A stretch of DNA of 64,000 nt from Mayamaea pseudoterrestris (lineage: Eukaryota), in assembly GCA_027923505.1 (NCBI GenBank), contig BROI01000003.1, positions 1,426,001-1,490,000 on the forward strand. Direction: 5' to 3'. Position numbers and translations under genes: made by a program. Positions within the stretch are counted from its first letter, which is position 1. The number at the start of each line of letters is the position of its first letter. The notes beneath the pieces are model-generated. The model saw only the letters and a list, made by a program, of their open reading frames with translations. It made no database searches and had not been told where the DNA came from. Below are positions 1 through 64,000 of this stretch, one piece after another.

Positions 1-374
1 CTTTTCGGCACCACCGGTACGTTACAGTGAGAGTATTGTATTGCCAAAAAAGGGAGTTAATTCAAGTAGCATGTGTGATCTGTTGCTTATTTTGGTGCAC
101 TCCTTCCCGTGCTTCACAGGCATTTTTGGATCCCTCTGAGGTGACGGACCGCATCATAACTGTTGTCAAGAACTTTGATCAAGTCGACCCTACCAAAGTG
201 ACACCCGATACAATCTTTGGAAAGGACTTGGGCTTGGACAGTCTTGATATTGTTGAGGTTGTCATGGCGATTGAGGATGAGTTTGCTATTGAGATTCCGG
301 ACCAAGAGGCGGACAAGATTGTCAGTATCAAAGATGCGATTAAATACATTGCGACTCATCCCATGGCAAAGTAG
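1..374 (+). CDS. ACP: Acyl carrier protein, probably mitochondrial; 5' end lies outside the window; intron about 17-119
   Basis: [20 protein letters not shown] phosphopantetheine motif; GTACGT donor at 17 and TTCACAG acceptor at 119 give in-frame ...[13 protein letters not shown]. Confidence 0.9.
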
Positions 375-509
375 AAAGAATTAGGTTGCAAAAGTCGTTT
401 GAAATGTTATTAGTTATTAGCTGAACAAAGATAATATAGTCGTAGTTTGATTCGGCATGGCCATCATTGCATTGACCGACAGCCTCGTCAAGCCAAGTCA
501 ATCTCCATT

Positions 510-2120
510 CTATCTTAACGTTCTCCCGGTGGACGATCGTTGCCGCTTATCCGATCGACTGCTTTTCGAAACTAGCGAGTCTACCCACTTTGTGCAGGTC
601 CATATTCCGCCAACAATCGCCATTAGCCGAATCAACAAGTGCGTCAATGGTACTCTCACTGGTTCCACCTCGACAGAGAATGGATAAATCTCGTATATGA
701 AAAAGATTCCCGGCAGTATCGAGTTTCGAACATGATGATGCGCATGCTGTCCCGCCCCCTGCTTGACGTGAGCGCTCACTGAACCCTGCTTCGGCAAGAG
801 CCCACCGGGATCGGCATTAGCGACATCATCATCTTGTATCTCCTCCTGAAAGTGGTCGTCATCGTCGTACCAGTCCTTGTTCAACGGTCGAAATCGCTCG
901 GTGAAAAAGTAACGATTCGTTTCGAGCGGGCCGCCATTCTCGCCCTTGCCAAGATACGTGGTGGGGACAACCTTAATGAAATATTGGAACAGTCCAGTCG
1001 TTCCAGTTTGCTTTGAAACCAGTTTGATAATACCATCCATTGTCGCTTGCTCTGAAGATTCTCCTTGACTCTCCGGTAATCCAAAGCTCAAGTGATGAAT
1101 GATATGCGACGCATTAAAGTTGGGTGTATCATCTGGGACGAACGAATGAATGTGTCGACCGTCCCGTTCCAAACCTTCGCCCATAGCAATGTGGAAGTTT
1201 CCAGCCACTCGGTTTATCACCATGTGTCCGCTCAAATTACATCCTTCACCATGCTTCATGCGTTTGGGCGTCTTCTTGTCGCGACCTTCTCGTATACACT
1301 GCTCGGCAGTCAACTCAATGATATCAGTTCGCCATCGCTTCTTGGCGTAGGCTTCCAAAAGTTCGTCGCACGAGTTGCAGCACTCAGTTTCGGATTCCTG
1401 AGCACCAAAGCATGGGCCGCAGTAGTTTTCTGGTAATTCAGCGTTGAGTACTCTATCCTTTACAGCTTGCTCCTTCTTGTGCTTGTTGCTTTCAACCATT
1501 TCGCCGTTCCCAATTGGTATTCCTCGCTTCAAGCGCACCTTACGCAGCGTGTCGTCAATGTTTAATTGCGAGTCGCCAGCAACGTCCATGACATCAACGT
1601 GCAAGTCTTCGCACGCCAGACCGGGAAAGGTGATATTGAGGTTGACCCGCATGCGCTTGCCAAGCGACGTATCAACGCGAATATGCTCCAAAGTAGTGCC
1701 ATTGGCGTACCTCCAATGCACAATTTCCGCCATGAGAAAAACAAATATGAGGACATAAGCAATCAGTGACATGAACCCGCCTCCTTCCGTCGTCATTGTA
1801 TATTCTTGATCCACCTTTGGAAAGAGAAAATCAAGCTTCTTGACAACATTTGGAGACGGCGCTATTCGTCCATTCGTCTTGCCATATCCATTGCCGCCAT
1901 CATTATTATTGCTGCCGCCGCTATATCCATAGTAAGCTTCCATGTTTCGCTTGCGCAGTTGCGTCGTCGGTCGCCCATATCCTCGCATCATGGTATTGTT
2001 TGCGGAATACTCTTCGTGGTTGACGAACGAATTGTGCGCCTGCTGCGGAGATCCTGCTGCAGAACCGTGATAGTTTGTCTCGGACAAGTCATGCGGAAAC
2101 TCATTACGGGAATGAGACAT
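510..2120 (-). CDS. ERGIC3: ER-Golgi intermediate compartment protein (Erv46/ERGIC3 family)
   Basis: LDFLFPKV..T.EGG + TM; NITFPGLACEDLHVDVMDVAG; YCGPCFGA..CCNSC; EGCNLSGHMVINRVAGNFH; FQYFIKVVPTTY; PGIFFIYE + C-terminal TM. ATG start taken at MSHSRNEF. Confidence 0.9.
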   Translation of the reverse strand: MSHSRNEFPHDLSETNYHGSAAGSPQQAHNSFVNHEEYSANNTMMRGYGRPTTQLRKRNMEAYYGYSGGSNNNDGGNGYGKTNGRIAPSPNVVKKLDFLFPKVDQEYTMTTEGGGFMSLIAYVLIFVFLMAEIVHWRYANGTTLEHIRVDTSLGKRMRVNLNITFPGLACEDLHVDVMDVAGDSQLNIDDTLRKVRLKRGIPIGNGEMVESNKHKKEQAVKDRVLNAELPENYCGPCFGAQESETECCNSCDELLEAYAKKRWRTDIIELTAEQCIREGRDKKTPKRMKHGEGCNLSGHMVINRVAGNFHIAMGEGLERDGRHIHSFVPDDTPNFNASHIIHHLSFGLPESQGESSEQATMDGIIKLVSKQTGTTGLFQYFIKVVPTTYLGKGENGGPLETNRYFFTERFRPLNKDWYDDDDHFQEEIQDDDVANADPGGLLPKQGSVSAHVKQGAGQHAHHHVRNSILPGIFFIYEIYPFSVEVEPVRVPLTHLLIRLMAIVGGIWTCTKWVDSLVSKSSRSDKRQRSSTGRTLR

Positions 2121-3004
2121 GTTGCTTCCAAAAGAGGTCACAGTAAGAGATGATAGGCAAGGAGATAAAGCTACCGTAGTGGAATGCTTTTGAAATTGTC
2201 GTTCAATTGTTGTTCATGGTCGTCAGTGAGCGCGAGAAACGGCGTCGCACAGTGACACAAGAGTCGCACCAGGACTAACTGTAAAGACGGTCGGACGTGG
2301 AAAACCCAAGTATGACGATGGCTGCGTCGACTGTCGTCACCTTGAAGATGGCAATTCAACCAGGATAGAGAAACGCCGAGACCGATTTCTCAGCGTTCTT
2401 GAGTTCGCGATGGCCTTCATACGGAGGATCCGATATTTTACGGGCAATATACAAGTTCTTTCTTAAAATGTCCCTTCAGTCATTTTGACGTCACTGACGA
2501 CAAGCCACCAGATTTGATCGTGGAAATACTCAAGTCGTGCAGTCACCTTCGGAGGTGCGGGGTATCCTTTGACTCATCCAAAGTTGTTTCGCCAGACTTT
2601 CCTATTTGACGAACCTTTTTGGAAGCCCAAATTCGTGTTGGGCATTTCCACCATTGCCTTCATTGAAGGGCAATAACATTGCTCTTGAAACGCTCCTGTT
2701 AAACAGGCCGTCGAGTCAGATCGAGGACGTGGCGCGCCGACGTATGCGAATGAAAGAACGGGGACCAACGTGGTAAGTCATGCCTTCCTGTTCATATTAA
2801 GCCCCCAACCAGTACAATAGCCGTCGACGTACGATAGTTCGCCGGCTGTTCTGACGGATTCGGTCTGCGTTGGCGGCCTCGGACTTTCTTTCAGATGGTG
2901 GGAGATGTGGCAACACGGCGGCAATGATCAAGCAGGCCTCACAAATTCGTTACTGGAAAGGTTTCTTTCGTCCGAGCAAAACTACTACTACCATTCGCAT
3001 TACC

Positions 3005-5128
3005 ATGATACACCAAACAAGTCTGCCACCAGTCACCGTTGCAGCAGATACAAGTGTTGACGACGCCTCCAGTCTCGCTGGATCATTGATTCAAATCGGA
3101 TCCGAGCTCTTCTCAAAAGGCTACGAGCAAGACGCCATGGCAATGTTCGATTCAGCGAATTCCGTCCTCAAGCGATCGACTGAAGAGCAAGTTTGCCTGT
3201 CCAGTGCCGTTTCACACCTTCACATGGGCTCGCAGGTCCTCATGAGCGACAAGACTGTTACGCAGGACGCGACTGATGAAGAACCCGCCGCTGACTTGTA
3301 CCAAGAAGATGAATGCGACGTTGGCCCACGTATGCTACGCGAGGCTATGCGACCTGCACATGCAGTATATAACGCTTCCTTTCTTGAGACTTGTCTACTT
3401 TTCAACAAAGCACTCATCTACCATGAGAACCAACAGCTTGAAACGGCCCGTCACTTGTACCAAAGTGTATTGCAGGTGCTAAAGGACCATTTGGATTCGT
3501 CATCGAAATCCTCCCAGCAACTCGTTGAAATGGGAACAAGAGCGCACAATAACATGGGATGCATCTTCTACTTGATTGGAGAGGAGGAACTTTCCCGAGC
3601 ACACTTCGAAGCCTCACTTATATGCCTGCGTCAGCTTGCGACAGTTACGCGCGAGCATCGACTACAGTACGCCACCATCTTGTCAAACTGCTGCCGCGTC
3701 GCCTGGATGGAAGATATCATGACGGACAATCTTTACAACAGCCTTCGAGAAGTCCTTTCTATCCGGTCATTGGAGCTGCCCTGGGACCATGTGGACGTTG
3801 CGTCCGCGCACTTTAACCTTGGTGTCGCCGAGTATGCTCGCCACCAACCCGCCAAGGCGCTGTCGCACTTGACGCACTACCTGCATGTTTGTTCACACCG
3901 AGCTCAGTCCAATTGCAATGATCTCGACGCAATTCCCGCTCTTATTTACGTATTGCTTCTACAGAACGAGGAAAAGGAGGGTCATCTTTCGCAGGAACTT
4001 ACTCGAGGCCTTCGTACACTCCAAGACAAGCGACAGGAGCAAGGTACGGAGAGTCCTGAAGTCGCCTCGGTCCTCAACTTTATTGGCACTGTCCTTTTTC
4101 ACATGTGTGACTACGAGCGAGCCCTCTCCTTCTTTCAAGAGGAGCTTCGCCTTGAAGAAATCATCTGCAGTGCTAACTCGACGGATGACATTGCCGTCAG
4201 TGTCACCTGCAACAACATTGGTCGCATCTATCAGGAAATGGCACGCATGACCGAAGCAGTGCACTTCTATCAGCGCGCACTAAAGACTGAGGCCAAGGAC
4301 GCGGAGAACGGCGAAATCAAGGTGCCGACCAAGAGCGTCACGGAAGCATACCCCTCCTTTGCCAACCTTTATTCCACCGTGTGGTACAACTTGGGACTCA
4401 TCCACGACAAGCTCGGAGCTTACGCGGAAGCGATCCATGCCTTTAGCAAGTCTTTGGAGCTCCGTCGAGCGATGCTTGGTCGTGACCACCCTGACTGCGC
4501 ATGCCTCTTGTACAACATTGCCGTCCTGCAAATGGAAAGCCATTCACTCAAGGAAGCGACTGCATCTTTTCGCGAAGTCCTTCGCATTCGTCGATTGGGA
4601 TTGGCGGATCAGCTTGTCGATCGACATGTTGTCAAGACACTTGAGAAACTGGCCAGTCTACACAAGGCCAAGGGTGACATTGATGGTGCGTTGGAAGCTT
4701 CGCGGGAAGTCTTGCGTATTCAAGACGTATCACCCGAGTACCAAGGCAACTCGCGTCTTCGTGAAACGGGGGTGACACTTCGATGCATCGCCGAGCTTTA
4801 CCAAGCGACGGGCGACCTAGCGGCTGCGGCGGAACATTGTCGACAAAGTGTGAGCCGGGTCGAGCAAGCCGCTGCGGCCGATCAAATGAGCCCGTATCTG
4901 CACACGGCCGACAAGGTTGCCAACATGGAGCAATTTGTCTCGTCCCTCTTGTTAATGGGAAGCATCTACCACGAATCATGCGAGCCACTCGAGGCCCATG
5001 TTGTTCTACACCGGGCCGTCATGGCCATTCAGCACGCCATGGCTAGCTCTTCGGCGTATGCATCCTTGTCATCTCTGAGTGAAGTGACGAAAATGCTGGG
5101 AGTCCTTCATGGGGCCGCCTGCGCATAG
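3005..5128 (+). CDS. Tetratricopeptide-repeat protein (kinesin-light-chain-like TPRs)
   Basis: Repeated TPR helices (VASVLNFIG, TCNNIGRIY, VWYNLGLIH, HPDCACLLYNIA); start uncertain (ORF is open from 2870). Confidence 0.8.
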   Translation: MIHQTSLPPVTVAADTSVDDASSLAGSLIQIGSELFSKGYEQDAMAMFDSANSVLKRSTEEQVCLSSAVSHLHMGSQVLMSDKTVTQDATDEEPAADLYQEDECDVGPRMLREAMRPAHAVYNASFLETCLLFNKALIYHENQQLETARHLYQSVLQVLKDHLDSSSKSSQQLVEMGTRAHNNMGCIFYLIGEEELSRAHFEASLICLRQLATVTREHRLQYATILSNCCRVAWMEDIMTDNLYNSLREVLSIRSLELPWDHVDVASAHFNLGVAEYARHQPAKALSHLTHYLHVCSHRAQSNCNDLDAIPALIYVLLLQNEEKEGHLSQELTRGLRTLQDKRQEQGTESPEVASVLNFIGTVLFHMCDYERALSFFQEELRLEEIICSANSTDDIAVSVTCNNIGRIYQEMARMTEAVHFYQRALKTEAKDAENGEIKVPTKSVTEAYPSFANLYSTVWYNLGLIHDKLGAYAEAIHAFSKSLELRRAMLGRDHPDCACLLYNIAVLQMESHSLKEATASFREVLRIRRLGLADQLVDRHVVKTLEKLASLHKAKGDIDGALEASREVLRIQDVSPEYQGNSRLRETGVTLRCIAELYQATGDLAAAAEHCRQSVSRVEQAAAADQMSPYLHTADKVANMEQFVSSLLLMGSIYHESCEPLEAHVVLHRAVMAIQHAMASSSAYASLSSLSEVTKMLGVLHGAACA

Positions 5129-5363
5129 ATTGAACATAATATGTACAAATAGCTGTCGAACAAACATTTTGTTAAAATGAAACTTATAATCAACTCATTT
5201 TTGAACCTATATGCATCGTTTTGCTGTGATGTTCCTTTCGTTAAGTCTTGTACCGCTAGTAATGGCATGCTTGTGGCTGGGTCATATGCCGGAAACGGCA
5301 TGCTAATGTTGAAAAGATAGTGTGCCAAGTTTGACACTCACCGCCGCTTTCAGCGACGACAAT

Positions 5364-6011
5364 CTAGTACCACCATGGCAAATCCGCCAGCGTATCTCTC
5401 GGTCCAGCAAAGGATACAAAGTTCAAAAAGGCAATCAGCAAGGCCAGGTCAAACCAAAAGCGAGGATCTCGGGCGAGCTCTGGCCAGAATCGATCCGCCG
5501 CACCATCGGGGTCCATGGAATCAAGGAGTGGATTGGGAATAATGACATTCTCAAACAAGTCGGATAGTTCTCTGTTCACTTGCTGTTCATCTAGTGGTTC
5601 GTCGTCTTCTTCGTCGTCGTCTTCGTCGTACTCATCCTCGTCAAAGTATGATGCGCGTCGACTTGAGGATGCTGTATAGTCGCTTTCATCGTCATCGTCG
5701 TCATTGTAGTACTTTCCCTTTCGTCTTCCACGTGGCACCTTGACGAGTTCTCGCTCGTCTTCAATGTCTTCATCGTCATCGTATCGAGCTAATTGTAAAG
5801 CGGCGATTGGAAGATTAATTGAGGGTGCATCTCGCAGTACTTGACGCTTAGCAAATGCTCGACTCGTTCCGATGGAAAATCTACGAGTGGAAGAGTCGAC
5901 GGACACGCATTTTATCCGTCTTATATCCAGAACTATAAAGGCATGTGCAACTTGTATATGCAGCAAGGTCACTAATAGTAGCAATGTACGAGTGTAACGA
6001 CTCATCATCAT
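5364..6011 (-). CDS. Hypothetical, probably plastid-targeted protein with acidic tract and C-terminal TM
   Basis: Signal peptide ending VAHA-F, basic transit-like segment, D/E-rich middle, hydrophobic C-terminus. Confidence 0.65.
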   Translation of the reverse strand: MMMSRYTRTLLLLVTLLHIQVAHAFIVLDIRRIKCVSVDSSTRRFSIGTSRAFAKRQVLRDAPSINLPIAALQLARYDDDEDIEDERELVKVPRGRRKGKYYNDDDDDESDYTASSSRRASYFDEDEYDEDDDEEDDEPLDEQQVNRELSDLFENVIIPNPLLDSMDPDGAADRFWPELARDPRFWFDLALLIAFLNFVSFAGPRDTLADLPWWY

Positions 6012-6149
6012 GATGATGATGATGATCACCTTGACACATTATCATGGTGGTTTGCGAGAATCGGATGGTTTCGGCAAAGTTCGCACCGGTACTCACTCAG
6101 ACATGGCGGGTCGACGAGAGGTGACGACAAAACTATTGTTCGTTTCACC

Positions 6150-6923
6150 ATGGCTTTTACTTCAGCCAACGTTTTCGTCACATTGACGTCCAGGTATCTT
6201 GCGAAAGGACTTGTTTATTCATCACTCAATTCGTCAATCTGCGCATTCTCGACAAACATTGACTCGTTCTTCACGTCCTCCTCGGTTCGATCGCAGCGGC
6301 GCAAGCGAAAACGCGCCATCCTCCAGCAGCATCACCGTCAAGCCAAGGATCATAATACAAATAATGACAACGGCAGCAATAATCAATCAGTTGATACGAG
6401 AACAATCAAGGATATTCTATTTCCAACTCCAGACTACGGCGATGAGCCCATTCACAACCAAAAGCGCTATCCAAAAACACTCGCCGGTTGGCGCGACGGA
6501 ATTCGTGAGGGATGGAAGACCTACAGAGGTACTTGGGATGGCTTTTACACAAGCAAGGGATTCATTGTCGAGGATAAGAAAGACCAAGATGCTGATCATG
6601 AAAATATCAGCGACAGGGCGGCAAAAATCAAGGAGAACGTGAAACAAAACGCTCAATTCCTGGCTCAAGAATCAGACGCGGTTCGACAAAAGGTCACGGA
6701 TGCTACAGGCATTAGCACCAAGGAAGACTTGAGACGTGTCGCTGCTGAAATGATGCGACTGGCATCGGATTGTGTCAACGAATTCATGGCTGGCTATCGC
6801 AAGGGACGCGACGACGAAGTGGAGAAGATGTTGACGCAATATTTTCAAGAGCTAGACGAAGCAGCCAACAAGCCAAGGCGCCGGAAAATAAAGAGACGAG
6901 TACTTAAACAGCATAGAAGATAA
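6150..6923 (+). CDS. Hypothetical protein, possibly mitochondrial
   Basis: 257-aa ORF, S/R-rich N-terminus, helical C-terminal part (EFMAGYRKGRDDE). Confidence 0.65.
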   Translation: MAFTSANVFVTLTSRYLAKGLVYSSLNSSICAFSTNIDSFFTSSSVRSQRRKRKRAILQQHHRQAKDHNTNNDNGSNNQSVDTRTIKDILFPTPDYGDEPIHNQKRYPKTLAGWRDGIREGWKTYRGTWDGFYTSKGFIVEDKKDQDADHENISDRAAKIKENVKQNAQFLAQESDAVRQKVTDATGISTKEDLRRVAAEMMRLASDCVNEFMAGYRKGRDDEVEKMLTQYFQELDEAANKPRRRKIKRRVLKQHRR

Positions 6924-7101
6924 TGGAATAAGTTGGGTGGGCCTACGAAACGTTATTTGTTTAGCTATGCATTGCAGATTGTGTCTGTGGGTCTTGTCTG
7001 GAGACTCTGCATGGTATTAGACTATAATTGGTTTGAAGTAAAGGATTTTTGATTGCAACATACTCCAATAATTATTGATCGTTTGCAACCATCTGTACAT
7101 G

Positions 7102-8325
7102 CTACAGCCATGAATTCAAAGCAGTAGTCCTTACCGCTCCAGCAACGTCTTCTTGCTGCATCAAAATAGCCTTTACTGTTTCAGCCAAAGCATCCGCTAG
7201 TCCACCACCACCAGCCGTCTTACTCAACTGGTATCCTCCTTCCAGTCCCAGCATTACATAAGGTTGTCGATTATTGGATGGTGCCAACGTAGCCACCTTT
7301 TGAAAAAGAAGTTCCGTCATGGTATAGTAGTCTTTCGCAACCAAGGAGCAGCTCGCCAACTCGTCACTATCCAAAGCGTCAAAACCAGCGCAAACAATGA
7401 CAACGTTCGGTTCCCACTCGTTTGGCTGTATCAAAAAGTTGAGTGCTCCATTGAAGGCCTCTTCAAATCCGCAGGTCCAAGTTGACTCCGGCGGCACTGG
7501 AACAGTGTAAACATTGGCGTGGGGACCAAGCACCGAAAGTGTTTCGCCCATATGAGGAAAGCATTGCTTCTGATGAATCGATGCGTAGCGAATGTTTGGG
7601 TAATGCTGGACAATATCAGAAACGCCCTGGCCGTAGTGAACGTCCGTATCTATGATGCTGACCTTGACCATTGGGTCTTTCGACAAAACATGTAGCGCTG
7701 CGGCAGCCGCAAAGTTAAATAAACAAAATCCATTGGATCCCTTGGCCGTCGCGTGATGTCCAGGTGGTCGCGTAAGCGCCATGGAAACGCCTTCATGTTG
7801 CGCAACGTCAATCGCTCGAATCCACGCCGCTGTTGCTCGCAGGCAAACGTCCAGGCTTGCCGTAGTAATGTAAGTATCATTGTCAATGTATCCCATATGC
7901 CCTAGTGATGATTTTCCGTCGCGGAGGCGCTGCTGAATGGACGCTCGCGTGTTTTCCTCCAGCTTTAAAACAAGGTCGTCGGAAAGAGCTTGGAGAAGCA
8001 TATTTCGAGCGTGCTCTAGTTCGGCATGAGTGAATGGACTGTATCGCGAGACCAAACCATGAATGAGTGATTCTGGTTCCTTTGCAACATCATGTAGTTG
8101 TATTCTGTCATCGCTATAGTCTTGCTGCAATTCCTGTAATTTCTCGAGACAAACGGAGATGCGACGTGGCTGCTCGGGATGGAGGGGCGACATGTCGCGA
8201 TGGAGCTTGTTGGAGCTGTCAAAGAATACATGAAATGGCTTATTGTTATTTTGTCGACTGCTGAACCCATAGACAGCAGCCAGGGGCAGCCAAAAGAGTC
8301 TGCTGCCCAGCGGCAGAATCGCCAT
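7102..8325 (-). CDS. Zn-dependent histone deacetylase family protein (class II-like) with a plastid-type presequence
   Basis: HPEQPRRI, RPPGHHA, NGFCLFN, DTDVHYGQG, AGFDA, LEGGY all intact; N-terminal signal peptide ending VYG-F. Confidence 0.88.
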   Translation of the reverse strand: MAILPLGSRLFWLPLAAVYGFSSRQNNNKPFHVFFDSSNKLHRDMSPLHPEQPRRISVCLEKLQELQQDYSDDRIQLHDVAKEPESLIHGLVSRYSPFTHAELEHARNMLLQALSDDLVLKLEENTRASIQQRLRDGKSSLGHMGYIDNDTYITTASLDVCLRATAAWIRAIDVAQHEGVSMALTRPPGHHATAKGSNGFCLFNFAAAAALHVLSKDPMVKVSIIDTDVHYGQGVSDIVQHYPNIRYASIHQKQCFPHMGETLSVLGPHANVYTVPVPPESTWTCGFEEAFNGALNFLIQPNEWEPNVVIVCAGFDALDSDELASCSLVAKDYYTMTELLFQKVATLAPSNNRQPYVMLGLEGGYQLSKTAGGGGLADALAETVKAILMQQEDVAGAVRTTALNSWL

Positions 8326-8535
8326 GGTGCAACTCGATAATGATGACGAGACGAAGTGGCTCGTCGTCGAAACATCAAAAGTGTCGCAGCATCAATTAAT
8401 AATGTCGCATAACCACTTGCTGCGACATCGCGCAGGCGCGTTCATTCATCGTCGGAACTCCATCGCAAGCGCCAATGAGCTCAATGAAATAAGTAAACTC
8501 GCTATCAAAACAAACTCGTCTATTTGCTTTTGACC

Positions 8536-11196
8536 ATGACAGATCAACTAAGTGCGCATAACGTGAACAGCGATGACGACATTCGATTTTGCGTCACTGG
8601 AAGTGCAGCACACGCTCGTTTGGTGCCATTGCTTCCATCAAATTGGACTGACCACAGCCCATACGCAAGAAGAGAAGACCATTCAACAATTTTAGAAGCA
8701 ACCAATACTCCTAAACTTGAATTTCTATGGGAAAATGCTCCGCGGCATGAAACAAAGCAGCTGCGTGATGATGTGAAAGTGTACTCGCACCTTCCCAATG
8801 GAACGCAAGTATTGGATAGCAAATGGGTGCTAGCCAGGCTGCTTGGAAATGATGCAGTAACAAAGAACAATAATGATCTATTGCTCGCTGTTTTAATGAC
8901 GCATTGCTTCAAGGGAAGGTCTGGCTTTGAAGACTTCTGTCGGGAGATCCGCCTGCTCGAGCCAGCAACTTTTGACTTTAAAGATGAAACGACCAATTTA
9001 GCCGCGACAATAACGCACTTTCGAGATTTAGTAAAAACATACGATGTCCAAGAGACACCTAGAGCATCTTTACCACAGCGTCCATCACTCTGGGTCGTCA
9101 AGGACGCCATGGCCAATGGAGCTGGCGGCATTTGGATTGTTGGACCTGAAAACGCAAGCACTATGCTAGACGACGCCACGTCGCCATTAATCGAAGGACA
9201 TTCCTACATTGCACAGGAATATGCTTGGCCTCCCGTATTGTTCCAGGGACGCAAGTGTCACGTGCGTGTCTACGCCTGCATGGCGAGTGACGGACGAGCT
9301 TTTGTTCACGAGCGTTGCTTTTTGCACGTGGCCAATGAAATCTTTACAGCCAAGGCGAAAGAGTCGGAGACTTGTAGTAATGCAGTTTTTGACGATTCGG
9401 TTCACATTACGAATTGCTGCGCCAACTCGCACGATCCGGCCAAGTTTGCGGGTGAAATCTGCGCCAGCTTGACAGCCAGTGAATGGCGCCACACAAGTTG
9501 CGAGGGCGAACCGCAACAGATTGTTCCACTTCGAGAATTTGCACCATCAATCTACGCGAGTGTCAGGGCGCTGGCTGAGCGAACGTTTCCGTTTTTACAA
9601 GGAGGTCAAGCGAATAATGGTTTTGAATATCTTGGTTTGGATTTCATTCTTTCGTACTCGCGCGATAATTTGCCACTGGCTTACATGCTTGAAGTGAATG
9701 CTCCGCCGTCGCAAGACACTGCCACTGAACTACCTCATGCAGACGATTTGCATGATACGGTCATATGCGACTGGATGTCGCTATGGGTGCTGCCCAAGAT
9801 TACTGGAGCAATGGAAGTTGCTGGAGGCTGGGTTTGCGTCTATCAAGACAATGAAGTGCGATCCGCAAGCATAAACATGCCTCCGTCAAAGGCCGCTCTC
9901 GTTAACAAAATTCGTTGGACAATCTACGAGAGGAAAACTGCAAAGCAGGACTACCAACGCAAAGCCGAGTGGCGGAGGATGACCGAAGACTTGACGTTTG
10001 CGATTCGTAAACACTTTCCATTCTTTAATTCGGTGGACAAGGTGTTTCTGGAGAGTGCTGGGGGCGCACAAGTTCCACACTTGGTCATTGATTCCATGGC
10101 CCAAGCATTGGGGAGTCGTCATCGTGCGTACATTGGAGCGCGAGCGAAGGCTGCCGCATCGGATACAATGTTAAGGATTCTTGGCGCCAGTCCAGACAAA
10201 TTCTCGCTGCACTTTGGTGCCAATGCAACGTCCTTGCTCAGTCGACTGGCTCAGGAGTACGTACGCACTGGCAGGCTGATGAAGGATGATGAGATTGTAA
10301 TTAGCACCGAGAACCATCTGGCCAACATAAAGCCTTGGATCGAAGCTGCTCAAGCTGTCGGGGCGGTTGTGAAGTGGTACCACGTCGTTCCAAGCCAGTC
10401 GCCAGAATCATCGCATTCACGCATAGAAGAAATAATCAATGAGAGAACACGCCTGGTTCTCTTGTGCCATGCGTCAAATATTCTAGGTGAAGTGCGCGAT
10501 ATTTGCGGTCTGAAACAGACGATCAACCGGATGTCCAAGGGAAATGCTGCAGTTGTAGTCGATGGTGTTGCGGCGGTGCCACATATTTTCGCTGACCTGG
10601 ATTCCATGAACGTAGACTGGTATGTCGTCTCTTGCCATAAGATTTTTGGACCACATCTGGGTGCCTTAATTGGTCGAAAGAATATTGCGGGCGGAATGGA
10701 ACTTGAGCTGGGCACAGTAAATTTTGAAGCCTGCGCCGGTATCGCTGGACTGGGTCAATATTTTGCGAAGCTAAGTTGTATAAAAAGTGGCGAAGAAGGC
10801 TTGGATGTTGTTACGCCATCCCTGGATCAGAGTAATGTCAAATTGGCGTATCGCTTAATTTCTCTTGCAGAAGCTCCGATTTCCGAATTGCTGCTTGACT
10901 GGTTATCAAAGTGTTCCAATGTGACGTTACTTCAAAGTGAATGTGCGAGGACAAGCAACAGAATCCCTGTCTTTAGCTTTCGTCATTTGTCGGTATCATC
11001 CAGGAAAATTATTGCCTCATGTGAGGAATGCGGCGTAATCGGGAGGCGTGGAACGTTTTTGTCGTGTAAACTTTTCCAAGATGATTACGCTATTAATGAA
11101 GAGGATGGAGTCGTCCGCCTTTCTCTCGCACACTACTCAGTCCCGGCTGAAATACAGCGTGCAATCAAAGTCTTGGAGGCCATCCCAGGTTGGTAA
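8536..11196 (+). CDS. Fusion: tubulin-tyrosine-ligase-like ATP-grasp domain + class-V PLP-dependent enzyme (cysteine-desulfurase-like)
   Basis: WVVKD..ANGAGGI, AQEY..P.LFQGRKCHVRVY, HITN, FEYLGLDF..MLEVNAPPS (TTL); FLESAGGAQVP, ENHLANIKPW, HASNILG, VVDGVAAVPH, SCHKIFGPHLG (PLP Lys codon 10639-10641); one uninterrupted ORF. Confidence 0.85.
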   Translation: MTDQLSAHNVNSDDDIRFCVTGSAAHARLVPLLPSNWTDHSPYARREDHSTILEATNTPKLEFLWENAPRHETKQLRDDVKVYSHLPNGTQVLDSKWVLARLLGNDAVTKNNNDLLLAVLMTHCFKGRSGFEDFCREIRLLEPATFDFKDETTNLAATITHFRDLVKTYDVQETPRASLPQRPSLWVVKDAMANGAGGIWIVGPENASTMLDDATSPLIEGHSYIAQEYAWPPVLFQGRKCHVRVYACMASDGRAFVHERCFLHVANEIFTAKAKESETCSNAVFDDSVHITNCCANSHDPAKFAGEICASLTASEWRHTSCEGEPQQIVPLREFAPSIYASVRALAERTFPFLQGGQANNGFEYLGLDFILSYSRDNLPLAYMLEVNAPPSQDTATELPHADDLHDTVICDWMSLWVLPKITGAMEVAGGWVCVYQDNEVRSASINMPPSKAALVNKIRWTIYERKTAKQDYQRKAEWRRMTEDLTFAIRKHFPFFNSVDKVFLESAGGAQVPHLVIDSMAQALGSRHRAYIGARAKAAASDTMLRILGASPDKFSLHFGANATSLLSRLAQEYVRTGRLMKDDEIVISTENHLANIKPWIEAAQAVGAVVKWYHVVPSQSPESSHSRIEEIINERTRLVLLCHASNILGEVRDICGLKQTINRMSKGNAAVVVDGVAAVPHIFADLDSMNVDWYVVSCHKIFGPHLGALIGRKNIAGGMELELGTVNFEACAGIAGLGQYFAKLSCIKSGEEGLDVVTPSLDQSNVKLAYRLISLAEAPISELLLDWLSKCSNVTLLQSECARTSNRIPVFSFRHLSVSSRKIIASCEECGVIGRRGTFLSCKLFQDDYAINEEDGVVRLSLAHYSVPAEIQRAIKVLEAIPGW

Positions 11197-11230
11197 AATA
11201 ATCTAAAAATCTCTAAATAGATTTAAGTTA

Positions 11231-14143
11231 CTAGACGACTCTCAGTATTATGTAATAGTTTCCGGCCTCAAACCCTGACTCGACAAGCTCAACATGCGGC
11301 ATGTTGTCAAGCAACTCATCCAATTCCCCTTCTTTGTACATGTGACAATATCGCTGAAAGACTACCAAGCCCTTGCAATCATCAAATTCAGCATTCAAAG
11401 CTTCGCTGCAAACCTGAGCTGTACTTTTGTGATTCAAATCTTGTCTCGTTTCGTCTGACACGCCAACAGCAGCCTTGAGATACTTGGGCTGCGCATTAAA
11501 AGGGACAAAGAGGTCGCTGGCTGCAAATTTCCTACGGCTCTCTTCCTCCTGTGTTCGAGCCCACGCCTGGATGTTGATCAATCCCCCAGGTTTGACAATA
11601 CGTATGAGCTCTTCAATGCACCGTCGTCGCCGGTCTTTGGTCGAAAGGTGGTGCAAGACGGCGATGCAAATAGCTGCGTCAAAACGTTTGCTCTGCAAAG
11701 GTAAATTCATGCAGTCAGCAGCACATACAGCCGGTTGATTATGCAAATGGCGCCGCTCATCATTCATTCTCCTACTTTCCGGTATTCGGGTTTCGTGTTG
11801 GTCCGATAGAAACGCAGTCTTGAGTAATGGTGTGCTGATATCAGTTCCGATCACGTATGATCCTCCTTGCCATATAGCAGGAAAGTACTTGCCATCGCCG
11901 CATCCAACGTCGGCAACAAGTGAGCCTGGTTCCAGCTCTTGCAAAAACCTAGTTGCCCCTGGCCATAGAACTCCTCGACGACCGCGCGTATGATGCCATT
12001 GGGTGGCAATTGCATCATACACTGCGTGGACATGGTCACGTTCACAGGCCGGTGTGCGCAACGGGTCAACTGTCCGATAATCGTCTCCCCAGGTCGGCGG
12101 AAACGAATTAGATTGAACTAAAGGCAACGGCGCTCCATTTTGATCTAATGCCGTGCGAAAAGTAAGGCTGACTCGCACACCTCGCGGATGAACCGTTCCT
12201 TCGTCTACATCGGTTGCCCTCGTGACGATCATGTGCTCCCACTCGTATCTCGCGGGTCCTGACATGAGGACAATCGACCGGCGCGGAAGGTACACCAGCT
12301 TTTTCCTGTCTTGGCCATTGGCGCTGTTAACTTTCCGAAATTCCATAGTGATTCCCGAGTTGAGTGAAAGGCTCAGTAAGCCATCGCCAAATGCCGAAGG
12401 TGTATCAACATGGGAACCGATGCCTTCGCCAGGTCTATACTCATTCACTGTCAACTGGTTCAAGGTCGAATAAATACGTGGGGCATCGTCAGATTCGTAT
12501 TTACCAAAATTGTAGCGCCTTACACGTTCAGTTACACCCGCAAGCAGCCCCCATCCTTCCCCTGCAATGACGCATTCGTCAAGATATGCATCAAGATCTA
12601 CGTGGACATTTGTTTGATCTTTGCAATAGCCAAAATAATGACATACACGTCTCTTTACGGCTCCCCAAAATCTTGTCAAACGTTTCGAAAGGGCAGTCAT
12701 AACAGTACGAAAGTCGAGGTACAGTGAAAGGTCGGTGCTGCTAATATTTCTCTGACTCTCCTCCTCCAAATGCTGCTTTGAATTTGTAGTCAAATTCAGC
12801 ATGGCTGGCATCGCAGGGCAATCTGCTCCAGGTTCGTCTCGGTTGCGCAACACATCAGCCGTTTTGTAATCAAATACGTAGCCATAGTGCTGGACCCGTC
12901 GCTTCAGTGTGCCATTGGCGGACGACGTCGTTTGCGACGGCGCCCATGGCGCATGAGGACCTGCCACGGTGGCCATGAGTGCCGCCTCCTGCGCCTCCGT
13001 AATAAAGTCACGAACAACCATCAAGCCCGGAACGACAACGTGAGCAGTGGTGGAGGTGCAGTCAGGGCGGGTCGTTTCGCGCCTTGGCAAATCTTTTGAC
13101 CGCCACTGTATGGCAACGTAGTCGAGAAAGAGAGCGCCGCTTGGATATTCATCTACTGTTGCACTGCCGTCAGTTGCTTCATTGGCGCCGGCAAGATGAA
13201 GCTTCCACGATACCCGCTGACCCTGCAACGAATGAATTAATGCTTGCGCATCTTCCGCACTCCGCATGCCAGCGTGGCATGAAGTGATGTTGCGATTCTT
13301 GCCACTGCCGCTGGACGGAACAAAGACTTCCGCGCCGCGTTTCGATGAATCATATACATTGACAACGGATCGAATGGCGTCCGCCAAAATGAATCGACTC
13401 TGCTGCACCTTTTGAGGTAATATATTGTCTTGGAACAAGTTACTTATAAAGACAAAGCGCGTTTCTTCCCGCTGTCGCTGCAGCAGAGTTTTATCTTCGC
13501 CAGACCGAGCAATGAGTCTTCGTAATTTTGGCGGTGTTGAACGGGACCAGCTAGGCAGCACCAATGGTTGCTGGGTGATGAGGTTGACTTGAAGTGGCTT
13601 TGAAGAAAATGCCAAACGATCGGCTGGATCAGCAAAGGCCCTTGCCTTCTCCGTAAGTAGTAATGACGCAAATATGTCCGCCGGTACAATTTCCATTCCC
13701 TTTAGTTCCAACATGGCTCGAAAAGCGTGACTTGTGGAAGAATACTCAAGCCTGATTTTGGTAAAGGGCGGCAAGGGGTCCAAGACATGCACTTTGACGG
13801 CTGCGACAGCCAAAGCTTTAAAAAGTGAATTTGACGCTGATTGCTGCATAAAATAGTCGCCGAGAGCTTGCTGTAACGATTCTCGCGTCCAAAAGGAAGA
13901 TTCTTGGGATTGCTGATTGCTGGCTTCGCTGTCATCGGCATCTTTGCGTTTCCCAACTATATCCATCACTGCAGCACCAGTAATCTTGGGCTGGAAGGAG
14001 CCTTGTACATGTAAGTATCCGGGGCCGTCATCGGAAGGCAAGGGTTCATGAGGAAGGACTGTCCGAAACGTTTCTGTTGATAATAGTGGAGCCTCGTCGT
14101 GCGAGCGAGTGGTTTCGGGTGTCTCGACGACGGCTGAATCCAT
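11231..14143 (-). CDS. ALKBH8: tRNA wobble-uridine modification enzyme ALKBH8 (RRM-like + AlkB 2OG-Fe(II) + Trm9-like methyltransferase)
   Basis: RRVQHYGYVFDY, NQLTVNEYRPGEGIGSHVD, ARYEWEH, RVSLTFR (AlkB); ERDHVHAVYDAIA, VADVGCGDGKY, IAVLHHLST, RYCHMY (Trm9). Confidence 0.9.
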   Translation of the reverse strand: MDSAVVETPETTRSHDEAPLLSTETFRTVLPHEPLPSDDGPGYLHVQGSFQPKITGAAVMDIVGKRKDADDSEASNQQSQESSFWTRESLQQALGDYFMQQSASNSLFKALAVAAVKVHVLDPLPPFTKIRLEYSSTSHAFRAMLELKGMEIVPADIFASLLLTEKARAFADPADRLAFSSKPLQVNLITQQPLVLPSWSRSTPPKLRRLIARSGEDKTLLQRQREETRFVFISNLFQDNILPQKVQQSRFILADAIRSVVNVYDSSKRGAEVFVPSSGSGKNRNITSCHAGMRSAEDAQALIHSLQGQRVSWKLHLAGANEATDGSATVDEYPSGALFLDYVAIQWRSKDLPRRETTRPDCTSTTAHVVVPGLMVVRDFITEAQEAALMATVAGPHAPWAPSQTTSSANGTLKRRVQHYGYVFDYKTADVLRNRDEPGADCPAMPAMLNLTTNSKQHLEEESQRNISSTDLSLYLDFRTVMTALSKRLTRFWGAVKRRVCHYFGYCKDQTNVHVDLDAYLDECVIAGEGWGLLAGVTERVRRYNFGKYESDDAPRIYSTLNQLTVNEYRPGEGIGSHVDTPSAFGDGLLSLSLNSGITMEFRKVNSANGQDRKKLVYLPRRSIVLMSGPARYEWEHMIVTRATDVDEGTVHPRGVRVSLTFRTALDQNGAPLPLVQSNSFPPTWGDDYRTVDPLRTPACERDHVHAVYDAIATQWHHTRGRRGVLWPGATRFLQELEPGSLVADVGCGDGKYFPAIWQGGSYVIGTDISTPLLKTAFLSDQHETRIPESRRMNDERRHLHNQPAVCAADCMNLPLQSKRFDAAICIAVLHHLSTKDRRRRCIEELIRIVKPGGLINIQAWARTQEEESRRKFAASDLFVPFNAQPKYLKAAVGVSDETRQDLNHKSTAQVCSEALNAEFDDCKGLVVFQRYCHMYKEGELDELLDNMPHVELVESGFEAGNYYIILRVV

Positions 14144-14456
14144 GGCTGTGCCGCGAACCAGAAAATTATGTCTTTTTCAGCCAATGGGTTCTATATTCAG
14201 CTTTTTAAGCTGTCTGTTGTCCAAAGGATGTGTAAGGTGTTGGCAATGCAAACGTTGACTGTTTTTCCATGGTGATGTTTTGCAAACAAAAACGAACCGA
14301 TCAATGGCCGTCGTTCTGATCATGCTGCGACACCATGACGTTTCAATAAGAATAAGACATCGCCTCACTTTCGCATCGTTCCATCCATCAAAAACATCAA
14401 AAATGAAACCATGGCACAAAGGACTGTCTGCAAAATGACAAAGTAAGAGTTAGAGC

Positions 14457-16369
14457 ATGATTCGAAGTATTCGATCAAGTAAAAGTCACTTTGTAGTCCA
14501 AAGAAATTTCAGAATACAGTCTATCGCCTTTGATCGACGTTCATGTGATGTTCTGCCGACGCTACCCTTCCAGCAGTTACTCGTATGCACACCTTGCAAC
14601 AAGTACATGCGAATATATTCGACGCAGTCAGATCCAAATCCTTTATTCTACAATGGTATACAAACGCATAACAAGGAAGATCTGCCCTCGTTCGAAAACG
14701 TCACAAGTATCAGTGATGGAACACAAGTGTCTTTGAAACGAGCTGGTCTGCTTAAAATGACAGAAATCCAAGCCCGGACTATGGATCCCATCATTAAAGG
14801 CCAAGATGTCATTGCGAGAGCTAGAACAGGAACAGGAAAGGTAAGCGAGAAGTCTAGCCATGTGTCGTGGGAGCAGAAACTACTTTCACTCTTTCATCAG
14901 CTCATGATATTTTCATTCATCATCCATTGCATCAGACCTTGGCTTTTCTAATACCTGCAGTGGAAAGAATACTAAAAGAGCAACAAACCTCGAGTATAAA
15001 TTCACAAGGAGTACAAATGCTAATTGTTTCGCCGACGCGCGAGTTGGCTGAACAGATACATCGCGAAGCTTCACTCTTGACGCAGCAACATGCATCCATC
15101 AACTGCCAAGTCATGTACGGAGGCGTCCCCAAAAGTCACGATGTTCGCCGATTGCAGCAACAAACGCCGTCCATTTTGATTGCAACGCCAGGTCGGTTGC
15201 TTGATCACTTGGAGTCGACAATGTTACGCGACAATTCACCATTCTCCCATCTCATGGCGGAAACACCAATATTAGTGCTGGACGAAATGGATCGACTCTT
15301 GGAAATGGGTTTTTCCAAAGACATTTTGGAAATTATATCCTACTTGCCGGAAACGAAACAAAGACAGACGCTTCTCTTCTCCGCCACCATGCCATTGAAT
15401 GTCAAGGAGATGGTACAAGCATGTGTCAGGTCCGGCGATGATGTCGCAACGATTGATTGCATACTGGACGACGACCCATCCACTCATACCAACGTTTCCA
15501 TCGAGCAAACCTACGTTCTACTACCACCTCATCGAACCGTGTCTGGCATTATCGAACTCATACTCCGATTACGGAGGCAATCATCAAATAAGATCGTTGT
15601 CTTCTTCCCAACGACGGCGCAAGTTGAATACTTTCACCTACTCTTGACGACGCTCGGACATCGAGTTTATCAAATACATTCCAAACTGAACCAGGCTATG
15701 CGGCTATCTGCCAGTGATCAATTTCGTTTCGATAGCGGTGCCAGCGGACCACTGTCACAAAAGCGTGCCGGCGCTGGACCCGTCTTGTTGACAACAGACC
15801 TTTCGGCTCGCGGCGTTGACTATCCCGACGTGACACATGTCGTCCAGATAGGTGCTTCGAACAGTCGAGAGATGTATCTGCATCGACTTGGCCGGACTGG
15901 GCGGGCGGGTAAGGCAGGACAAGGAATATTGGTGTTGACTGATTTGGAGCTGGACTTTTTGCAGCAGGATTTGGCAGGCTTGCGGTTAGAGATGAATCAC
16001 CAATTGCAAGGAATGCTGGAATCATCAACTGCAAATGGCTTGCAGAACGATTTGCTGCGAATACACTATGAGATGCGGACTGGGCAGGCAGATGATTTAA
16101 GCGAGGTTGCTGCCAATGCCTATAGAAGCATTCTGGGTTACTACAGCACTCGACTACGCTCACTCGGCGTACGCTCACCGGAGCTATTGGTGAAATTTGT
16201 TAATGCGTTTGCCAGCCAATCGGGAATGGTCGAACTGCCTGTTGTTTCACAGAAACTAGCACGGCAGTGCGGCTTGCTTGGCAACAGTCGCATTCGGGTC
16301 GATGCACGATGGATACCAGGAAACACTTTTGAAATTGGAGGCAAAGCAATGTCACCGAAGCGTCGCTAA
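14457..16369 (+). CDS. DEAD-box RNA helicase (MSS116-like, probably organellar); intron 14841-14935
   Basis: Splicing restores ARTGTGK|TLAFL; PTRELA, TPGRLLDH, DEMD, FSAT, ARGVDYP, HRLGRTGRAG. Confidence 0.9.
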
Positions 16370-16413
16370 AAACTCATTATTTATATAAAGTCAGTTTTGC
16401 TCTAGCTATGTTT

Positions 16414-17616
16414 TTATTCGTTTGGCAAGTCGATGATCAGTTCCTTTACATCGGACACATCGAGTTCAATCGGATCATATTTCTCGTAAATGCTGGATAC
16501 GTAGTCTGGCATGGGCGTCTTGTGTCCTACAACAATCTCCCAGTCCATACCAAGAAATATTTTCTTCTCAGGTCCACCTCGTGCCTTGTAACCATTAAAG
16601 TACCAAGTCAAATCATCCTTCAAATTCTTGCTTGGCTTGAAGCCCAATTTCTCCTTTGCCATATCTGGGGCGACGTAGAAGTTGGTCATGCGAAAGGGAA
16701 ATGTACCCTTACCAAGCAAATCGTAGTCGTAATGCTCAATCATGACATCATCCTTAGCAATGCCAGCAGCCTCGGCGCACAAGTAGGCGACTTCATCGTA
16801 CGTGTGCAGCTGATCCGTCCCGCAGTTAAACACTCGTTGTTGGATTGCAGCAGCTTCATCGTTCAGTGGGGATGCCAGCAAGGTAGCCACATCCTCCGCA
16901 TTTGTGAGCGAAACCCTTTGAGTGCCATCCTCGGGGATTGGTAATGGCAAGCTTCGAACCAATCGATCAAAGAACCAGTCAATGTAATCGAATTTGTTTG
17001 CCTTTGGTCCGTAAATGTACTGCGGTCGGAAAGTAACAAGCGGAAGACCAATCTCGACGGCATACTGCTCGAACAGGTACTGGCCAGCCGATGCTTTGAC
17101 GGGCGTTGTTTCCGGCATGGGAAATGGTCCATCGGATGAGGGCGTGTAAATGCCTGCCGATGAAACGTAGCAAAATAGTTTCACGTTCCAGTTCTTGGCA
17201 GCGTCACAGACAGCCTTTCCAGCCCCTTGGGCATTCTTGGATGCATTGTCCCAAACGTAGTCGAATCGAGCTTCCGCGCCGCCAACAAGTGATTGCAGCT
17301 TCTCGGCCGTCATTTCGTCGTCTGCCAGTGGCGCCTTGATGATTTTGACGTTTGGCAAATCAGTCGCGTAGCTTTGAAAAGGTTCTGCCGTGTCTTTGCA
17401 CGCTTCATCTTGTAGGATTGTAATGGAGTCAATTTTATCGTTCGTCTCGAGTACCTTGGCAAGTTGATAGCCAAGCTCGCCATGGCCGCCACCTTTGTTT
17501 TGAACGATCAAAGCATTTGCATTCAGTGCCAGCGAAAATCGAGACGTTCCTCGAGGAGAAAATGCAAACGCTGAAGAACCTGACAGTGTAACGAGACTAC
17601 ATAGAAGACTCTTCAT
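16414..17616 (-). CDS. CSP41a: Chloroplast stem-loop-binding protein CSP41a-like (atypical SDR/epimerase fold)
   Basis: SSA-FAF plastid motif; LIVQNKGGGHGELGYQLAK; YVSSAGIY; FRPQYIYG; DWFFDRLVR; FPFRMTNFY. Confidence 0.82.
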   Translation of the reverse strand: MKSLLCSLVTLSGSSAFAFSPRGTSRFSLALNANALIVQNKGGGHGELGYQLAKVLETNDKIDSITILQDEACKDTAEPFQSYATDLPNVKIIKAPLADDEMTAEKLQSLVGGAEARFDYVWDNASKNAQGAGKAVCDAAKNWNVKLFCYVSSAGIYTPSSDGPFPMPETTPVKASAGQYLFEQYAVEIGLPLVTFRPQYIYGPKANKFDYIDWFFDRLVRSLPLPIPEDGTQRVSLTNAEDVATLLASPLNDEAAAIQQRVFNCGTDQLHTYDEVAYLCAEAAGIAKDDVMIEHYDYDLLGKGTFPFRMTNFYVAPDMAKEKLGFKPSKNLKDDLTWYFNGYKARGGPEKKIFLGMDWEIVVGHKTPMPDYVSSIYEKYDPIELDVSDVKELIIDLPNE

Positions 17617-17883
17617 TTTGTATATGCTGGATTAGCAGATGTAACGACGAATGTTTGATTGTGAATTGTGAGATGAATCAAAACGACGGATGACGTGCGC
17701 GGCGCGGCGCGGCGTAAAGAAGGACCCAAGTTGAGTCCCGTTTGACGACAAGTTGAAGTCGATCATCGCGCGCGTGCGACTTTTCGTTTCTCAGCCATGA
17801 CCTCCAGCCGACGAGGAGCGCCACACTACTCATTCAGCTTTCCGGGATCAAAATCTACAGTTGATCAACTAGAAATCAATAGA

Positions 17884-19862
17884 ATGAAGGTCTTAATTGC
17901 TTGTATCGCGATTTTTGGCAGTGCTGGTGCATTTATCGGCCAACGACAGCCATTTCGTCACACTCCATCATCGCTTCACCGACACCATGATATTACTCTT
18001 TATTCATCCATTACAAAAAATGATGCGACGGAACGGCTAAGCTTTCCATCGCCAGATGGTCGGCCATTGACTGTAGCTATTGCAGGAGGTGGCGTTGGAG
18101 GCTTGACAGCAGCGCTAGCCATGCTCAAGCGAGGCATTGACGTGACAGTATACGAAAAGACGGCCGCCTTTGCCCGCTTTGGAGGTCCTATTCAATTTGC
18201 ATCGAACGCATTGTCGACAATAAAAGAGATTGATGAAACGCTGTTTGAACGAATCATGGAGAAATTCACATTCACAGGAACCCGAGTTTGTGGCATCAAG
18301 GATGGACTAAGAGCGGACGGCTCATTTCGCATGACGGATAACTCGTTAGACTATTTGGTCAATCCAGATGCACCTGCAGACTGGTTTGTCAAATTCCCGC
18401 TTAAGGTACGATATTACTTTGAGTGTAAGAGGTTTGGTGGGAACATCACTCTGGCATAATTTTTGTCCGATATCTGCCCAGTGCCCACTGAGCTATGCAA
18501 GATGAATCGATGTCGATATCTTGACAAATATCACTCACTTTAATTTCCGTCGACATAGCAATGCGCCGATCTGTACGGTTTGCCTTATACTGGCGTCATT
18601 GATCGACCTGATTTGCAAGATATTCTCATGGACGAATGTAAAAAGATCAAACCTGACTTTATTGTCAACGGTAATTCCGTGACTAGCTATGCAACACATG
18701 GAGCGGGCAAGGGAGTAACGGCAACACTAGCGGACGGCACCTGCGTCAAAGCCGATGTTTTGGTTGGAGCAGACGGTATTTGGTCCGCCATTCGCAACCA
18801 GATGTACGACGAAGGTGGCATCAAGTCGACAAGCCAGGACGGCAAAGTGCGCCAAGGATGCCCCTACAGTGGATACACTGTCTTTGCTGGCGAAACTGTT
18901 TTAAAAACAGCGGACTATTACGAGACAGGCTACAAGGTTTACATTGGGCCAAAGAGATATTTTGTGACGAGCGACGTTGGCAATGGTCGCATTCAGTGGT
19001 ATGCATTTTTTGCGTTGCCTCCGGGCACTAAGAAAGCACCAAGCGGCTGGGGAGGATCTGTTCGCGATGAACAAGGCGACCCTGCTGAGAATCTTGTCGA
19101 ATACATCAAGTCTCTGCACGAGGGATGGTCTGATGAGATTATGACTGTGTTAGACTCGACACCACCAGAAAGCGTGGAGCAACGAGACTTGTACGATCGC
19201 AATCCAGAGTTGCTACGAAGCTGGGCCGACGGAAACGTTGTGCTAATGGGTGATGGTACGTGAATAGTCGACAGAAAAAGGCACCTACCGGTAGTTGCAT
19301 TCACTGACTTATGACTCACTATAAAAGGCACCTCATCGCAGCCGTTCACGCAATGATGCCAAATCTTGGTCAAGGTGGATGCCAAGCAATTGAAGACGCA
19401 TACGTCTTGTCGGAACTGCTTGCGTCGACCAGAACAACCGACAAAATTGAGCGTTCACTACAAGAATACTATAGAAAGCGAATTGTCAGAGTTAGTATCG
19501 TTCAATTCCTATCGAAACTGGCTTCAGATTTGATTATTAATGCGTTTGATACGCCGTGGAGTCCTCACGACGATCTCGGCAAATCTTGGAAGAGCTACCT
19601 CACCTTTTTCTGGAAACCAGTCCTTCAATTTGCCATCTTTCCTCTACAGTTCGCATATCTGTATTCTTTCTACCCAACGGGCAGCATCAAGGACACAGCC
19701 AAGGCGCTTGAAGAAACATGGCGAACAAAGCACTTTGCAGAGGCCGAGGCGACCTTTAAAAACGCCGAGAAGCCTGGTTATGTGTTCAACGCGGGTCCTT
19801 CATTTTTCCAGAAGGCCAACGGAGACTCGGCTCAGGAACCCGAGCTCGCCATGAAGAAATAA
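17884..19862 (+). CDS. ZEP2: Zeaxanthin epoxidase of the diatom ZEP2 type; introns 18406-18558 and 19256-19341
   Basis: AGA-F presequence; IAGGGVGGL; RFGGPIQFASNAL; GADGIWS; spliced [32 protein letters not shown] insert matches my recollection of Phaeodactylum ZEP2. Confidence 0.9.
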
Positions 19863-20174
19863 TAATGCTTTACCACACGAGCGCTATAGCGCTACATTTA
19901 AATTCCTTTGTGCCTACTCTTATCTCGCTCCCTCTCTCAAGTACATATCTATAATAAACATTTGGAACAAGCAGCACGTAAGCGGCAACGGTGCTTAAAT
20001 AAGGCCTCCCAGTCTGGGCATTGTGGCAATGGCAGTAGCTGACTAAATACCGCTGCGATGTGTGGACAACGTCACTTCTTGCTCCGTGGAATCGATGACC
20101 ATGATGGCGAGCAAGAATCATCTCCTTCGTTCCGAAAGACTTTCATTTATAAATTTGCTGTTACGAAAGCCAAC

Positions 20175-21275
20175 ATGTCCTGGTTTAGTGCAGAAGGCTT
20201 TAAAGCCAATTTGACTGGCGGCGGCGACAAGCTCAAGGGATGGGTGACTGACAAGGTAATCTCGAAGGAGACGCTCGAAAAGCTGACGCTGACAACACCC
20301 GAACTCAAGGAGGAACGCGAGCGCATGGATCAGGAGGAAAAGCGCAAGGAGCGTGTCAAGGATATGCTAGCTGGCATGCTTCCGTGGGAGACCCGAGACT
20401 CTGAACGAGATATTTTGGTGGAGGAATGCAAGGAAGCCATTTTGAAATTGAGCCACGACAAGAACGTGTTCTTCGGGCCTTATGCCATGCCTCGTTCCAC
20501 TGTAAAGCTGGACGAGAAAGACGAGAATGATGACAAAGTGGACGACAATGAGGATGCAACAGATCCGAATCTGGACGATACACCAAGCGAAAAGGGTCCT
20601 CGGGAGCCAACGGCCGAGCAGCTCGAGCGACTAAAAACTTTGGAACCTTTGCCTCCTTTGCTACAAAATTTTGAAATCGAGACTCATGTCGGTCTCATTC
20701 AGAAGATGCTAAAGGAAGATGCCAATTTGTCAAAGTTGCATTCAAAGTATGGCGTTGGCGAGTCCGAACTCACGTTTTGGAGGTAAGCGAAACGATGGAC
20801 GTTTGCATACAATTACAGTTGATTTAGTTGTCGTTGACTTACAATCTACCTTTATTGCTATTCTAGAAACTACTTTTTTCATTGCGCATTCTGTCGCTAC
20901 GAAGCGGGCCTTTCCATTGACGAGATTTGGTCGGAGAACCAGCCAATTGCTCCAACGTCTAAAGCGACTGCTGCATCTGCTCCTCGTGAGGAAGAGACAA
21001 TTGTTTTCAAACATCCAGCTGACGACGCAAAGCTTTCTGAAACGGAAAAGGCGTTTCCTGCCGAGCCAGCGACTGACGTAAAAGCTCCTCTTGGCAATTT
21101 GTCTGTCGATGACAATGAAACGTCGTCACCTGCCGCGTCGACGACGGAATACGACATGGTCGGGGACAATTTTGATCAAGACCTTGCTGGTGGATTGGAT
21201 GATACGGATGCTGGCGTAGACTATGAGCTGGACGAGCTTGAAGCGGAGATTGCGCGCGAGCTCGAAGACTGTTGA
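20175..21275 (+). CDS. BSD-domain protein (SYAP1-like); intron 20783-20866
   Basis: Splicing gives the BSD signature SELTFWRNYFFH; acidic C-terminus ending ELEAEIARELEDC*. Confidence 0.82.
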
Positions 21276-21629
21276 GCGATATATGTTTTGAAAATTGAAA
21301 TGAGACGAGCGAGTCAACATTAGCATTGGTCTATGAAACCTGACCATGTAGATACATACGAATAATTAACCTGAAACGTCACCCAAAATGTAGAGCTTTA
21401 CGTCAATTGGGTTTTAAGCAGTTGCCGTGGACTTGTTAGCTACCAGGTGCATTGAGAAACCGAAGCCGTGACTTTAACTTCAACCTTAAAACGCACTTGT
21501 GAAATGGAAGATCGCGCGTCTTCGCAGAATCTGGCGACGGAGCAACTTCACTTCGTTTCGATCCATGTCAATCAAGATCAAGGCCACTCACCTTGAAGCA
21601 TCCCTCCCCCAGCAAAGCCTTTTGAGACC

Positions 21630-22457
21630 ATGAGCACTCTCCAGCAAGGCCATTCGCATGCAGCAGTCATGCCATCAGAATCTTCTCCTCCTCACCCAGT
21701 GGCCGTGCCAGAACTCTTCCTTCACAACAGCATGAACCACCATCGCAGCCAGGCTTCTCCACGAAATCATCACATTCCTGACCGTCCATTGACTACTCAT
21801 ACGTTGCTGGGAAGTCCGATTAACAGTCGCATTCGCAGCCATTCGATTGGAAGTGCTCCAGTCTCTTGGTCGGTCTCTTCCACTCACCACCATTCGCTTC
21901 AAAACGGATCGCTTCCTACTCTCGACAGCGCAGGTCCCATATCCTCCAATCTTCCACCTCCAGAACCGTCAGTCATTCAGAAGGCCATGGAGGCAGCGTC
22001 GGCGGCGGAACGAGTCCGAGCCCGCAAGCTGGAGGAGCACGAGGCAAACATGTCGGCCGACGAGCTCCGCCACGTTTTGAAGCAGGAACGTCATCGAACG
22101 GCTCGCTTTGCCGCCGATTTGGTCGGCTTGCGGCAAAGCTCGGTGCAGTCGCAGATGGAGGCGGAAGTGATTGAGGAAGGTCGCATTAATGGACTTGTTC
22201 GCCGCTTGGACATTTTGCAGCAGGAGAAGGGTCGAATCATTGTCGAACTGGAGCGAGAGGAGGAATTGCTGACGAATACATTGATCAAGAAGCTGGACCA
22301 GGTCAAGCGCGAAAAGGCAGCTTTGGAGAAACAGATTGAGAAGGAGAAGGAAGCTCATGTTCGACTGCAGGATGAGCTTCAGGCGATGCGCACGGATAAG
22401 CACTTGCATGATGCGGAAGCACTCGAGGAGGAGGACGAGATTGAAATGGAAGAATGA
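21630..22457 (+). CDS. Coiled-coil protein, CCDC6/DUF2046-like
   Basis: EAEVIEEGRINGLVRRL..ELEREEELLTNTLIKKLDQVKREK. Confidence 0.7.
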   Translation: MSTLQQGHSHAAVMPSESSPPHPVAVPELFLHNSMNHHRSQASPRNHHIPDRPLTTHTLLGSPINSRIRSHSIGSAPVSWSVSSTHHHSLQNGSLPTLDSAGPISSNLPPPEPSVIQKAMEAASAAERVRARKLEEHEANMSADELRHVLKQERHRTARFAADLVGLRQSSVQSQMEAEVIEEGRINGLVRRLDILQQEKGRIIVELEREEELLTNTLIKKLDQVKREKAALEKQIEKEKEAHVRLQDELQAMRTDKHLHDAEALEEEDEIEMEE

Positions 22458-22521
22458 AGCAAGCAACACTACCGGTAGTAGATACTTCGAGTTTTACTAA
22501 CGGTAACTCCTTTTTACATGA

Positions 22522-22944
22522 TCACTTTTTATATTGTTGTAGGCATAATTTAACTTGCTCTTCAAGGTGATCAAGAGTCTCGCGGTCTTGCTCATCGGAA
22601 CACGTGATCGCCGCTCGAATTAGTCGTGCAACGCTTCGATCATCACCAACTGACGACGAGTGTTTCAATCTCGATGCCGCGGTGAATTCACCCAATAGCT
22701 GACCTATCCGTACAGCAGCCTCAAAATTTTGTCGATATCCCGTTTCAAATCCTTCTTGTAGCAGCGAATCTTTGGCGTCTTCGTACGCCTCGTGAAATCC
22801 TAGCGTATGGAATTGCCGTTGGACGGCAGACGCTTCAGCCACTTCCAAATCAACACTTGCAATATTGTTTGTGACTACATTATCGGTGTCTTGGTCATGT
22901 AGATGACCAAAGAACTCGTCGTCAACATGGTCCTTGCAAGCCAT
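22522..22944 (-). CDS. YAE1: Yae1-like protein (Fe-S adaptor for ABCE1)
   Basis: LGFHEAYEDAKDSLLQEGFETGY (GX3-like repeat). Confidence 0.65.
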   Translation of the reverse strand: MACKDHVDDEFFGHLHDQDTDNVVTNNIASVDLEVAEASAVQRQFHTLGFHEAYEDAKDSLLQEGFETGYRQNFEAAVRIGQLLGEFTAASRLKHSSSVGDDRSVARLIRAAITCSDEQDRETLDHLEEQVKLCLQQYKK

Positions 22945-23060
22945 GATGGATGGATGAGCGAGCGAGTGATGGGAGCTCGCCTCGGCGAATCTGGAACAGC
23001 AAGGTTCAACTGATAAAAAGCACGAATGAAAACGAATTCTATGGAACAAACGTCATGTCC

Positions 23061-23711
23061 CACCAATCTCACCGCGTACTACCGGTAGTCCTTAAGAATA
23101 GCCAGCAAAAATGCTATAAGACTACATAGTATGCAGTGAGATTGATCCACTTACCTCCTCAATAGCTCGCTTGTAGCCTGGAACATATGGGAGGGCAGAT
23201 GTCCAAAGAGCTACCATCTTCATGGTGCTAAAGTGTTGCCTCTAACAACTACCCCTGACATCCATTTTCATCCGATTTGTGCTGGCAATGCTTTGGGACT
23301 AGTATGCGGTGAGATGGGTGCAGCTACCTCATTTGAAGCTCATGTGCAGCCTGGAATATATGGGAAGGCAGATGTCCAAAGAGTGACCATCCTCATTAAG
23401 CTAAAGTGTGGCCTCCCACCACTACCCCATGTAGTTTACTTGCACCCATTTTTGCTATGCTTTAAATAAGTATGCGGTGAGATTGGTGCAATACCTCCTT
23501 GATAGCTCACTTGTAGCCTGGAATATATGAGAGGGCAGATGTCCAAAGAGTATCCATCCTCTTGGGGCTAACGTGTGGCCTCCCACTACTGCCCTGTGTA
23601 GTTTATTGCCACACATTTTTGGTGGGATATGCTTTGGAATTAGTATGCGGTGAGATTGGTGCATTTGCCTCCTCAGTTGCTCACTTGTAGCCTGGAATAT
23701 ATGGGAGGGCA
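23061..23711 (+). repeat. Tandem array A, about 170-bp unit, about 3.5 diverged copies
   Basis: AGTATGCRGTGAGAT anchors at 23128, 23301, 23469, 23642; TATGGGAGGGCAGATGTCCAAAGAG recurs. Confidence 0.9.
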
Positions 23712-23725
23712 AATATCAAAATAAC

Positions 23726-24720
23726 TGCCCTCCCATACTGTAGCTGCCAGGAATCAGCTATGGATGATATTTATGCACCAATCTCACGGCAAGCATGATT
23801 CCAAGCATAGCCAAATGGAATTGATGGAGCAGGACTACAATTGGGGGTAGGTTTGGAAGGCCATGCACTGTAGCACCATGGAAATGTGGATGTCTGGATT
23901 GCCCTCCCATACCATAGCTGCTAGGAATCAGCTATGGATGATTTTTTGCATTAATCACACCGCAAGCTTGTTTCCAAACATTGACACATGGAATTGATGA
24001 AGCAAAACTACAATTGGAGTAGTTTTGGAAGGCCATGCACTGTAGCACCATGGAGCTGGTACCTGTTTGAATGTTTGAACTGCCCTCCCATACCGTAGCT
24101 GCTAGGAATCAGCTATGGATGTTTTGCATCAAATTCACCGCAAGCATGTCTCCAAGCACAGCCATACAGGATTAATGGAGCAGGACTACAATTGGGGTAA
24201 GGTTTGAATGCCATGCACTCTAGCACCATGTAGCTGGTTTCTGTGTGGATGTCTGGATTGCCCTCCCATACTGTAGCTGCTTGGAATCAGCTATGGATGA
24301 TTTTTATGCACCAATCACACTGCAAGCATGTCTTCATGCATAGCCAAACAGGATTGATGGAGTATGACTCCAATTGAGGGTAGGTTTGGAAGGCCATGCA
24401 CTGTAGCACCATGGATCTGGTCCCTGTGTGGATGTCTGGATTGCCCTCCCATACTGTAGCTGCTTGGAAGCAGCTATGGCTGATTTTTATGCACCAATCT
24501 CACTGCAAGCATGTCTTCAAGCATAGCCAAACAGGATTGATGGAGCATGACTGCAGTTGAGGGTAGGTTTGGAAGGCCATGCACTGTAGCACCATGGAGC
24601 TGGTTTCTGTGTGGATGTCTGGATTGCCCTCCCATACTGTAGCTGCTTGGAATCAGCTATGAATGAATTTTCTGCACCAATCTCACCGCAAGCATGTCCC
24701 CAAACATAGCCAAACAGGAT
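23726..24720 (-). repeat. Tandem array A', about 180-bp unit, about 5.5 copies; inverted relative of array A
   Basis: TGCCCTCCCATA at 23726, 23900, 24081, 24259, 24442, 24625; TGCACCAATCTCAC is the reverse complement of the array A motif. Confidence 0.9.
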
Positions 24721-25045
24721 CCAAGGTCACAAAATGAAATTGTATAGTGCATTTGCTTTGTGCATTTGCCTCCTGCTTGTCGCCTGCCTCCAGATCCGCA
24801 GGAGTTGCTGGTATGTACTAACCAAATGCCCAACACCAACCTAGCAGTGGCAAACATGAAGTGCCCACAAACTATATCCATACAGTTACTATGCATGATC
24901 CAAGGGCACCAGACATTCCTCCTTGGTGAATTTGGATTGCGCATCAGCCTCCTGCTTGCCTTTTGCTTGCAGGTCAGCAGCTTCTGTTGACAGGTACTAT
25001 GTGACTGCCTAACCTAGCAGTGGCAAACATCAGATCCCCACAACC
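24718..25045. repeat. Array B, two diverged copies of about 175 bp
   Basis: GATCCAAGG at 24718 and 24897; AACCTAGCAGTGGCAAACAT at 24838 and 25011. Confidence 0.75.
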
Positions 25046-25059
25046 TCTCTGTTGACTGG

Positions 25060-26075
25060 CTTGGAGACCATGTGGAAATAACCACACCAGCTGACAGCCA
25101 AACACAAACCAGGCGCCAACCACTTGCTGAAGGAATCTTCAGTGCAGCATTGATCAGTCAACCAGGCCAATGCTGTCCTGCCATGGTAGTGGAGGGGTGC
25201 CATGGCACAGTATAGACTCCATCTCATTGTTTTATGAACATAAAATGATGAGCCTAGCCATTGTTCCTGCTATATGCCACTTGCTCTGGCACCCAAAAGC
25301 ACATGGAATGATACATTCTTGCACACAAAACCCAAAACATATATGCAATAACTGATCTACATCACATGGAATGGATTTCATGCACCAACTCTAGCCAATG
25401 CTCAAGAGAGTGTGTTGAAACAACCACACCAGCTGACAGGCAAACACCAACCAGGCTGCAACCACTTGCTGAAGGAGGCTTCAGTGCATCCTTGATCAGT
25501 CAAACAAGCCAATGATGTCCTGCCATGGTCGAGGAAGGGCGCCATGGCTTGGTATAGTCACCATTTCATTGTTTTATGAACCATAATAAGATGGGCCAAG
25601 CCATTGTTCCCGCTATATGCCACTTGCTCTGACACCCACAAGGACATGGAATGATCCATTCTTGCGCAGAAACCCAAAACATTCATGTAAGTGACTGTTC
25701 TACATCCCAAGAATGGATTTCAGGCACCAGGCTCTGGCCAAGCTCTGGCCAATGCTCCAGAGACTGTGCGAAAGCGACCACACCAGCTGACTGCCAAACA
25801 TGAGCCAGGCTCCCTCCACTTGCTGAAGGAGGCTTCAGTGCATCCTTGATCAGTCAACCAGGCCAGTGCTGTCCTGCCATGGTAGTGGAAGGGTGCCATG
25901 GCACAGTATAGTCTCCATTTCATTGTTTTATGGACCATAAAATGATGTGCCTTGCCATTGTTCCTGCATTATGCCACTTGCTCTGGCACCCACAAGCACA
26001 TGATATGATCCATTCTTGCGCAGAAACCCAAAATATAAATGTAAGTGACTGTTCTGCATCCCATGGAATGGATAT
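25060..26075. repeat. Array C, about three copies of about 350 bp
   Basis: ACCACACCAGCTGAC at 25081, 25423, 25777; shared CCACTTGCTGAAGGA and TGCCACTTGCTCTG. Confidence 0.9.
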
Positions 26076-26099
26076 CATTCATCACTCCAGAAAATGTGT

Positions 26100-26402
26100 G
26101 GTCTGATTAACAGTTTCATAAAATAAAAACTCTTTGGCTGGACTCAGCACACAATGGTGCTTGTAACCGTGCCAAACAATTGCTGTGGAGGCCCCTTTGT
26201 GGATCTTTTTCAATGGCATGACAGTTTGGTGCATGACAGTGGGTGGTTGTCACTTGAGGAAAAGATTGAAATGCAAACCAGATCTGCCTGATCAACAGTT
26301 TCATAAAATAAACACCAGGGCTGGACTCAGCACACAATGGCGCATCTATCCATGCCAGACAGGTGCTGCGGAGGCCCCTCTGTGGGTCACTTTCAATGGC
26401 AT
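26100..26402. repeat. Array D, about 1.6 copies of about 185 bp
   Basis: CTGATYAACAGTTTCATAAAATAAA at 26103 and 26288; GGCTGGACTCAGCACACAATGG twice. Confidence 0.8.
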
Positions 26403-26732
26403 TAGCGTCACTGGAGATACGTGTAAAGTACACGTGATACGGTTGTTTTTCAATGCGACAAAATATATGTCGCAACGTTACACAGACAATGATAGCGCAG
26501 GGCGCGTCCCCATGTTTCCCTACCTTTGCCATCAATACCTTTTAAAATCACTTGAACGTCCAATACTTCGTTGTAAACAAGTGTATCAGCAAGCTATTAT
26601 TCAGTATACTAGTCTTGACATAATACACTGGACTCACAATCACCTTTGAACGCTGCCTTCAAGGCGGAGGAAGGAGCAGCAGCCGCGACTGACGGAGCCG
26701 ACCCTGAAACGACATTCGGCGCACCAGCAAGC

Positions 26733-29665
26733 ATGACTAAAACTGCAGCCTCATTCAACGTTGAAAGAAATTCGACATCGGATCATCATCCCCATCATCA
26801 TGGCAGATCCCAGCATAGATGCCCTCCGAGTATCCGAATTATATGTTCATGTATTAAAGACTTTGCTCCATTTGCTGCTGCTGCAATTATCAACTTTCGA
26901 ACGGCGGCCGATGTATTGCCGATTGGCTTACTGCAGTTGATTCTTTTCAACGCAACGACGACTTCCTTTGCCTTTGGTGCAGCCTATTTGATTTTCATGT
27001 CGCTTTGGTTTCCGTTTAAGTTGCTGTCGCTGTTGATTACGGAAGTTGGCGTCTACATGTTAACCATTTGCGTAGTGTTTAGTCTTGGACGAAGCATCAT
27101 ACGACTCATTGCGTTTCCTGGCGCTTGCTCCAAGGTCACATCCGAAATTGAAGGCGAGTTTACGAAATATTCGGTTCGAATGATTACTTTGGCTTGCGAA
27201 AGTATCATGGAGGTAGCACAAGCGATTGTTTCGTCGAATCCAAAATCTGCCAACCGTCGAGCCAACAACAATACTCTTTACGATTTACCGATTGTTTGGA
27301 GCCGCGCCAAGAGCTATCGCGATCGCATTCTTGGTGTCTACGTTGAAGTACTCCTTTACGTGTACCAAGAATCACCGCTTGATTCGTCTAAACCAACAAG
27401 TGTGATGCCGGCCGACTTGACTCGATTCGGCAACAATCGACTCTCCGGCGACGTTGGTGATTTGTCGGGTCTGTCGCCACAAGCTAGAACGGACGGTCGA
27501 GAGTTGATGAAGCGTCTTCAACAGGTAATATCTTTACTGGATGGACTTTGCTTGTTGGCGCGACCTGTTTTGGAGGCAGGGCTGGGCCATTCGACAAAAA
27601 AGAATCCACTAAATGACGAAGCCTTCGCGGCAGCCTCTCAGCTATTGGTGGCTACCACGGAGCTGCGAGATTGCGTGCAATCGCTACGGCCAAGCGCATC
27701 GTCGACAAACACTGACGAAGAGAACGGAGATGAGGAGGAGGATTTGTCCATGGACACGATGCGACGGAAATTTGAGGAGCAAGGATCGTTCAAGGATATG
27801 GTTCAAAATGGAATTTCATCCGTTCTATCCATGATTGACCCGCCACCGCATCATTCTATCTTTGGCCTTGACGTTCAGCGTGGTTGCATGATGAGCCGCT
27901 ATCGCGGATGCCGGCAATTTTGGGTGAAGCGGCCAAAAGGAGGCATGATCGACGTGCTGCATTTTCCAGGCATCCTGGGCAATGGGTTAGACGCTACAGG
28001 CAATAAATCTCGGGCGGTGCTTTACTGCAATCCAAACGCGGGGCTGATTGAAGTGTCTGCCGGAATGAGCTTGGTGGGAGGCAACCTGCCGTCGGCCTCG
28101 GCTGATTCGTCACCCGACGGAAGCTGGGTGGACTACTACATGTCAATGGGACTTGATGTATACGTGTTCAATTACGCAGGCTATGGACGAAGCTATGGAA
28201 CAACGACATGTTCAAATATGTCGTCAGAAAATGCTTATCATCCAGGTTTATTTGCTCGACTCGCCAGGATATTTCGATCAACCTTCTTGGCCTTTACGCC
28301 AACGCCTCATAGTCTACGATCCGACGCTACGTTTGTGGCTCAACACTTGATAAATGATGAAGGCGTGAATGCGCTTATCATTCACGGCGAGAGCATTGGC
28401 GGTATGGCAGCCGCTGGAGCTGGGAATGTTCTCTCACACGCATTGAACACTCAGCACAAACTTGCCCTTCTAGTTTGCGATCGTACATTTTGTAATCTCG
28501 AAGCTGTCGCACAGCGCCTTGTCGGTGGCTGGAGCGGCTATGCTATTCGATGCCTTGCCCCATTTTGGAGCACCGATGTTGCCGGTGACTTTGTGGCTGC
28601 CGCATGTCCCAAGATTGTTGCAAATGATGCAGCAGATTGCATCATTAACGATGCCCCAAGCTTAAAGTCCGGAATCGCATTGTGGAAGGAACTGTTACGT
28701 TCTAACAGGACAACGAGAGGCATCGGGTGGTTTACCGAAGACCCTCTGCAGTATCGAATGGCAGAGTTTGAGAATTGTTGCGTCAACGAGTCCAAATACA
28801 TGGCCGGGCAGAGTCTGTTCGGCGTCAGGTCGCCAGTCTGGCCTGCTGATAAACACGTCTCCATGGAAGAAGCCTTTCATTTTGCCGCCTGCTGCAAGAG
28901 AATTGGAAAAGTTGCAAAAGACTATCGCGTCGCGACCCATAACACGGAGGAAGCCATTGAGTTTAGCCAAGCGCTTGAAGCGATATCATCGTCCCAACCA
29001 TTGGTTTGTGGGGCATGGAAGGTTGTAGCTTGTTGCGATGGACTCACTGGAGCCCCACTCGGTGTATCAGTGAAGCAAGGTTATGATTCGACGGTGGCCT
29101 GGTTGTGTGCTTGTCTCGTGTACGGTCCACAACGCGTTCTCACTTTGGCCGAGGCCAGGAGGCGCAAGTCCGCAACTGCGCCGGATGCCATTGATGCGGC
29201 TGACTTTGACGCCCGCCCGCCTGGCTTTGAAAGCGAGGAGAGTGATGTTTTGATTCACCCGAAACCAATTCCTGAAGTGGTTCGCAATTTAGTGGAGATG
29301 TTGGAGCTTGGCGATGAGTCGTTCTCGCAATGTACGTCTACTGGCATTCTTTTTTGTTTGCTAATTTGTCGGACCATCATTACTCACCCTGCCATTCCTT
29401 TCCAGTGTCGCATGAGTTTCAATACGTACTAGGTACGCTGCAGTATCTACAAGAACGTCTGTCATCAACAACGTCTATTGACGCAGCTCGCACATGTCGA
29501 AAGCTTGACCCTCCCATGGACGCAAGTATTGGATGTTACATGAACCTGCACTGCGGCCACAATAACCCCTTCTCCAAGGATGAAAAGGCGGAGCTAAAGG
29601 AATTACTGGAACGAGCATTAGCCGCTCACGACGATTGCTCGTCGTTGGAGCTTGCCGTCGTTTAA
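26733..29665 (+). CDS. Membrane-anchored alpha/beta-hydrolase (ABHD-like); intron 29332-29405
   Basis: N-terminal TMs; YCNPNAG; FNYAGYGRS; nucleophile elbow HGESIGG; DRTFCNL; CGHNN His in the last exon; in-frame splice. Confidence 0.8.
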
Positions 29666-29774
29666 CCATAAAACAATCAGACGATTTAAATCGACATGCA
29701 CATAAGAATAGATTCAAAAAATGCAATGCCTATGCATGTGCGGTGGCTTTACATTATAAGCGTGCTGGCTCCTC

Positions 29775-30334
29775 TCACAACTCCTTCTGATAGTCGCCCT
29801 TGACTTTCAGCAGCTCCAACTCAAACACTAGAACTGCTCCAGCCGGGATCAAGTTTCCAACGCCACTATCACCATATCCTAGCTCGCTGGGAATGTAAAG
29901 CTCCCACTTGGCTCCTTCTTTCATAAGTTGAAGTGCCTCCTTCCATCCTACGAAGCGTGACGGAAACGTAAAAGTCAAGTGAGGGAAACAGTCGAAATAC
30001 AAAACGCATTCATCATTCACTTCATCATATCAATACCTCCAATCACTTGGTTTGGAGCAAAGGTCATGGGCGATCCTCTCTTATAGGAGCTATCAAACTC
30101 CGTTCCATCAATGAGCGTTCCAGCGTAGTGACACTCGCAGGGACTGTCAACCGTCGGCGATTTCCCAGATCCGGCTCGAATCTCCTTGTACAAGAGTCCA
30201 GATGGTCGAGCTACCACTCCTGGTTCAGACTGCTTTTGTTTCAAAAAGTCCAAGCCAGCCTGGTTCGTCGCGCCGGAGACGAACGAAGTCAGAAACCAAA
30301 GCAACAGTTGTGAAATAAGGAACCGATGAGTCAT
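29775..30334 (-). CDS. FKBP-type peptidyl-prolyl isomerase, secretory/ER; intron 29948-30036
   Basis: Signal peptide; SGLLYK; HYAGTLIDGTEFDSSY; spliced QVIGGWKEALQLM; LYIPSELGYG; C-terminal QKEL. Confidence 0.9.
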
Positions 30335-30725
30335 TCTGTCAAAACTATCAATTAGATATACAGAAATCGATCTCTTTGCCAATTTATACCGGTAGAGTGT
30401 ACGTGTAGATCCCTTGTTGAGTGGAGCAAAGAAGTGAGAGCAGAAGTCATTGCGGGTCATGGTGGCTCAAGATACGAGTATTCCATGTGAGTGCGTGACG
30501 ATAATCCGGCCGGCGTGAAAATCGTCACGCCGGTCGAGCCATCATTCGCCGGCGATGCCAGCGGCAATGACGACAAAAATCGATGCGGAACGCTGCGAGC
30601 GGCTGCCATACAAAATCTACTTTTGTTGCATGCATCTTCCACAGTCCATAGTGCAGGATCATACTCATACATACGCTGAATAGCTGCAGCCATTATGACT
30701 TATACGGATAGAGTGGTTCGAGGGC

Positions 30726-32336
30726 ATGCGAGCTTTAATTGACGGTCAATTGAAGAAAAGTCGTGGGGGCGACAGCGTTCATTCGAACAGCTTCTTTCTC
30801 CACGAGCTGCGCGAGGAACTGATGCAACGAGAATGTATTACTTGGATGCAAAAGGAGGAGAATGAACTTGAAAGGAATCTTAATCGAATTCGTGATAAAG
30901 GAAAGATACACACCTTTTATAGCGGGTCATCGAATTTTAAATTCACCACAAGCCTACTTGTGCTCATCACACATCGGCCTGATTTGCGGAAGGAACTGTT
31001 CCAAACACTCGAACAAAATTCGGCGACGATAACAAAGCTTGACTTTTTAATTGACAATACTCTGCGTGACGATCTTCCGGAACGAATGGGAAGTCCGGAC
31101 ACAATTGATTTGATAATGGCTGCGACAGAATTAGGGCAAGTATTGGGTACGCTGAACGCACTGCACGAGGTCAATGTTCGCATGGAGGAGGATGTTGGTC
31201 CGTGTAGCTCCATCTTTCTGGCGACGGCTGTGCTTGGGTGCCGCCAGGCTAAGCACCTGTGTTTACAACCAGATTCTATTGAAGACGAGTCTCTACCACC
31301 TTTCATCGCATATATTCGAAATCATCCTTGTCTCGAAGAGGTTTATTTGACTGACCATACAAGCGATGATGTGCTTGTGGCTATTCTCGAGCCAGTTGCA
31401 TCATTGAAACGACTTACAACATTTACATTAGTCAACACTGATGTTGTTTCGGAAGCAGCGGCTCGACTAATTCAACGTGTGCTAAGACTACCGACAATGA
31501 CAAAGGCTACTTTACATAATCTCATAGTTGAGACGGACGCAGTAGCGGATGCTCTTTGCTCGGGACTGGCGAAATCAAGCGTAAATGAGCTGGAGCTGTT
31601 TGGCTTGAAGCTTCCAACCAATAAATTCGTTCCTTTGGCTAAAGCCTTTACTCGATCCAAGCTAACCAAGCTTACACTAACGGATCAAGCGAACAATCCA
31701 GAATTCTTTGACGCTTTTGGAAATGGGTTGGCCGCAGCATCCTGCACCATACGCCAACTGTCGTTCGACAGTCAAAACATTATCATGGAAATGGGGGAAT
31801 GTCTTGCGATTTTCCTGCGGCATGCTCCGTCTTGGCGACTTCGGCACCTGCAACTTGATCTCCGGCGGGTGCAATGGTCAGATGCTATTGGAATAGGCAT
31901 CAGTGCATATGTGGCTAGCAACAAGTACCTGCGTTATCTTTGTTTGGATTGCGTTCACGAGGAAGGCAGCCGACAATGGTTAGCTTCCGAGCAGTTTCTT
32001 TCAGCACTTGGTGACGGGGAAGGCTCTATTGACGAAATCAAATTCAATGGGACAGTAGACCAGCGATGCATTGCAAGGATCAAGGAAAAGGTTGCTTTCA
32101 ATCTGAACCGACAGCGACGACTCCATGGACCATTGCTTTCAAAACTAGCTCATACCAAGCCGGGTCTCATCCGCCAGCGCATCTTATCAAAGTCTCTCGC
32201 TGCTGTTGACGCCAGTGCTCGGTACGCATTCCTATCTGGTAACGAATGGCAATGCTGCGATATAATGCTGCACGAAGTCTCATACGAAAAGAACAAGAAG
32301 CGAAAACGCTCAAGGCCTGCACAGCTAGAGCCGTAA
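30726..32336 (+). CDS. Hypothetical leucine-rich (RNI-like) protein
   Basis: Repeating LxxLxL segments (HPCLEEVYL, LTTFTL, VNELEL, LTKLTL, LRHLQL); C-terminal KKRKR NLS-like. Confidence 0.6.
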   Translation: MRALIDGQLKKSRGGDSVHSNSFFLHELREELMQRECITWMQKEENELERNLNRIRDKGKIHTFYSGSSNFKFTTSLLVLITHRPDLRKELFQTLEQNSATITKLDFLIDNTLRDDLPERMGSPDTIDLIMAATELGQVLGTLNALHEVNVRMEEDVGPCSSIFLATAVLGCRQAKHLCLQPDSIEDESLPPFIAYIRNHPCLEEVYLTDHTSDDVLVAILEPVASLKRLTTFTLVNTDVVSEAAARLIQRVLRLPTMTKATLHNLIVETDAVADALCSGLAKSSVNELELFGLKLPTNKFVPLAKAFTRSKLTKLTLTDQANNPEFFDAFGNGLAAASCTIRQLSFDSQNIIMEMGECLAIFLRHAPSWRLRHLQLDLRRVQWSDAIGIGISAYVASNKYLRYLCLDCVHEEGSRQWLASEQFLSALGDGEGSIDEIKFNGTVDQRCIARIKEKVAFNLNRQRRLHGPLLSKLAHTKPGLIRQRILSKSLAAVDASARYAFLSGNEWQCCDIMLHEVSYEKNKKRKRSRPAQLEP

Positions 32337-32470
32337 GGTGTTTATAAAGATAGTACAATGTGGTATCGTAATTTTCACTACTCCCATTATTTAGCGCCTG
32401 TGCAACGGGATTATGCCATGGCATCATTTTTTGCGAATATCGTCTGAGCAGAGTATCGGCGTGTCGTAGC

Positions 32471-33394
32471 ATGACTCACTACGACATTCATTCGGTTCAC
32501 ATGTCCACCACAAAATTGACCATGATGAACGACGCAACTGCTGATTCCACGTCCATATTGCCACGGCGCAAGGTCCTCTACTGCGGGAAATGCGGAATGC
32601 CTCCCGAGTACTGTGAATATGGCCCCGATTATGAGACACATTGCGATAAATGGCTCCAAGCGCATCATCCCGAGCTGAGAGCAATTCTTTGGGAGCGCCG
32701 CAAGGACAAGAAGGCTCCAGCAGTATCAGCAACAAAACCAAATTCTGAGTCAGATACTGCCGCTGCTGCTAGAAAACCTCGTCCAGACGCACCGTGGACG
32801 ACGGAGCAGCGACTGTCAGAGTTTTACAAAAAGTATGCACCTGAAAAGATGGACGGCATTTCAGAGATACTTGTCAAGTACGCCGGCAAGGAAGACAAGC
32901 TGTTCATGGCACTCGTTAAAAAGTATGGCGATGAACCGAAGGATCCTTATTACAGTGATAGCGATGATGAGCTCGACAGTGAAGATGATGCGAGCGATGA
33001 CGACGACGAACCTGCTACCAAGGAAGGCGACGAAGCAGTATCCGCGTTGGATGCCGCCACAAAGAAGGCGCGGCGTGGAGCTGGAGTCAAAAAGGTCAAC
33101 AAGACTGCACTCAAGGTTATCGTTCAAAAGATTGCACAAAAGAAGAAGAAAAATTTAACTATTGTGAAAGGATTGGAGCATGTCGAAGGTCACAAACTCA
33201 AAGACATCAGCAAAGCCTTTAGCAAGCGTTTTGCTGGGAGTTCAAGCGTAAAGGAGGATGCGGCTGGGAACAAGGAAATCATTCTTCAGGGAGATCATAT
33301 GTATGATGTTGCGGAAATGATTATTGACAAGTTTGGCGTGCCCGAGTCGTCAGTCTTTCTGGACTTGGAAGGAGATATCGTGCCATTTAAGTGA
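32471..33394 (+). CDS. DENR: Density-regulated protein/Tma22 (Zn knuckle + SUI1 domain) with an extra internal helical domain
   Basis: VLYCGKCGMPPEYCEY; KKKNLTIVKGLE, SKRFAGSSSV, EIILQGD. Confidence 0.88.
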   Translation: MTHYDIHSVHMSTTKLTMMNDATADSTSILPRRKVLYCGKCGMPPEYCEYGPDYETHCDKWLQAHHPELRAILWERRKDKKAPAVSATKPNSESDTAAAARKPRPDAPWTTEQRLSEFYKKYAPEKMDGISEILVKYAGKEDKLFMALVKKYGDEPKDPYYSDSDDELDSEDDASDDDDEPATKEGDEAVSALDAATKKARRGAGVKKVNKTALKVIVQKIAQKKKKNLTIVKGLEHVEGHKLKDISKAFSKRFAGSSSVKEDAAGNKEIILQGDHMYDVAEMIIDKFGVPESSVFLDLEGDIVPFK

Positions 33395-33563
33395 GAGACT
33401 TCCTCTTTTTTGCCATGTTAAGAACGGTAATTTGAAGGGAAATTACGAAGTAATGCGAAGTTATCATATCATATAAGCTATACTGTATTGCGCTTGCTAC
33501 GATGGCCTGAAAGGACATTGTCTTGTCTTCTCACGCAACATGTCATATTTGGGAACCCAGCGT

Positions 33564-34856
33564 TCAGTGAAGTGTATTCTGGTCGCGCTCCGCAAGGCAG
33601 ATAAAACAAGCAGCAACAACAGGCTCGTTCATAAAAGTGCATTTGCTGCATTGCCAAACTTTGTTGCTCGGCATCGTTTTGTAGCATGTACGAGCAACTT
33701 CATCGTCGTCCTCATCGCCAGTCAGATCAATTAAATCCAACGTCGCTAAAGCAGCAACGCTGCCATTTCGCTTGCCATCCATAGCGGTGCTCGTCTTGGC
33801 GCGAGGCTTCCGATTCTCAACATTGTCCAACACAGGAATTGCGCTAGGCCGCTTCTTGCCGCCATCCGCTTCTACGAATGAAGCGCCACTTCCACCGTTG
33901 CAGCTTACGACAAACGCGCCGTCGTCAGTCTCCTCTACGCACGGCCGGCAGCAAAGGGCGCCTCGCAGCCGCATCTGCTCCTGTCGCCGACGAGCATCCG
34001 CCGCAGCAACTGCTAATTCTTTTGGCGACATCCAGTTTGTAAACTCCTTGTCTCCACCCAAGACGTGGCCTGTTGATTGCAACTGCTGCTTTTGGCGCGC
34101 GACAGCCATACTCACACTAGTATCGCCTCCAAGAACATGTCCAGTGGTTCCAACAAACGGTAGCATGGGCAAACCTCCATTTCGAGTCAGCTTGGATGCA
34201 ATCAGTGATGCGTGCTCGTCAATAATCTCGTCCATGAGCTTGTTAAAGGCGTCGTTATGCGGTCCAATTTCGCAGTGAGCCAACTCATGCGCCATGGTGC
34301 CCGCGACATCCTCGTAGAGCATGAGAATATTATGATTGGTTGGCTGGCGAAGTCGCAAATGAATCGTATGGTGCGACTTGTTCCATTGGCCTCCATACCT
34401 GGTCTTGGAGGTGTAATTGTAGCCAAGTAAATTGCTCGGCTGCTTGGGACGTTTGCGGCGACTGCCTGGCTCATGGTCAAGTCCGTCCCCGCAGCAGCAA
34501 AACTCCGAAATTGACTTGACGTTGTAGTTTCGACGCTGAATGATTGGTAGAAACTCGGCCAAGATGCGTCCCAATAAATCACGAGCCTGCATGGAGCGTG
34601 ATAGACTTGGAAGGTGAAGGCACTTAATAGTCGGTGGCGGCGGCGATCCAGCTGCATTCGAGTATGATGCAGCCATGGGAGGCGCAGATTTAGAAGCCCA
34701 TGGATTTAACGCAGATACTACTGCTGGTTTTACTGCGTTATTGGTTGGTGCAGCTGCAAACGTTGACTTGTCATCGTCGGCGTCATCCTGGGAAACTCCA
34801 CCGCCGTCTCCACCTCCAAAGTCCTTGATCGTCCAGATGCGGTTCGCTTTCGGCAT
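33564..34856 (-). CDS. WSS1: WLM/Wss1-like metalloprotease with C-terminal RanBP2 zinc finger
   Basis: NLLGYN, IHLRLR, TMAHELAHCEIGPHNDAF, GHVLGG; WQCSKCTFMNEPVVAACFIC. Confidence 0.88.
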   Translation of the reverse strand: MPKANRIWTIKDFGGGDGGGVSQDDADDDKSTFAAAPTNNAVKPAVVSALNPWASKSAPPMAASYSNAAGSPPPPTIKCLHLPSLSRSMQARDLLGRILAEFLPIIQRRNYNVKSISEFCCCGDGLDHEPGSRRKRPKQPSNLLGYNYTSKTRYGGQWNKSHHTIHLRLRQPTNHNILMLYEDVAGTMAHELAHCEIGPHNDAFNKLMDEIIDEHASLIASKLTRNGGLPMLPFVGTTGHVLGGDTSVSMAVARQKQQLQSTGHVLGGDKEFTNWMSPKELAVAAADARRRQEQMRLRGALCCRPCVEETDDGAFVVSCNGGSGASFVEADGGKKRPSAIPVLDNVENRKPRAKTSTAMDGKRNGSVAALATLDLIDLTGDEDDDEVARTCYKTMPSNKVWQCSKCTFMNEPVVAACFICLAERDQNTLH

Positions 34857-35138
34857 GCTATTCGACTGATCCTTGATTGCTACCGTTATGATACAATTTG
34901 TTATTTACCAGATAGAACTGGGGCCTTGCTGCACTCAGTTCCACAGTTCCATTCGTTGTTCACTCGCCATGGTCCACGGCTGTTCCGATGAGTCTGATGA
35001 AGAACTCTGTGATGCGCATATTCGTTCTTTTCAATGTCGCTTCTCCCAGCTATTGTTTCGGTTTATGCGACCGTATCATACTATCCGGTTTTGCGCCCTC
35101 TTGCAGGTCCTACAATTAAGACTTGTAGAAAATGCTAC

Positions 35139-36134
35139 CTATTTAAATACATCCGCATCTTTATTGATCTTGAAGCCATAGTAGAAGCCTGCGTTTGTCA
35201 TTTCCAGTCCTTGCGACCGCGACCATGCTCTTAGCAGTTGCTCAATCTCCAAGTCAGCCAAGCTTTCATCGGCTCGCCGATACTTGCTATAGTAGCGTCG
35301 AAAGGCAGCAACAACTTCGTTGCGGTGGCAGTTTCCGCCAGCTTGGAGTCTTTCAGCGGCAAAGTCGGCAAACTCCGTCTCCAGCAACGTTTCGCGATCC
35401 GACTCGCCGCGAGTTGGCTTCTTTTCGCCGCTTGCAATGCGGCCAAGTTCCAGCACGCCAGCGCCAATCAAACTGACACCCGCCAGTTGTAGACTTGCAT
35501 TATGATTGCCTTGTGACAGAAGCGTCAAAAGATTGTCCGTCCCAACACCGAGTGCGAAAAAGATTATCACTAACGCTGCCAACAGTGCGAATGGCAAGTC
35601 TGCAAAGAGTCCATCGTTGCGATCCTTGAGCCAGTCTTCCTCTTTATCGTCATATAATATATTGGCAATTGGAGTGACAAGTGGATTGCTTCGTGATCCA
35701 CACAAGAACCAAATGGCCATGCCCCACAGCATGGCGCCGAGTGGTCGCGAGAGTGTTTTTGGAATGAACGACGACTGAACTTTTGACTGCCTTTGAGCAA
35801 TATATTGCCGCTTCATTTGTCGCTCATCTAAAATGCCATCGGTCGCTTGGAGCTCCCCAGGAAATGTCTTCGTGTAGGCCATGGATGGTGAGGAGTGTGA
35901 TGTCATAATGGCCGATACGGATAGCAGTGATATGGCAAAGAGTTTCCTACGATCCAATAGTTGAGTATCTGCTATATCATCACTTTTGTTGGGGCATAGC
36001 TCAAGTGAACTCAATTGCCGTACTGCTGGTTTTTTATAAAGTAGCGTCGAGGTGGGTGATCGACTGACAAACCCATGCGTTCGTGTTCGATGTCTAGCAA
36101 TATGCACATCCTTGCTTCCTGACAGTGAGTGCAT
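35139..36134 (-). CDS. Hypothetical membrane protein, possibly thylakoid
   Basis: RR + hydrophobic + SMA lumen-type signal; SRSNPLVTPIANILY; 2-3 TMs; start uncertain. Confidence 0.6.
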   Translation of the reverse strand: MHSLSGSKDVHIARHRTRTHGFVSRSPTSTLLYKKPAVRQLSSLELCPNKSDDIADTQLLDRRKLFAISLLSVSAIMTSHSSPSMAYTKTFPGELQATDGILDERQMKRQYIAQRQSKVQSSFIPKTLSRPLGAMLWGMAIWFLCGSRSNPLVTPIANILYDDKEEDWLKDRNDGLFADLPFALLAALVIIFFALGVGTDNLLTLLSQGNHNASLQLAGVSLIGAGVLELGRIASGEKKPTRGESDRETLLETEFADFAAERLQAGGNCHRNEVVAAFRRYYSKYRRADESLADLEIEQLLRAWSRSQGLEMTNAGFYYGFKINKDADVFK

Positions 36135-36626
36135 GCGCTACGATGAGCTTTGCATAAGAAGCTTTGACTTGTCGCTGCTCGACTACTGTGCCTTGCCAAC
36201 GGCATCATCATGGCGAGCTGCGAAATTCCAGCGCGGCGTGCACGGCGGTTACGTCACATCTTTAGTACCGCACGACATGTCGTAGGATGACATCAAAAAG
36301 TTATTAAGCTAACAGAGTGAGTACAGTACATGCATCCAAACACGCCAAGTAACAAGCCTGATGGTAGTTTGGCAGTAACATGAATGTATATGATATCAAT
36401 ATACACTTTCTTGCTGAATCAAAAGGCAAATTGCCAGTCTGGGTGGCTCTTATGCCGACCTTCCAAGGTCAACAAACACTGCTTGTACGTAAATTGGTCA
36501 CAATTTGTAACATTAACAGTCTTGATTACTCATAAACCTAAAGCAATTTAAGTGTTGACGTTGACGACGTTCATATATGAGCGAAGCGCTACCGCGCAAA
36601 ACTAGCTGTCCATGCTCCATGCCACT

Positions 36627-37067
36627 CTAGTCGCGCTTGAGCGTCCACTTGTTGCCATCGGGCCAGCGGATACCATCACCATCCCAGGCTCCCTTCAAGT
36701 CTTTGGGTCCTCCCTTGGGAGTGAAGTCTACTACAATATTCTTGCCGTCGGCGTCAATTGTTCCAGTCAGCGTCCATTCTCTTCCGGATCCATCCGTCGG
36801 GCAGCCTGGATTGCCGTCGGTCCCTTTTAATGTCGCGGTTGACCCACTGCTTACACTTACAATCCGACGACAATTCGGGTGAAAGGGATCAGCATAGGAT
36901 CCATTAAAGTCAATGGCATTAGCTCCTGCGACGGAACTGGCAATAATGACCGAAGCTGTCGCGACGGATGCGGCATTTTTGACAATTTTTGGTGTTGAAA
37001 ATACCCAAGCGCTTCCCAACGAAGCGAAGGATAGCACCGCCAGAGCACTGTAAATGGAGAACTTCAT
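36627..37067 (-). CDS. Small plastid/thylakoid-lumen hypothetical protein
   Basis: Signal peptide GSA-W, second hydrophobic signal ending ANA; GSYADPFHPNC, DFTPKGGP, WPDGNKW. Confidence 0.75.
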   Translation of the reverse strand: MKFSIYSALAVLSFASLGSAWVFSTPKIVKNAASVATASVIIASSVAGANAIDFNGSYADPFHPNCRRIVSVSSGSTATLKGTDGNPGCPTDGSGREWTLTGTIDADGKNIVVDFTPKGGPKDLKGAWDGDGIRWPDGNKWTLKRD

Positions 37068-37396
37068 TCTACTGCACTACTACTTGATGAAAGGATGTGG
37101 AAAAAGGATGGATCCTCTCATGGTGACGACATCGCGCCATCACGAGTGAGTCAGTCAAACCCTAACCCTAAGATTGTGTTTCTGCGTTTGAATTTTCAAC
37201 GGATACTTCACTTAGGGCGTTTAACGCCTGGAAACGCCTGCATGTGCATATCCGAATTGGTGCCGTCTCGTCGACACCATGGCAATTCAATGCACGCGAC
37301 CAAGCAAACAACATCATGGATACGATTACCAGTGATCACGACAGAAAGACAAGAGCGGCTATCCATATCGCAAGTGAACGAATCAATAATTTCAGG

Positions 37397-38839
37397 ATGC
37401 GACAAAATTCTTTTACCGATTCACAGACAACCACAACCCCTCGCAATCCGCAGCTGCCTGTTACCTCGAGTCGTCGGCGAGACCAATCGAAACGTTTTTT
37501 CACATTCGTCGCTGCATTTGCAGCAATGATTCTCTTTCCAGCTTTTAGGCAGCAGCTCGACTATGCAACGTTTTACTGCCGTTCAACCATGGAATTGCTC
37601 ATTGACTATCCTCTGCCTCTAACGTCTCTGCATCATGTGCACGATCCATCGGCAAGAGAACTACCTTTAAATAGTAGTTTGCGAAAAAGGCCGCGACTTG
37701 ATCGCTCCACCTTCTTTCATACTGGAGCATCCGAGGAAGACATTCGCAAGTTTTTCCATTGGGATCCGTCGTCCATTCTCGACGAAACGATGACATCAAG
37801 CAGCAATACCAAGTTACTCGTCGAGCCTATGTGGAGCTGCCACAATCCTGACTCAAGATCCACAAGACTTATATTTCATCACATGCCCAAGTCAGGCGGC
37901 CTGACCTATCGAGCGTTACTAAAGGCATACAGTTTGCTCTGCAACGCTTCCATTGCCTTGGTGTCGCACTGTACCTTTCTTGGTCGCGAGTACATGGACG
38001 GGAGCGACAATGCAACGCACTGGCGCAACGGAATACGTACGCGAGACGCGTCAAAAAATTGTGTATTGTCAAATGCACTTGACCGAACTGGACAAGTTTT
38101 GACGAACGACTTGCGCATGAGTACAAGCTTGCTAAACGAGCATCAGTTTGACATTCTCGCTGGACACTTGCCGTTGGGAAGCGATGAGTTCTGGAAGGAC
38201 TCTAATACTGGCAAACATGTCAATGCTCGGAGCCTCGTCTTGTTTCGCAACCCGCTGGAAAAGTATGTTTCACAATTTCTGGCGGATCATTGGAGTACGG
38301 GCATTGGTAATAGTTCAATCGATGAAGTTGTCGCATTCATGGCTGCAAATGTTCAGAATCGTACCAGTCGAAACGAATATTATGAACTATACTCTCGCAC
38401 CTTGATTCGACCAGAGCAACGAACCTGGATTGATTTGGAGCACGTACAGTGGACGCCCGAGCATAGACTAAATCTGACGCTGCGAAACCTTGTGGAATCA
38501 AAGACAGTTGTGGGGATTATGGAGCGAGTCGAATCAAGCATTGAATTGGTCCGATACTTGCTAGACAAGAACCACGAGATTCCGCACATGGCCTTTTCCT
38601 ACTTTTCGTCCAACAAGCTTTCCAATAAGATTGCTTTGCTGCATGGTGCTAGCAGCAATCGCACAAAGGACATTGTCGCAAGAATTGAACAGAATTCACG
38701 CATTCTGGCAGTCTTTAACGAGTTTTTGAAATACGAGCAAGCAGCCTACGACTGGGCCGTGCGTATCCATGAGCGACAAGTGAGAATAATGCAGCAGTCG
38801 TATCTGGCCCGCAACATGAGCAGCGTTCTACCAGCGTAG
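37397..38839 (+). CDS. Golgi type-II membrane sulfotransferase-like protein
   Basis: Single N-terminal TM; 5'-PSB FHHMPKSGGLT; 3'-PB LFRNPLEKYVSQF; start uncertain (ORF is open from 37244). Confidence 0.75.
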   Translation: MRQNSFTDSQTTTTPRNPQLPVTSSRRRDQSKRFFTFVAAFAAMILFPAFRQQLDYATFYCRSTMELLIDYPLPLTSLHHVHDPSARELPLNSSLRKRPRLDRSTFFHTGASEEDIRKFFHWDPSSILDETMTSSSNTKLLVEPMWSCHNPDSRSTRLIFHHMPKSGGLTYRALLKAYSLLCNASIALVSHCTFLGREYMDGSDNATHWRNGIRTRDASKNCVLSNALDRTGQVLTNDLRMSTSLLNEHQFDILAGHLPLGSDEFWKDSNTGKHVNARSLVLFRNPLEKYVSQFLADHWSTGIGNSSIDEVVAFMAANVQNRTSRNEYYELYSRTLIRPEQRTWIDLEHVQWTPEHRLNLTLRNLVESKTVVGIMERVESSIELVRYLLDKNHEIPHMAFSYFSSNKLSNKIALLHGASSNRTKDIVARIEQNSRILAVFNEFLKYEQAAYDWAVRIHERQVRIMQQSYLARNMSSVLPA

Positions 38840-39174
38840 AAGGCGTTCGGTAATCTCACTTCGCTTATAATACTGTACTTGTACTTTGTAGACAAAACAC
38901 GTTCCTTTATTTACCGTAATCATTTACCGCCGGTGTCAATTAAGCATACCAGTACATGAAACGGAAGTTAGGCTGATTTTTCCGTCACTTTAGCTCACTT
39001 ACTGTCAATGAAGGCATAGCCTTGCGATTAACGAGTAGCGCACGTCGTACCGGGTATCTTTGGTTGTGGTGCGACACGACACACGTTGAACCGCGATCAC
39101 CATGGGATGCGAGATTTCGTAAAATCGACACAAAGTCGCTGCCATAATCATCAAAAACAGTAATACAAGTCACC

Positions 39175-40428
39175 ATGTTACGACTCCTTCCCTCGATATT
39201 GATATCCCTTTGTTGTAGCGCAGCGGCAGCATTTAGTGTGTCGTCGATATCGACAAGGTCACATCAGCTGCAGCAACATTCGTTCCAACTCTTTGCCTCA
39301 AACGATGGGACTGACAAACGAAAACGACGTCGTCGAAAGCAATCATCAACTACAGCGCCGCCTACACCGGATCCAGTCAAAACGTCGCTGCCTGAAATGG
39401 AGGGTATTGATGATCCGCTAGATGAAGATCTGACAGAAGACGACATTTTGGAGCTTGCCAAGGTCGCAAAGTTTGAGTTTCGGCCAAGGACATCTGGCGA
39501 AGCAATTTCCATGCCAAGTAAGTGCATTCCTGGTTAATCATTATTTGTAGTCGTCAACGTAGCGTCTTGCTCGGTCGCTAATCGAATCGTTTTCGCTATC
39601 TGTGTTTACAGATGTGGATGTGAGGGATTTATCCAAGTCGTCAGAGGCTGCAGCGCCCATCGGCTCAGAAGGTGCCATTCCATTGCCCGATATAAGAGAA
39701 GTGCGGCAGAAGAAGGCCATGCAGGAGGAAATTGATCGAATTGCAGTTGAGGAGTTGGAGACAAGAGTCAGAATCAAGCGCAGCGACACCAAGGCACTTC
39801 GCGATGTATGTAACGCTGCCGTAACCTTCCTGATATGGTATCCAACCTTTGGCTTGAATCTAAACAATACGTTGCTATTCTCTGTTTCTGCAGCTGATTG
39901 AAATGCAACCATTTGCAGACGCGGACGAGTCCTACTTTGAGGAAAAAGCCTATGGCACCGTTAGCGCCTTGCTTGGCGAACGTACCAGGCCGTTTCTTGG
40001 CATTCCTCCAGGACCATTGCAAGTAGGACATTTTGTCGGAGCTCTTGTCATTATGCTCATGGCCTTTGTTCAGTATCCTGGCTTCCCGTTGACTAATTTG
40101 CCTACTCCAGTACGAGATGCGCTACAAGGAGGTTGGTGAAAACGCTGCTTGATCAATATATTTCACGCCAATGAAATGCATCACTAACAATTACTGTCGT
40201 TTATTCAAAAATACAGCACTTGGCCTAGTGTTTGCCATCAACACAGTCCTTGCTGTACAGGCAACGTTCAAGGCTAGTGAACGCGGTCAATCCAAGGTGT
40301 TATGGGCGATAAAAACCTTTTCCGTGGGCGGACTTGCAGTCGACCAACTTTCGTCACTTCCAACGCTGGCAGAAGTGGAGCGCGCCAAGTTGGTCAAGGG
40401 CAAGCGAGCACTCAAGAATAAAAAGTAA
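39175..40428 (+). CDS. Four-exon plastid-targeted hypothetical membrane protein; introns 39518-39611, 39806-39893, 40132-40216
   Basis: AAA-F presequence; three GT-AG introns link four ORF-track fragments in frame. Confidence 0.78.
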
Positions 40429-40438
40429 TAACCAAATG

Positions 40439-41875
40439 TCAGTTTAGTAACTCATATTCATCGTCAGATGCATTGGCCTGATGCTTTTGACGCTGTCGTT
40501 TCCGTGCTCTGGCCTTGGCCTTTTGCTTCTTGTCCGACGCTTTGGAGGCTTTCATTCGCTCCACACTTTGACTGCCGTTTAAATACTCATCCAATTTCAG
40601 GCGTAGACGTTTGCGAGCAAGTTTGCGATTCTGCTGCAGCGAGCGCGTATCTTGGCATTCGACCCGCAGTTGTGTCGCCTTGTGAATCAGGAGAACACGG
40701 TTGGATGTCTTGTTGATCTTTTGTCCTCCGGGCCCTGAACCACGAATAAATGTCTCAATGATATCGTCTTCATTGAGCTCGGGAAGCACAGATGGAGTGC
40801 CTCGTGGTTTAGCCGTCGTGTCTGCTTTGGCAACGTCTGACATGCAGAGCGAAATCTCGGTGAGCAGCACTCGGCGCAAATCGTCATCTGGCAGTAATGC
40901 CACAAACTCTGAGAGCAAGTCGAGGGCGTCCACATCTCCAATAGCAGCACTGCTCGGCGCTGCTTGAATCAAGTTTAATGCAAACGCTGTGTATTTCTCC
41001 GATTCGGCCTTGGTGGAAACGGTGGGATCACCAGCCGCCGACGAGAGAGACAGCGTTCGCTCTTGCAGCTGTTGTAATCCTTGTTGGCCAAGTAGTTGTT
41101 GCAAAATTGCAGATACTTGCTGTTGCTTTCGTTTAGCGCTTTCTTCGGCTGCGACTTGGTCTTGCATCCAATCGTCGTATGATTTTATGACCAAAGCAAT
41201 TCCGCCATTTGCAAATACAAGGTCAATTCGTTGTCGCTTGTCCCAAACAATCCGCTCTCGATACTTAACAGCCATGATTCTATGCTCTGGAATGGCATCG
41301 ATGAGCAAGGTCGCCTTGCCAGAGACGGATTGATTGGGTGCAGAGAATGGAGATTCGACAATGATATCGTCGACTCGATCGAAATGAAGAAAGGAAAAAT
41401 CCGATGGATCCAACGACCACTTGATCCTCCGAATCACCTCCGTCACTGGAACTAGTTTGGGTTTTTCTGCTGGCTGCTGTGAGCCGACGCTCGACATGGT
41501 GGTTTTGAACAAGCGTTGATATGCCGCGTGGTTGACATTCTTGAGCTTTTCAAGTCGTTGCTCCACGCCGCGGAGTCCTCGTCCAACGCGCGCCGCCAGC
41601 TCTGGAAGAGGTAATGTTCGATGTCCCCATAGCTCTTCATCTTGTTCCAAAGACCATTCTCGGTACAAGTTTTCCATTGGTTGCATTGTCGGCGTAGCCA
41701 ATTCTTTGTCGTTGTCAAAGGTCGCCATCAGTCGCATGCTGGGTCGAACGACATATCGAAGCTGACACGATCGAGTGCTGCATCGCGACACTGGTCGAAA
41801 GCATCTCACAAATACACTCGATGCTCCATGCAACATGATCCAGATCATGCCTTGTCGCCAAGATGGACGCACCAT
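40439..41875 (-). CDS. Fusion: Myb/HTH-like segment + MJ1316-like domain + class-I release-factor GGQ domain (C12orf65/ArfB-like)
   Basis: PVTEVIRRIKW..DF..HFDR..IPEHRI..YRERIVWDKRQRID (about 41455-41210); ETFIRGSGPGGQKINKTSNRV..CQDTRSLQQNRKLARKRL (GGQ 40721-40729) followed by a basic tail. Confidence 0.82.
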   Translation of the reverse strand: MVRPSWRQGMIWIMLHGASSVFVRCFRPVSRCSTRSCQLRYVVRPSMRLMATFDNDKELATPTMQPMENLYREWSLEQDEELWGHRTLPLPELAARVGRGLRGVEQRLEKLKNVNHAAYQRLFKTTMSSVGSQQPAEKPKLVPVTEVIRRIKWSLDPSDFSFLHFDRVDDIIVESPFSAPNQSVSGKATLLIDAIPEHRIMAVKYRERIVWDKRQRIDLVFANGGIALVIKSYDDWMQDQVAAEESAKRKQQQVSAILQQLLGQQGLQQLQERTLSLSSAAGDPTVSTKAESEKYTAFALNLIQAAPSSAAIGDVDALDLLSEFVALLPDDDLRRVLLTEISLCMSDVAKADTTAKPRGTPSVLPELNEDDIIETFIRGSGPGGQKINKTSNRVLLIHKATQLRVECQDTRSLQQNRKLARKRLRLKLDEYLNGSQSVERMKASKASDKKQKAKARARKRQRQKHQANASDDEYELLN

Positions 41876-42250
41876 CGCGGTCGACTAATGGCAGTGATGA
41901 ATGAGCGTGACGTGAAAATGCTGCACAAAATGTTGTCGCACCGGTCAAATTACTGTCGGAGCGGTGTCAAAGAGCTCTCATTGTGTGATTGGCATTGCAC
42001 TAGGCAAATGAGGGCATTGGAATGACCTTGGTGCTGAAAGACTATCAAATTGATTAGGTAGATAAGTTGACTGGCTGGTGTCTCCATGGACTGCAACGTG
42101 ATTGGTGACAAGTTGTCACCAGTCTCAGCCAGCAGCTGCTGCCTCTTAAATGCCCATGCCTCGAGCCATGTGTATTTGGCAAGAGTGGTACTATAGCTGC
42201 CTGCAAGATAGTCTCATAGGCAAAATATTACTACAAATAGCTCTATTGAA

Positions 42251-42871
42251 CTACAATGAATTAAAGTCCATGATTTCATGTAGCCCAGGCATTTGCCGTA
42301 GCTGACTTGGTGCGTTTCCTTCGTCGCTTCCATCTGCGCAATCTTCTATTCCGTCACCCACCCGCGAGGCAAATACATGGCCAGATCCGTCGGCGCATGG
42401 AAATGTCTTTTGTTGTACTAATAGGTGGCTGCATGCCGACGTCATAGGTTCATCACTGCCATCCGAGCAATCGCAATAGTTGTCATTCAAATGTCCTTTG
42501 GCGCCATTTGGACAAGTCACCATCTTCTTCGACAATAATAGCTGCTTCTCTTTGGCAATTTTGGCAATTTGCTTCAACGGCTGTATGACTTTTTGCTTGT
42601 GCTTGTTGGCAAAGTCTGTCACCTTTCGTCGATGATGTGACAAGCGGGTCTTGTGCCTCTCCAAGTGTTCCGCAGGTACGAATTGAACAATTGACAAGCC
42701 AGTCATACCAAGAATAACCATACAAAACATGCAATTTTTAAGTGTTTGCTTTAAATTGTATCGTCGTCGATGCTTGCGATGGCCTTGTTTTTGCAATTGA
42801 CTCAAATCCGAGGAGTGATGCGGAAGGATGGGATCGCTGGCTCCCTTGCGTTTTCGAACGGAGCTGATCAT
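42251..42871 (-). CDS. Type-II membrane protein with glucosidase II beta (PRKCSH)-like LDLa domain only
   Basis: TM then [21 protein letters not shown] and [18 protein letters not shown]. Confidence 0.78.
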
Positions 42872-43495
42872 GGCTATCAATTGATACAATCGTAGGCTAT
42901 GTATCGTTGGTGAGGAAAAGGCAGCACGCGAAGAATGTTTGGTGGCTTGAAAGCGACGACGATCGATGGAAGGCGGACGCCAAGAAAAAAAAATGTGCGA
43001 GTTGTCAAGAATGTAAAGCGAAGATGAAAAGACATCGACAAGAAACGAGCGTTTGATCGATCTTTCATTCTTATTCGCATGCATCTGGACCGTGAATCTT
43101 GGTTGACAATCAATGGACAAGCAGCTGCTTTCGAATGGTAACCAATAATAGCATAATGGAGAATCAGAGGATCAATGGTTTGAGTGTCTTCAGAAATGAT
43201 TTAACTTTTGAATTATTAATACCGGCTTTCCGTCTCATGTGCATGAAGATGAGGCGCACAATAGTTAGGCTTAACACATCTGGTAGTTCCAAATAATCGC
43301 TGTACCAGCGTAATGAGTAGCGGGTACAACTACTCCTATGTAAATGAATTTCATTATAAGGTTTCCTTATGTAGATAGCTACCATAAATCACGACCAAGG
43401 CACTCGCATTTGGTCCAAATACTATCTTCCAGCAATTTGCACCATGACGAGCACTACCAATACTCTCAAGGGCCCATTAACTGCAATCAAGTGTG

Positions 43496-43530
43496 ATCAA
43501 GCAAAAGCTCAAAAGAGCTGATGCCGTCAT
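43496..43530 (-). promoter_or_regulatory. Candidate non-canonical SECIS element in the GPX 3' UTR
   Basis: AUGAC-GGCA-UC-AGCUC-UUUU-GAGCU-UU-UGCU-UGAU gives a UGA/GA core and an 11-position helix II but no apical AA. Confidence 0.35.
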
Positions 43531-43582
43531 TCCATGAACCAAACGGTCGCGCCATTTTGTGGTTATTTGACGCGGCAAGCTT

Positions 43583-44267
43583 CTACGCCGAAGATGTATC
43601 GTCCCTCTTCTTCTGCATCAACTCCTCAATGTTCTTGCGCATGTCGAACGGAGGAGTCAACGTTCCAAATCGGCTATGAGGATTACCCTTGTGATCGATC
43701 AAGAATTTGGCTGCAAAGACGGTAATTGGTGTAAGGGAATGAACGATGGAATCTTTCGTCGCACATGTGCGCTGCGTGCTCATGCCACTTACTGAAATTC
43801 CAGCGAACATCCGCCGTTCCGTCCTCGGCCAGCAAGGCTTGCTTCAGAAAGCTGAAGACTTCTCTCGCGTCCGCTCCGTTCACGTCCCTCTTTTCGAAAA
43901 AGGTCAACCTGTCAAGCATCTTTTCGTCATATTTTTTGACAAACTCCATAATCGTTTTGGGCGAACCAGGCTCTTGTCCTCCAAACTGATTGCATGGAAA
44001 TGCAAGTACCTTGAGTCCAGGATAGTCATCGACAAGTTTTGGTAGTTGTTGGTAGTTCTCCTTGGTCTTGCCTCATTTGCTGGCAACATTGACAACGACG
44101 ACAACGTTTCCCTCAAAGTCTGACATTTTGACCTCCTCATTGGTGCCGAGGGCGCGGTCGACGCAGGCGTAAAAGCTCGTCTTGTCAGTGGCCTTCTCAG
44201 CTCCATATAAGACGCGAGTTGTTGTGTCCTGGACGGCACCAAAGGCGCGGGTGAGAAGGTTGGTCAT
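43583..44267 (-). CDS. GPX: Selenocysteine glutathione peroxidase (UGA=Sec at 44075-44073); intron 43711-43792
   Basis: VVNVASK-TGA-GKTKENY reads on in frame into LAFPCNQFGGQEPG; splice gives VRWNFTKFLID. Confidence 0.92.
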
Positions 44268-44577
44268 GGTGCAAAACGTCTGGTTTGTGAATCTGAGTCG
44301 TCACCTTTCGACGGAAGTCAAGAAACGCCGAAGGAAGCCCAAGGAACAATCAAAGTTCGCGGGACTGAAAAGTGACAGGATCGCATTTCGCTGGTCATGA
44401 AAAGCTCGGCACGCTCCCTCCGCGTCGCCTCATCGCCACATTATCGCTCGTCGCACCTCGGCACCTTGGCCTGTTTGCGCTTTGTCAAAACACACCATCG
44501 TTGCAAGCATACGCTTTCAGATTTATATCCAAAAGTTTCTCTTTTAGTCAATAGACACATAGTGAGCAGCAATCGCC

Positions 44578-45645
44578 ATGGGCTGGTTTCAAAAGGTTGC
44601 CGGTGGTAGCCGGACTCCATCGCACACCTCGCACCAATTAAACACCAACGCTGGCGCCTACTATCCACCGGCTGCAGCAGCCGCGCACCCCAAAGCATCA
44701 ATCATGATGCAGGAGGAAGCTGAGCCACCAAGATACATTGATCCAACCGACCTTGAACCGCAGGGCAGCATGGCTAACAACAGCCTACGCGCCTATCCAA
44801 CCATGCGCGAAATTGATTTGGAAGTCCCAAAGAGTTTTTCGACACGCGAAGACTACTCTGAGGAGCCTCCAACGCCATCATCGCGTCGTGAAAGCAGCTC
44901 AAGCAAAGCTAATCATTTGAACAGTCTTTTCAATGGACATCTCATGAAGTGGAAGCTAGAAGCAGAGGAGGGAAATTCCTTTATTCGGGTGCCAGCCTTT
45001 TTCGGCGCACTTGGATTGATGGTGACTGCCATTGTGGCCTTGGTCCTATATCCTGACGCCTGGGAGCCGCACTCGATTGTCACGTCGGTGGGTGTCATTA
45101 TCATGAGCCTTCTCATTTTGATATTGGATGGCCGATTCTTGGCGCAGAATCCACTGTCGGCACGAGCACACTTGAGAAACGTCACGACGCGCAACTTTAA
45201 CATTCTGCGGTTTGTCTGGGGCCGTGGCTTGCTCTACATTGTCTCTGGCATTCTGAACTGCGCTCAGCTTTGGCTCATGACCATTATATCGGGCGCCTTT
45301 ATGATAATGCTTGGAATCGTCGCCCTGTGCGTCGGAATCCACGCCTCGCGCAAATTTGCCTCGCTGCGCAACTCGCTGGCTGATGAGTCCTATTTGCTAC
45401 TGGTATTCAGTCGCTTTGACGGAGACGGTGATGGATATATTGCGCCTAATGAGTTTGCAATCTTGTTGGCGGAGCTTGGCATGGAGCTGGATGATAGGTA
45501 CACCCTCAAAGCGTTCAATGTGATTGACCAGGACAATGATCGCAAGATATCCTTTGACGAGTTCAACTACTGGTGGGCATCGGGTTATATTGAGCGAGGA
45601 CGAAGAAGACGCGATAGTGAGGATGATTACCGACAAATGGATTAG
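44578..45645 (+). CDS. COPI-associated/TVP15-like membrane protein with two C-terminal EF hands
   Basis: Four TMs with LRFVWGRGLLYIVSG; DGDGDGYIAPNE and DQDNDRKISFDE. Confidence 0.8.
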   Translation: MGWFQKVAGGSRTPSHTSHQLNTNAGAYYPPAAAAAHPKASIMMQEEAEPPRYIDPTDLEPQGSMANNSLRAYPTMREIDLEVPKSFSTREDYSEEPPTPSSRRESSSSKANHLNSLFNGHLMKWKLEAEEGNSFIRVPAFFGALGLMVTAIVALVLYPDAWEPHSIVTSVGVIIMSLLILILDGRFLAQNPLSARAHLRNVTTRNFNILRFVWGRGLLYIVSGILNCAQLWLMTIISGAFMIMLGIVALCVGIHASRKFASLRNSLADESYLLLVFSRFDGDGDGYIAPNEFAILLAELGMELDDRYTLKAFNVIDQDNDRKISFDEFNYWWASGYIERGRRRRDSEDDYRQMD

Positions 45646-45677
45646 AAGTGATCAGAGTTATATATAAAGGACAAGCA

Positions 45678-45701
45678 CTGCTGCTGCTGCTGCTGCTGCT
45701 G
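45678..45701 (+). repeat. (CTG)8 microsatellite between convergent 3' ends
   Basis: Direct reading. Confidence 0.9.
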
Positions 45702-45843
45702 TGCTAAATTTCATTAGTAGAACTCATTAATCTATATAAACCTTGCGACTACTTGTAAAGCATTCAAAGCTATTCATGTTGTAACGTAATGTTCCCGTTG
45801 CAGCAGCAAAAGGCCGTGTCAGCCGCTACACAGAACGTTGGTA

Positions 45844-46768
45844 CTATTCCTGCGTTTGCTTGGCCAGTCGCTTCTTGAGCATGTCAGAGTTCATCATCAT
45901 ACCCATTAAAGGATTGACGCCGCCAGGTGGCTTGAACTTGGTAGGTTCCTTCTGCATGTCCACGATAACGGTTTGCGTCTTGGGTATACAAACCGTTTCA
46001 AAGTTGGATCGCAGCTCCATTTCAATCTCCTCGATAATGGTCCCCAGATTCTCAATGTGATTCGACTGCAGATAGGCCTTTTGTACCTTCATTTCCTTAG
46101 TAACTGGCTCCTTGGACAACGCGCCGCTAAAAGTCAACTGCGTTGCTTCGTCCGTCTTTGGCTTGACAATCATGACAACGGACGATTCGACGCGATAGCT
46201 ACACAAGTCGTCGTCCGGACTCCCGACTTGAAACTGGTGAATGCCGCTCCATATACCAGCGTCCGTATCCTTGTGGATACAAAAGACGCCTGAAAAACTT
46301 CCGCCATTATCATCGCCTTCCTTTGGTTCAACCAAGTACACGCTCCCGATGGATTCACTGCCGTAATATAAATTTTTGTACGAGTCCCAGACTTCATTCA
46401 TCATGCGCTCCAATCCCCGCAGACTCGACTCATTCGCTTCCTGTCCATACGGCCAGCACTTGTTGGTCCAGGGCGATCGATGCTTGTCAAGGACGCGATT
46501 CGCTTGGCAACATAGAAACGGACGCTCGCCAGGCTCCGCCACGTCCATGACGACAAAGGGAAGCTGGTACTGATTGCGCATGGCTGCGGCAGCTTCATCA
46601 TTCAAAAAGAAACTTTCAAAGTGTTCCATGTTCTATAAGTATGAAAATGATGGGTGTAAGAAGTCGTTTCGAGTTTCAAGCTATGTCTTTAACCTTCAAA
46701 TGTTGCAAACTCACCGAAGCAAAATCTGCAGGAGGCAAATCACGTAGCAGCAGCTGTGCGGCGTCCAT
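45844..46768 (-). CDS. CAPZB: F-actin capping protein beta subunit; intron 46633-46714
   Basis: Exon 1 MDAAQLLLRDLPP; FLCCQANR..HRSPWTN; LERMMNEVWDSYKNLYY..GSVYL; HIENLGTIIEEIE. Confidence 0.85.
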
Positions 46769-46904
46769 AGTTAACGTTTATCGAGTGATTAAGCTGCTAT
46801 ATTTCTTACTGGCCTGCTTCCAACGTTTGCGGCATCAGCGAAATGAAGGAGTGGATCCCATTGTCCAAAGTCAAAAGTCACGCTCCATCTTGTGTCGCGC
46901 AAGT

Positions 46905-47122
46905 TCGTTCTATTGCCACTATGACGTAATTGACACTGGCACTCGTTTCGTACTATTGCCTTTATGACGTAATTGACACTGGCACTCGTTTCGCACTATT
47001 GCCTTGTGACGTAATTGACACGGGCACTCGTTTCATAATATTGCCTTGTGACGTAATTGACACTGGCACTTGTTTCGTACTACTGCCACACGACGTAATT
47101 GACATTGGCACTCGTTTCGTAC
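46905..47122. repeat. Five 42-43-bp tandem repeats in the CAPZB/GAR1 divergent promoter
   Basis: (T/C)GACGTAATTGACA..GGCACTYGTTTC at 46922, 46965, 47007, 47049, 47091. Confidence 0.95.
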
Positions 47123-47245
47123 AACTAAATTTAGTCAGTGCGACATGATGCTGTGACCGTCCATTTTCGCATCTTTCAAGCAGCATCTCGCTCATCGACT
47201 TTCTTATCATTCTAAACACCCTTGCTAACCGATACAACAATAAAC

Positions 47246-47869
47246 ATGTCAGGTCGTGGCTCATTTGGAGGAGGACGAGGCGGTGGTCGTAGTCCTGGTG
47301 GATTCGGTGGTCGTGGAAGAGGCGGCGGTGGCGGAGGTCGCTTTGCTCGGGCGCCGGAAGGACCTCCAGCTGAGATTGTAGAATGCGCCAAGGTTCACCA
47401 TGACTGCGAATCGGAGCTTGTTTGTCGGTGGACACTCGATGGCAAAGTCCCATATTTCAATGCTGGTGTCTTTTTAGAAAATAAGAGGCAGATTGGCAAG
47501 ATTGATGAGATTCTCGGTCAGATTGCTGAAATGTTCTTTACAATCAAGATGGATACTGGCGTCAACGCAAAGAGTTTCCAAACAAACGATTTACTGTATA
47601 TTGGAACTGACAAGTTATTGCCGTTGGAAAGATTCACAAATCCAGGAAAGCCTGCTGGAAGAAGTGGCGGCCGTGGTGGCGGGCGTGGAGGACCAGGTGG
47701 GAGATTCAGCGGTGGCCGAGGAGGTAGAAGTCCTGGCGGAAGAGGCGGCTTTGGAGGCAGAGGCTCTCCTGGAGGTCGCTTTGGCGGAGGCGGACGAGGT
47801 GGTGGTGGACGATCCGGTGGATTCGCTGGACGTGGAAGAAGTTTTGGTGGAGGCAGAGGACGGCAGTAG
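47246..47869 (+). CDS. GAR1: H/ACA snoRNP subunit Gar1
   Basis: RGG termini; GPPAEIV, KVPYFNAGVFLENK, IGKIDEILG, KLLPLERF. Confidence 0.95.
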   Translation: MSGRGSFGGGRGGGRSPGGFGGRGRGGGGGGRFARAPEGPPAEIVECAKVHHDCESELVCRWTLDGKVPYFNAGVFLENKRQIGKIDEILGQIAEMFFTIKMDTGVNAKSFQTNDLLYIGTDKLLPLERFTNPGKPAGRSGGRGGGRGGPGGRFSGGRGGRSPGGRGGFGGRGSPGGRFGGGGRGGGGRSGGFAGRGRSFGGGRGRQ

Positions 47870-47968
47870 CTACGTACGGTATTGCCTACGAGTCGTATCT
47901 TGTACCTTGATTAACGTTGCCATAAGCCATAGCTTGTTTATTTTTACCCAGCAGACAGATATTACACA

Positions 47969-49195
47969 CTATATATTTTCTTCTACAGCACTTTTAAGCG
48001 CTTGCTCAATGGTTGGATGACGAAATTGAAAACCTGATTGCAGCAGCTTGGTTGGCTTGGCGCGGACGCCGCCCAATAGCATTTCCTCTCCCATTTCCCC
48101 AAACAAAGCCGAGACGGCGAAACCAGGAAGTGGCAATAGAGTCGGTCGACTTATAACCTTGCCGAGTGACTTAGTAAACTCGGCGTTGGTGCAAGGCTCT
48201 GGTGCGCAAAGGTTGACTGGTCCTTTCAAGCTGGGAGTGTCGAGGCAATGCACGATGGCTCGTGCAATGTCTCGCGCCGAAATAAAACTCAAGTATTGAC
48301 GTCCGGACCCTACGTTGCCGCCGCCTCCAAGGAAGAAGATTGGATATAGCTTTCCGAGTGCACCTCCGTTTTTGGACATGACAACGCCAAAGCGCATATT
48401 CACGACGCGGTTTTTCTTGCTGGCTGGTTGCGTCACTTGCTCCCATAATCTCGCCATTTCCGCAAGAAACCCCGGAGTTTGCGAAACATCCATGGTTTCA
48501 TCCGCAGCCTCCTTTTCTCCTTCGTTGTAATCGTATCCATAAACACCAATGCCCGATGCAACCAGCATTGTTGTTGGCGAAGACTTTGCATTGATGGCCG
48601 ACACGAGTGCCTCGGTTGTTTTCAAGCGGCTGTCCAATATCTCTTGCTTCTTTTCGGGTGTCCACGGACGAATGCCAAGAAAGCCAAGTGGTCCCAAGCC
48701 AGTGGCAACGTTCTCGCCTGACAAGTGAACAATTGCGTCCATCTGCGCGAGTGCAGAAGGGTCAATCACTTCATTTGGTGATTCAGCCATTGGATTCCAA
48801 GCAAGAGAAAACGTAGAAGTCGATTCGTCTCCTATATCTTTTGACTCGGCGGAAGGTCCTCGCTTCAGTTGAACGATGCGCACTGGCTTGCCGGCAATCT
48901 TGGGGGCGCTACGTGCGAGCTCATCTTGCAGGGCCGTTCCGACGAGGCCACTAGCGCCAGTAAGACCAATGGTGTAAAATTTAGAGTCATTCCCACCCAA
49001 TGGAGCAGCCATGCTGGAGAATAGGTTCTTTTGCAAGTCTTGCAGAAAGGAAGCTTTAACGACGAGCCGGCTTCCTGTAGATCTTGTATTCTTTGAAGCT
49101 GGCGCAAAGGCAGAACAGAAGGTGGCGCGGCTAGTTGAACGTGAAAACGTCAAGACAAGCATCATCAATGAAGCAGACAGCGAGTATCTGAGCAT
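47969..49195 (-). CDS. TIGR01777/YfcH-like epimerase (SDR39U1/GC1-like), plastid-targeted
   Basis: CSA-FAP motif; TGASGLVG, VHLSGENV, GFLAEMARLWE, GSGRQYLSFI, ALFGEMGEEMLL. Confidence 0.88.
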   Translation of the reverse strand: MLRYSLSASLMMLVLTFSRSTSRATFCSAFAPASKNTRSTGSRLVVKASFLQDLQKNLFSSMAAPLGGNDSKFYTIGLTGASGLVGTALQDELARSAPKIAGKPVRIVQLKRGPSAESKDIGDESTSTFSLAWNPMAESPNEVIDPSALAQMDAIVHLSGENVATGLGPLGFLGIRPWTPEKKQEILDSRLKTTEALVSAINAKSSPTTMLVASGIGVYGYDYNEGEKEAADETMDVSQTPGFLAEMARLWEQVTQPASKKNRVVNMRFGVVMSKNGGALGKLYPIFFLGGGGNVGSGRQYLSFISARDIARAIVHCLDTPSLKGPVNLCAPEPCTNAEFTKSLGKVISRPTLLPLPGFAVSALFGEMGEEMLLGGVRAKPTKLLQSGFQFRHPTIEQALKSAVEENI

Positions 49196-49395
49196 CGTTA
49201 ATGTCCTTATCTCGCTTGAGACGTACCAGTAGGTGGAAGGATATGCTGTGGCGTTGCGAAGGAAGCAAGCGAGTTGATGGATGAGCAGGCGAAAAGCGAG
49301 TCAGCGGCGCGGCAAATGACGTGAGTAACGCTCAGATGAAAGGAAGTTTCACGAGCGAACCACTATCGCTTAAAGTGTAGTGTTGTTGGCAGGTC

Positions 49396-49626
49396 AACTG
49401 TTCGAGCCACAGTCATCGTCCGTTGAAAATCAAAGTTTTTGGCAGTGCAGTTTGAGCCACAGTCATCGTCCGTTGAAAATCAAAGTTTTTGGCACTACTG
49501 TTCGAGCAACAGTCAACATCCGTTGAAAACCAAAGTTTTGGCACGACCACAGTCATCGTCCGTTGAAAATCAAAGTTTTTGGCAGTACTGTAAGAGCCAC
49601 AGTCAATGTACGTTGAAAATTTTTTT
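49396..49626. repeat. Five tandem repeats with 50-bp period (one 40-bp interval)
   Basis: CGTTGAAAA at 49421, 49471, 49521, 49561, 49611; unit GAGCCACAGTCATCGTCCGTTGAAAATCAAAGTTTTTGGCAGT. Confidence 0.95.
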
Positions 49627-49628
49627 GG

Positions 49629-49692
49629 GAGGGACCGGAACGGTCCCCCGGGGGACCGCAGGTCCCTCGAAGCGCGCGAGCGGGCGCCCGCT
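49629..49692. other. GC-rich twin hairpins plus a 14-bp palindrome
   Basis: GGGACCG-GAA-CGGTCCC and GGGACC-GCA-GGTCCC around the central palindrome CGGTCCCCCGGGGGACCG; AGCGGGCGCCCGCT. Confidence 0.85.
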
Positions 49693-50136
49693 GACTCGGG
49701 AGATGGAGCGACGTGCGTGCATGAACAGCCATCCACACAAAATCGTGCCAATGTGCCGAAATCAACCAGCGACAGCGACGAGCAGCAACAGCATCGAACG
49801 TTCGACAACAAACTCAACAAGCAAAAAGAGAACTGAAAAAGGTGACAACAACCAACGCACCTCCATGGCAACACATACTAGAGTGACGCACCTCTAGCGC
49901 AGCAATCAACATGAATGGCGCGCCTAAGCATCGACGCCCAGCAGTCCAGTAGTAGTCGAACGGCGAACGGTGACCATGCAGTCGAACCATGGAGAAGCAA
50001 CAGACAAAGGCACTTTCATTTGACAGTATTATAATTTATAGTATCACTCGGCCCCGAACACACATCGAGCATCCCAACGCGCACAACGCCACGACAAAAA
50101 CAAAAAGCGCACCAGCACGCTAAGTGTCACACCGCC

Positions 50137-53100
50137 GCGAATGTCCGATAGGGTGACACAGCGGCACTCGCGGCTCACCACAGCCTCACGATCGCGTGAT
50201 GCGTGGCAGCGACGGCTTCGAAGCGATTCAACAAGTATATTGCTGAAACTAGTGCGATATAGAGTAGAAACAAGCAGACTTACTAAGCTTGAAGAGTTAA
50301 GAAAGCGATTTATTCGTCTCTCGTATTGTAGCAACTGCAAGCTTGGATTGGCCATCCAAGGACAGCTACAAGCGAAAGGTGCAACGATTTGATTTACAAG
50401 TTACAAGATTAACACTGTCTTGAGACTCATTGCCTCGGCATAGAGACTTTATCGACGAAGAGTACTATTGATTTACGAAGTAACGTGGACGCACGTTGGT
50501 TCTTGGCCCGGAAAGTTCCGCAGGTGATAGCAAGAACATTGTCACGACGACAACGATGGCGGAAACTCGCGCGCAGAAAGACGCGGCGTTTGCGCATGTT
50601 TACGAAGAGAACGTAGGCGTTTTCCAAGATCCTCAGTTCAAGGAGTTATTCGACGAACTCGGAGTAGAATCGCTTACGCAATTGATCGAGATGGAGTACG
50701 ACGATTTCGCGACGAAGTGGAACGTCACGACGACGACAACGACGACGACTGACGATGGCGACAATGTCACGCAGGAAACGAGCGAACACTCGCTAACGAA
50801 GATGAAACAACGCACGATCACGAACGCGATCGAATGGTATTTGGCGCAAGAGTCGCCGGACATCAAGACATGGTCGCAACTGACCACCGAAACGCTGGCG
50901 ACGTTCGTCACAGCACGAGCGAAGGAACGAGTCCAAGCGCGCAACATTGCGAGCGTGGGCAGCGGAAGCGGAGCGAAACCTCCAGCGAAGGAAAGCGAAA
51001 CGGAATCCAAGAAGGACGAATCCAAGGACTCCACGCTAACGAACGAAGGCGACGAGTCGAAGCCCGACTCGGCCGACAAGGTGCCACCGACGAGCGTGGA
51101 CGTGGACACGAAGCAGTCACCAACATCCGTACTGGACCTCGGTGACGACGAAGACGACGAGAAGTATTCAGACCAATTTACGAAGTCTATCAAGTTCTCG
51201 GCGAAGGATTGTAAAGAAATGAAGCTGGATTCCTCGTGGAAACAGTGGATTTCTGAGTTGAAAGTCATCGCTACATTGCACGACTTCCACGAAGTCTTTG
51301 ACGACGATTATGACCCGAAGGAAAAGGGACCGAAGGAACAAAAGGCGTATGCAAAGAAGAATGTGTTTGTGTACAGGATCTTTCTCACGCACTGTCGAAC
51401 TCCGTCTGCATCACTCGCAGTACAGCAGTTCAAGAAGACGATGGATGGACGCGAAGTCTACCAACGATTACGAACGCGATACGAAGAAGGCGCTACTGCT
51501 CACATCGAGAAGGAACGCGCGCGAACGGAACTGCAGGGAATGCGGCTGACCGAGAAGTGGTCAAGGCCGACGATCGAATTTCTCGCACTGTTCTACAAGA
51601 AAGTCATCTGGCTGCTCGAAATGGACGCAGAAGCTCTGACAGGTTTACAACGATACGACATGCTACGCGACGCTTTCTCTGAGCACACTGGATTCAGCGC
51701 CTCGCTAGCAGGTTTTGACGGAATGATTGCCATCAAGAAACACATGGGGCAACACGACTCGGAAGACAATTTCGCGCAGTTGTACGCGCACTTAGAAGAG
51801 TGCTGCATCAAGTATGACAAGAAACATCCATCGACGACGAAGACTAAGCGCACAATCAATCAAGCGCAGTCTAGTGGAACGAAAGGAGGCGGCGGCGGCA
51901 ATGGCGGCGCGACTCCAAGCGGCTTATCGGCGGAACGATTTGCAGCGATCATGAAGAAACCTCACGCGAGCGTGAAGGATGAAGTCTGGTTGGAGATGAA
52001 GTTCGATCAGCGAAAGCAGTTGAAGGACAAGCGTGCGACGGCGCCCAAGACACCCGAAAACGGATGGCGACCGCGCAACCAACGAGGCACGGCTACGACG
52101 CAGACGCAAGTCAACGCGGCGCATCAAGAGCGTCACGCGACGGAATCTGTAGCGAACGATCACGCAAGCGTTCCTGGCACGATTAATATTCAGCCAGGCA
52201 ATAGTGGAATGTCAGTCCAAACGGCTGCACGATCGGTTCTGCAAGCAAATAATGCGAGTACTACAACTCAGCAAGTTACAGGATCGTTGACGACTGATAA
52301 CATCACCGGACGAGGTACATTCAGCTTCAACATGCATCGTCGTATGCGCGTCACACTACGAGCGGATCAACGGGCGCGCTCATCGACAGCGGCGCGAACG
52401 GAGGCTTATGCGAAGGGAAGACATGCTCGTCGTTTCGGAAACGAACGCCGAGGTGGATGTGACTGGTATTGACGATCATATTGTCCCAGCTCTCAAGATT
52501 GGCACTGCAGCTGGACTGGCTAAGACCCTTAGTGGCGAAACCATTCTTGTGTCCGTATGTCCGAGACGGACCGACGATTCATTGCCCGAATCAATCGCGC
52601 AATGGGACATCGCGTCGACGATATTCCGACCATGTTTGGCGGAACGCAACGAATTACGACGAACATTGGAGGCTACGTTTTGCCAGCAATTCGCGATGGC
52701 CTGGTGTACTTGGACGTGACGAAACCCACGTTCGATGATTTGGATAAGTATCCGACTGTCATCATGACGTCGCGTGCCGTGGGACCCGACTGTTTACGAT
52801 GTCGAAGCACGCGCACGACGATTTCGACGAACGAGATCACGTTATGGATCTTTTCGACGAACGATTCGATGATGACGGTATCACGCACCGCAATCGTCAC
52901 ACGCACACGCACTGGCGACGAACTTGACGTACTGATCAATCGGTGCGTGCGACACGCTCAGTTTTCACGCGTTAATTTGCGGAAAGCTAAGAAGCAAGGA
53001 ACCGGACTATAATGCTTCGGCCGTACCTCGGATGGGTCCCGACTGAGCGCGTTCAACAGACTTTACGTCACACGGAAGCATGGTATCATCTCAGCGCACA

Positions 53101-54288
53101 CCCGCGATTACCATTTCGACACCTCACGAAATCACGATTTCCGGCCGCGAACGTTCAGCGGTTGCGCGAACTATTCGCCACGGACACGATACACTCTGAC
53201 ACGCCAGCTTTGGATGATGGAATTCTGGGGCATGGGGAGCTACTAAGATGCAGCTCTTTGTTGGACGAGAAAGTTTTTAACGCGCGCTACCCGATGAAGT
53301 CGGAGAGCGAAATGTCAAACAGCGTTAGAGGATTTTATCCGCGAAGTGGGCGCTCCTAACGGACTGCTCAGCGACAATGCCAAGTCGGAGACTGGCAAGG
53401 CTGTGAGGATCTCTGTCGGATGTACAATATTCCTCAAGTGACCACAGAACCGGGTCATCCAGAACAAAATCCATGCGAACGTCACACGTCGCACATTAAG
53501 CTAATGATGGAGAACCTCCAACGAGATTCGGGTTCGCCAGGCCATTGCTGGGTTTTGCTGATTAAATTCGTAATCATGATACTGAACGTCCTCGCGACGA
53601 AATCGCTGGGATGGCGCACGCCAACGGAAGTTGCGTTCGGAAATCTGCCGGATATTTCGCCTTTGTTACATTTCAAGTGGTGGGAACCGGTCACGTTTGA
53701 GGCGCAGGGGAGATTTCCTCGGCGGTACGATCTGGCAACGGCCGATTCGTGGGCATCGCAGAGAATAGCGGTCCGCACATGACTTTTCTGCGTTCTGACG
53801 GACGACACGCTTCAGGCGATTCCGCGCTCCAACGTGGTCTCGCGCAGCTACTTGTTACCACGAGAGTTGCCTTCCTTCCTGAGTCTGGAGGAGATTTCTG
53901 AAGAAGCTACACGCGCAAGCGAGCGAAATTTTGAAACTCCAGATCTCGCGACAGGACGCTACCATAGCACGCATGTGACAGAAAGTAGTCACGACAACTA
54001 CGAAGGAAACGACGACGAAACAATTCCGATGGCGAACCACGCCAACGTACCAGCGAAGTTCTTCAGAAGGGCTGAGCAAGAATCAGGGAATAAATGCCCT
54101 CTGTTCTCTCCAAGCGAACTCATCGGACGCACGTTCGTAAGGGAACACGAAAACGGTCAGAAAATGCGAGCGACTGTATGCGAATATATCGAAGTACGCG
54201 ATAACGAGCTACTCGAAACGACGAAAGGTTTCCTAATCCAGATGGGAGAGGAGCCAGCGAAAGACTTAATAAGTTACAACGAACTGTC
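50137..54288 (+). mobile_element. Ty1/Copia (CoDi-like) copy 1, 5' part: partial LTR, gag, protease, integrase; stops at 54288
   Basis: LTR segment 50142-50406; gag ORF from 50556; protease ALIDSGANG (DSG 52385-52393); integrase TDT..SDNAKSE..QNPCER broken by frameshifts. Confidence 0.88.
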
Positions 54289-54707
54289 GCGAATGTCCGA
54301 TAGGGTGACACAGCGGCACTCGCGGCTCACCACAGCCTCACGATCGCGTGATGCGTGGCAGCGACGGCTTCGAAGCGATTCAACAAGTATATTGCTGAAA
54401 CTAGTGCGATATAGAGTAGAAACAAGCAGACTTACTAAGCTTGAAGAGTTAAGAAAGCGATTTATTCGTCTCTCGTATTGTAGCAACTGCAAGCTTGGAT
54501 TGGCCATCCAAGGACAGCTACAAGCGAAAGGTGCAACGATTTGATTTACAAGTTACAAGATTAACACTGTCTTGAGACTCATTGCCTCGGCATAGAGACT
54601 TTATCGACGAAGAGTACTATTGATTTACGAAGTAACGTGGACGCACGTTGGTTCTTGGCCCGGAAAGTTCCGCAGGTGATAGCAAGAACATTGTCACGAC
54701 GACAACG

Positions 54708-56624
54708 ATGGCGGAAACTCGCGCGCAGAAAGACGCGGCGTTTGCGCATGTTTACGAAGAGAACGTAGGCGTTTTCCAAGATCCTCAGTTCAAGGAGTTA
54801 TTCGACGAACTCGGAGTAGAATCGCTTACGCAATTGATCGAGATGGAGTACGACGATTTCGCGACGAAGTGGAACGTCACGACGACGACAACGACGACGA
54901 CTGACGATGGCGACAATGTCACGCAGGAAACGAGCGAACACTCGCTAACGAAGATGAAACAACGCACGATCACGAACGCGATCGAATGGTATTTGGCGCA
55001 AGAGTCGCCGGACATCAAGACATGGTCGCAACTGACCACCGAAACGCTGGCGACGTTCGTCACAGCACGAGCGAAGGAACGAGTCCAAGCGCGCAACATT
55101 GCGAGCGTGGGCAGCGGAAGCGGAGCGAAACCTCCAGCGAAGGAAAGCGAAACGGAATCCAAGAAGGACGAATCCAAGGACTCCACGCTAACGAACGAAG
55201 GCGACGAGTCGAAGCCCGACTCGGCCGACAAGGTGCCACCGACGAGCGTGGACGTGGACACGAAGCAGTCACCAACATCCGTACTGGACCTCGGTGACGA
55301 CGAAGACGACGAGAAGTATTCAGACCAATTTACGAAGTCTATCAAGTTCTCGGCGAAGGATTGTAAAGAAATGAAGCTGGATTCCTCGTGGAAACAGTGG
55401 ATTTCTGAGTTGAAAGTCATCGCTACATTGCACGACTTCCACGAAGTCTTTGACGACGATTATGACCCGAAGGAAAAGGGACCGAAGGAACAAAAGGCGT
55501 ATGCAAAGAAGAATGTGTTTGTGTACAGGATCTTTCTCACGCACTGTCGAACTCCGTCTGCATCACTCGCAGTACAGCAGTTCAAGAAGACGATGGATGG
55601 ACGCGAAGTCTACCAACGATTACGAACGCGATACGAAGAAGGCGCTACTGCTCACATCGAGAAGGAACGCGCGCGAACGGAACTGCAGGGAATGCGGCTG
55701 ACCGAGAAGTGGTCAAGGCCGACGATCGAATTTCTCGCACTGTTCTACAAGAAAGTCATCTGGCTGCTCGAAATGGACGCAGAAGCTCTGACAGGTTTAC
55801 AACGATACGACATGCTACGCGACGCTTTCTCTGAGCACACTGGATTCAGCGCCTCGCTAGCAGGTTTTGACGGAATGATTGCCATCAAGAAACACATGGG
55901 GCAACACGACTCGGAAGACAATTTCGCGCAGTTGTACGCGCACTTAGAAGAGTGCTGCATCAAGTATGACAAGAAACATCCATCGACGACGAAGACTAAG
56001 CGCACAATCAATCAAGCGCAGTCTAGTGGAACGAAAGGAGGCGGCGGCGGCAATGGCGGCGCGACTCCAAGCGGCTTATCGGCGGAACGATTTGCAGCGA
56101 TCATGAAGAAACCTCACGCGAGCGTGAAGGATGAAGTCTGGTTGGAGATGAAGTTCGATCAGCGAAAGCAGTTGAAGGACAAGCGTGCGACGGCGCCCAA
56201 GACACCCGAAAACGGATGGCGACCGCGCAACCAACGAGGCACGGCTACGACGCAGACGCAAGTCAACGCGGCGCATCAAGAGCGTCACGCGACGGAATCT
56301 GTAGCGAACGATCACGCAAGCGTTCCTGGCACGATTAATATTCAGCCAGGCAATAGTGGAATGTCAGTCCAAACGGCTGCACGATCGGTTCTGCAAGCAA
56401 ATAATGCGAGTACTACAACTCAGCAAGTTACAGGATCGTTGACGACTGATAACATCACCGGACGAGGTACATTCAGCTTCAACATGCATCGTCGTATGCG
56501 CGTCACACTACGAGCGGATCAACGGGCGCGCTCATCGACAGCGGCGCGAACGGAGGCTTATGCGAAGGGAAGACATGCTCGTCGTTTCGGAAACGAACGC
56601 CGAGGTGGATGTGACTGGTATTGA
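54708..56624 (+). CDS. Copia gag (second copy; identical ORF at 50556-52472)
   Basis: Long ORF directly after the LTR; DGREVYQRLRTRYE gag-like motif. Confidence 0.75.
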   Translation: MAETRAQKDAAFAHVYEENVGVFQDPQFKELFDELGVESLTQLIEMEYDDFATKWNVTTTTTTTTDDGDNVTQETSEHSLTKMKQRTITNAIEWYLAQESPDIKTWSQLTTETLATFVTARAKERVQARNIASVGSGSGAKPPAKESETESKKDESKDSTLTNEGDESKPDSADKVPPTSVDVDTKQSPTSVLDLGDDEDDEKYSDQFTKSIKFSAKDCKEMKLDSSWKQWISELKVIATLHDFHEVFDDDYDPKEKGPKEQKAYAKKNVFVYRIFLTHCRTPSASLAVQQFKKTMDGREVYQRLRTRYEEGATAHIEKERARTELQGMRLTEKWSRPTIEFLALFYKKVIWLLEMDAEALTGLQRYDMLRDAFSEHTGFSASLAGFDGMIAIKKHMGQHDSEDNFAQLYAHLEECCIKYDKKHPSTTKTKRTINQAQSSGTKGGGGGNGGATPSGLSAERFAAIMKKPHASVKDEVWLEMKFDQRKQLKDKRATAPKTPENGWRPRNQRGTATTQTQVNAAHQERHATESVANDHASVPGTINIQPGNSGMSVQTAARSVLQANNASTTTQQVTGSLTTDNITGRGTFSFNMHRRMRVTLRADQRARSSTAARTEAYAKGRHARRFGNERRGGCDWY

Positions 56625-57985
56625 CGATCATATTGTCCCAGCTCTCAAGATTGGCACTGCAGCTGGACTGGCTAAGACCCTTAGTGGCGAAACCATTCTT
56701 GTGTCCGTATGTCCGAGACGGACCGACGATTCATTGCCCGAATCAATCGCGCAATGGGACATCGCGTCGACGATATTCCGACCATGTTTGGCGGAACGCA
56801 ACGAATTACGACGAACATTGGAGGCTACGTTTTGCCAGCAATTCGCGATGGCCTGGTGTACTTGGACGTGACGAAACCCACGTTCGATGATTTGGATAAG
56901 TATCCGACTGTCATCATGACGTCGCGTGCCGTGGGACCCGACTGTTTACGATGTCGAAGCACGCGCACGACGATTTCGACGAACGAGATCACGTTATGGA
57001 TCTTTTCGACGAACGATTCGATGATGACGGTATCACGCACCGCAATCGTCACACGCACACGCACTGGCGACGAACTTGACGTACTGATCAATCGGTGCGT
57101 GCGACACGCTCAGTTTTCACGCGTTAATTTGCGGAAAGCTAAGAAGCAAGGAACCGGACTATAATGCTTCGGCCGTACCTCGGATGGGTCCCGACTGAGC
57201 GCGTTCAACAGACTTTACGTCACACGGAAGCATGGTATCATCTCAGCGCACACCCGCGATTACCATTTCGACACCTCACGAAATCACGATTTCCGGCCGC
57301 GAACGTTCAGCGGTTGCGCGAACTATTCGCCACGGACACGATACACTCTGACACGCCAGCTTTGGATGATGGAATTCTGGGGCATGGGGAGCTACTAAGA
57401 TGCAGCTCTTTGTTGGACGAGAAAGTTTTTAACGCGCGCTACCCGATGAAGTCGGAGAGCGAAATGTCAAACAGCGTTAGAGGATTTTATCCGCGAAGTG
57501 GGCGCTCCTAACGGACTGCTCAGCGACAATGCCAAGTCGGAGACTGGCAAGGCTGTGAGGATCTCTGTCGGATGTACAATATTCCTCAAGTGACCACAGA
57601 ACCGGGTCATCCAGAACAAAATCCATGCGAACGTCACACGTCGCACATTAAGCTAATGATGGAGAACCTCCAACGAGATTCGGGTTCGCCAGGCCATTGC
57701 TGGGTTTTGCTGATTAAATTCGTAATCATGATACTGAACGTCCTCGCGACGAAATCGCTGGGATGGCGCACGCCAACGGAAGTTGCGTTCGGAAATCTGC
57801 CGGATATTTCGCCTTTGTTACATTTCAAGTGGTGGGAACCGGTCACGTTTGAGGCGCAGGGGAGATTTCCTCGGCGGTACGATCTGGCAACGGCCGATTC
57901 GTGGGCATCGCAGAGAATAGCGGTCCGCACATGACTTTTCTGCGTTCTGACGGACGACACGCTTCAGGCGATTCCGCGCTCCAAC

Positions 57986-59806
57986 GTGGTCTCGCGCAGC
58001 TACTTGTTACCACGAGAGTTGCCTTCCTTCCTGAGTCTGGAGGAGATTTCTGAAGAAGCTACACGCGCAAGCGAGCGAAATTTTGAAACTCCAGATCTCG
58101 CGACAGGACGCTACCATAGCACGCATGTGACAGAAAGTAGTCACGACAACTACGAAGGAAACGACGACGAAACAATTCCGATGGCGAACCACGCCAACGT
58201 ACCAGCGAAGTTCTTCAGAAGGGCTGAGCAAGAATCAGGGAATAAATGCCCTCTGTTCTCTCCAAGCGAACTCATCGGACGCACGTTCGTAAGGGAACAC
58301 GAAAACGGTCAGAAAATGCGAGCGACTGTATGCGAATATATCGAAGTACGCGATAACGAGCTACTCGAAACGACGAAAGGTTTCCTAATCCAGATGGGAG
58401 AGGAGCCAGCGAAAGACTTAATAAGTTACAACGAACTGTCGGATTTAATCGAACGACAGATGGACGAAGATATACGAAACGATCCGGCGACTCAGTGGGT
58501 ATTCACGAAGGTAATCGGACACGAGCTTAATTTGAAACCGAACGATCCGACATACAAAGGAAGTTCAAGTAACGTTCTCGTCGAATGGACTGACGGAACG
58601 ACGACGTGGGAGCCTCTCGCGATCATGAAGAAGGACGATCCGATAACGATCGCAGAGTATGGACTCAAGCACGGCTTACTCGACAAGCCAGGATGGAAGC
58701 AGCTGGAGCATTACACTCGGAAGCGAAAGAAGTTTCGACAGATGGTAACAGCGGCGAAACGAAAATCGAAAGCAAACGGCGTACGCTACAAATTCGGCGT
58801 AAGGTTGCCGCGCAATTATAAAGATGCGAAAGCTCTCGACGAGATCAACGGCAACACGCTGTGGACGGATGCGATTCGAACGGAATTAAATCAGATAAAT
58901 GATTACGACACGTTCGCAGATCAAGGAGTCGGTAAGGTTATGCCGGCGCCGTGGAAACGAATAAACGTGCACATGATATTCGATGTCAAGCACGATTTGC
59001 GACGGAAAGCACGACTCGTTGCAGGAGGACATATGACAGAGCCGCCGAAGGATTCAGTTTACTCGGGCGTTGTGTCATTGCGAAGTCTACGAATGGTAGC
59101 GATGTTAGCGGAACTCAACGGTCTGGAACTGTGGGCAGCTGACGTCGGCAATGCATACTTGGAAGCGAAAACAAAAGAAAAGGTTTATATCGTGGCAGGT
59201 CCGGAGTTCGGGGAGCTCGAGGGTCACACGCTCACGATCGTGAAGGCATTATACGGTCTTCGCACGTCAGGCGCACGCTGGCACGAGCACTTTGCAGACA
59301 CGCTCCGCGACATTGGCTTCATGCCGTGTATCGCAGAACCGGACGTGTGGATGCGCGATAAAGGCACGCACTACGAATACGTTTGTGTGTATGTCGACGA
59401 TTTAGCGATAGCGATGAAGAATCCGAAGGAACTAACGGATCTTTTAATTGAGAACTACAACTACAAGTTGAAGGGCGTCGGTCCATTGGCATATCATTTG
59501 GGCGCAGACGTTTGGCGAGACGACGACGGCGTACTCTGCTTCGGAGCGAAGAAGTACGTCACAAGACTACTAGCGAACTACAAAGAAATGTTCGGCGAGG
59601 AACCGCGACCGCAGACAAGTCCACTACGCGACGGCGATCATCCGGAACTCGACGAAACGAAAGAACTTGACGACGACGGAATTGCGAAGTATCAATCGAT
59701 AATTGGTGCGTTGCAATGGGCAGTAAGTTTATGTCGATTCGACATTCACTGTGCTGTCATGACTATGGGGAGATTCCGAGCTGCGCCACGAGCGGGGCAC
59801 TGGTGA
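57986..59806 (+). CDS. Copia pol fragment: integrase C-terminus, chromo-like domain, reverse transcriptase
   Basis: RT motifs as above; frameshift near 59800 before RNase H. Confidence 0.88.
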   Translation: MVSRSYLLPRELPSFLSLEEISEEATRASERNFETPDLATGRYHSTHVTESSHDNYEGNDDETIPMANHANVPAKFFRRAEQESGNKCPLFSPSELIGRTFVREHENGQKMRATVCEYIEVRDNELLETTKGFLIQMGEEPAKDLISYNELSDLIERQMDEDIRNDPATQWVFTKVIGHELNLKPNDPTYKGSSSNVLVEWTDGTTTWEPLAIMKKDDPITIAEYGLKHGLLDKPGWKQLEHYTRKRKKFRQMVTAAKRKSKANGVRYKFGVRLPRNYKDAKALDEINGNTLWTDAIRTELNQINDYDTFADQGVGKVMPAPWKRINVHMIFDVKHDLRRKARLVAGGHMTEPPKDSVYSGVVSLRSLRMVAMLAELNGLELWAADVGNAYLEAKTKEKVYIVAGPEFGELEGHTLTIVKALYGLRTSGARWHEHFADTLRDIGFMPCIAEPDVWMRDKGTHYEYVCVYVDDLAIAMKNPKELTDLLIENYNYKLKGVGPLAYHLGADVWRDDDGVLCFGAKKYVTRLLANYKEMFGEEPRPQTSPLRDGDHPELDETKELDDDGIAKYQSIIGALQWAVSLCRFDIHCAVMTMGRFRAAPRAGHW

Positions 59807-61704
59807 CGGTTGAAGCATATTTGCGGATACTTACGAAGATACCCGGATGGAGCGATTCGATTCAACGTTTCGATTCCAACGGACGAGCGATACGCGACAG
59901 TTGACAAGATGGATTGGGATTACAGTGTGTACGGCAAGATCTGCGAAGAGCTTCCGTGGAACATGCCCACGCCGCGCGGCAAGGCAGTGCGAATGTCAAC
60001 GTTCGAAGATGCGAACCTGTACCACGATTACACGACGGGACGGGCAGCGATGGGCATGCTACACATGTTGAATGGAACAGTCGTTGATTGGTTTTCGAAA
60101 CGCCAAGCGACGGTCGAGACGGCGACGTACGGCTCGGAGTTTGTAGCAGCGAGTGAGCACGGAGCAGATCATGGATCTTCGCTTCACGCTACGCATGTTG
60201 GGAGTTCCGCTCGACGGACCTTCATGGATGTTTGGAACAACAAGTCGGTAACGCAAAGCAACAACCTACCGCACTCTGGTCTGACGAAGCGACACAATCA
60301 CTGGCATTTCACCGTGTACGAAGCGATTCGGCGGGTTTTAATTTCAACCACATCATGGGAACGACAAACCCCGGATGTACTTCAGGTTCTTCCACCGGCT
60401 GACGGCAAGCAAAAAGAACCTGCTCTTCAAAATCTAACTGTGGAACATGACTTGAGGGAGGTTGCAGGATGCGACGAAAACAGCGAAAATCGGACAAGTC
60501 ACACCGAATGTCCGATAGGGTGACCTGGCTTGGCACTCCGGCTCACCACAACCTCACGATCGCGTGATGCGTGGCGGCGGCAGCTTCGAAGCGATTCAAC
60601 AAGTATATTGCTGAAACTAGTGCGATATAGAGTAGAAACAAGCAGACTTACTAAGCTTGAGGATTAAAAGCGATTTATTCGTCTCTCGTATTGTAGCAAC
60701 TGCAAGCCGATTGGCCATCCAAGGACAGCTACAAGCGAAAGGTGCAACGATTTGATTTACAAGTTACAACGCACAAAACATAAGCTCCTCCAAGCAGCAG
60801 CCCCAACTTGTTGTTGCTGCTATTGCCACTTGTCCTTTATTTCTTTAAGCACATTGTACTGCTAATGACAGGAAAGAAGATTGATGTAATTGATTTCACC
60901 ATGGCTGCCGTCAACGGAGCAGACACGCTGCCACTGGCCGCCGCACCATTCCGTTCCCTCCCAGATCATTCTCCATACAGTCATCTTCCCGCCTGGCGTT
61001 CTCATCACAACAAGTAAATGATCAAATGGTGGATACAATGGTTTAAGCCAACTCACTCAGACTGCTGATTCTCCTTTAGACTTCAGCTGATTGCTTTAAT
61101 GGATTGGTTGACACACCCTTTGAGGCCGCTCCAGTTTTAGTCGCTACTTTGGTCAAGGCTGACCAGCCTCTGCACCACACAGTTGCATTCAAGCCATTGT
61201 CGGAGCCCAGCGGTACTGTATCTTGCCATTGCAGGCTGTACCATCCGCTGGGATAATCTAATGATTGGTTTTTATTTGGAGGCGCAGCAGGCAAAATGTT
61301 TTCCAAGGCGTGGCAGGCTGTCGAACGACGGTGGCAGATTTTGACCTCAGTCAATTGAGCAGAAACTCACCTAGAATGGTTGAAAAAGTACAAGTGTGCG
61401 CATCTAGAAATGAGCACGCTACCTTGCTGCATTACCAAAAGCGGCAAACTTACAAAGTAAACGGATTAATGCGAATTGCAGGACCTTTTAAGTCATTGAA
61501 AGAATTCTACTGGGACCATAAATTATCAGTTTAGCAACCAACAGAGTTCTAGTGGACCTTCTAGTGGGCCTTTTAATGCTTTTTATGTTTAATAAGAGTT
61601 ATAGTTAACGCAGTATTTCCGTCCAAAAAGTACTGTCGCTATATTCTTTGTCGGGCGCGCGTCGTTCGTCGTTTTCGCTTCAGTCAATACCACAGAGACG
61701 GTCT

Positions 61705-63470
61705 GATCAAGGAGTCGTGGCGTTATGCCGGCGCTGTGGAAACGAATAAACGTGCAATGATATTCGATGTCAAGCACGATTTGCGACGGAAAGCACGACT
61801 CGTTGCAGGAGGACATATGACAGAGCCGCTGAAGGATTCAGTTTACTCGGGCGTTGTGTCATTGCGAAGTCTACGAATGGTAGCGATGTTAGCGGAACTC
61901 AACGGTCTGGAACTGTGGGCAGCTGACGTCGGCAAACGCATACTTCTGGAAGGAAACGAAAGAGAAGGTTTATATCGTGGCAGGTCCTGGAGCCTGGGGA
62001 GCTGAGGGTCACACGCTCACGATCGTGAAGGATATACGGTTCGACGTCTGGCTGGCACGAGACTTTGCAGAGATTACGCTCCGCGACATTGGTTCATGCC
62101 GTATCGCAGAACGGACGATGCGCGAAAAGGCACGCACTACGAATACGTTTGTGTATGTCGACGATTTAGCGATAGCGATGAAGAATCCGGAAGGAACTAA
62201 CGGATCTTTTAATTGAGAACTACAACTACGTTGAAGGGCGTCGGTCCATTGGCATATCATTTGGGCGCAGACGTTTGGCGAGACGACGACGGCGTACTCT
62301 GCTTCGAGCGAAGAAGTACGTCACAAGACTACTAGCGAACTACAAAGAAATGTTCGGCGAGGAACCGCGACCGCAGACAAGTCCACTACGCGACGGCGAC
62401 TATCCGGAACTCGAGAAACGAAAGAACTGAGAGACGGAATTGCGAAGTATCAATCGATTGCGCGTTGTTGGTAAGTTTATGTCGATTCGACATTCATGCA
62501 GTGTCATGACTATGGGGAGATTCCGAGCTGCGCCAATGAGCGGGGCACTTGGAACGGTTGAAGCATATTTGCGGATACTACGAAGATACCCGGATGGAGC
62601 GATCTGATTCAACGTTTCGATTCCAACGGACGAGCCGATACACGCGATAGTTGACAAGATGGATTGGGATTACAGTGTGTACGGCAAGATCTGCGAAGGA
62701 GCTTCCAGGAACATGCCATGCTGCGCGGCAAGGCGGTGCGAATGTCAACGTTCGAAGATGCGAACCTGTACCACGATTACATGACGGACGGGCAGCGATG
62801 GCAACGCAATTTATTAATGGAAATAGTCGTTGATTGGTTTTCGAAACGCCAAGCGACGGTCGAGACGGACGGTCGAGCGCGTTTGTAGCAGCGAGAGAGG
62901 AGCACGGAGCAGAAGGGATTGTAGATTTGGGAGTTCCGTCGAGGATATGGATGTTTGGAGACAACAAACGTGTAACGCAAAGCAGCAACCCATCGTACTC
63001 TAGTCTTCAAGCGACACAATGAGGATATCACTGAGTAGCGAAGATGGGGGAATTATTAATTTTAAATCTACATCATGGGAACGACAAACCCGGCGGATGT
63101 ACTTAACAAGTTTCTTCCACGGGACGGCAAGCAAGACTTAAAGAACCTGTCTTCAAGGAATCTAACTGGCAGGTGATTGAGGGGAGTTGCAGGATGCGAA
63201 CGAAAACAGCGAAAATGAGTCACACCGAATGTCCGAAGACAGGGATTCGGGTTCACCACAGTCACGACGGATGGGAGACGGTTCGAGCGATTCAACAAGT
63301 ATATTGGAAACTAGTGCGATATAGAGTAGAAACAAGCCAGACTTACCAAGCTTGAAGAGTTAAGAAAAGCGATTTATTCGTCTCGTATTGTAAAGTAAAT
63401 CAGTAAGCTTGGATTGGCCATCCAAGACAGCGCAAGCGAAAGGTGCAACGATGATTTGACCAAGTTACAA
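61705..63470 (+). mobile_element. Indel-rich third Copia copy (RT-RH-PPT-LTR)
   Basis: Colinear with about 58919-60769; PPT GAGGGGAG; LTR about 63187-63470. Confidence 0.88.
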
Positions 63471-64000
63471 AAACTGCCGATTTAATCGAACGACAGATGA
63501 CGAAGTATACGAAAGATGAAAGTAATCGGACACGAGCTTAATTGAAACCGAACGATCCGCCATACAAAGGAAGTTCAAGTAACGCTCTCGCCGAATGAGA
63601 CGGAACGACGACGTCGGAGCTTCGCGATCATGAAGAAGGACGATCCGATAACGATCGCAGAGTATGGACTCAAGCACGGCTTACCTGGACACAGGGATGG
63701 AAGCAGCTGAGATTACACTCGGAAGCGAAAGAAGTTTCCGACAGATGTACAGGCAAAAAAAATCGAAAGCAAACGGGTACGCTACAATTTCGCGGCGCGA
63801 AGGGCGCGCAATTATAAAGATGGAAAGTCTCGACGAGATCAACGGCAACATCGCATGAGATGCATTGGCACGAATTAAATTAAACTCGCCAGAAAATATT
63901 ACCACACGTTCAGATCAAGGAGTCGGTATTGCGTGGGCGCGGGGGAAACGAATAAACGTGCACATGAATTGTCAAGCACGATTTGTGAGAAACAGGAGGA
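63471..64000 (+). mobile_element. Indel-rich Copia internal segment resuming at the point where copy 1 stops
   Basis: Colinear with about 58434-59030 (GATTTAATCGAACGACAGATG..., GATCATGAAGAAGGACGATCCG...). Confidence 0.82.

Follow-up and report, generated by a model that had tools for sequence, protein, structure and literature searches.

The window analyzed here, a 64,000-nucleotide stretch of a Mayamaea pseudoterrestris contig (BROI01000003.1, positions 1,426,001 to 1,490,000; assembly GCA_027923505.1), contains an open reading frame (ORF) that joins an MJ1316 domain to a GGQ domain. The locus raises the question of whether one polypeptide senses cleaved RNA and hydrolyzes peptidyl-tRNA in an organelle. 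We found four domains in one polypeptide, namely, a Myb-like helix-turn-helix (HTH) domain, an MJ1316 domain, a PAH/harmonin-homology domain (PAH/HHD)-like helical bundle, and a GGQ domain. The coupling of the two activities in an organelle, which we infer throughout, is plausible. The features are as follows.

40439..41875, minus strand: whole ORF, 478 aa plus stop codon; stop-free, apparently intronless
41678..41875, minus strand: variable N-terminal extension, putative organelle presequence, aa 1 to 66; disordered in the AF2 model (pLDDT, <50)
41489..41677, minus strand: Myb/HTH-like three-helix domain, aa 67 to 129; conserved, with fold matches to HTH domains
41237..41449, minus strand: MJ1316 domain (PF04457, UPF0248), Pfam match at aa 143 to 213, conserved block at aa 140 to 231
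40823..41179, minus strand: conserved helical region, aa 233 to 351; in the AF2 model, a long helix (aa 233 to 281) and then a PAH/harmonin-homology-like bundle
40568..40780, minus strand: GGQ peptidyl-tRNA hydrolase domain of the C12orf65/mtRF-R type, aa 366 to 436, by Pfam, sequence, and Foldseek matches
40721..40729, minus strand: GGQ motif, aa 383 to 385; invariant in 120/120 aligned homologues
40445..40564, minus strand: C-terminal basic helix (AF2), aa 438 to 477; 13 K/R and 6 D/E in 40 residues

The gene and its GGQ half

The locus is a nuclear gene, apparently without introns, of a diatom or a close relative. The single stop-free ORF described by a first-pass annotation of this DNA was borne out, and an in-frame TAG sits four codons 5′ of M1. 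We found no joint inside the ORF in four sequencing runs. In run X2, contig 11 spans 40215 to 41447 without a break, from the stop codon to about codon 144 at the start of MJ1316, and a second contig covers 41474 to 41837 of the ORF; the gap in cover between them (41448 to 41473) carries no meaning. GT..AG joints, the mark of spliced forms, are present in a neighboring gene in runs X2 and X3. Because of these joints, both runs behave as RNA derived, with no run recorded as RNA. As for the concern that the two halves might be expressed separately, the RNA-like contig shows no break between the stop codon and the first MJ1316 codons. This contig also merges the convergent neighbor and is therefore weak evidence for a single transcript. 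A tRNA scan and an Rfam scan of 41800 to 42400 were both empty.

We found that Pfam RF-1 (PF00472) matched aa 366 to 468 with 75 bits (gathering score, 35; E = 6e-21) and that the Pfam search of the whole protein returned neither PCRF nor any other codon-recognition domain. In the alignment to human C12orf65, the basic helix behind the GGQ domain falls on that protein's C-terminal region. The architecture read from the sequence earlier, a GGQ domain with a basic tail and no codon-recognition domain, was thus confirmed. The NCBIfam prfA, prfB, prfH, and ArfB models matched the GGQ part only, all far under their cutoffs. The ArfB model (NF006718) scored 40.4 bits against a cutoff of 100, and the PrfH model (TIGR03072) scored 55.7 bits against 166.65, over model positions 102 to 184 only. 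Since the latter score is under its cutoff, we do not class the protein as a PrfH member.

Among solved structures, the best relative was chain 7a5h_C, human C12orf65 as part of a rescue complex on the split mtLSU (E = 2.1e-21 over aa 358 to 464, with one gap). RF1/RF2 (E = 1.6e-9 or weaker), PrfH (E = 2.3e-7), and ICT1 (E = 0.13 to 0.22) were weaker. Foldseek also ranked 7a5h_C first (TM, 0.78; 45% identity), and the PrfH chains 7sa4_8 and 9mor_A matched the GGQ domain only. The named short GGQ-only relatives, among those listed, were animal MTRFR and fungal mitochondrial RF-1 proteins (45 to 60% identity), and the Atlas cluster nearest to the GGQ part was a 159-aa chordate RF-1 family. By its sequence, the GGQ half belongs to the C12orf65/mtRF-R subtype, to which it lies nearer than to ICT1/ArfB, RF1/RF2, or PrfH.

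This assignment bears on mechanism. In the in vitro assays reported in PMC8786322, C12orf65/mtRF-R did not catalyze release on 70S/55S ribosomes, whether programmed or non-stop. According to the accounts in PMC8786322 and PMC9757039, mtRF-R acts with MTRES1 on split large subunits, and MTRES1 is an RNA-binding partner that contacts H69, the P-site tRNA, and mtRF-R; this mode of action has been known since 2020. The first-pass annotation had taken ArfB, ICT1, and C12orf65 together as one mechanism. The stop-codon-independent architecture stands, but the GGQ half is specifically C12orf65-like and C12orf65 showed no release on non-stop complexes. For this reason, one would not expect an ArfB-like non-stop mode by default.

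The N-terminal module and its relatives

We found that the MJ1316 match foreseen at aa 141 to 222 is present at aa 143 to 213 (40.1 bits; gathering score, 26.3; E = 6e-10; model positions 3 to 75 of 75). PF04457 was matched by all 80 members of alignment A4. R150, F160, D166, R167, N181, P196, H198, R199, and W211 are invariant in the domain. More generally, the motifs quoted in the first-pass annotation correspond to invariant or near-invariant columns in 120 homologues (R150; D166-R167; P196-H198-R199; W211; G383-G384-Q385). Over the MJ1316 region, MutH matched below threshold in 10 of 80 alignment members (best E, 4.3e-4), which is only a weak lead toward a MutH/PD-(D/E)xK fold; a profile search of PDB sequences with the sister family listed no MutH chain. 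The VIA-align list for the N-terminal model was filled by the helical bundle, so that the MJ1316 fold was barely probed. Recognition of 2′,3′-cyclic-phosphate ends by MJ1316, as cited in PMC6514570, is a prediction from domain-fusion context. We found no biochemical test of the domain in the literature under the names MJ1316 and UPF0248/DUF504/PF04457.

The segment ahead of MJ1316 had been read as Myb/HTH-like. A conserved three-helix, HTH-like fold was recovered (VIA-align matches to Tc3 transposase at Z = 6.2 and to the GcrA DNA-binding domain at Z = 6.0), with W74, D79, G98-R99-G100, G103, R107, K110, and Y119 invariant. The Myb identity fared less well: Pfam gave no match, Myb included, for the window's aa 67 to 129 segment, and a profile of the sister proteins reached the Myb chain 1h8a_C only weakly (whole-sequence E, 0.0045; stretch i-Evalues, 0.9 and 6.1).

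What had been called a helical linker (aa 233 to 351) is instead a conserved, confidently folded domain, with pLDDT mostly >90. For aa ~246 to 355, harmonin-homology domains made up 6 of the 10 top VIA-align chains at Z scores of 7.2 to 8.3, under the tool's caution level for helical bundles. Foldseek gave a best E of 0.56 for the bundle, and PAH_ZNF598 matched below threshold in sister proteins, in 5 of 80 members (best E, 1.1e-4). Pfam searches of isolated segments returned chance-level matches only (HVO_A0114, E = 0.098; DUF6364, E = 0.17), and a Foldseek search with the N-terminal model returned no match at E ≤ 0.001.

AF2 modeled the whole protein with a pLDDT of 85.3 and a pTM of 0.77 and aa 60 to 355 with 92.5 and 0.83. 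Complex predictions of the N-terminal half (aa 60 to 355) with the C-terminal half (aa 356 to 478) scored 0.00 in both runs, which is no answer and counts neither way. Mean identity between the homologues and the window protein was 79% for the GGQ domain, 60% for MJ1316, 55% for the HTH-like domain, 35% for the helical region, and 16% for the presequence.

The fusion is not confined to this locus. PF00472 and PF04457 are both present in 120/120 listed homologues (the best 120 of 333 matches), and the named ones are diatoms; the concern that relatives might lack the fusion did not materialize. An Atlas cluster of 52 members carries both domains in 100%, with Bacillariophyta as the commonest phylum, and the bolidophyte Triparma retinervis (P0166) has both. 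No stand-alone form from a named diatom appeared among the 120 listed relatives, which is not proof of absence. Short GGQ-only relatives at ≥60% identity lie on contigs of at most ~5 kb or are transcript fragments, and for this reason they cannot show a split gene.

Sister proteins share the N-terminal Myb-like and MJ1316 unit, with F160, D166, R167, N181, P196, H198, R199, and W211 invariant, and differ at the C terminus, where they have no GGQ domain. In P0202, P0242, P0257, P0204, and P0220 (Epipyxis), the unit is followed by an NT5C-like HAD domain (motif DLDGVLADF), and in P0190, P0210, and P0232 only the helical bundle follows; P0198 of the Pavlovales also belongs to this sister group. 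The N-terminal module is a separate evolutionary unit that is also found with another phosphate-handling domain.

Residues 1 to 53 contain 9 K/R, 0 D/E, and 9 S/T, and the extension includes the stretches SSVFVRC/FRP and RLM/AT. At least 30 aa precede the conserved block in 97/120 homologues (the best 120 of 333 matches). Among these 97 extensions, 42 contain an uncharged hydrophobic 8-mer and then a small residue before F, versus 9.9 ± 2.7 (maximum, 17) in 200 shuffles. Because this plastid-type pattern recurs in many homologues, plastid or dual targeting is possible. Two features read as mitochondrial: 30/97 extensions end in R-x-[FLM]-[AS]-[TS], against 10 expected, and an MLSLxR-type N terminus is common among the homologues. 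The signal-peptide-like start noted earlier survives in part; VRC/F is there, but in the window protein it is weak and passes a crude hydrophobicity test at a lowered threshold only. An organelle presequence is plausible, with mixed signals for plastid versus mitochondrion. M67 is kept in 112/120 homologues and 14 gene models begin there, so a presequence-less isoform is possible.

Readings of the fusion

We consider it very likely that the protein is a C12orf65-type organellar rescue hydrolase with an RNA-binding N-terminal module. The explanation that we favor as a whole, and hold to be reasonably probable, is that it is the lineage's C12orf65/mtRF-R-type rescue factor, fused to the three-domain module and acting in RNA-damage-coupled release in an organelle. 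According to this model, the C12orf65/mtRF-R-type enzyme would hydrolyze peptidyl-tRNA without reading a stop codon and would have been joined, in the diatom-bolidophyte lineage, to the C terminus of a preexisting protein with Myb-like HTH, MJ1316, and PAH/HHD-like domains. The fusion protein would be imported into an organelle, with the mitochondrion expected from orthology and plastid or dual import also possible. Its GGQ domain would enter the peptidyl-transferase center of a stalled organellar large subunit with peptidyl-tRNA, as mtRF-R does, and free the nascent chain, while RNA binding by the N-terminal module would choose the substrate. MJ1316 would recognize 2′,3′-cyclic-phosphate ends from endonucleolytic damage, as predicted in PMC6514570, and RNA damage and release would thereby be linked, in analogy to the bacterial PrfH-RtcB pair. 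For this specific trigger, our confidence is tentative and leans toward doubt. The mechanism has to be reread because mtRF-R acts with MTRES1 on split large subunits and not like ArfB. The requirement of mtRF-R for its partner and a split subunit counts against the favored explanation.

In an unlikely alternative, the module would be a built-in partner. As a cis-acting functional replacement for MTRES1/RqcP, it would grip the P-site tRNA or H69 of a split organellar large subunit and set the GGQ domain in position, with no role for cyclic-phosphate ends. The closest characterized homologue works only with an RNA-binding partner, as described in PMC9757039 and PMC8786322. The fusion brings ~290 conserved residues with predicted nucleic-acid-binding and helix-binding folds. 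It also has a long basic helix at its end, and amphipathic helices are the typical binding targets of PAH/HHD bundles. However, no Pfam, fold, or profile search found S4 similarity in the N-terminal module, and the joining of the Myb-like and MJ1316 unit elsewhere to an NT5C-like HAD phosphatase is easier to reconcile with a ligand such as a nucleotide or RNA end than with a clamp on the tRNA body. A broader version, which we rate as quite unlikely, combines both ideas in one-polypeptide organellar ribosome quality control (RQC): the module would replace MTRES1/RqcP and license GGQ release only on large subunits or tRNAs with an endonuclease-made 2′,3′-cyclic-phosphate (or 3′-phosphate) end, and import would extend to the plastid, either by itself or in addition to the mitochondrion. 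This would, if true, be the first example in a plastid of an RQC-type release pathway gated by RNA damage.

An ArfB/ICT1-like non-stop factor is very unlikely. Its basic helix would probe the mRNA channel, left empty in an intact organellar 70S ribosome that has stalled on a cut mRNA, and MJ1316 would read the cyclic-phosphate end of the truncated message. The GGQ domain and basic helix without a codon-recognition domain fit this reading, as does the homology of the C12orf65 and ICT1 tails argued in the relevant part of Duarte et al. 2012 (PMC3472500). Against it stand the ArfB model score, the ICT1 match (E of ~0.1 to 0.2, versus 2e-21 for C12orf65), and the inactivity of C12orf65 on programmed or non-stop ribosomes in the assays of PMC8786322. 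A gene-model or assembly artifact, with two adjoining genes read as one ORF, is a general possibility only, with no run recorded as RNA, and it is effectively refuted. The same four-domain order occurs in 120/120 listed homologues from many assemblies (some entries may be transcriptome derived, from EukProt, e.g., Amphora P0041), and Triparma shares the fusion. The region between the domains is itself conserved and folded, and an unbroken contig crosses the region in a run with spliced forms.

Comparison with known systems

The fusion and the functional proposal that we favor are already in print. Burroughs and Aravind 2019 (IJMS 20:1981, Fig. 4C, PMC6514570) present an MJ1316-C12orf65 fusion whose two Pfam domains and their order match those found here, and, reasoning from PrfH-RtcB as an analogy, they too propose that organellar release activity is tied to RNA damage or repair. 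The part of that text devoted to the fusion gives no organism, experiments, Myb-like domain, PAH/HHD-like bundle, or presequence, and the paper predates the mtRF-R/MTRES1 structure. We found no experimental test of the fusion in the literature. This analysis adds modestly to that account, with two further domains (Myb-like and PAH/HHD-like), the modular architectures of the sister proteins, the occurrence across diatoms and bolidophytes, and targeting signals of mixed character. The protein offers a tractable system for the MJ1316 ligand and for the way in which C12orf65-type factors locate their substrate when MTRES1 is absent. Diatoms such as Phaeodactylum are transformable.

Human C12orf65/mtRF-R (MTRFR; PDB 7A5H chain C) resembles the diatom protein in its GGQ domain (45% identical; TM, 0.78), in lacking a codon-recognition domain, and in the basic C-terminal helix after the GGQ domain. 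In contrast, it is a stand-alone protein of ~166 aa that is recruited to the split mtLSU by a separate S4-domain partner, MTRES1, whereas the diatom protein carries ~300 additional conserved residues at its N terminus and has a putative organellar destination. ArfB/ICT1 also combines a GGQ domain with a basic C-terminal tail and is stop-codon independent; its sequence similarity is far weaker, and ICT1/ArfB act on intact non-stop ribosomes, which C12orf65 does not. Bacterial PrfH-RtcB2 is alike in concept, as a release-factor homologue tied to 2′,3′-cyclic-phosphate RNA ends. PrfH keeps a codon-recognition-like domain and is encoded by a separate gene in an operon with the ligase, whereas the diatom protein includes neither a ligase nor another repair enzyme. 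Should the published prediction hold, RNA-damage sensing would be physically linked to nascent-chain release in an organelle, and the diatom protein would be a eukaryotic single-chain counterpart of bacterial PrfH-RtcB logic.

Domain anatomy and the type of GGQ domain

We found that the gene at 40439-41875 on the minus strand is one ORF of 478 aa, with an in-frame TAG four codons 5' of its first ATG. Pfam detected MJ1316 (PF04457) at aa 143-213 (E 6e-10; 40.1 bits versus a gathering score of 26.3; model positions 3-75 of 75) and RF-1 (PF00472) at aa 366-468 (E 6e-21; 75 bits versus 35). Both matches lie above the gathering score and bear out the MJ1316 and GGQ domains called in the first-pass annotation. 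That annotation had also described the codon-recognition domain as absent; consistently with this, Pfam gave no further domain at E <= 1, and the NCBIfam prfH, prfB, prfA, and ArfB models matched the GGQ part alone, with every score far under its cut-off.

Alignments of 30 and 120 homologues (the latter the best 120 of 333 matches, query included) and two AF2 models (whole protein, pLDDT 85.3, pTM 0.77; aa 60-355, pLDDT 92.5, pTM 0.83) revealed a variable extension followed by four folded parts that are conserved.

Parts of the 478-aa protein, with mean identity of the homologues to the window protein
aa 1-66: putative presequence; 16%
aa 67-129: helical, HTH-like domain; 55%; invariant W74, D79, G98-R99-G100, G103, R107, K110, Y119
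aa 140-231: MJ1316; 60%; invariant R150, F160, D166-R167, N181, P196-H198-R199, W211
aa 233-351: long helix and helical bundle, conserved; 35%
aa 366-436: GGQ domain; 79%; GGQ invariant in 120/120 (best 120 of 333 matches)
aa 438-477: basic helix C-terminal of the GGQ domain; 41%; 13 K/R in 40 residues

By VIA-align, aa 67-129 resembled the HTH domains of Tc3 transposase (Z 6.2) and GcrA (DNA-binding domain, Z 6.0). A sister-protein profile matched Myb chain 1h8a_C with a whole-sequence E of 0.0045, its two stretches having i-Evalues of merely 0.9 and 6.1, and aa 67-129 of the window protein, searched alone, had no Pfam match. A Myb/HTH-like identity is plausible, not proven. The alignments and models also indicate that aa 233-351, previously taken for a helical linker, is a conserved domain. 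Six of its 10 top VIA-align chains were harmonin-homology domains (RTEL1, CCM2 twice, PDZD7, harmonin, and whirlin), at Z 7.2-8.3, which is under the VIA-align caution level for helical bundles. In an alignment of 80 related proteins, we observed sub-threshold Pfam matches to PAH_ZNF598 over this bundle (window aa ~250-350; 5 proteins, best E 1.1e-4) and to MutH over the C-terminal half of MJ1316 (window aa ~170-250; 10 proteins, best E 4.3e-4). ZNF598 is a ribosome-collision sensor, and the PAH match is a curious lead.

The GGQ part had been described as of the ArfB/ICT1/C12orf65 type. The top PDB-sequence match was human C12orf65 within the split mitoribosomal large-subunit rescue complex (7a5h_C; E 2.1e-21, aa 358-464, one gap), followed by the mouse homologue (2rsm_A, 1.5e-17); RF1/RF2 chains reached 1.6e-9 or weaker. 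Foldseek with the full AF2 model also placed 7a5h_C first (target TM 0.78, 45% identity). Of the short relatives listed for the GGQ part, those with names were MTRFR from animals and mitochondrial RF-1 proteins from fungi (45-60% identity), and the nearest Atlas cluster was a chordate RF-1 family of 159 aa. On these sequence and model comparisons, we assign the C-terminal half as a C12orf65/mtRF-R orthologue-type domain, so that the C12orf65 part of the earlier description stands and the ArfB/ICT1 part does not. ArfB/ICT1 was ruled out by the PDB-sequence ranking (ICT1 just 0.13-0.22) and an ArfB model far under cut-off, and PrfH by its chain (2.3e-7 versus 2.1e-21 for C12orf65) and a prfH model far under cut-off.

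One protein from a metagenome cluster of 15 contigs (P0222, 387 aa) carries a C12orf65-like RF-1 domain at aa 58-154 and a C-terminal CYTH domain (E 2.6e-9). CYTH is a triphosphate tunnel domain. By its domain matches, P0222 would be another link of a C12orf65-type GGQ domain to a phosphate- or nucleotide-handling domain.

Spread of the fusion and the evidence for one gene

Among 5.8 billion clustered proteins we found 333 matches, and both Pfam domains were present in 120/120 of the best listed, query included. The four named among these 120 are all diatoms: Fistulifera solaris, Amphora coffeaeformis, Seminavis robusta (annotated "C12orf65 homolog, mitochondrial"), and Nitzschia inconspicua; the closest relative among the matches listed has merely 54-57% identity. 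Exhaustive HMMER over 1.84 billion representatives gave 4369 matches at E <= 1e-3 and 75 at E <= 1e-30, with full-length matches reaching the bolidophyte Triparma retinervis (P0166) and a metagenome cluster (P0175), each with both domains. For the whole protein, the nearest Atlas cluster counts 52 members, 100% of them with both domains, and its commonest phylum is Bacillariophyta. The expectation that relatives share the fusion is thus confirmed, and an artefactual fusion is effectively excluded.

Four sequencing runs from one study (X1-X4), none recorded as RNA, cover the locus, and we compared their contigs over 38500-44000. The neighbouring genes, which are nuclear and unrelated to the fusion gene, are as follows.

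39175-40428 (+): convergent neighbour; introns 39518-39611, 39806-39893, and 40130-40214, GT..AG, from X2/X3 joints
42251-43084 (-): upstream neighbour ORF, 277 aa; PRKCSH-like (glucosidase II beta subunit-like, E 2.3e-10) plus LDL-receptor class A domain

In the plus-strand neighbour, X2 and X3 showed GT..AG joints at three places (39517/39612, 39805/39894, and 40129/40215), and X1 ran unbroken through the latter two introns; by this behaviour X2 and X3 look RNA-derived. None of the four runs had a joint inside the MJ1316-GGQ ORF. X2 contig 11 is unbroken over 40215-41447 (19 mismatches, 20 gap letters), extending past the stop codon at one end and to about codon 144, where MJ1316 begins, at the other; X2 contig 12 covers 41474-41837. 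For the proposed single transcript, contig 11 is weak support, since it takes in the convergent neighbour as well. That the fusion is conserved from assembly to assembly argues more strongly for one gene. The neighbour, which had no Pfam match in the three exon pieces tested, has its stop codon at 40428, 10 nt from that of the MJ1316-GGQ ORF, so the 3' ends of the convergent transcripts probably overlap.

About 120-300 nt upstream of the start codon, at 41996-42179, summed contig depth was ~7e4 in X1 and X4 versus ~30 on both flanks. Loose contig ends lie at 42076-42139 and 12-nt palindromic arms at 42100-42124. Scans of 41800-42400 gave no tRNA or Rfam match there, and the stretch is single copy in the window. 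A dispersed repeat, or sequence common to other abundant DNA, is the probable explanation.

Targeting signals

Residues 1-53 contain 9 K/R, no D/E, and 9 S/T and are disordered in the AF2 model. An extension of at least 30 residues precedes the conserved block in 97/120 homologues (best 120 of 333 matches). In crude pattern counts, not a validated predictor, 59/97 extensions had an uncharged hydrophobic 8-mer, and in 54 it was followed by [AGSCT][FWYL] within 12 residues. F stood at +1 in 42/97; 200 shuffles that kept the composition gave 9.9 +/- 2.7 (maximum 17). In diatoms the bipartite plastid signal is ASAFAP-type, and the hydrophobic stretch with F at +1 resembles it. The window protein (VRC|F), whose start had been called signal-peptide-like, passed the hydrophobic test at a lowered threshold but failed the standard one.

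Against a plastid signal, many homologues begin with an MLSLxR- or MFLLLR-type N-terminus, and 30/97 extensions end in R-x-[FLMYWH]-[ASLFM]-[ATSLK] (10 expected, maximum 18). Together these read as a mitochondrial presequence with its cleavage site, and orthology likewise predicts a mitochondrial location. M67 (window 41675-41677), where the conserved mature part begins, is retained in 112/120 homologues (best 120 of 333). Fourteen gene models start there, and it may serve as an alternative start for an isoform without the presequence.

The N-terminal module and the proposed mechanism

Some proteins from the representative search align over aa ~65-240 alone, and Pfam detects only MJ1316 in them. 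A domain bearing the HAD motif DLDGVLADF comes after the Myb-like+MJ1316 unit in P0202, P0242, P0257, P0204, P0220 (from the chrysophyte Epipyxis), P0201, and P0226; its matches to 5'(3')-deoxyribonucleotidases are weak (6g2n_A, E 0.0056; Pfam NT5C, E 1e-4 in P0204). P0190, P0210, and P0232 combine the unit with the helical bundle but not the GGQ domain, and the haptophyte P0198 (Pavlovales) also has the unit. Because the unit recurs with a HAD-type domain or the bundle alone, the diatom-bolidophyte protein seems to have arisen by joining a GGQ domain to an older marine-algal protein related to RNA or nucleotide ends. Such an origin would fit a phosphate-bearing ligand for MJ1316; it is not proof of one.

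The reading of the fusion in the first-pass annotation is reasonable and partly supported, and its functional part is predicted. An MJ1316-C12orf65 fusion with this inference appears in passages of Burroughs & Aravind 2019 (PMC6514570), so the fusion is already known as a computational prediction. To it we make modest additions: the four-domain layout, the sister proteins with their modular architectures, the diatom and bolidophyte spread, and the mixed targeting signals. Searches for MJ1316, UPF0248/DUF504/PF04457, and the Pfam name uncovered no experimental work on this domain. Those for C12orf65 with diatoms found Duarte et al. 2012 alone, the available passages of which do not mention the fusion.

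The published reading needs an update to the mtRF-R mechanism. According to passages of PMC8786322 and PMC9757039, C12orf65, renamed mtRF-R after 2019, is inactive in release on 70S or 55S complexes in vitro. Together with MTRES1, a protein with an S4 domain, it acts on split large subunits with peptidyl-tRNA; the abstract of a 2025 preprint names start-codon-stalled mitoribosomes as major substrates. By analogy, we propose that a C12orf65-type hydrolase would be imported into an organelle, where its GGQ domain would free the nascent chain from a stalled large subunit and the N-module (the HTH-like and MJ1316 domains with the bundle) would pick the substrate through RNA binding. That a cyclic phosphate is the trigger, as predicted in print, is possible, and we hold it tentatively. 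An ArfB-like non-stop mode, which a GGQ domain with a basic tail might suggest, is less likely because the family assignment is C12orf65-type. The main rival to substrate choice by RNA end has the N-module taking the place of MTRES1 within the one polypeptide; in the same two sources, MTRES1 touches H69, the P-site tRNA, and mtRF-R.
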